In this document: piece by piece, positions 1 through 14,578 of the stretch
Numbering within the stretch: the stretch's first letter is position 1
Layout of the letters: each line of letters starts with the position of its first letter
Virus genome (UHGV): UHGV-0349585
From: a virus
Length of the DNA: 14,578 nt
Direction: 5' to 3' (one strand)
The notes under the pieces: generated by a model
What the model was told of the DNA's origin: nothing
The model's input: the letters and a program-made list of their open reading frames with translations, nothing else
The model's database searches: none
Translations under genes and position numbers: made by a program

Positions 1-456
1 TCCAGGCTTTGGCTTTAGCCGCTTCGGTTCATCAGCTCTGATGCCAATCCACGTGGTGTAATTCCCTCGCCCGAAATGGTCATCACAGTATTTGGTGAAG
101 GGAACGAGTTTTAATCTGTCAGTGCAGAACGCGCCGCCGACGTATGGAGTGCCATATTTCTTTACCATATCGATAAATGGCTTCAGAACAGGCATTCGCG
201 TCTGAATATCCTTTGGTTCCCATACCGTATAACCATTTGGCTGTCCAAGCTCCGGGTTGATATCAACCTGCAATACGGTGAGCGGTATATCCCAGAACTT
301 CACAACTTCCCTGACAAACCGATATGTCATTGGATGTTCACAACCTGTATCCATGAAAACGTAATGCACGTCTTTACCTGCCCGTCGCTTTTGCTCCATT
401 AGCCAGAGCAAATATGCTGACGTCCTGCCACCGGAGAAACTAACGACATTTATCAT
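1..456 (-). CDS. NinC-position protein with PP-loop (PAPS-reductase-like) N-terminus; partial, C-terminus beyond window edge
   Basis: Minus-strand ATG at 456-454 overlaps ninB stop (ATGA); my own translation begins MINVVSFSGGRTSAYLL, containing an SGGxxS PP-loop motif; open to position 1. Confidence 0.55.
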   Translation of the reverse strand, partial: MINVVSFSGGRTSAYLLWLMEQKRRAGKDVHYVFMDTGCEHPMTYRFVREVVKFWDIPLTVLQVDINPELGQPNGYTVWEPKDIQTRMPVLKPFIDMVKKYGTPYVGGAFCTDRLKLVPFTKYCDDHFGRGNYTTWIGIRADEPKRLKPKPG

Positions 457-893
457 GCAGCCCTGTCTCCCCATCTCGCTTTCCACTCCAGAGCCAGTCG
501 CGCTTCGTCTGACCACTTAACGCCACGCTCTGTACCGAATGCCTGTATAAGCTCTAATAGCTCCGCAAATTCGCCTACACGCATCCTGCTGGTTGACTGG
601 CCTATTACCACAAAGCCATTCCCGTCAAGGTTAGGAACAACGTCCTGCTGCTTTAATGCTGCGGTAAACACACACTTCCAGCTTTCTGCATCCAGCCAGC
701 GACCATGCCATTCAACCTGACGAGAGACGTCACCAAGGCAAGCCCAAAGCTTTCGATTCTGGTCTAAGCTGCGGTTGCGTTCCTGAATGGTTACTACGAT
801 TGGTTTGGTTGGGTCTGGAAGGATTTGCTGTACTGCGTGAATAGCGTTTTGCTGATGTGCTGGGGATCGAATTTCAAAGGTTAGTTTTTTCAT
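453..893 (-). CDS. ninB: NinB (Orf-family recombination mediator), 146 aa
   Basis: ORF-track protein MKKLTFEIRSPAHQQNAIHAVQQ... matches lambda NinB as I recall it, same length and same position upstream of ninC. Confidence 0.85.
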   Translation of the reverse strand: MKKLTFEIRSPAHQQNAIHAVQQILPDPTKPIVVTIQERNRSLDQNRKLWACLGDVSRQVEWHGRWLDAESWKCVFTAALKQQDVVPNLDGNGFVVIGQSTSRMRVGEFAELLELIQAFGTERGVKWSDEARLALEWKARWGDRAA

Positions 894-1086
894 GACTTCC
901 CTCTCTAACAGATTTCAGGTTATTCCACTCCGTTACCGCACTGCGATAATTCGCGGCCGCCACAACAGCGTGGTTAGCGCAGTAGATTTGGCACCCGTTC
1001 TCCATGTCTAATATTGTCGGTGATTTTCCGCACTTACATTTTTTGGCACGCGGTGCGTCTGAACACATTCCGTTAACGGTGTTCAT
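874..1086 (-). CDS. Small Cys-rich (putative zinc-binding) protein in the ren position
   Basis: 70-aa ORF with CKCG...C..YC pattern; GAGGGG-like RBS upstream of ATG at 1086; overlaps ninB start by 20 nt; not lambda Ren. Confidence 0.4.
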   Translation of the reverse strand: MNTVNGMCSDAPRAKKCKCGKSPTILDMENGCQIYCANHAVVAAANYRSAVTEWNNLKSVREGSHEKTNL

Positions 1087-1111
1087 CAGGATACCCCTCG
1101 TTCTTAATCCA

Positions 1112-1145
1112 ATAAAAAAGGGCTACTGTGTAAATAGCCCCTGTT
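1112..1145 (-). terminator. Intrinsic terminator downstream of the helicase gene (tR2-like position)
   Basis: On minus strand: GGGCTA/TAGCCC stem with 7-9 nt loop followed by a T6 run, between helicase stop (1168) and next gene. Confidence 0.55.
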
Positions 1146-1167
1146 ATTAGCTCAGTGATGTAGATGG

Positions 1168-2544
1168 TCATACGTCCGCCCCTTGTGCATATCGTCTGCC
1201 ACGTGCAGCGGGTGCATTTGATGCTGTGCAAATCTGTCTGGCTTCATCCTGGTCACATGCAACAAAGTGTCCGTTGCAGAACCGCTGGTAAACCGTACCA
1301 AGCGAGCCAAAACGGTTTTTCGTCACGATGATTTCAGCAAATGGCGCGGCGCTACTGTTCTCGTCATATACAGCTTCCCGATAGAGCATGATGATTGAGT
1401 CTGCGTCCTGTTCAATGCTTCCTGAATCACGCAAATCTGCGTTTGTCGGGCGTTTGTTTGGTCGCTTCTCAACATCGCGTGAAAGCTGACTCAGGGAGAT
1501 AACAGGCGTTTTCAGGTCTTTCGCCATCGCCTTCAGGCTTCCGGAGATGTGAGCAATTGCGAGGTCGTTGCGATCTGCTTTCGGCTTCTCAATCAGGCCA
1601 AGATAATCCGCCATGATGAGTGACAGGTTGGGATTTTCCTGTTTGTGCCGCTCTGCGATTGAGCGAATTTCTTCTACCGATAACCGCGAGGCATCGACTA
1701 CCCATACATCCAAATCTGCAAGCTGACTCATGCCGTTAGCAACACGCGCCCAGCCTTCGTCATCCATCGATGCAGGATTTCGCAGTACGCTAACCGACAT
1801 CCTCCCGGCGTTGGCAATGCTTCGCTCTGCAATCTGCAATGCGCTCATTTCCATTGAGAAAATCAATACCCCGCGCCGGACGTCAGAACCAGGGATAACG
1901 CGGCTTGCAACGCCTTCGGCAATCTTCAGCGCCAGCTCGGTTTTCCCCATACCAGGACGAGCAGCGATTATCACAAGGTCTTCCGCGTTCATCCCTCCGG
2001 TGATAGCGTCAAGTTCTTCGATTCCGGTCTTCAGGGTATCTGACTCTTCTCCGTTCCTCAGACGCCTGTCAAGCGTGTCAGTGTAGTCAGTGATGATTTC
2101 CCCTAACCGTACAGGTTTAACCTCGTCACGGGGCTTTCTGATGGCTGAAAGACGCTTTACAAGTTCATCCATCGCCTGACTCGATGCGTCGATGGTTCCG
2201 CTCTGAATTGGTTCACGCATTTCATCCATGATTTCCAGCACCAGACGGCGGTGATAGTTATCCGCGACCATTCCGGCATATCCCTTCAGGTTTGCGGCAC
2301 TCGGGCAGTTTTTGCTGGTCATCAGGATTGACGTGAAATGCTCCTCTCCGCACGCCTCGGCAACCATCAGCGCGTCGATTAGGTTTCTGTTTCTCGCCTG
2401 CTTGCGGATAACCTCGAAGGCTTTCCGGTAGAGCGGAATTGAAAACGCTTCCGGCTCCAGCGTTGCCAGAACGTCACTGGCAGTTGGTGTTAATCCACCA
2501 ATCAGCAAGCCACCGATAACGCTCGCTTCGATATCCTGTTTCAT
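1168..2544 (-). CDS. Replicative DNA helicase, DnaB family (phage-encoded, P22 gene 12-like rather than lambda P)
   Basis: 458 aa; Walker A ARPGMGKT; DnaB-like N-terminal and RecA-like C-terminal layout; start overlaps O-like stop (ATGA at 2541-2544). Confidence 0.85.
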
Positions 2545-3371
2545 GCAATCCCCCTGTCTGCAAACTTCCCTTCCCGTACTCCCGTTAACGAATCTTCCCT
2601 CAGCAGGTAATCAAAATCTGCCGTCCAGCCCGTGTCGTTGTCTCCGAAGTAAAACGGCTTGGCCTGATGCACAAACGCCCTGACATACGCTCTGAAACCG
2701 TCCACGTTTGGCGTTTTCAGTTGCGGGATGATTTTCTTCAGGCGGCGTTTGCGTTTCTCGTTGACCGCAACAGCATGTGGAAGTCTGTCACCGACTTCGG
2801 TGTTGTAGGCGTTCAGGAAGGATTCGTAGTCGATTCGTTCTGCCTTGCGACGTTCAGGTTTAACCTGCCCATCGCCGCCCCCGTTAGGGGGTAAGGGGGT
2901 ATTTGTATTTATTGTCTTTTGTATATTGTCTTTTGTGTTTGACTGATTCGGTAAATTGCTTTTTACCGATTTGGTGAAGGTTTGTTTTACCGAATTGGTA
3001 AATGTTTTACCGAATCCGTTAACTTTCGTTTTCCACTCGGAAATGTTTGTATTCATACCAACTTGACGCCCCACCTGAATGAGAACTCCCATTCTGATAA
3101 GCTCGTTTTTGGCGGTAGAGCATTTGGTTGGTGCCATGCCAGTGAGTTCAGCGAACTGTTCGTTTCCGATCCAATCTATTTTTTTGTTGTAACCGTATGT
3201 CTTGCGCCACACAGCCATAACAATCAGTAACTGATGTAGAGTAAGTCCAGAAAGCATGGCGGCTTCTAACAGTGTGTTTGCAGTCCGAGTGTAGCCATCT
3301 TCGAGTTCTGCCACGCGATGCTCCACGACCTCCAGTTGAGGCCTGTAATCAGCTAACTTAACGACGCCCAT
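2541..3371 (-). CDS. Replication initiation protein, lambda O N-terminal-domain family, with iteron-encoded repeat segment
   Basis: 276 aa; [22 protein letters not shown] motif typical of phage O-like initiators; internal repeats [16 protein letters not shown] coincide with DNA iterons; AGGAG RBS before ATG at 3371. Confidence 0.8.
2898..3025. repeat. Origin of replication: iterons plus adjacent AT-rich tract inside the O-like gene
   Basis: TTTTACCGAAT core as three direct copies (about 2961, 2986, 3005) plus one inverted copy (2946-2955); AT-rich tract 2898-2940 with TGTCTTTTGT repeated. Confidence 0.65.
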
Positions 3372-3519
3372 GTTTCACTCCTGCTTTGGCTAGTCTGTAA
3401 ACACCAACAAGGCGCTCTGCGAACGCCCTGTTATTTGCTGCGGCTACCACTAATCCCTCAGGTGAATCAGGGTGTCGAATCTCTTCTTTTTCCTGGTATT
3501 TCTTACGACGTTTTGTCAT
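3358..3519 (-). CDS. Small basic hypothetical protein (53 aa) between cII and the O-like gene
   Basis: My own translation [53 protein letters not shown]; AGGAG RBS 6 nt upstream of ATG at 3519; not in the ORF track (<60 aa). Confidence 0.3.
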   Translation of the reverse strand: MTKRRKKYQEKEEIRHPDSPEGLVVAAANNRAFAERLVGVYRLAKAGVKHGRR

Positions 3520-3553
3520 AATTACTCCTGTGGATTGATCCAGTCTTTCTACA

Positions 3554-3832
3554 TCAGGCCTCGAAGAATTCGCCGTTCTTCGGGGCTTTTTCTTTTGTCA
3601 GCATTCTGGCTACTTTCTTAGCCAGTTCCGCCAACTCCTCGTCTTCAACACCCCATTCAAGAACAGCCAGAAGCATTCCCATTTTTGGGATGAAGCTGTC
3701 TTTCCATCGCGAAATTTGCGATTCATTAATCCCTAACGCGTCGGCAACCTTTCGCTGACCACGTACAGCAATTCGATTCAGGATGTTGCTTGTAATTGCA
3801 TTCGCTTTCTTGCGAGTACTTGTAAGTTGCAT
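3554..3832 (-). CDS. cII: CII-like transcriptional activator (92 aa), diverged from lambda CII
   Basis: Conserved core ALGINESQISRWK...FIPKMGMLLAVLEWGV resembles lambda CII; ATG at 3832 preceded by the lambda-like leader CTAAGGAAATACTTACAT; ORF-track frame extends further upstream but this start has the RBS. Confidence 0.75.
   Translation of the reverse strand: MQLTSTRKKANAITSNILNRIAVRGQRKVADALGINESQISRWKDSFIPKMGMLLAVLEWGVEDEELAELAKKVARMLTKEKAPKNGEFFEA
3557..3596 (+). terminator. Strong intrinsic terminator on the strand antisense to cII, overlapping the cII 3' end (oop-RNA-like arrangement)
   Basis: About 11-bp stem GGCCTCGAAGAA/TTCTTCGGGGC with 7-nt loop, followed directly by TTTTTCTTTT on the plus strand. 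Confidence 0.55.
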
Positions 3833-3859
3833 ATGTAAGTATTTCCTTAGATAACAATT

Positions 3860-3900
3860 GATTGAATGTATGCAAATAAATGCATACACCATAGGTGTGG
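3860..3900 (-). terminator. tR1 region hairpin between nutR and cII
   Basis: Perfect 8-bp inverted repeat TGTATGCA/TGCATACA (3867-3888) plus adjacent CACC..GGTG palindrome; matches lambda tR1 region as I recall it. Confidence 0.5.
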
Positions 3901-3911
3901 TTTAATTTGAT

Positions 3912-3943
3912 GCCCTTTTTCAGGGCTGGAATGTGTAAGAGCG
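3912..3943 (-). promoter_or_regulatory. nutR (boxA and boxB)
   Basis: On minus strand: boxA CGCTCTTA (3943-3936) then boxB hairpin GCCCTGAAAAAGGGC (3926-3912), just after cro. Confidence 0.8.
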
Positions 3944-3950
3944 GGGTTAT

Positions 3951-4160
<210 letters not shown>

Positions 4161-4177
4161 TTAGTACATGCAACTAT

Positions 4178-4247
4178 TATCACCGCTAGAGGTAAAATAG
4201 TCAACACGCACGGTGTTAGATATTTATCCCTCGCGGTGATAGATTTA
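4178..4247. promoter_or_regulatory. OR1-OR2-OR3 operators with divergent pR (toward cro) and pRM (toward cI)
   Basis: 17-bp operators at 4178-4194 (OR1), 4202-4218 (OR2), 4225-4241 (OR3); pR -35 and -10 as AGTCAA and ATTATC on the plus strand; pRM -35 TAGATA (4217-4222) and -10 GATTTA (4242-4247); cI ATG at 4252 is leaderless. Confidence 0.85.
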
Positions 4248-4248
4248 A

Positions 4249-4965
<717 letters not shown>

Positions 4966-5264
4966 AGAGGATAGATGGAGTTTAATGGCCATGAGTATCA
5001 AGCGGTCAAAAAGAAGCTCATCTATTCATTGAAAGCATAAGGCCATCTGAGTATATCCGTAATGATCTGGATATTGTCTATAACATCAATGACCGGACGA
5101 TAGATATCGGTGAGCAGCGTCCTGTATGGCAGGGTGAGGCAGGTGAAAAAACGTCCTGCCATCAACAAGAATCAAGTGCATCCGCTCTCTGGACAGATGG
5201 AAAATTTATTGGATGCAAAAAGATATGAAATAACACCTGTATAGCACGGAGCTTTCTCTGACCG

Positions 5265-5660
5265 ATGCACTTGAAGTTGTTAGGGCTGACCCAGCCTGCT
5301 GTTTCTTTAGAGCTTGCCGAGCGATACATCAACGCAACTGAGCCGAAGCCTAGCGACAGCAGCATTACTGCATATAAAAGCCGCATGGAAAGTGCAATCA
5401 AAAAGTTTGTAGCTTTCCAGTCTGGTGAAGAAATCCCATACACTCCGATTGACAAAGAATCCAGTGAGGAAAAAGATTTGACTGGCGAACCAACAAAAGT
5501 CGAAGGCAAGGCTAATGCACTTCATACCTATGATCTTCCAGTAGTTCTTCGACCTGAATCAGGGGTTACAGTAACGATTAAAGGCATTCCTAACGATATC
5601 ACAAACGAAGAAGCCGAACGCATCTCTTCAATTCTGAAGGTTTACGTTCGGCCTCAATAA
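5265..5660 (+). CDS. Hypothetical protein (131 aa) in the slot occupied by rexA/rexB in lambda
   Basis: Longest ORF between cI and the timm-like terminator, co-oriented with cI; acidic and Lys-rich composition; weak RBS; two antisense ORFs overlap it, so coding status is uncertain. Confidence 0.35.
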   Translation: MHLKLLGLTQPAVSLELAERYINATEPKPSDSSITAYKSRMESAIKKFVAFQSGEEIPYTPIDKESSEEKDLTGEPTKVEGKANALHTYDLPVVLRPESGVTVTIKGIPNDITNEEAERISSILKVYVRPQ

Positions 5661-5833
5661 TGCAAAAGCATTCAGCACAATGTCCAACTCCCCAGTCCGA
5701 CATTGATGCTGTTTAACCAGAGCCTCCAAAAGGAGCCCTTGTTAAGGTACACAATATTTGCGATGTAACCTTAGCGCGTCTGGTACATTTTTTCAAGCGG
5801 TTGTAGGGCTGCCGCCAATATGAGAAAACACAG

Positions 5834-5956
5834 ATGTCTACATACAATTTGAATGACCAATTCGATCGAGAAGTTCATGTGAATGCCTATGAACGGATAA
5901 GGCATGGAAATCTTGAACATGTGTGTGAGCATTATCGCTCAAGGCCACACCGCTAA
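5834..5956 (+). CDS. Small hypothetical ORF (40 aa) immediately upstream of the timm-like terminator
   Basis: My own translation MSTYNLNDQFDREVHVNAYERIRHGNLEHVCEHYRSRPHR; weak GAGA-type RBS; ends 5 nt before the terminator stem. Confidence 0.2.
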   Translation: MSTYNLNDQFDREVHVNAYERIRHGNLEHVCEHYRSRPHR

Positions 5957-5961
5957 TCATC

Positions 5962-5990
5962 AACCCGGCCTCCATGCCGGGTTTTCTTTT
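5962..5990 (+). terminator. Intrinsic terminator ending the cI operon (timm-like)
   Basis: CCCGGC/GCCGGG stem (5964-5981) with 6-nt loop followed by TTTTCTTTT. Confidence 0.6.
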
Positions 5991-6140
5991 CCTCTCGCCC
6001 CAAAAAAAACGCATAACCAATTGTATTTATTTCAAAATTAATAGATACAACTCACTAAACATCGCAATTCAGATCTCTCGATCACCTTCCCAATCCACAC
6101 AACCCTGCAAAAAATAAATCTATATAAAAAACATACAGAT

Positions 6141-6203
6141 AACCATCTGCGGTGATAAATTATCTCTGGCGGTGTTGACATAAATACCACTGGCGGTGAT
6201 ACT
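6141..6203 (+). promoter_or_regulatory. OL3-OL2-OL1 operators and pL promoter
   Basis: 17-bp operators at 6141-6157, 6161-6177, 6185-6201; -35 TTGACA (6175-6180); -10 GATACT (6198-6203). Confidence 0.9.
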
Positions 6204-6242
6204 AAGCACATCAGCAGGACGCACTGACCACCATGAAGGTGA

Positions 6243-6273
6243 CGCTCTTAAAAATTAAGCCCTGAAGAAGGGC
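6243..6273 (+). promoter_or_regulatory. nutL (boxA and boxB)
   Basis: boxA CGCTCTTA (6243-6250); boxB hairpin GCCCTGAAGAAGGGC (6259-6273). Confidence 0.85.
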
Positions 6274-6430
6274 AGCATTCAAAGCAGAAGGCTTTGGTGT
6301 GTGTGATACGAAACGAAGCATTGGCCGGAAGTGCGAATCCGGATTAGCTGCCAATGTGCCATTGCGGGGTGTTTTCGTTCAGGACTACGACTCCCACACA
6401 CAACCAAAGCTAACTGACAGGAGAATCCAG

Positions 6431-6757
6431 ATGGATGCACAAACACGCCGCCGCGAACGTCGCGCAGAGAAACAGGCTCAATGGAAAGCAGCAAATCCCC
6501 TGTTGGTTGGGGTAAGCGCAAAACCAGTTAACCGCCCTATTCTCTCGCTGAATCGCAAACCGAAATCACGAGTAGAAAGCGCACTGAATCCGATAGACCT
6601 TACAGTGCTGGCTGAATACCACGAACAGATTGAAAGCAACCTGCAACGTATTGAGCGCAAGAATCAGCGCACATGGTACAGCAAGCCACGCAGTGAAATG
6701 GGTGTGACTTGTGTTGGTCGCCAGAAAATGAAATTAGGCAGCAAACCACTTATTTGA
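6431..6757 (+). CDS. N: N antitermination protein (108 aa), lambda-like with a divergent C-terminus
   Basis: MDAQTRRRERRAEKQAQWKAANPLLVGVSAKPVNRPILSLNRKPK... with Arg-rich N-terminal motif; AGGAG RBS before ATG at 6431; ORF-track frame 6299-6757 is an upstream extension into the leader. Confidence 0.9.
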   Translation: MDAQTRRRERRAEKQAQWKAANPLLVGVSAKPVNRPILSLNRKPKSRVESALNPIDLTVLAEYHEQIESNLQRIERKNQRTWYSKPRSEMGVTCVGRQKMKLGSKPLI

Positions 6758-6765
6758 GGTGAGAT

Positions 6766-7236
6766 ATGACAATATCATGGAGCGTACCTTTTCCTGAATC
6801 AGAAACTGAACATGATGGAATGCCTGTTTTCTGGAGATTCCAGGCGACAGTTGAAGAATATGGAATCAAAATATTCGCACTTCAATATATAGCTTTTCAT
6901 CAGACAGAGCATTATGCATGGTTGGTTCCTGCGCATTGGATTGTTAATTTTAAACCAGCACCAAATCAGTGGTTACAGGAATGGAAACAAAAGAGAAATA
7001 GATATGCAATTAAGAAAGTAGCAAAAAATGCAGAAAGATCTTTTGCATTCCCAACGAAGAAACTTGCCATTGAAAGTTTATTGCGCCGGAAGAAATACCA
7101 TTTAATGAGAATCAAACAAGATTTGGCTGTTGTATCAACTCTTGTTGATGGGATGAAGAATATTGATACATCAACACCAGATATTGAATATAACTTTGGA
7201 CACAACCAAGAAACAGAAAATTGGGTATTTTATTAG
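6766..7236 (+). CDS. Hypothetical protein (156 aa), AT-rich accessory gene directly downstream of N
   Basis: GAGGTGAG RBS then ATG 8 nt after N stop; visibly AT-rich versus neighbours (by eye); no motif I recognise; Trp/His-rich N-terminal half, Lys/Arg-rich middle. Confidence 0.7.
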   Translation: MTISWSVPFPESETEHDGMPVFWRFQATVEEYGIKIFALQYIAFHQTEHYAWLVPAHWIVNFKPAPNQWLQEWKQKRNRYAIKKVAKNAERSFAFPTKKLAIESLLRRKKYHLMRIKQDLAVVSTLVDGMKNIDTSTPDIEYNFGHNQETENWVFY

Positions 7237-7250
7237 TACGAATAAGCACT

Positions 7251-7278
7251 GTGTATTCATTCCAACGAGTGAATACAC
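7251..7278. repeat. Perfect 9-bp inverted repeat with 10-nt loop
   Basis: GTGTATTCA (7251-7259) and TGAATACAC (7270-7278); no T-run follows. Confidence 0.5.
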
Positions 7279-7340
7279 GGAGCAATGTCGCTCGTAACTA
7301 AACAGGAGCCGACTTGTTCTGATTATTGGAAATCTTCTTT

Positions 7341-7367
7341 GCCCTCCGGTGTGAGGGCAATTTTTTT
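7341..7367 (+). terminator. Intrinsic terminator between the AT-rich ORF and the coiled-coil gene
   Basis: GCCCTC/GAGGGC stem with 6-nt loop followed by AATTTTTTT. Confidence 0.6.
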
Positions 7368-7379
7368 GACGGAGGATAT

Positions 7380-8348
7380 ATGAGTGAAGTAACAGATTTA
7401 GTTGTTATTGAAAAAGCAAATGCAATGACTGTATTTCAGTCTGCCGACCAGATTGAAGAAATCCTTCAAAAGGTTGAACGTGAAGTTATGTCCTTTGTGC
7501 CTGATATCACAACGGCAAAGGGCAGAAAGGAGATCGCTTCTCTGGCGTATAAAGTTGCGCAGACGAAAACATATCTCGATGGTCTTGGAAAAGACCTTGT
7601 TGCTGAACTGAAGGAAATTCCAAAGCTAATTGATGCCAACCGCAAGACAGTGCGCGATCGCCTTGATGAGCTGAAAGCCAAGGCACGCCAGCCTCTTACT
7701 GATTATGAAGAGGAACAGGCGCGAATTAAAGCTGAAGAAGAAGCTAAGGCAGCAGCTGAAGCTCTCGCAAAGCAAATTGAGTCTGACCATGAAATAGCGA
7801 TTTTGATGGATCGCGAATTTGACCGCCAAAGAGAAGAGGCAAGACTCAAAGCGGAGCAGGAAAAGCGAGAGCATGAAGAACGCTTAAAAAGAGAAGCTGA
7901 AGAGAAAGCCAGAGCTGAAGCCGAAGCAAAGGCAAAAGCCGAAATTGAAGCAGCAGCAAGGCGAGAAGCAGAAGCTAAGGCCGCAGCGGAACGTGCAGAG
8001 CGTGAACGCATTGAAGCCGAGCAACGAGCACAGCGCGAAGCAAAAGAGGCAGCAGAACGAGCTGAAAGAGAAAAGCAGGCAGCAATTGAAGCAGAACGCA
8101 GAAAAGCACAGGAGGAGGCTGAACGAATCCGGCGCGAGGCTGAAGCAAAAGAGCAAGCCAGAATAGCAGAAGAAAAAAGAATCAAGGACGAAGAAGAGCG
8201 TAGAGCAAAGGATAAAGCTCACCGAAAAGAAGTAAATAACAAAATACTTGCTGACCTTATCAAGGTTGGCGCATCAGAAGATGTTGCTAAAAATATCATA
8301 ACAGCCATCGTAAAAGGCGAAGTATTCGCAACAAAAATAACCTACTAA
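7380..8348 (+). CDS. Charged coiled-coil protein (about 322 aa) with Glu/Ala/Lys/Arg-rich low-complexity central region
   Basis: GGAGGA RBS then ATG at 7380 (MSEVTDL...); central 200 residues are EAKA/ERAE-type repeats; globular-looking ends; ORF-track frame starts 18 codons upstream without an RBS. Confidence 0.75.
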   Translation: MSEVTDLVVIEKANAMTVFQSADQIEEILQKVEREVMSFVPDITTAKGRKEIASLAYKVAQTKTYLDGLGKDLVAELKEIPKLIDANRKTVRDRLDELKAKARQPLTDYEEEQARIKAEEEAKAAAEALAKQIESDHEIAILMDREFDRQREEARLKAEQEKREHEERLKREAEEKARAEAEAKAKAEIEAAARREAEAKAAAERAERERIEAEQRAQREAKEAAERAEREKQAAIEAERRKAQEEAERIRREAEAKEQARIAEEKRIKDEEERRAKDKAHRKEVNNKILADLIKVGASEDVAKNIITAIVKGEVFATKITY

Positions 8349-8372
8349 TAAAACCAACATAAGGAACCACCC

Positions 8373-8504
8373 ATGATTTACGCAATCGCGGGAGGCGCTC
8401 GCATGGGTGCCTTCCAACTAAATGAATCTTTACTTGAACGAATCACCCGTAAATTACGTGACGGATGGAAAAGAGTTGAGGTCTTATTATGCGCAATGAA
8501 ATAG
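8373..8504 (+). CDS. cIII: CIII-like protein (43 aa), putative FtsH inhibitor
   Basis: My own translation MIYAIAGGARMGAFQLNESLLERITRKLRDGWKRVEVLLCAMK; shares the ESLLERITRKLRDGWKR core with lambda CIII; AAGGA RBS. Confidence 0.7.
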   Translation: MIYAIAGGARMGAFQLNESLLERITRKLRDGWKRVEVLLCAMK

Positions 8505-8641
8505 CCATCAATCACCAGATGCTTCGAGCAGCACAAAACAAAGCAGTAATAGCCAGATTTATTGGTGATTCAAAAATGTGGCTTGAAGCAAATAAAGCGA
8601 TGAAATCAGCTATCAACCTTCCGTGGTATCGCAGGAAATGA
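8489..8641 (+). CDS. kil: Kil-like protein (50 aa), putative cell-division inhibitor
   Basis: My own translation MRNEIAINHQMLRAAQNKAVIARFIGDSKMWLEANKAMKSAINLPWYRRK; resembles the lambda Kil segment ...IATFIGDEKMFREA... as I recall it; GAGG RBS; overlaps cIII 3' end. Confidence 0.55.
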   Translation: MRNEIAINHQMLRAAQNKAVIARFIGDSKMWLEANKAMKSAINLPWYRRK

Positions 8642-8715
8642 GTTTTACAGATAACTGGTCAGACAAAGAATTCATTCGTCAGATGAAAGAATTAATCGGT
8701 AACGAAGGAGATATG

Positions 8716-8886
8716 CATGTCACTTGCAACCACAGTGAAGGAGAGCAAGTTACAGAGACGCATGTACACTCAGCAGGCGTTAATGTATCGCCAGAAGGGA
8801 GATCGTGAAGGTGTTCGCGTATTTTTGAATGCGGCAAAGACTGAAGTATTAAATCAGCGTTATTTCCTTGGGCCATGTCCATTCTG
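8716..8886 (+). CDS. Small hypothetical protein (56 aa)
   Basis: AAGGAGA RBS 5 nt upstream of ATG at 8716; my own translation MSLATTVKESKLQRRMYTQQALMYRQKGDREGVRVFLNAAKTEVLNQRYFLGPCPF; competes with the ORF-track frame 8623-8808. Confidence 0.3.
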
Positions 8887-8895
8887 AGGTGAATT

Positions 8896-9603
8896 ATGGA
8901 TTTGAACAAATTCGATGAGCCATTCAGCCCCGAAGATATCGAATGGCGAATACAGCAAAGCGGTAAAACACGCGATGGCAAGGTGTGGGCTATGGTGCTG
9001 GCTTATGTCACGAACCGGGCAATCATGAAACGCCTGGATGATGTTTGCGGCAAAGCAGGATGGCGCAATGAATACCGCGATATTCCCAACAACGGCGGAG
9101 TTGAATGCGGCATATCAATCAAGATTGATTCCGAATGGGTAACCAAATGGGATGCTGCTGAAAACACGCAGGTAGAAGCCGTCAAAGGTGGTCGTTCCGG
9201 TGCAATGAAGCGTGCTGCCGTTCAGTGGGGAATCGGTCGGTATCTGTATAACCTTGAGGAAGGTTTCGCACAAACATCTCTCGACAAAAAGCAGGGATGG
9301 CACAGGGCAAAACTCAAGGATGGAACAGGATTTTACTGGCTCCCTCCATCGCTGCCGGGCTGGGCAATCCCAGCATCAGATAACAAACCATCACCAGAAA
9401 ATACCAACCAGAAATCTCCATCGGTTGACTGCGAACAAATCCTGAAAGACTTCAGCGATTATGCAGCGACAGAAACTGACAAGAAAAAACTCATCGAGCG
9501 TTATCAGCATGACTGGCAATTAATGGCTGGAAACGAGGAGGCGCAGGCTAAATGCGTTCAGGTAATGAACATCAGAGTTAACGAGCTAAAACAGGCGGCA
9601 TAA
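8896..9603 (+). CDS. Single-strand annealing protein, Rad52/Sak-like family (235 aa)
   Basis: RAAVQWGIGRYLY motif and overall size and layout resemble phage Rad52-family annealing proteins; GAGGTG RBS; directly precedes ssb. Confidence 0.7.
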   Translation: MDLNKFDEPFSPEDIEWRIQQSGKTRDGKVWAMVLAYVTNRAIMKRLDDVCGKAGWRNEYRDIPNNGGVECGISIKIDSEWVTKWDAAENTQVEAVKGGRSGAMKRAAVQWGIGRYLYNLEEGFAQTSLDKKQGWHRAKLKDGTGFYWLPPSLPGWAIPASDNKPSPENTNQKSPSVDCEQILKDFSDYAATETDKKKLIERYQHDWQLMAGNEEAQAKCVQVMNIRVNELKQAA

Positions 9604-10077
9604 ATGGCAAGCAGAGGCGTAAATAAGGTGATCATTATTGGTCGCCTTGGGCATGATCCAGAAATCAGATATTCACCATCAGGAACGGCATTTGCAAACC
9701 TTACAGTTGCTACGTCAGAACAATGGCGTGATAAGCAAACTGGAGAGCAAAAGGAGCAGACGGAGTGGCACCGCGTGGTAATGAGCGGGAAACTGGCAGA
9801 AATTGCCAGCGAATATCTGCGAAAAGGCTCTGAGGTTTATCTTGAAGGAAAATTGCGGACAAGAAAATGGCAGGATCAAAGCGGACAGGATAGGTTCACT
9901 ACCGAAGTCATCGTGGGCGTTGGTGGAACCATGCAAATGCTTGGTGGCAAGCAAGGAGGCAATGAACAGTCTTCACCTCAGCGAAATAATGGTCATCAAC
10001 AAAGACAGCAACCTCAGCAGCATGGAAATCACAGCGAACCACCTATGAACTTCGACGATTCGGATATTCCGTTCTAG
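9604..10077 (+). CDS. ssb: Single-stranded DNA-binding protein
   Basis: OB-fold N-terminus ([18 protein letters not shown]...), Gly/Gln-rich linker and acidic tail DDSDIPF. Confidence 0.9.
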
Positions 10078-10086
10078 GAGCTGAAT

Positions 10087-10566
10087 ATGAAAATCTGCTC
10101 AAGATGCCATCAACAGAAGGAAGAAAGGGACTTTCAAATCAGAAGAGCATCCAGAGATGGATTAACTGCCGCTTGCCGGGCTTGCCTGGCTGAATATGAC
10201 AAAGAGCGCGCGGGATTGCCACATCGAGTATCAGCAAGGAGAGAATATCAATCATCGGAACGCGGCAGAGAACGGTGTAACGCAGCCAAAAAGCGGTTCA
10301 TTCAGAGCAACCCATGGAAAAGAAAAGCCCACATCATCGTGGGTAATTTTTTGCGCGACGGTAAGCTAATCCGACCACCACAATGTGAGTGCTGCGGATC
10401 AGAATGTAAACCACAGGCGCACCACTGCGACTACAGCAAACCAACCGATGTGATGTGGCTCTGCAAGTCATGTCATGTCGAGTGGCACAAACATAACAAA
10501 CCTATCTACCCAGACGAGGAGCCAGTAACTCTCCCCTTCCCTCGTCACGCTATTCACGCAATTTAA
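10087..10566 (+). CDS. HNH-endonuclease-like zinc-binding protein (159 aa)
   Basis: Two Cys clusters (CSRCH...CRAC and CECCGSEC...CKSCH) with an HH...WH arrangement typical of HNH nucleases; GGAG RBS. Confidence 0.6.
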   Translation: MKICSRCHQQKEERDFQIRRASRDGLTAACRACLAEYDKERAGLPHRVSARREYQSSERGRERCNAAKKRFIQSNPWKRKAHIIVGNFLRDGKLIRPPQCECCGSECKPQAHHCDYSKPTDVMWLCKSCHVEWHKHNKPIYPDEEPVTLPFPRHAIHAI

Positions 10567-10574
10567 GGACTTAC

Positions 10575-11123
10575 ATGAATCACTTGATGGTTGACCTTGA
10601 AACAATGGGCAACGGGCCATACGCGCCAGTTATTTCTATTGGGTCGGTATTCTTTGACCCGAATACCGGAGAAACAGGAGAAGAGTTCTCGGTAAATATC
10701 TCGCTTGAATCATCAATGCGATATCGAGCGCGTCCTGACGCTTCAACGATTTTATGGTGGCTGGAACAGAGTGAAGAAGCCAGAAAATCGCTAACCAGCA
10801 ACACTCAGGAGCTTTCAACGGCTCTTTCATGGTTATCTGAATTCATCATAAAGAACGCTAACCACAAATTCGTTCAGGTTTGGGGGAATGGAGCATCATT
10901 TGACTGCGTTATTCTCCGAAACAGTTATTCGCTGACAGGGCAGCCAGTTCCGTGGCAGTGGTGGAATGACCGCGACGTAAGAACAATCGTCGAACTTGGG
11001 AAGGTAATAGGATTCGACCCTAAGCGAGATATGCCATTCAAAGGAACTCGCCACAACGCGCTTGATGATGCCATTCACCAAGCCAAATACGTTTCAGCGA
11101 TCTGGAAAAAGTTAGCTAAATAA
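10575..11123 (+). CDS. DEDDh-type 3'-5' exonuclease (DnaQ-like fold), 182 aa
   Basis: Exo I-like motif MVDLETMG near the N-terminus and Exo III-like motif H-x4-D (HNALDDAIH) near the C-terminus; AAGGA RBS. Confidence 0.7.
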   Translation: MNHLMVDLETMGNGPYAPVISIGSVFFDPNTGETGEEFSVNISLESSMRYRARPDASTILWWLEQSEEARKSLTSNTQELSTALSWLSEFIIKNANHKFVQVWGNGASFDCVILRNSYSLTGQPVPWQWWNDRDVRTIVELGKVIGFDPKRDMPFKGTRHNALDDAIHQAKYVSAIWKKLAK

Positions 11124-11139
11124 TCAACAGGAGAAAACC

Positions 11140-11436
11140 ATGCCAGCGCCTCTGTATGGTGCGGATGACCCGCGCCGCTGTTCCGGCAATTCCGTATCGG
11201 AGGTGCTGGAAAATATCAAGAATAATCTCGACGCGTTTCTTGCTCTGCCACCAGAAACAAAAGAAGAACGGAAGTGCCGACGCGATATACAACTCGCAGA
11301 AAAACAGGAAAAAGACCGAATAAACGAAACATCAATCCGACCATTCCGCAAAGCCACATATACCCACTTCCCTGAATATATCGACCCGCGCCTGCGTAAT
11401 TACCGCTCACGCTATGGCGCTATCAGTAATGACTGA
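11140..11436 (+). CDS. Hypothetical protein (98 aa)
   Basis: AGGAG RBS before ATG at 11140; ORF-track protein; no recognised motif. Confidence 0.55.
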   Translation: MPAPLYGADDPRRCSGNSVSEVLENIKNNLDAFLALPPETKEERKCRRDIQLAEKQEKDRINETSIRPFRKATYTHFPEYIDPRLRNYRSRYGAISND

Positions 11437-11446
11437 GGAATTTACC

Positions 11447-11737
11447 ATGAAAACAATGAAGCTAAACATCGACCTCGGAAAATACGTTATTACCGGAACC
11501 AAACACGATCTGATTCTTAGTGAAAGAGGAATTATCAAAGAAGGCGAGAATGCAGGGAAAGAAACACTAAGCCGTATCGGTTATTACAGCAAGTTTGAGC
11601 ATCTGGTTAAAGAATTATGCAACCGTGAAATCCTGTTATCTCAGGCGCAGACGCTACAGGATATTCAGCAGCATATCGAAACTTTAGGTATGTCACTTAG
11701 CATGGCTATTGACCAGTTCGTTGAGAGTAAATCATGA
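11447..11737 (+). CDS. Hypothetical protein (96 aa)
   Basis: GAGGA RBS before ATG at 11447 ([13 protein letters not shown]...); ORF-track frame begins upstream at 11414 without an RBS. Confidence 0.55.
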
Positions 11738-11901
11738 GAGGACTTGCATACAATCCCGGCATTCTTCCGGCAGAAATGATTATTCGCCAGCGCGTAAAGC
11801 CAATGCCATCGAGAGAGGAATTGCTTAAGAGAAAGAGTTTCGGTTCTGTTAATGACAACAAATATCTGAATGCGATGTGGCGTAAAGGAGGCAACCAGTG
11901 A
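11734..11901 (+). CDS. Small hypothetical protein (55 aa), translationally coupled
   Basis: ATGA overlap with the previous stop; my own translation [55 protein letters not shown]. Confidence 0.4.
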
Positions 11902-12164
11902 GTGAGTCAAAATGCCAAATTAATGGCAACAAGATAGAACCGTGCGCGGCGTTGGCACAATCCCTGGAGCATGACGCTGAATACACGACGCGAAAAGGTC
12001 TGCTGAAATACAAAATCTATAACCATGCATTAATTCATTCACAAGACCTGATCATGCTGCGGTCTGGTGAATTTTCTAAATCGCCTATTCGAGTTTCATT
12101 TTGCCCGTTCTGTGGTGAAAGTCTGAAAACGTGGGAAGCGGAGGCAACCAGTGAGCGAAATTAA
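11898..12164 (+). CDS. Hypothetical Cys-containing protein (88 aa), GTG start
   Basis: AGGAGG RBS 7 nt upstream of GTG at 11898 (GTGA overlap with the previous stop); C-terminal [10 protein letters not shown] zinc-ribbon-like motif. Confidence 0.5.
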
Positions 12165-12831
12165 TTACCAGGCACTGCGTGAGGCGGCAGTGAAAGCAAC
12201 GTGGGGAGACTGGGACTCATATAAACCACACCGTGGCGCACGTGGTTATGAGGTCCGACTAAGTAGTCAGGCCATTGCGCAACACGTTCTGAAAAACAAC
12301 GCTGAATTTATTGCTGCCTTTAATCCAAAGATTGCTTTGGCGCTACTGGATGAACGGGAAAGAAACCAGCAATACATCAAACGCCGCGACCAGGAGAACG
12401 AGGATATTGCACTAACGGTAGGGAGGCTGCGCGTTGAGCTTGAGGAAGTAAAACAACACGCTGAAGAATTATCCGAAACCAAGGCTGTTCGTAACCAATG
12501 GCGGCCAGATATTTGCCCAATAACCGGACGTGCATTTTTCATGTGGATTGAGCATCCAACATTGGGAAATGTGCCGACATATGGTGGCCCATTAGATAGT
12601 TACACCATTCCAACAAAGGACGGTGACGGTGAGTTTTCATGTGAGCGTTACGATCATGATTTTGGCGGTTGGGTAGAAAGCGAATGTCTTGGGTTATATC
12701 TGATTGATGATAGAGAACAATGCAGGGTCTACGAACTGGAGGAACGCGTTAAGGAACTGGATGCTCGGGAAATATCGCTCCCGGAACGTAGCAGCATGCT
12801 TCATCGAACAGATTTTCACGATGATTACTAA
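12151..12831 (+). CDS. Ead/Ea22-like family protein (226 aa), GTG start
   Basis: N-terminal YQALREAAVKATWGDWD and central coiled-coil are typical of Ea22-like proteins of lambdoid prophages; GGAGG RBS before GTG. Confidence 0.65.
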   Translation: MSEINYQALREAAVKATWGDWDSYKPHRGARGYEVRLSSQAIAQHVLKNNAEFIAAFNPKIALALLDERERNQQYIKRRDQENEDIALTVGRLRVELEEVKQHAEELSETKAVRNQWRPDICPITGRAFFMWIEHPTLGNVPTYGGPLDSYTIPTKDGDGEFSCERYDHDFGGWVESECLGLYLIDDREQCRVYELEERVKELDAREISLPERSSMLHRTDFHDDY

Positions 12832-12907
12832 ACGGTAATGGCATACAAAGTTTCTGAAGTCATCGCTGCAATCCGCGCCGCAGGCATTCGCATCAAAGGA
12901 GAGTGAT

Positions 12908-13504
12908 ATGAGCGCTATAACCAAAGAACGTATCGAATTATTCATTAAAAATCCGCTCGATAACGGACTTACCCGTGGCGAACAAATGGAACTTGCACGA
13001 ATTGCACTGGCATCGCTGGAAGCAGATCCAGTTGCTTATATTTTCAAACATCCGGCCGGGAAATTATTCTGGGCTTTAACGGATGAAAGCAATAAAGAGC
13101 AAGCGGACGTTATTCCTGTTTATGCCGCCCCTCCAGTGCCAGTAGTACCTGAAGAAAAACCAATGCCTAACCCTCTTAAAATGTACGCGGTCGATGCTGT
13201 TGCCGCTATTGCAGAGGTGAGAGGCTGGAATGCCTGCCGCGCCGCCATGCTTCAGGGTAAATCAGAACAACCACAAAACGCACAACAAAATATTCCGGAA
13301 AATTTTCCTGATGGCAACTATCCGGTAACTCCGGATGGTTGGGTTATGGTGCCCAAGGAGTTAACACCGGAAATGATGAGAGCCGTTCAGATTAGAAGTG
13401 AGCTTGGAGGGTATGCCACTTCCAATCTATCTGGTGCATACAATATGTTTTCTGAGTTCTGGAATGTTGCTGTCTCAGCTGCGCCTAAGGTGGATTATTT
13501 ATGA
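12908..13504 (+). CDS. Hypothetical protein (198 aa)
   Basis: AAGGAG RBS 7 nt upstream of ATG; Pro-rich central linker between two globular-looking halves. Confidence 0.6.
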   Translation: MSAITKERIELFIKNPLDNGLTRGEQMELARIALASLEADPVAYIFKHPAGKLFWALTDESNKEQADVIPVYAAPPVPVVPEEKPMPNPLKMYAVDAVAAIAEVRGWNACRAAMLQGKSEQPQNAQQNIPENFPDGNYPVTPDGWVMVPKELTPEMMRAVQIRSELGGYATSNLSGAYNMFSEFWNVAVSAAPKVDYL

Positions 13505-13803
13505 ATCTATATCGCTGCCCATTCTGTGGTTCCACTGTGCTTAACATCGGATACTCATTCAGTATCAGAGGGAAAATGCGCTATGTGTCATGCAAATGTG
13601 GTGCCAAAGGACCAGAAAAACGAACTAGATCTGAAGCGATTTCTTCATGGAATAGTCGAATGAAAGTATGGGTTTATGATCCAGAAACAATATTAAACGT
13701 TGAAGAGCGCAGGAGAACGGAAGTCTATATTCATAACCTTAATGAAGATGGATTTACACCAGTGCTTGTAAAGGCTACTCCGCAGGAGGTTAACCGTGGC
13801 TAA
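13501..13803 (+). CDS. Lar-family-like zinc-ribbon protein (100 aa), candidate restriction-alleviation factor
   Basis: N-terminal CPFCG...C.CG zinc ribbon followed by EAISSWNSR, resembling Lar-family proteins of Rac-like prophages; ATGA overlap with upstream gene. Confidence 0.55.
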   Translation: MNLYRCPFCGSTVLNIGYSFSIRGKMRYVSCKCGAKGPEKRTRSEAISSWNSRMKVWVYDPETILNVEERRRTEVYIHNLNEDGFTPVLVKATPQEVNRG

Positions 13804-14080
13804 CCTGCAACTTGCCGTTAAAGGTGAATACTTCGATGCCATGATTCGCGGAGAGAAAACGGAAGAGTATCGCCTGTGTAATGACTACTGGAATAAGCGA
13901 ATTCTGTTCCGCGAGTATGACCGCCTGATTATCACAAAGGGATATCCGAAGCGCGATGATTCCAGCCGCAGAATAGACGTCCCGTATGACGGATATGAAA
14001 TCAAGACAATCACGCATCCCCACTTCGGCGATAAACCGGTAAAGGTTTACGCGATAAAGGTAAATATCGGCAATGAATAA
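13796..14080 (+). CDS. ASCH/DUF3850-like small protein (94 aa), GTG start
   Basis: AGGAGG RBS 6 nt upstream of GTG; N-terminal ...AVKGEYFDAMIRGEKTEEYR... resembles the ASCH-like beta-barrel signature. Confidence 0.5.
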   Translation: MANLQLAVKGEYFDAMIRGEKTEEYRLCNDYWNKRILFREYDRLIITKGYPKRDDSSRRIDVPYDGYEIKTITHPHFGDKPVKVYAIKVNIGNE

Positions 14081-14084
14081 CAAT

Positions 14085-14110
14085 CCTCGCACTCGCGGGG
14101 ATTTCTTTTA
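14085..14110 (+). terminator. Possible intrinsic terminator after the ASCH-like gene
   Basis: CCTCGC/GCGGGG stem (one G-U pair) with 4-nt loop followed by ATTTCTTTTA. Confidence 0.4.
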
Positions 14111-14152
14111 TCTGAACTCGCTACGGCGAGTTTTGTTTTATGGAGATGATAA

Positions 14153-14320
14153 ATGCACTTCCGAGTCACAGGTGAATGGAATGGAGAGCCATTTGACAGG
14201 GTTATCGAAGCAGAGGACATCAACGACTGCTATAACCACTGGATGATATGGGCGCAGATAGCACATGCAGACATAACCAATATTCGAATTGAAGAACTGA
14301 AAGAACACAAAGCCGCCTGA
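14153..14320 (+). CDS. Small hypothetical protein (55 aa)
   Basis: GGAGA RBS 5 nt upstream of ATG; my own translation MHFRVTGEWNGEPFDRVIEAEDINDCYNHWMIWAQIAHADITNIRIEELKEHKAA; stop lies inside the next terminator. Confidence 0.4.
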   Translation: MHFRVTGEWNGEPFDRVIEAEDINDCYNHWMIWAQIAHADITNIRIEELKEHKAA

Positions 14321-14334
14321 TGGCGGTTTTTTAT
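14311..14334 (+). terminator. Intrinsic terminator upstream of the excisionase-like gene
   Basis: GCCGCC/GGCGGT stem with TGAT tetraloop followed by TTTTTTATT. Confidence 0.55.
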
Positions 14335-14377
14335 TGCCTGATTTGCAGGTTCGATTCCCTATTCGGAGATAGCACTC

Positions 14378-14578
14378 ATGCAACACGAACTACAGCCTGA
14401 TTCACTGGTTGATTTGAAATTCATCATGGCTGATACTGGCTTCGGTAAAACCTTCATCTATGACCGGATTAAGTCCGGAGACCAGCCTAAAGCCAAAGTT
14501 ATCCACGGGCGAGCAAGATGGTTATATCGTGACCATTGTGAATTCAAAAATAAGCTCTTAAGCCGCGCCAATGGGTAA
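14378..14578 (+). CDS. AlpA/excisionase-like helix-turn-helix protein (66 aa); likely Xis of the integration module
   Basis: ADTGFGKTFIYDRIKSGDQPKAKVIHGRARWLYRD matches the AlpA/Xis DNA-binding signature; sits at the distal end of the pL operon where xis-int lie in lambdoid phages. Confidence 0.6.
   Translation: MQHELQPDSLVDLKFIMADTGFGKTFIYDRIKSGDQPKAKVIHGRARWLYRDHCEFKNKLLSRANG

Follow-up and report, generated by a model that had tools for sequence, protein, structure and literature searches.

The linker or boundary-sequence concept for lambdoid phages is also credited to Botstein in 1980, and the HK620 genome paper by Clark, Inwood, Cloutier and Dhillon in 2001 is said to list seven boundary sequences. 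Short conserved boundary sequences have been proposed as foci of recombination in lambdoid phages (Susskind & Botstein 1978; Clark et al. 2001; PMC3029335; PMC3945230). Such sequences are not found at most mosaic joints (PMC3029335). For lambdoid mosaics, a contribution of Rad52-like recombinases through relaxed homologous recombination is documented, and the minimum length for Red-beta recombination is quoted as ~30 bp (PMC3945230). The Ea22 genes are known to be mosaic (PMC10834534). A short element of another kind, SAS/ESAS, occurs in Cluster K mycobacteriophages as a 13-bp consensus, GGGATAGGAGCCC, located 3–7 bp upstream of starts (Pope et al. 2011, PMC3203893).

The window analysed here is the whole 14,578-nt stretch of virus genome UHGV-0349585, which corresponds to the early region of a lambdoid/P22-like prophage. 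Pfam and PHROGs assign the minus-strand genes to ninB, a DnaB-like helicase, an O-type replication protein, cII and cro. The plus strand (pL direction) carries cI, N, a Rad52-like annealing protein, SSB, an HNH-type endonuclease (assigned by a PHROGs match only and having no Pfam family), a 3'-5' exonuclease and abc2 (anti-RecBCD), followed by DUF5405, DUF2737, an 88-aa gene, an Ead/Ea22-like gene, a 198-aa gene, a Lar-like gene and others. An ORF near 14378, the C-terminal one, looks excisionase-like by eye, and the Pfam search gave no family for it. Two copies of one 16-mer, referred to below as the linker, lie in the early-left (pL) operon, the same operon that encodes the Rad52-like annealing protein and SSB upstream of them. 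The gene assignments place both copies in the 'ea' (exo-xis) accessory region, as an earlier sequence-only reading of this DNA had supposed. The features are:

11734..11901, plus strand: DUF2737 gene, 55 aa (Pfam PF10930, E = 1.8e-29; phrog_1117), ending in RKGGNQ and a stop codon
11887..11902, plus strand: linker copy 1, GGAGGCAACCAGTGAG, with GGAGG at 11887–11891, spacer CAACCA and GTG at 11898–11900
11898..12164, plus strand: 88-aa cassette gene, encoding a small protein with four Cys residues (phrog_4030, no Pfam family), with its GTG start in linker copy 1
11903..12155, plus strand: presence/absence unit of 253 bp, made up of the body of the cassette and a single copy of the linker; 35 related loci lack it
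12140..12155, plus strand: linker copy 2, GGAGGCAACCAGTGAG, with GTG at 12151–12153 as the start of the Ea22-like gene; the 88-aa ORF reads EATSE here
12151..12831, plus strand: Ead/Ea22-like gene, 226 aa, GTG start, beginning MSEINYQ (Pfam PF13935, E = 1.4e-27)

The two copies, complete with GGAGG and GTG, were confirmed by exact match at the positions first read from the letters. No further match appears in the window when up to two mismatches are tolerated, against an expectation of 0.02, and the repeat can be extended to 19 nt with one mismatch. In both copies a GGAGG Shine-Dalgarno sequence and a 6-nt spacer precede a GTG that opens a long ORF. The last codons of the DUF2737 gene, GGA GGC AAC CAG TGA, make up most of copy 1, such that the stop codon (TGA, 11899–11901) is located within the 16-mer and forms a GTGA overlap with the next start. 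Copy 2 is traversed by the 88-aa ORF in a different frame (GAG GCA ACC AGT GAG, encoding EATSE), and the stop codon of this ORF (TAA, 12162–12164) is located 7 nt beyond the copy. The sequence-only reading had each copy overlapping the upstream stop codon, which is correct for copy 1 and incorrect for copy 2. It had also derived the shared MSE start of the two downstream proteins from the repeat; the proteins do begin MSESKC and MSEINYQ, respectively, but the Glu codon is outside the 16-mer and differs between them (GAG vs GAA). At both copies the Shine-Dalgarno sequence is inside the upstream ORF, 6 nt before the start, and the start overlaps the end of the upstream ORF, by 4 nt at copy 1 and 14 nt at copy 2. 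From this arrangement, translation of each downstream gene would be coupled to that of the gene before it. Adjacent junctions, at 11734 and 13501, show ATGA overlaps.

The assignment of both GTG codons, at 11898 and 12151, as genuine starts is well supported by sequence comparison, because the GTG position is occupied by ATG in variant junctions of homologues (GGAGGCAACCAATGAG, CCAATGAGCAAG and TCCAATGAGCAAG) and the N-terminal residues of the 88-aa and Ea22-like proteins are conserved from codon 2 on. The GenBank record of P7 starts upf87.4 at the homologous GTG, and in an E. coli chromosome PGAP (NCBI) annotates these three genes with their overlaps. The Ea22-like protein aligns with PF13935 over residues 2–110 with 97.4 bits against a cutoff of 27, and belongs to this family.

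IMG/VR was scanned by exact match to the 16-mer, which was found in at least 120 contigs; including the window, there are at least 132 occurrences in at least 121 sources. The sequence-only reading had asked whether the 16-mer recurs at gene junctions in other phages, and it does so in these contigs, next to many unrelated neighbours. Recurrence was seen across IMG/VR, reference phages and E. coli genomes. Two copies are present in 11 sources among the matches listed, spaced by 241, 253, 456, 584–589, 761 or 1054–1058 nt. Each occurrence among the matches listed joins the end of an upstream ORF to the start of a downstream GTG ORF, and PGAP and GenBank gene models agree with this placement at gene boundaries. 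On its upstream side the 16-mer has at least 13 unrelated gene families as neighbours, and on its downstream side at least 12; the proteins encoded on either side fall into 15 upstream and 19 downstream clusters in 31 combinations among the matches listed. Neighbours that are distinct by Pfam include DUF2737, DUF4406, DUF7446, Lar, DUF4752, DUF1627, PAPS reductase, DUF7739 and Ead_Ea22. A few contexts seen once, for example L013, may be chance matches.

The downstream ORF is Ead/Ea22-like (MSEINYQ or MSKIDYQ) in 103 of the 132 occurrences among the matches listed, and the remaining downstream ORFs in the same set form at least 12 unrelated clusters, all beginning with Met-Ser. The upstream ORFs use two frames. 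In frame 0 (93 occurrences among the matches listed) the upstream protein ends in (R)KGGNQ with its stop codon within the linker; this group comprises DUF2737 and mosaic proteins of the EaE/Ea22 type, along with a few others. In frame 1 (~38 occurrences among the matches listed) the protein ends in EATSE followed by RN, QD or similar residues, and the stop is an out-of-frame TAA or TGA in the first codons of the downstream gene. None of the upstream families among the matches listed uses frame 2, which would fuse the upstream to the downstream protein; with ~13 independent families, the probability of this by chance is (2/3)^13, or ~0.005, by our own rough estimate. One apparent frame-2 upstream ORF (L021) proved to be an artefact of the longest-ORF rule.

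Among the matches listed, homology extends no more than 3 nt on both sides of the 16-mer in 1380 of 8646 occurrence pairs, such that the sequence is conserved between unrelated flanks; most loci were found via the exact 16-mer, which biases these flank statistics toward sharp edges. A C or T follows the 16-mer in 131 of 132 occurrences, and AAA directly precedes it in 112 of 132, again among the matches listed. The left borders are within 0–5 nt of GGAGG in at least eight unrelated frame-1 families. Five unrelated frame-1 contexts share a CA directly upstream (Q-EATSE), which defines an 18-nt allele that would not be expected from independent illegitimate joins. Species-representative genomes were scanned with the 19-mer AAAGGAGGCAACCAGTGAG. 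Of the eight hits, only those in E. coli and Escherichia sp. are credible, and the other six are in unrelated MAGs, a number that we estimate to be about the chance expectation; the exact allele is thus essentially restricted to Escherichia and its phages. A second candidate junction k-mer with high flank diversity, AAAGGAGAGTGATATG, was noted.

Comparison of window positions 10001–14578 with all fetched loci by BLAST places mosaic edges at the linker copies. HSPs start exactly at 12140 in 114 of 972 cases, the commonest start after that at the beginning of the DUF2737 gene (bin 11730, 128 starts), and 116 of 941 HSPs end at 11901–11909, the commonest cluster of ends. Reference phages show the same edges, at query positions 483–505 and 741 of 11400–12900. 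Part of 11734–12300 is present in 1852 of 5426 complete E. coli genomes, and at least 80% of it in only three. The 35 related loci that do not contain the 253-bp unit carry one linker between the DUF2737 and Ea22-like genes, and the left and right HSPs overlap by 16–20 nt in the subject sequence. The mosaic breakpoints at the linker are thus seen both as BLAST edges and as single-linker empty sites. By this sequence comparison the 88-aa gene is a cassette relative to the single-linker alleles.

Other genes are bounded in the same manner. Allowing up to two mismatches in the linker, there are 46 distinct linker-bounded intervals in nine families. These include a 241-bp DUF7446 cassette present in 17 contexts behind at least three different upstream genes, the 88-aa cassette itself (253 or 256 bp), Ea22-like paralogues, PAPS reductase, a 161-aa protein beginning MTGHAA for which the Pfam search gave no match, and others. 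The DUF4406, DUF4752 and DUF1627 cassettes have the linker at the 3' end only and unrelated 5' junctions, which fits a linker that travels with the Ea22-like gene as its translation-initiation region. The window cassette exhibits 99.2–99.6% identity to P7-type loci while both 200-nt flanks align at ~61%, a level that we take as the baseline for unrelated sequence. Among reference phages, the cassette is 95–99% identical in the P1-like phage-plasmids P7, SJ46, JL22 and D6, and only ~84–85% identical in lambdoid phages. Judged from these identities, the transfer of the cassette between the lambdoid-type window and P7-type loci is recent. In P7, GGGGACAACCAGTGAG and GGAGGCAACCAGTGAA form the borders of the cassette. 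The next cassette, upf87.6, is joined to the Ea22-like gene inside the first codons and off the linker, at a junction of unrelated sequence.

Two less biased samples used neighbouring proteins as anchors in place of the motif, the DUF2737 protein in one and the Ea22 N-terminal domain in the other. Of 68 DUF2737-anchored junctions, 45 contain the exact 16-mer and the remainder are 1–2-nt variants. The gene that follows DUF2737 in this set is Ea22-like (38), DUF7446 (13), the 161-aa MTGHA protein (7), DUF7739 (6), or one of four other families represented once or twice, with the 88-aa gene appearing once. Among 74 Ea22-anchored gene starts, 22 have the exact 16-mer, 19 differ at one to four positions, and 33 have unrelated upstream junctions, which include DUF7739 gene tails and the lambda type, for about six types overall. 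The linker conservation of 0.976 lies within the range of 0.94–0.985 at the DUF2737 codon positions, and is therefore no higher than that of the adjoining coding DNA, such that no claim of exceptional purifying selection is made. Conservation drops from ~0.98 within the linker to 0.44–0.83 over the next 6 nt, collapsing immediately after position 16. Spacer positions 8–9 vary freely (CAAGCA, CAGCCA, CAAACA).

The variants point to the origin of the two halves of the linker. The ea22 gene of lambda starts with GTGAGCGAAATTAAC, with a GTGA overlap, behind AGAGGTTCGAA; this comparison identifies GTGAGC as the native start of Ea22, and GGAGGCAACCA as a tail that belongs to one class of upstream genes. 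The conserved 5' end of the Ea22-like genes, GTGAGC(G/A)A(A/G)ATT, corresponds to the native right half of the linker. The hkaH/hkaG (Ea22-like) junction of HK620 has a 1-mismatch variant, GGAGGCAGCCAGTGAG, the eaD and eaF genes of P22 have a diverged relative, GGAGACAGCCCAATGAGC, and in more distant homologues of the 88-aa gene the linker differs at one or two positions or, in Citrobacter, is missing altogether. The 16-mer is thus better described as the 3' tail of an EaE-like/DUF2737-type gene joined to the native GTGAGC start of Ea22 than as the free-standing linker of the sequence-only reading.

Taken from the sequences, the 16-mer is a ribosome-binding-site/start/stop junction that is found repeatedly between unrelated genes and at which mosaic breakpoints fall. 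We propose that it is a conserved translational-coupling junction of the pL accessory 'ea' region in temperate phages of E. coli, and that in its native form it consists of the tail of an EaE-like/DUF2737-type gene (K GGNQ and stop) fused to the GTG-AGC start of an Ead/Ea22-like gene. As an adaptor it would supply the downstream gene with a ribosome-binding site, a start codon and the codon for Ser2, and it would end incoming upstream ORFs in two of the three frames, those in frame 0 at the TGA inside it and those in frame 1 at a TAA or TGA a few codons past it, giving EATSE(RN/QD). That the 16-mer is kept beside unrelated genes marks it as a site of exchange of small promoterless gene cassettes, an exchange that it very probably also mediates.

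Candidate routes for such recombination include the phage Rad52-like annealing protein (with SSB), RecA, or template switching. Shuffling would result from recombination within the 16–18 nt of identity, which is often lengthened to 22–28 nt by CAGCTTCGCAAA and the conserved Ea22 5' end; since 16–18 nt is below the ~30 bp quoted as the Red-beta minimum, the bare linker would be an inefficient site for exchange driven by homology. The sequence-only reading had described a recombination linker for a coupled array. The recurrence, the unrelated flanks and the breakpoint edges fit this description; its recombination step is our interpretation of these patterns.

The closest likeness is to the lambdoid boundary sequences, which are also short, conserved between unrelated modules, found where genes or modules meet in the early 'metabolic' region, and coincident with breakpoints. 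However, the boundary sequences separate functional modules and are intergenic spacers, whereas the 16-mer acts at single small genes (cassettes of 241–1400 bp) within one module and is a coding and translation-initiation element that comprises a gene tail, a Shine-Dalgarno sequence and a start codon. Ordinary coupled overlapping genes (ATGA/GTGA) share the Shine-Dalgarno sequence in the upstream ORF and the stop-start overlap, but such junctions are specific to one gene pair, whereas the 16–18-nt linker precedes at least 13 unrelated genes and follows at least 13. The SAS elements, the nearest named motif at start codons, resemble it as asymmetric motifs with a Shine-Dalgarno core at the starts of different families, in the non-structural half of the genome and sometimes with the upstream stop codon (PMC3203893). 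They differ in sequence, GGGATAGGAGCCC, in their hosts and in number (~10–20 copies per genome vs one to three linker-like sites per locus); moreover, they exclude the start codon, which the 16-mer includes, and have no link to cassettes or breakpoints.

Integron cassettes and morons are likewise small accessory genes inserted at a fixed position as discrete units, and integron cassettes are also promoterless and dependent on upstream transcription. The linker nevertheless has no attC hairpin, IntI, or promoter or terminator of its own, and its repeat is a 16-nt translation-initiation region whereas that of integrons is a recombinase site. No inverted repeats involve either copy, and no promoter- or terminator-like sites were found on the plus strand in 11100–12900. 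RNA folding at the two copies is unremarkable (z = 0.07 and +1.46), with no occluding structure, and an Rfam scan of the whole window returned no family. An attC-like site, a moron and a structured RNA are all disfavoured by these results, and the overlap of the 88-aa cassette with both neighbouring genes is a further point against a moron. The linker concept is already established, and the 16-mer is a clean gene-scale boundary sequence combined with a frame-tolerant translational adaptor rather than a new kind of system. The exact string was not found in the literature searched, a comparison that covers sources other than the boundary list of Clark 2001, and the linker and its set of cassettes appear to be undescribed.

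Homology-assisted exchange at a translational-coupling linker is, on the comparative evidence, the probable explanation for the mosaic ea cassettes. It is possible, though unlikely, that the 16-mer is instead a passive hitch-hiker. Illegitimate joins, non-homologous or at microhomologies of Shine-Dalgarno and start codon, would then occur anywhere and selection would keep the intact genes, such that the 16-mer is inherited with the abundant Ea22-like starts and EaE/DUF2737 tails and its homology has no causal role. Illegitimate recombination of the Hendrix type is the standard account for joints that lack boundary sequences (PMC3029335), 16 nt is short for annealing proteins, and the preponderance of Ea22-like genes downstream, the several cassettes with a linker only at the end next to an Ea22-like gene, the occurrence of Ea22-like genes behind about six unrelated junction types, the P7 upf87.6 join and the ordinary level of linker conservation all agree with passive inheritance. 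It accounts poorly, however, for the at least 12 non-Ea22 genes that start at GTGAG(C/T) behind an identical 11-nt Shine-Dalgarno sequence and spacer, and for the tight left borders in the frame-1 families, five of which share the CA. The 241-bp and 253-bp cassettes that are linker-bounded on both sides in different neighbourhoods, and the exact single-linker empty sites, also speak against it and for exchange at the linker.

A sequence-specific translational control element of the SAS type, in which the spacer and flanks are conserved for recognition by a protein or RNA factor of phage or host that regulates initiation of a gene set, and in which selection led unrelated genes to acquire the junction, is very unlikely. 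An asymmetric motif with a Shine-Dalgarno core lies directly at the start codons of unrelated families, as do the SAS elements (PMC3203893), and the spacer CAACCA is mostly kept despite the differing upstream frames; yet the copy number per locus is low compared with that of SAS, spacer positions 8–9 are free to vary, the window offers no partner structure or Rfam family, and the presence/absence of cassettes and the breakpoints require recombination in any case. A dedicated site for a site-specific recombinase, either an integron-like attC or an att core at which cassettes are inserted with duplication of the target, is more improbable still. Direct repeats do bound cassettes at a fixed locus near xis/int, but neither copy has an inverted-repeat or hairpin architecture, no integron-type integrase was seen, the linker tolerates point mutations without loss of the arrangement, and many cassettes have it on one side only. 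Chance duplication, or a local tandem-duplication artefact of no wider meaning, has next to no probability: the shortness of the repeat is all that favours it, whereas at least two matches arose in 0 of 200 dinucleotide-preserving shuffles and the 16-mer recurs in hundreds of independent phage contexts.

A broader version of the linker-mediated exchange is more speculative and in our view rather doubtful. The ea region of enterobacterial temperate phages, whether lambdoid, P22-like or P1-like, would be a recombinase-serviced cassette array, integron-like in role, and the 16–18-nt adaptor would be its equivalent of attC, selected as a landing pad for the single-strand-annealing recombinase that the phage itself encodes just upstream, as a translation restart for promoterless genes and as a terminator in the two non-fusing frames. 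Accessory genes could then be swapped rapidly and in a frame-tolerant manner across phage groups, the lambdoid/P1 divide included, and those swapped (Lar-like, PAPS reductase, methyltransferase-like and DUF4406 genes) may have anti-defence functions. The linker would be unsurprising to specialists, but it provides a good experimental handle on the old question of mosaicism. The locus is a compact and abundant test case with a defined 16–18-nt junction and an empty-site allele, in which at least eight alternative cassettes use the same site and near-identical cassettes occupy unrelated neighbourhoods, one of them shared at 99% identity by a lambdoid prophage and P1-like phage-plasmids.

The sequence-only reading had also described the cassettes as lacking their N-termini, which is contradicted by the protein families. 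All 16 aligned members of the 88-aa family start with MS[EN]SKC, the Citrobacter homologue has an ATG start at the same codon behind an unrelated junction, and the DUF7446 Pfam model covers the protein of the 241-bp cassette from residue 7. An AlphaFold2 model of the 88-aa protein, calculated from an alignment of 16 sequences, has a mean pLDDT of 44 and a pTM of 0.27, and is too poor for a fold search. The more visible contribution of the linker is to the upstream protein, which receives a C-terminal tail and a stop codon, either KGGNQ or EATSE(RN/QD). The EATSERN tail of the 88-aa protein is encoded by linker copy 2 and the out-of-frame start of the Ea22-like gene, and within its family the tail changes with the junction (EATSERN, EATSEQD, ENRNE, ESKK and ESQ). 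The tails KGGNQ and EATSE(RN/QD) are thus junction-encoded and should not be taken as functional motifs, and gene callers should accept GTG starts with 4–14-nt overlaps at linker junctions.

Two neighboring proteins have piecewise PHROG matches: the Ea22-like protein (12151-12831) has hits to 16 families, and the 198-aa protein (12908-13504) to 11. BLAST breakpoints, the alignment edges between the window and the fetched loci, cluster inside the Ea22-like gene at ~12290-12330 and ~12440-12450. Judged from sequence, the piecewise matches and internal breakpoints are the mark of intragenic domain shuffling, in agreement with the published mosaic architecture of Ea22 (PMC10834534).

Apparent fragments of Ea22 genes also occur. 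At window 12838-12910, the 76 nt separating the Ea22-like gene from the 198-aa gene contain an orphan 22-codon ORF, MAYKVSEVIAAIRAAGIRIKGE*, which resembles the C-terminal tail of lambda-type Ea22. Its counterpart is found in five IMG/VR loci (L015, L043, L068, L077 and L106), where the 16-mer linker (GGAGG, 6-nt spacer, GTG) precedes an Ea22 stub cut short at 16 codons, MSEINYQELRQVKEKA*, beyond which lies other DNA; these stubs are orphan starts. Two further junctions accompany the 16-mer copies.

12893-12910: second recurrent junction, AAAGGAGAGTGATATG, after the orphan ORF
13781-13798, + strand: third GGAGG + 6 nt + GTG junction, GGAGGTTAACCGTG, read directly from the sequence, in the same operon as the 16-mer copies

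The AAAGGAGAGTGATATG junction and the 16-mer rank as the top two in a 12-mer screen for unrelated flanks on both sides, so a small family of such linkers may exist. Within one fetched locus, L012, a homologue of the 12908 gene lies directly 3' of the 16-mer and starts with GTG. Against the 16-mer, the GGAGGTTAACCGTG junction has 6 mismatches in 16 positions; it starts a 94-aa gene (13796-14080) that overlaps the Lar-like gene by 8 nt.

The 88-aa cassette allele of this lambdoid/P22-like prophage, flanked by one 16-mer copy on each side (11887-12155), is 99% identical to the allele of P1-like phage-plasmids (P7, SJ46 and JL22), whereas its identity to the alleles of other lambdoid phages is only ~84-85%, which suggests its recent exchange across the lambdoid/P1 divide. 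Recent cross-group exchanges of this kind were reported absent within the data set of De Paepe et al. 2014 (PMC3945230).

Upstream in the operon, one gene start was reconsidered.

11140-11436, + strand: abc2
11414-11737, + strand: DUF5405 gene, longest ORF model, overlapping abc2 by 23 nt

In the protein from this longest model, the PHROG and Pfam matches do not set in before residues 12 and 23, and GAGGAATTTACC stands ahead of an ATG at 11447 (MKTMKL..). Translation therefore probably starts at 11447, which would leave a 10-nt gap after abc2 and no overlap.

Repeats occur elsewhere in the window.

2541-3371, - strand: O-type replication gene
2936-3022: four tandem iteron-like repeats of ~20 nt each (TGTTTTACCGAATTGGTAAA), within that gene
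7734-8178: degenerate GAAGC(A/T)GAAGC.. repeats of 27-37 nt, within a 340-aa ORF (7326-8348)

The TGTTTTACCGAATTGGTAAA repeats presumably constitute the phage replication origin. A Pfam search with the 340-aa ORF returned no match; the ORF probably encodes a Glu-, Ala- and Lys-rich protein of low complexity or coiled-coil structure.

Follow-up and report, generated by a model that had tools for sequence, protein, structure and literature searches.

The distal pL operon and its five genes

The window analysed here is a stretch of 14,578 nucleotides of UHGV virus genome UHGV-0349585, and the five genes under study follow one another on its + strand between positions 11898 and 14080. They occupy the distal part of the pL operon in an imm-lambda Sf6/HK620-like prophage of E. 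coli; the assignment to the P22/Sf6/HK620-like prophages is based on operon context and gene order, both of which match those of Sf6 and HK620-type phages. The features to which we refer are as follows.

4252-4965, + strand: lambda-type cI, upstream of the cluster
within 6299-6757, + strand: N, upstream of the cluster
11140-11436: Abc2 (anti-RecBCD), about 460 bp upstream of the cluster; Pfam and PHROG match
11887-11902, + strand: left copy of an exact 16-nt repeat, GGAGGCAACCAGTGAG, with the Shine-Dalgarno sequence and GTG start of the 88-aa gene
11898-12164, + strand: gene for an 88-aa four-cysteine protein; GTG start; phrog_4030 at 9e-44
12140-12155, + strand: right copy of the 16-nt repeat, with the Shine-Dalgarno sequence and GTG start of the Ea22-like gene
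12151-12831, + strand: Ead/Ea22-family protein, 226 aa; GTG start; Pfam PF13935 match
12908-13504, + strand: Eaa-type mosaic protein, 198 aa; ATG start; phrog_60 at 1e-32
13501-13803, + strand: Lar-family protein, 100 aa; ATG start; TIGR03655 and PF14354 above their cut-offs
13796-14080, + strand: minimal ASCH-domain (PUA-like fold) protein, 94 aa; GTG start; phrog_625 at 1.8e-50
14082-14103 and 14114-14133, + strand: two tandem terminator-like hairpins with T-runs, directly 3' of the last cluster gene

All five open reading frames were recovered at exactly the coordinates given in a preliminary description of this DNA, and they are real genes, each matching a protein family in Pfam, NCBIfam or PHROGs far beyond chance. 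That description had also placed them in the distal pL operon and called them mostly translationally coupled, and both statements hold. cI and N lie upstream on the same strand, N is followed by Erf, SSB and Abc2, and a Xis/TorI-like gene lies downstream of the cluster; four of the five junctions are overlaps and there is a single gap. The first gene overlaps the DUF2737 gene upstream of it by 4 nt, and the junctions that follow are an overlap of 14 nt, the 76-nt gap, an ATGA overlap of 4 nt and one of 8 nt. Sequence searches of the PDB with all five proteins returned nothing significant.

The region is already known and annotated, regions of this type having been on record from the time of the P22, HK620 and Sf6 genome papers. 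For four of the five genes, public records contain named close relatives (Lar family, Ead/Ea22-like, ASCH and Eaa), with identities to these named relatives of 97% for Lar, 97% for ASCH and about 71% for Eaa, and the discovery value of the region is small.

A mosaic of exchangeable cassettes

The preliminary description grouped these genes as a candidate anti-restriction cluster. We gathered 86 loci carrying the 88-aa gene with an alignment of its close relatives, and found within 4 kb of it a Lar gene in 1 locus, an ASCH gene in 3 and an Ea22 N-domain in 34. The gene immediately downstream belongs to 15 different clusters, the largest of which (41 of 85) is an unrelated 103-aa protein, and the upstream neighbour of ASCH varies in the same manner, being DUF4752, DUF551, DUF550, Lar or a hypothetical gene. 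Not one of 50,697 phage records or 5,426 complete E. coli genomes holds at least 80% of the region in one place; pieces of it are present in 556 of the phage records and 4,212 of the E. coli genomes. Two apparent pairings were considered and rejected. The 88-aa gene and Ea22 occur together in all six exact-match loci, but in only the 34 of 86 loci of the wider sample. ASCH adjoins Lar in 12 of the 12 E. coli matches listed, yet a functional link between them was rejected because ASCH is found in tenfold more genomes, where it follows a variety of other genes, and because Lar occurs in Sf6 with no ASCH gene. The five genes form neither a unit nor a co-evolved system.

A possible basis for this exchange is visible at the junctions, where two copies of the 16-nt repeat (two matches found, 0.13 expected by chance) bracket the 88-aa gene as a cassette. 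With up to two mismatches allowed, the repeat is present at the 5' junction in 32 of the 86 related loci, at the 3' junction in 37 and on both sides in 25. In Sf6, the annotated boundary sequence bsq3 lies at the start of the Ea22-like gene 21, the equivalent Ea22 start. The flanking repeat and the Sf6 boundary sequence together fit the boundary-sequence recombination model for lambdoid mosaicism, as it is summarised in PMC3233612 (citing Clark et al. 2001). The cluster is most probably a run of five cassettes, either genes or domains, that can each be exchanged alone and that meet where stop and start codons overlap, at junctions that include short conserved boundary sequences.

The Ea22-like gene illustrates exchange at the level of domains. 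Its assignment in the preliminary description is secure, since PF13935 scores 97.4 bits against a gathering cut-off of 27 (1.4e-27, residues 2-110), and the conserved N-terminal domain so defined (about 1-110) is followed by a C-terminal domain (about 113-226) that is unrelated to it and moves on its own: this C-domain also follows other variants of the N-domain, and in locus L065 it forms an ORF by itself. The Ea22-like protein most likely biases the lysis-lysogeny decision, as the Ea22 of lambda and Stx phages does (PMC7093339). The 198-aa Eaa-type protein, which matches no Pfam or NCBIfam family, is a mosaic of another kind. It matches pieces of 11 PHROG families, aligns piecewise with an E. 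coli homologue and has at least 8000 candidate relatives at E<=1e-3 (8000 of the 8000 scored), which are named Eaa/eaA protein, DUF551, DUF550 or Ea22-like depending on the modules present.

The last gene had been described as ASCH-like, an assignment that stands at the level of the fold. The protein carries the motif G19-x-K21-x-x-E24-x-R26 (GxKxxExR) and conforms to the ASCH/PUA-like beta-barrel; the sequence score with Pfam ASCH (PF04266) is 14.3 bits, below the gathering score of 21.2, with an alignment confined to residues 6-29, and a PDB search with the ASCH profile gave nothing significant. It is 9-23% identical to the E. faecalis ASCH protein 3iuw, P. horikoshii PH0355, the E. coli ac4C amidohydrolase YqfB and the Z. 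mobilis ASCH RNase, and has Glu24 where YqfB has its catalytic Thr24. Going by the fold, the ligand of the protein is most likely a nucleic acid or nucleoside, which it would bind or process.

The Lar-family protein, the four-cysteine protein and counter-defence

Of the five cassettes, only that encoding the Lar-family protein (13501-13803) has a functional precedent at the level of the family. The Lar assignment made in the preliminary description was confirmed by HMM search, in which both curated cut-offs were passed, TIGR03655 with 58.2 bits against 39.6 (7.5e-16; residues 3-54 cover all 55 model positions) and PF14354 with 35.6 bits against 28.6; the protein also matches phrog_599, 'Lar-like restriction alleviation protein'. 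Its zinc-ribbon Lar domain (residues 1-54) holds CPFCG at residues 6-10, cysteines C6, C9, C31 and C33 (C31-K-C33) and the WNxR motif W50-N51-S52-R53, and is followed by a 46-aa C-terminal extension without known relatives or Pfam match. The gene is present, at a coverage of at least 80%, in 153-154 of the 5,426 complete E. coli genomes, and translation shows it intact in both of the E. coli chromosomes examined. PGAP annotates this 100-aa gene, although intact, as a pseudogene plus a 47-aa ORF, so that surveys miss it.

Lar is known as an anti-restriction protein (PMC6158711) and, in the citation of King and Murray (1995) given in PMC4041452, is described as working like Ral, which is made early from the pL operon and accelerates de novo methylation by type IA enzymes (PMC12707154). 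[quoted passage not shown] By analogy with the family, the window protein would most likely be made early after infection or induction; its probable target, as for Rac Lar and lambda Ral, is a type IA (EcoKI-like) restriction-modification enzyme, which would then methylate unmodified phage DNA instead of cutting it. Judged from sequence, an anti-restriction role is plausible for the Lar gene only. A literature search found no member of the family other than Rac Lar reported as tested for restriction alleviation.

Restriction alleviation is not the sole activity on record for the Lar family, and the window protein might instead be a DNase toxin like that of the type I toxin-antitoxin pair in Rac. 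RalR, the founder of the family, is reported to be a toxic, non-specific DNase that cleaves both methylated and unmethylated DNA and is paired with the sRNA antitoxin RalA (PMC4041452); its K-12 RefSeq name is 'endodeoxyribonuclease toxin RalR'. We consider this activity quite unlikely for the window protein. Changes at positions 14, 37, 39, 49, 51 and 52 reduce RalR toxicity, and K52Q abolishes its DNase activity (PMC4041452); in the window protein N51 is kept, Lys52 and Arg49 are both replaced by Ser, and the alignment is poor around positions 14, 37 and 39. A RalA-type antitoxin was not found at the locus, with no Rfam family matched anywhere in the window and no rcbA-like neighbour, although an undescribed sRNA might be encoded there. 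Two weak minus-strand promoter-like sites occur in 11000-14578, fewer than in shuffles. Furthermore, the gene is no stand-alone toxin locus but is coupled in translation to its neighbours in a long operon, and its intactness and frequency in E. coli genomes (see above) point the same way. The literature is divided between Lar/RalR as a restriction modulator and as a DNase.

The preliminary description also pointed to a C-terminal FCPFCG motif in the product of 11898-12164 and grouped this with the Lar-like protein under CPFCG zinc-ribbon proteins. The motif is present (residues 68-73); the kinship with Lar is not, the zinc knuckle, C-terminal in the 88-aa protein and N-terminal in Lar, being all that they have in common. 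The two are small products of one operon, and their genes are alike over a 15-nt coding stretch with one mismatch at the CPFCG knuckle, which would speak for a divergent second Lar/Ral-type anti-restriction protein. This reading is nevertheless highly improbable: the proteins align over 8 residues by BLASTP and 13 columns by hhalign, confined to the knuckle, WNxR is absent from the 88-aa protein, no Lar model in Pfam, NCBIfam or PHROGs matches it, Lar lies near its gene in only one of the 86 loci, and its family has a conserved pattern of its own (KC..PC..L..E..KG...SG...FCPFCG). CPxCG is a generic zinc-ribbon knuckle.

This family is distinct from Lar, unnamed, widespread and wholly uncharacterised. 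C6, C16, C69, C72 and P70 are invariant in 60 diverse members, and the protein presumably binds zinc. All 69 clusters of close relatives are annotated 'hypothetical', and a profile search with the family reached 267 representative clusters (50% identity) at E<=1e-3, with relatives of about 80-100 aa in the early operons of many unrelated phages and in P1/P7-like phage-plasmids. No Pfam family matched the query, 14 close relatives or the 60 diverse members; DUF6980, DUF7835 and generic zinc-ribbons were set aside as names, their Pfam matches being sub-threshold and similar at the level of the knuckle. Neither sequence nor profile searches identified a PDB relative. The only structure returned for the profile was 7oqy_Y (E=0.11), a knuckle-level match on which TFS4 was rejected as a relative, and the NCBIfam model TransFacS4 reached 15.6 bits, below its cut-off of 120. 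Were this weak, sub-threshold likeness to the archaeal RNA-polymerase inhibitor TFS4 taken at face value, it would suggest that the 88-aa zinc-ribbon protein targets a host nucleic-acid enzyme. The AF2 model is unusable (pLDDT 46, built from a 14-sequence alignment). There is a slim chance that this undescribed C-x9-C ... C-x2-C family represents a new host-takeover or counter-defence factor. The family is one of three points of practical value in the region, the others being the divided literature on Lar/RalR and the splitting of the Lar gene by PGAP.

A broader proposal is that the whole segment is a counter-defence island, in which Lar blocks type I restriction and each of the other four proteins neutralises another host defence. 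Its position fits that of the accessory regions defined by Silas et al., where new counter-defence genes were discovered beside known ones such as ral, ocr and abc2 (bioRxiv 10.1101/2023.04.06.535777), Abc2 itself is encoded a short distance upstream, and the five genes are small, early-expressed, variable and non-essential, like most anti-defence genes. Accessory regions with one counter-defence gene often hold others (bioRxiv 10.1101/2023.04.06.535777), and independent mobility is therefore compatible with counter-defence roles for the neighbours. Such an island is nonetheless unlikely. The genes do not co-occur beyond chance mosaicism, no PADLOC, Pfam or NCBIfam model ties any neighbour of Lar to defence or anti-defence, Lar, ASCH and Ea22 are absent from the main text of both Silas et al. 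screen papers, and a literature search found no report in which Lar-like, ASCH or Ea22 proteins had been assayed for anti-defence activity. Among relatives of the neighbours, only Ea22 of lambda and Stx phages has been tested; it is pro-lysogenic and affects the lysis-lysogeny choice, not restriction (PMC7093339). A functional anti-restriction cluster is accordingly not upheld for these independent cassettes with their changing neighbours. Very probably, an N-antiterminated pL operon ends here in an ordinary accessory segment of the 'ea' (exo-xis) type, made up of independent cassettes of which one is Lar-like.

Comparison with Rac Lar, lambda Ral and the 'ea' regions of related phages

The closest functional reference for the Lar-family protein is Rac Lar/RalR (E. 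coli K-12 b1348), to which it is 34% identical over 53 aa (E=1e-5). The two fall in the same HMM family, with an N-terminal CPFCG, a second cysteine pair and (A)(I/L)xxWNxR, and each is encoded in the early-left operon of a lambdoid prophage. RalR has C9PFC12G, C30xxC33 and W50N51K52R53, whereas the second pair of the window protein is CxC rather than CxxC; RalR is also shorter (64 aa against 100) and does not have the 46-aa extension. Lambda Ral, which is not known to be a four-cysteine protein, resembles the window protein in its proposed mode of action, with no significant sequence relationship. An identity of 24% has been reported between RalR and Ral (PMC4041452).

The Ea22-like protein and the Ea22 of lambda and Stx phages have the Ead_Ea22 N-terminal domain in common, and a variable C-terminus is typical of the family (PMC7093339; PMC10834534). 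No solved chain, the lambda Ea22 C-terminal domain included, is detectably similar to the C-domain encoded in the window, and Sf6 gp21 aligns with the window protein over the N-terminus only.

Genes 23-19 of Sf6 (its early-left 'ea' region), the hka genes of HK620 and the ea genes of P22 form the same kind of region. Sf6 and the window are alike in the succession of Abc2, DUF5405, DUF2737, a variable cassette, an Ea22-like gene and a Lar-like gene, followed by Xis/TorI, and the Lar protein is 97% identical to Sf6 gp20, whose RefSeq name is 'Lar-like restriction alleviation protein'. They differ in the cassettes between these landmarks: Sf6 has the DUF7739-type gene 22 where the window has the 88-aa four-cysteine gene, has no Eaa-type gene, and carries gene 19 in place of the ASCH gene.

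The lambdoid setting of the five genes

The window is an arm of a lambdoid prophage, laid out as follows.

minus strand: lambda-type cro, cII, replication genes and ninB
4252-4965, plus strand: lambda-type cI
within 6299-6757, plus strand: N
8896-9603, plus strand: Erf
between Erf and Abc2, plus strand: SSB, an HNH protein and an Rv2179c-like 3'-5' exonuclease
11140-11436, plus strand: Abc2 anti-RecBCD protein
after Abc2, plus strand: DUF5405 and DUF2737, then the five genes
11898-12164, plus strand: 88-aa protein with a C-terminal FCPFCG
12151-12831, plus strand: Ea22-like protein
12908-13504, plus strand: Eaa-type protein
13501-13803, plus strand: Lar-like protein
13796-14080, plus strand: ASCH protein
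3' of the five genes, plus strand: a 55-aa ORF, then a Xis/TorI-type gene reaching the window end

Its closest DNA matches are Sf6, HK620, HK022, other Lederbergvirus/lambdoid phages and Stx-converting phages, and a metagenome contig (L005) with the same gene order and 99-100% identical proteins puts the prophage next to the csc sucrose operon of E. coli. Gene order, DNA matches and this contig thus bear out the distal pL operon setting given in the preliminary description, and all five ORFs lie where it had placed them. Their junctions comprise overlaps of 4, 14, 4 and 8 nt and a single gap of 76 nt, and the strong family matches of all five mark them as true genes, not ORFs that arose by chance.

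Elsewhere in the window, a 131-aa ORF (5265-5660; phrog_2602, no Pfam match) lies between cI and N, the slot of rexA/rexB in lambda and of RexA/RexB in the comparison locus L007; this placement makes it a candidate for an exclusion or defence gene expressed from the prophage. The N-terminal zinc-ribbon (residues 1-69) of the HNH-type endonuclease (10087-10566) weakly matches phrog_5558 (7.5e-7), a different PHROG also labelled 'Lar-like restriction alleviation protein', probably because the label has spread through zinc-ribbon similarity. The full-length Rv2179c-like 3'-5' exoribonuclease-domain protein (10575-11123; PF16473, 2.4e-72) belongs to the recombination module, 16 bp upstream of the Abc2 start. 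Two tandem terminator-like hairpins with T-runs (14082-14133) directly follow the ASCH gene, and a third such site (14313-14333; CCGCC-TGAT-GGCGG, then TTTTTT) overlaps the 55-aa ORF (14153-14320) at its stop codon, a short distance 5' of the Xis/TorI-like gene; N-antiterminated transcription presumably reads through them.

Independent assortment of the accessory genes

The region is a known accessory region of the ea/exo-xis type, with four of its five genes already named in public annotation, and the five genes are not a functional cluster. The coordinated anti-restriction cluster proposed earlier is not supported, as the neighbours of the 88-aa gene and of ASCH change between loci. Parts of the region turn up in 556 phage records, as they do in 4,212 E. 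coli genomes, and none of either has at least 80% of it in one place. Of 86 loci with the 88-aa gene, one has Lar within 4 kb, three have ASCH and 34 have an Ea22 N-domain; the immediate 3' neighbour falls into 15 clusters, the commonest an unrelated 103-aa protein, and the gene upstream of ASCH also varies widely. The four neighbours of the Lar-like gene could still have counter-defence roles, since a counter-defence gene in an accessory region is often accompanied by others (bioRxiv 10.1101/2023.04.06.535777); nothing in PADLOC or the literature points to them, as a PADLOC search gave no match and we found no published test of these families as counter-defence factors.

The preliminary names of two neighbours hold. 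The Ea22-like protein has a clear Ead/Ea22 N-terminal domain, and its C-terminal domain is also seen following different N-domain variants and as an ORF of its own; Ea22 of lambda and Stx phages, which favours lysogeny (PMC7093339), has different C-termini. The 13796-14080 product is indeed ASCH-like. The 12908-13504 product is an Eaa-type mosaic protein, whose relatives are called Eaa, DUF551, DUF550 or Ea22-like depending on their modules. Just upstream of the 88-aa gene, 18 of 85 loci (L009 7400-8008 and 17 others; also L089 4234-4863), mostly P1/P7-like phage-plasmids, encode a ~200-aa putative ASCH protein, whose GxKTQTRR motif is of the ASCH type; in RefSeq, plasmids of this kind (H65-H67) have an 'ASCH domain-containing protein' annotated next to the 88-aa gene.

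An exact 16-nt direct repeat, GGAGGCAACCAGTGAG, flanks the 88-aa gene (11887-11902 and 12140-12155), providing the Shine-Dalgarno sequence and GTG start of both this gene and the Ea22 gene; both flanks carry it in 25 of the 86 loci. Sf6 has an annotated 'boundary sequence' at the equivalent Ea22 start, and lambdoid mosaicism has been proposed to arise from recombination targeted at boundary sequences (PMC3233612, citing Clark et al. 2001 on HK620). An exchange between the two repeat copies would excise the 88-aa gene cleanly and put DUF2737 right next to the Ea22 start. Among related loci a few alternative junctions occur, all of the same GGAGG-N7-GTGAG type.

The Lar-like C-terminal tail PQEVNRG (13775-13803), whose coding stretch contains the Shine-Dalgarno sequence and GTG start of ASCH, has a counterpart, PQEEVNRG, closing an unrelated Ea22-DUF551 protein of another locus (L006, around 9290-9306) in which a search gave no ASCH match; this resembles a further in-frame mosaic joint.

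The 88-aa four-cysteine protein

The idea that the 88-aa protein is a further zinc-ribbon protein of the Lar type is not supported: it aligns with Lar at the knuckle only, which lies at its C-terminus but at the N-terminus of Lar, and it matches no Lar model, ruling it out as a relative. Across 60 diverse family members C6, C16, C69, P70 and C72 are invariant and F71 and G73 nearly so, a cysteine pattern that is the signature of a predicted four-cysteine metal site joining both protein ends. A profile run against 1.84 billion representatives gave 267 clusters of 80-100-aa proteins aligning end to end; we found no Pfam model, and a PDB profile search found no solved relative. Close members, all named 'hypothetical', are confined to Enterobacteriaceae prophages, being found in lambdoid prophages and P1/P7-like phage-plasmids (of the 467 places with the gene in E. 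coli, 125 are on plasmids), and distant ones lie within runs of small early genes of unrelated phages. This uncharacterised family is the sole mildly novel element of the region.

The Lar-like protein and known anti-restriction systems

The assignment of 13501-13803 to the Lar family is confirmed, both the TIGR03655 (58.2 bits, cut-off 39.6) and PF14354 (35.6 bits, cut-off 28.6) thresholds being passed; residues 3-54 span the whole 55-position model, and every family feature that can be checked from sequence is present. Residues 55-100 form an extension for which a family search gave no match. The variant is rare in sequenced phages (six records: two of Sf6, four of Stx1a phages) and occurs in 154 of 5,426 complete E. 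coli genomes.

Translation of two E. coli chromosomes showed the 100-aa ORF to be intact (L095 2501-2803, L003 3850-4152); RefSeq/PGAP calls there a Lar pseudogene ('missing C-terminus') and a separate 47-aa hypothetical protein from Met54. A metagenome gene caller (L005 9679-9906) starts the ORF at Met26, losing the CPFCG knuckle, and Sf6 RefSeq has a single 100-aa protein. This variant will be overlooked or shortened in surveys of Lar genes.

Sf6 gp20, named 'Lar-like restriction alleviation protein' in RefSeq, is 97% identical to the protein. Rac Lar/RalR is 34% identical over 53 residues and has in common with it CPFCG, the second cysteine pair and WNxR. Lar is listed among anti-RM proteins (PMC6158711), and one description of the founding Lar has it relieving EcoKI restriction and enhancing modification in the manner of Ral (King and Murray 1995, as cited in PMC4041452). 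The other description, given for it as RalR, is of a toxin with non-specific DNase activity, paired with an sRNA antitoxin (PMC4041452). In a Ral-like mechanism, type IA enzymes carry out de novo methylation faster (PMC12707154), and we prefer such acceleration to a DNase toxin for the 13501-13803 protein, giving it about an even chance, because no RalA-like context was found at this gene and two RalR residues, R49 and K52, a change of the latter having abolished DNase activity, are both serine in the Lar-like protein.

Follow-up and report, generated by a model that had tools for sequence, protein, structure and literature searches.

Near the end of the 14,578-nucleotide viral sequence analysed here (UHGV-0349585; hereafter the window), a 55-codon open reading frame is enclosed by terminator-like hairpins and followed by an excisionase-like gene. 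This arrangement raises the question of whether the frame and its hairpins make up an insulated, separately regulated unit, possibly tied to the control of excision, as a reading of the letters alone had suggested, or belong to a larger transcription unit. The coordinates of the features that bear on this question are collected in Table 1.

Table 1. The orf55 cassette, the gene that follows it and the upstream elements of the early leftward operon (positions in the window)
Feature	Position	Strand	Description
cI repressor gene	4252-4965	+	first in the listed order of the + strand early leftward operon
pL promoter	6175-6203	+	TTGACA/GATACT
nutL boxA	6243-6251	+	CGCTCTTAA
nutL boxB hairpin	6259-6273	+	GCCCTGAAGAAGGGC
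gene N	ATG 6432, end 6757	+	phrog_271 'anti-termination protein N-like'
whole mosaic cassette	14078-14337	+	two terminators, orf55, terminator; from alignments with lambda, 434, HK022 and HK140
hairpin 1 ('tL4')	14082-14110	+	9 bp stem (14082-14090/14095-14103), ACTC loop, TCTTTTA tail
hairpin 2	14114-14140	+	tandem with hairpin 1; 8 bp stem (14114-14121/14126-14133), TACG loop, TGTTTTA tail
Shine-Dalgarno GGAG	14142-14145	+	7 nt 5' of the orf55 ATG; direct sequence reading
orf55 (lambda lambdap35 homolog)	14153-14320	+	55 aa; ATG start, TGA stop 14318-14320
terminator 3	14309-14332	+	core CCGCC/GGCGG (14313-14317/14322-14326), extendable to 9 bp (14309-14330); T6 14327-14332
excisionase-like gene (TorI/HkaC type)	14378-14578	+	phrog_66; outside the cassette

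Three hairpins around a small gene

The sequence-only reading had placed a small frame with a good ribosome-binding site between an upstream terminator-like hairpin at 14085-14110 and a downstream terminator at 14311-14334 whose loop contains the stop codon. Frame, binding site and both hairpins are indeed present, with the boundaries given in Table 1; what had been overlooked is hairpin 2, which brings the number of hairpins to three in all. Hairpin 1, which begins 1 nt past the stop codon that ends the ASCH-like gene upstream, folds with −13.1 kcal/mol (z = −5.5 against 200 dinucleotide shuffles, as for the following values); hairpin 2, whose T-tail abuts the orf55 ribosome-binding site, folds with −11.9 kcal/mol (z = −4.8); and terminator 3, which holds the orf55 TGA in a TGAT loop and lies ~45 nt 5' of the start codon of the xis-like gene, folds with −13.9 kcal/mol (z = −3.4). 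None of the shuffles (0/200) folds as well as any of the three. Each hairpin consists of a GC-rich stem-loop followed by a T-rich tract on the transcribed strand, and a terminator scan of positions 12500-14578 returns 4 sites, against 1.8 ± 1.2 expected. These properties support the view that all three are genuine intrinsic terminators, at which transcription would be predicted to end, namely within 14104-14110, 14134-14140 and 14327-14332 (in lambda ~29330-29290 and ~29100); in the accessible literature, transcript-end data (Term-seq, S1 mapping) for these hairpins were not found, and the names tL4 and t3-t5 used there denote annotations or predictions. Read on the minus strand, terminator 3 is weak (z = −1.6, with a poor T-tail) and is therefore probably essentially unidirectional. 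Hairpins 1 and 2 do not appear to have arisen by tandem duplication, their best ungapped identity being 15/33, compared with 14-17/33 between hairpin 1 and unrelated terminators of the window.

Stem pairing is largely maintained across the 55 distinct full-length cassettes, in which most pairs are kept in 50-55 sequences (46-55 for the pairs of hairpin 1). The sole common polymorphism of hairpin 2, A/G at 14129, retains pairing with 14118 as either U-A or U-G, and double changes that preserve pairing are observed at 14084/14101 in hairpin 1 and at 14315/14324 in terminator 3, where G-C is replaced by U-A. Moreover, in loci whose mosaic joint falls within hairpin 1, the replacement sequence in most cases again gives a GC-rich stem before the common T-tail. 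With a divergence of only ~5% among the cassettes, and with stems about as diverse (0.03-0.04) as third codon positions (0.047), selection on the hairpins cannot be proven by conservation alone; the maintenance of pairing is supportive, rather than decisive, evidence that they may be constrained.

The orf55 gene and its protein

The start codon of orf55 is immediately preceded by an in-frame TAA, and the segment that carries its ribosome-binding site and spacer (14141-14152) shows no variation across 55 distinct cassettes. Of the 67 distinct cassette sequences, 65 carry the frame unbroken and in register; the exceptions are Sf6 and HK022, whose 1-nt deletion is compensated by an ATG further upstream. 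Its variable sites are distributed over codon positions 1, 2 and 3 in the ratio 11:2:22, with a mean pN/pS of 0.23; homologs with 40-55% identity are encoded by phages of Proteus and Morganella and by a phage from bat faeces (Tbat2_3); and the AlphaFold2 model of the product is confident (pLDDT 88.5), with a beta-beta-alpha-beta arrangement made of strands 2-9, 12-19 and 41-49 and a helix at 23-37. On this coding signature, orf55 is a real, conserved protein-coding gene. The same evidence leaves virtually no credence for the idea that the frame is not a gene and that the block owes its conservation to a structured RNA, an idea that could draw on the long fold of 14070-14345, which is more stable than its shuffles (z = −4.1), and on sub-threshold Rfam matches to sRNA-like families. 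These matches score far under the gathering scores (STnc420, 22.8 bits against 70; STnc130, 28 against 55; in addition to rsmX and Leu_leader) and were discarded as noise. An 82-aa antisense frame (14138-14386, minus strand) was likewise taken as spurious, because it runs across a mosaic joint into non-homologous DNA. Translation of orf55 is undocumented in the accessible literature, where the ribosome-profiling statement of PMC8614690 covers five conserved upstream ORFs.

A homolog search with the 55-aa protein, proposed as a check together with the original suggestion, identifies lambda orf55: the two products are 91% identical over 55/55 residues (lambda 29121-29285), and their five amino acid differences are mostly conservative. 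The window protein is similarly close to the copies found in 434, HK022, HK140, HK630, mEp phages, Stx phages and many P22-like coliphages. It matches phrog_676, a profile annotated as being of unknown function, over positions 1-55 of 55 (E = 5.8e-38), and searches of Pfam (E ≤ 0.1) and NCBIfam returned no family.

Comparison of the Orf55 model with the PDB using Foldseek places T7 Gp2 (4lk0_M) at the top, with E = 0.06, a TM-score of 0.56-0.59 and 23% identity, none of the matches reaching E ≤ 0.001; next come the Gp2-like RNAP epsilon subunit YkzG and the uracil-DNA-glycosylase inhibitor p56. Within the Foldseek viral library the matches, all of which have E > 0.001, are mostly uncharacterised small proteins, together with three annotated RNAP inhibitors of T7-like phages. 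In its predicted small beta-beta-alpha-beta fold, Orf55 resembles both Gp2 (4lk0, 4llg, 2wnm) and YkzG (4njc); a profile search of PDB sequences with Orf55 found neither a Gp2 chain at E ≤ 10 nor any other link to a solved structure. The likeness found here is the one described by Donaldson et al. 2021 (PMC8614690), who reported the resemblance of Orf55 to Gp2 together with a speculative model and assigned N43 and R45 as the equivalents of the two key arginines with which Gp2 contacts the beta' jaw. Unlike in T7 Gp2, one functionally important arginine is thus an Asn in Orf55; the position of the other, R45, is occupied by D, Q and Q in the Proteus, Morganella and Tbat2_3 homologs, respectively, and is not conserved. 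Judging from the predicted structure, the similarity of Orf55 to the Gp2 fold is weak. The lack of a match at the sequence level and the residues found at the two arginine positions count against placing Orf55 in the Gp2 family.

Gourse and co-workers (PMC9239242) cite earlier work in which orf73, ea22, ea8.5 and orf55 were jointly implicated in a block to the initiation of host replication. Because of the Gp2-like fold and of the location of the gene in this lambda region, our best guess, and a weak one, is that Orf55 may be a host-directed early protein. In a lambda CRISPRi screen (PMC10695390), knockdown of the tested pL-operon genes, with the exception of N, left plaque formation unimpaired; lambdap35 was not among the genes tested.

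A lambdoid cassette at mosaic joints

The arrangement is not new: by alignment, the frame and its flanking terminators are lambda's own orf55 cassette, each part of which had an earlier annotation or prediction. The sequences of hairpin 1, hairpin 2 and terminator 3 are those of t3, t4 and t5, respectively, which Bloch et al. 2014 (PMC4195576, Table 4) predicted in lambda with ARNold. In the record of phage 434 (M60848) the gene is named ORF55 and a terminator 't-L4' is placed just 5' of it; the HK022 record (X51962) has 'tL4' at a position that aligns with hairpin 1; and the HK140 record carries a rho-independent terminator annotated over the orf55 stop codon. In lambda, orf55 (lambdap35, J02459 complement 29118-29285) is part of a ~260 bp cassette that has at least 90% DNA identity with that of the window and the same two upstream hairpins, ribosome-binding site and terminator with the stop codon in its loop; it is located, moreover, at the end of the exo-xis region of the pL operon, under lambda pL/nutL/N. 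The neighbours differ, with ea8.5 upstream in lambda in place of the ASCH-like gene of the window, and lambda Xis downstream in place of a TorI/HkaC-type excisionase.

Identity of at least 90% with lambda, 434 and HK140 extends from ~14078 to ~14337, where it gives way to unrelated flanks, and the HK022 alignment ends at the same right-hand point. Breakpoints were compared in 86 loci, consisting of 80 from IMG/VR and 6 reference records; since the former are the closest 80 of 548, the IMG/VR sample is biased. In this collection (IMG/VR best 80 of 548), left breakpoints cluster at 14074-14078 in 45/85 loci, with smaller groups at 14098-14106 and at 14138, and right breakpoints cluster at 14332-14340 in 57/85, the other 28 loci sharing the xis gene of the window. 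The cassette is present in 2,664 of 5,426 complete E. coli genomes, which hold 4,062 copies in all and up to 8 each; being a known lambda cassette that occurs in about half of these genomes, it makes for a finding that is real but ordinary. An exhaustive phmmer search of 1.84 billion representatives with Orf55 returned only 51 clusters, many of which are chimeras sharing part of the protein.

In Sf6, only the last 16 codons of orf55 and terminator 3 remain, downstream of the stop codon that ends gene 19; the terminator has thus been kept with the xis module although the gene is reduced to a remnant. The Sf6 GenBank record also annotates bsq, or boundary sequences, short conserved stretches where mosaic modules meet, of which bsq2 starts right after terminator 3, just as the homology blocks of the window begin and end at hairpins. 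Unlike a bsq, the conserved block of the window is a complete functional unit of terminators and gene, and thus more than a short linker. The hairpins mark the edges of a ~260 bp homology block, where different accessory genes on its upstream side and different integration modules on its downstream side have been swapped among phages.

The gene that follows the cassette in the window had been called excisionase-like, and its product does match phrog_66, 'excisionase and transcriptional regulator' (E = 1.4e-7); it corresponds to gene 18 of Sf6, which is homologous to HkaC of HK620, and bears the RefSeq name 'response regulator inhibitor TorI'. Among 87 loci that contain the 3' end of the cassette (IMG/VR best 80 of 548), 85 have readable downstream sequence. 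Terminator 3 is directly followed by the TorI/HkaC-type xis of the window (phrog_66) in 30 of these loci, by lambda Xis (phrog_629) in 25, by a different phrog_66-type small HTH protein of the HK140_030 type in 9, by ORF114, another annotated terminator (t'-I) and then xis in 19, and by a small phrog_15342 protein of unknown function in 2. An excisionase-type gene therefore directly abuts the terminator in 64/85 sampled E. coli phage loci and is one gene removed in 19; at least two distinct families are represented, and the two phrog_66-type proteins are dissimilar.

In the Proteus, Morganella and Tbat2_3 phages, the genes for the distant Orf55 homologs belong to the early part of the leftward operon, with N, kil and cIII nearby and xis far away. 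Nor is the terminator bracket a family-wide trait, a stop-codon terminator being found in 1/3 distant homologs and a tandem pair directly 5' of the gene in 0/3; those of Proteus and Morganella are without flanking terminators. The proposed tie to excision accordingly survives in one form and fails in another. As excisionase-type genes so often lie directly after the last terminator, a role of the terminators in gating xis/int transcription is plausible; an intrinsic connection of the Orf55 protein with excision, in contrast, is not supported by where its distant homologs are encoded, and the gate idea is not required by the Orf55 family. By position, the cassette forms the border element before the integration module; this and the retention of terminator 3 in Sf6 would agree with a gate, with a favoured joint for recombination, or with the two combined.

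The cassette in the pL operon and rival readings

The stretch of the window that comprises oL, pL, nutL and N is ~98% identical to lambda, in an alignment that spans lambda's annotated nutL, and lies ~8 kb upstream of the cassette. The gene order from there is N, erf, ssb, nucleases, abc2, lar, the ASCH-like gene, the cassette and xis, with all intervening genes on the same strand. In the lambda pL operon, N-modified RNA polymerase reads through downstream intrinsic terminators; unmodified polymerase stops. Since lambda pL, nutL and N lie upstream of it, the cassette is part of an N-antiterminated operon, in agreement with the description of the exo-xis region as being transcribed from pL (PMC8614690, PMC4195576). 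No sigma-70-like promoter was found on the + strand of 12500-14578, including the interval from hairpin 2 to the ATG, where only ~12 nt separate the T-tail from the start codon. A 'pI'-like TTGC-N5-TTGC segment lies past terminator 3, at 14334-14362. Being part of an N-antiterminated operon and having no promoter of its own, the cassette is thus not the separately regulated unit that had been envisaged.

The region is probably the 'tL4-orf55' cassette of lambdoid phages, located distally in the N-antiterminated pL operon, with its terminators serving as an N-sensitive fail-safe gate. Transcription would start at pL and pass nutL, and N protein would render the polymerase resistant to termination. 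Polymerase without this modification would be stopped at the tandem terminators (14082-14140), after the accessory genes have been transcribed, and any that leaked through would be halted by the third terminator, on the stop codon of orf55. N-modified polymerase would pass all three, orf55 being translated from its own GGAG site, so that orf55 and the xis/int module would behave as N-dependent delayed-early genes. Most likely, then, the terminators stop unmodified polymerase, and expression of both orf55 and xis/int would need N; for these particular sites, we infer N-dependent read-through from established lambda biology. The terminators would act as a fail-safe gate before the excision genes, rather than as the borders of an independently regulated unit.

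An insulated unit under its own regulation, whose product controls excision, for example via the expression or activity of Xis and Int, would suit the tightness with which the terminators bracket the cassette and its consistent place, in the E. coli phages sampled, as the final element ahead of xis, next to at least two excisionase families. It is nevertheless very improbable, given both the lack of a promoter within the bracket and the surrounding N-antiterminated operon. In addition, the distant homologs are not near xis and most of them are unbracketed; 434 and HK022 have another gene and the annotated terminator t'-I between cassette and xis; Sf6 has lost most of orf55 and retains xis/int; and the unimpaired lambda plaques mentioned above, from knockdowns that did not include orf55, point in the same direction. 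Autonomy of another kind would be expected of a moron-like unit, from which Orf55 would be made in lysogens, starting at a weak or non-sigma-70 promoter and ending at terminator 3, to the benefit of the host. Like morons, which are autonomous promoter-gene-terminator insertions, the cassette joins a small accessory gene to a ribosome-binding site and a terminator that serve it alone and lies between unrelated genes in different phages, and it is very widespread in E. coli prophages. Unlike them, it is without a promoter of its own, has two terminators directly before its ribosome-binding site and resides in an early operon, in a region that the literature describes as early lytic and transcribed from pL. 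Since no upstream promoter-like site was found on the + strand and the few nucleotides after hairpin 2 are too little for a promoter, a moron is considered extremely improbable.

The hairpins could also be mainly recombination boundaries or linker sequences, with termination being incidental or negligible. The clustering of breakpoints at the foot of hairpin 1 and just past the T-run of terminator 3, the annotation of bsq2 immediately after the terminator in Sf6, and the many chimeric ORFs that share only part of orf55 all speak for a boundary role, which is compatible with termination and already included, next to it, in the best explanation. As a complete account it is quite improbable, however, because the hairpins have full terminator anatomy including T-tails, their polymorphisms keep pairing, with compensatory changes among them, and most of the non-homologous sequences that replace part of hairpin 1 pair into a stem ahead of the common T-tail; stems that are formed again after substitution are what would be expected of a selected terminator, and not of a mere patch of homology. 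A further-reaching proposal, which we consider rather unlikely, is that the cassette is a selected 'gate and junction' unit before the E. coli lambdoid integration module and that Orf55 is a Gp2-like RNAP-binding protein. Terminator 3 would then have been kept despite the decay of orf55, as in Sf6, making excisionase and integrase strictly dependent on antitermination, and Orf55 would bind the host RNA polymerase and aid either the block of host replication initiation or the balance between lysis and lysogeny.

In summary, the finding has little importance as a discovery, because orf55, tL4 and terminator 3 are lambda features that were already annotated or predicted. It identifies the window as distal pL operon from a phage that is a lambda-immunity hybrid, and points to Orf55 as a very widespread small early protein. 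If the terminators do gate xis/int, they would contribute to the safeguard that prevents prophage excision in the absence of induction.

Remnant, variant and chimeric copies of orf55

In Sf6, where a stretch of the locus (~2204–2268) aligns with window 14270–14337, all that remains of orf55, the homolog of lambda lambdap35, is its last 16 codons together with terminator 3, the hairpin bearing its stop codon, and this remnant is sited 3′ of the gene 19 stop codon. Even with orf55 destroyed, terminator 3 travels with the xis module. A variant copy is found in HK022 (2361–2540), in which orf55 carries a 1-nt deletion directly past the start codon; the frame is restored by an upstream ATG, equivalent to window position 14140, resulting in a 59-aa product annotated as HK022_33.

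Many of the database "homologs" of Orf55 are chimeric ORFs (P0044, P0046, P0050, P0053, P0063, P0065 and P0080) that have only its C-terminal half in common, their N-termini being unrelated; this pattern indicates that recombination joints inside orf55 have arisen recurrently. Two other matches, P0099 (763 aa) and P0101 (929 aa), each show nine repeated weak matches to Orf55 residues ~10–38, and are probably repeat proteins unrelated to it.

Sequences flanking the cassette

Directly past the T-run of terminator 3 lies a TTGC-N5-TTGC element (14334–14346), whose spacing is one base shorter than that of the lambda cII site, TTGC-N6-TTGC. The stretch matching window 14334–14362 is labeled "pI; possible integrase expression promoter" in the Sf6 record, and a consensus promoter scan gave no match at these positions. 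Upstream of the cassette, the Lar-family gene overlaps the start of the 94-aa phrog_625 gene by 8 nt; the latter is annotated as ASCH-domain in related phage records, and the Pfam ASCH match of the window protein falls below threshold.

Features of the window outside the cassette
Feature	Window position	Strand	Details
Immunity and early-control region	4252–6757		Lambda's own; encodes a cI-type repressor (237 aa)
Strong terminator-like hairpin	5962–5991	+	Just 5′ of pL, ending the stretch downstream of cI
Strong terminator-like hairpin	7339–7368	+	3′ of the first gene downstream of N
Lar-family restriction-alleviation gene	13501–13803		PF14354, E = 1.1e-8
94-aa gene	13796–14080		phrog_625

Hybrid make-up of the phage

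Within the immunity region, oL/pL, nutL and N share ~98% identity with lambda. This identity collapses over the final ~70 nt of N (~6690–6757), a pattern pointing to an internal mosaic joint at the 3′ end of the gene that would give its product a C-terminus differing from that of lambda N. The hairpin beyond the first gene downstream of N occupies the expected site of a tL1-like terminator.

In contrast to the lambda-type immunity region, the recombination genes are of P22/Sf6 type (erf, abc2); moreover, xis is of TorI/HkaC type. Given this combination of gene types, the window therefore derives from a lambdoid phage, or prophage, of hybrid make-up with lambda immunity.
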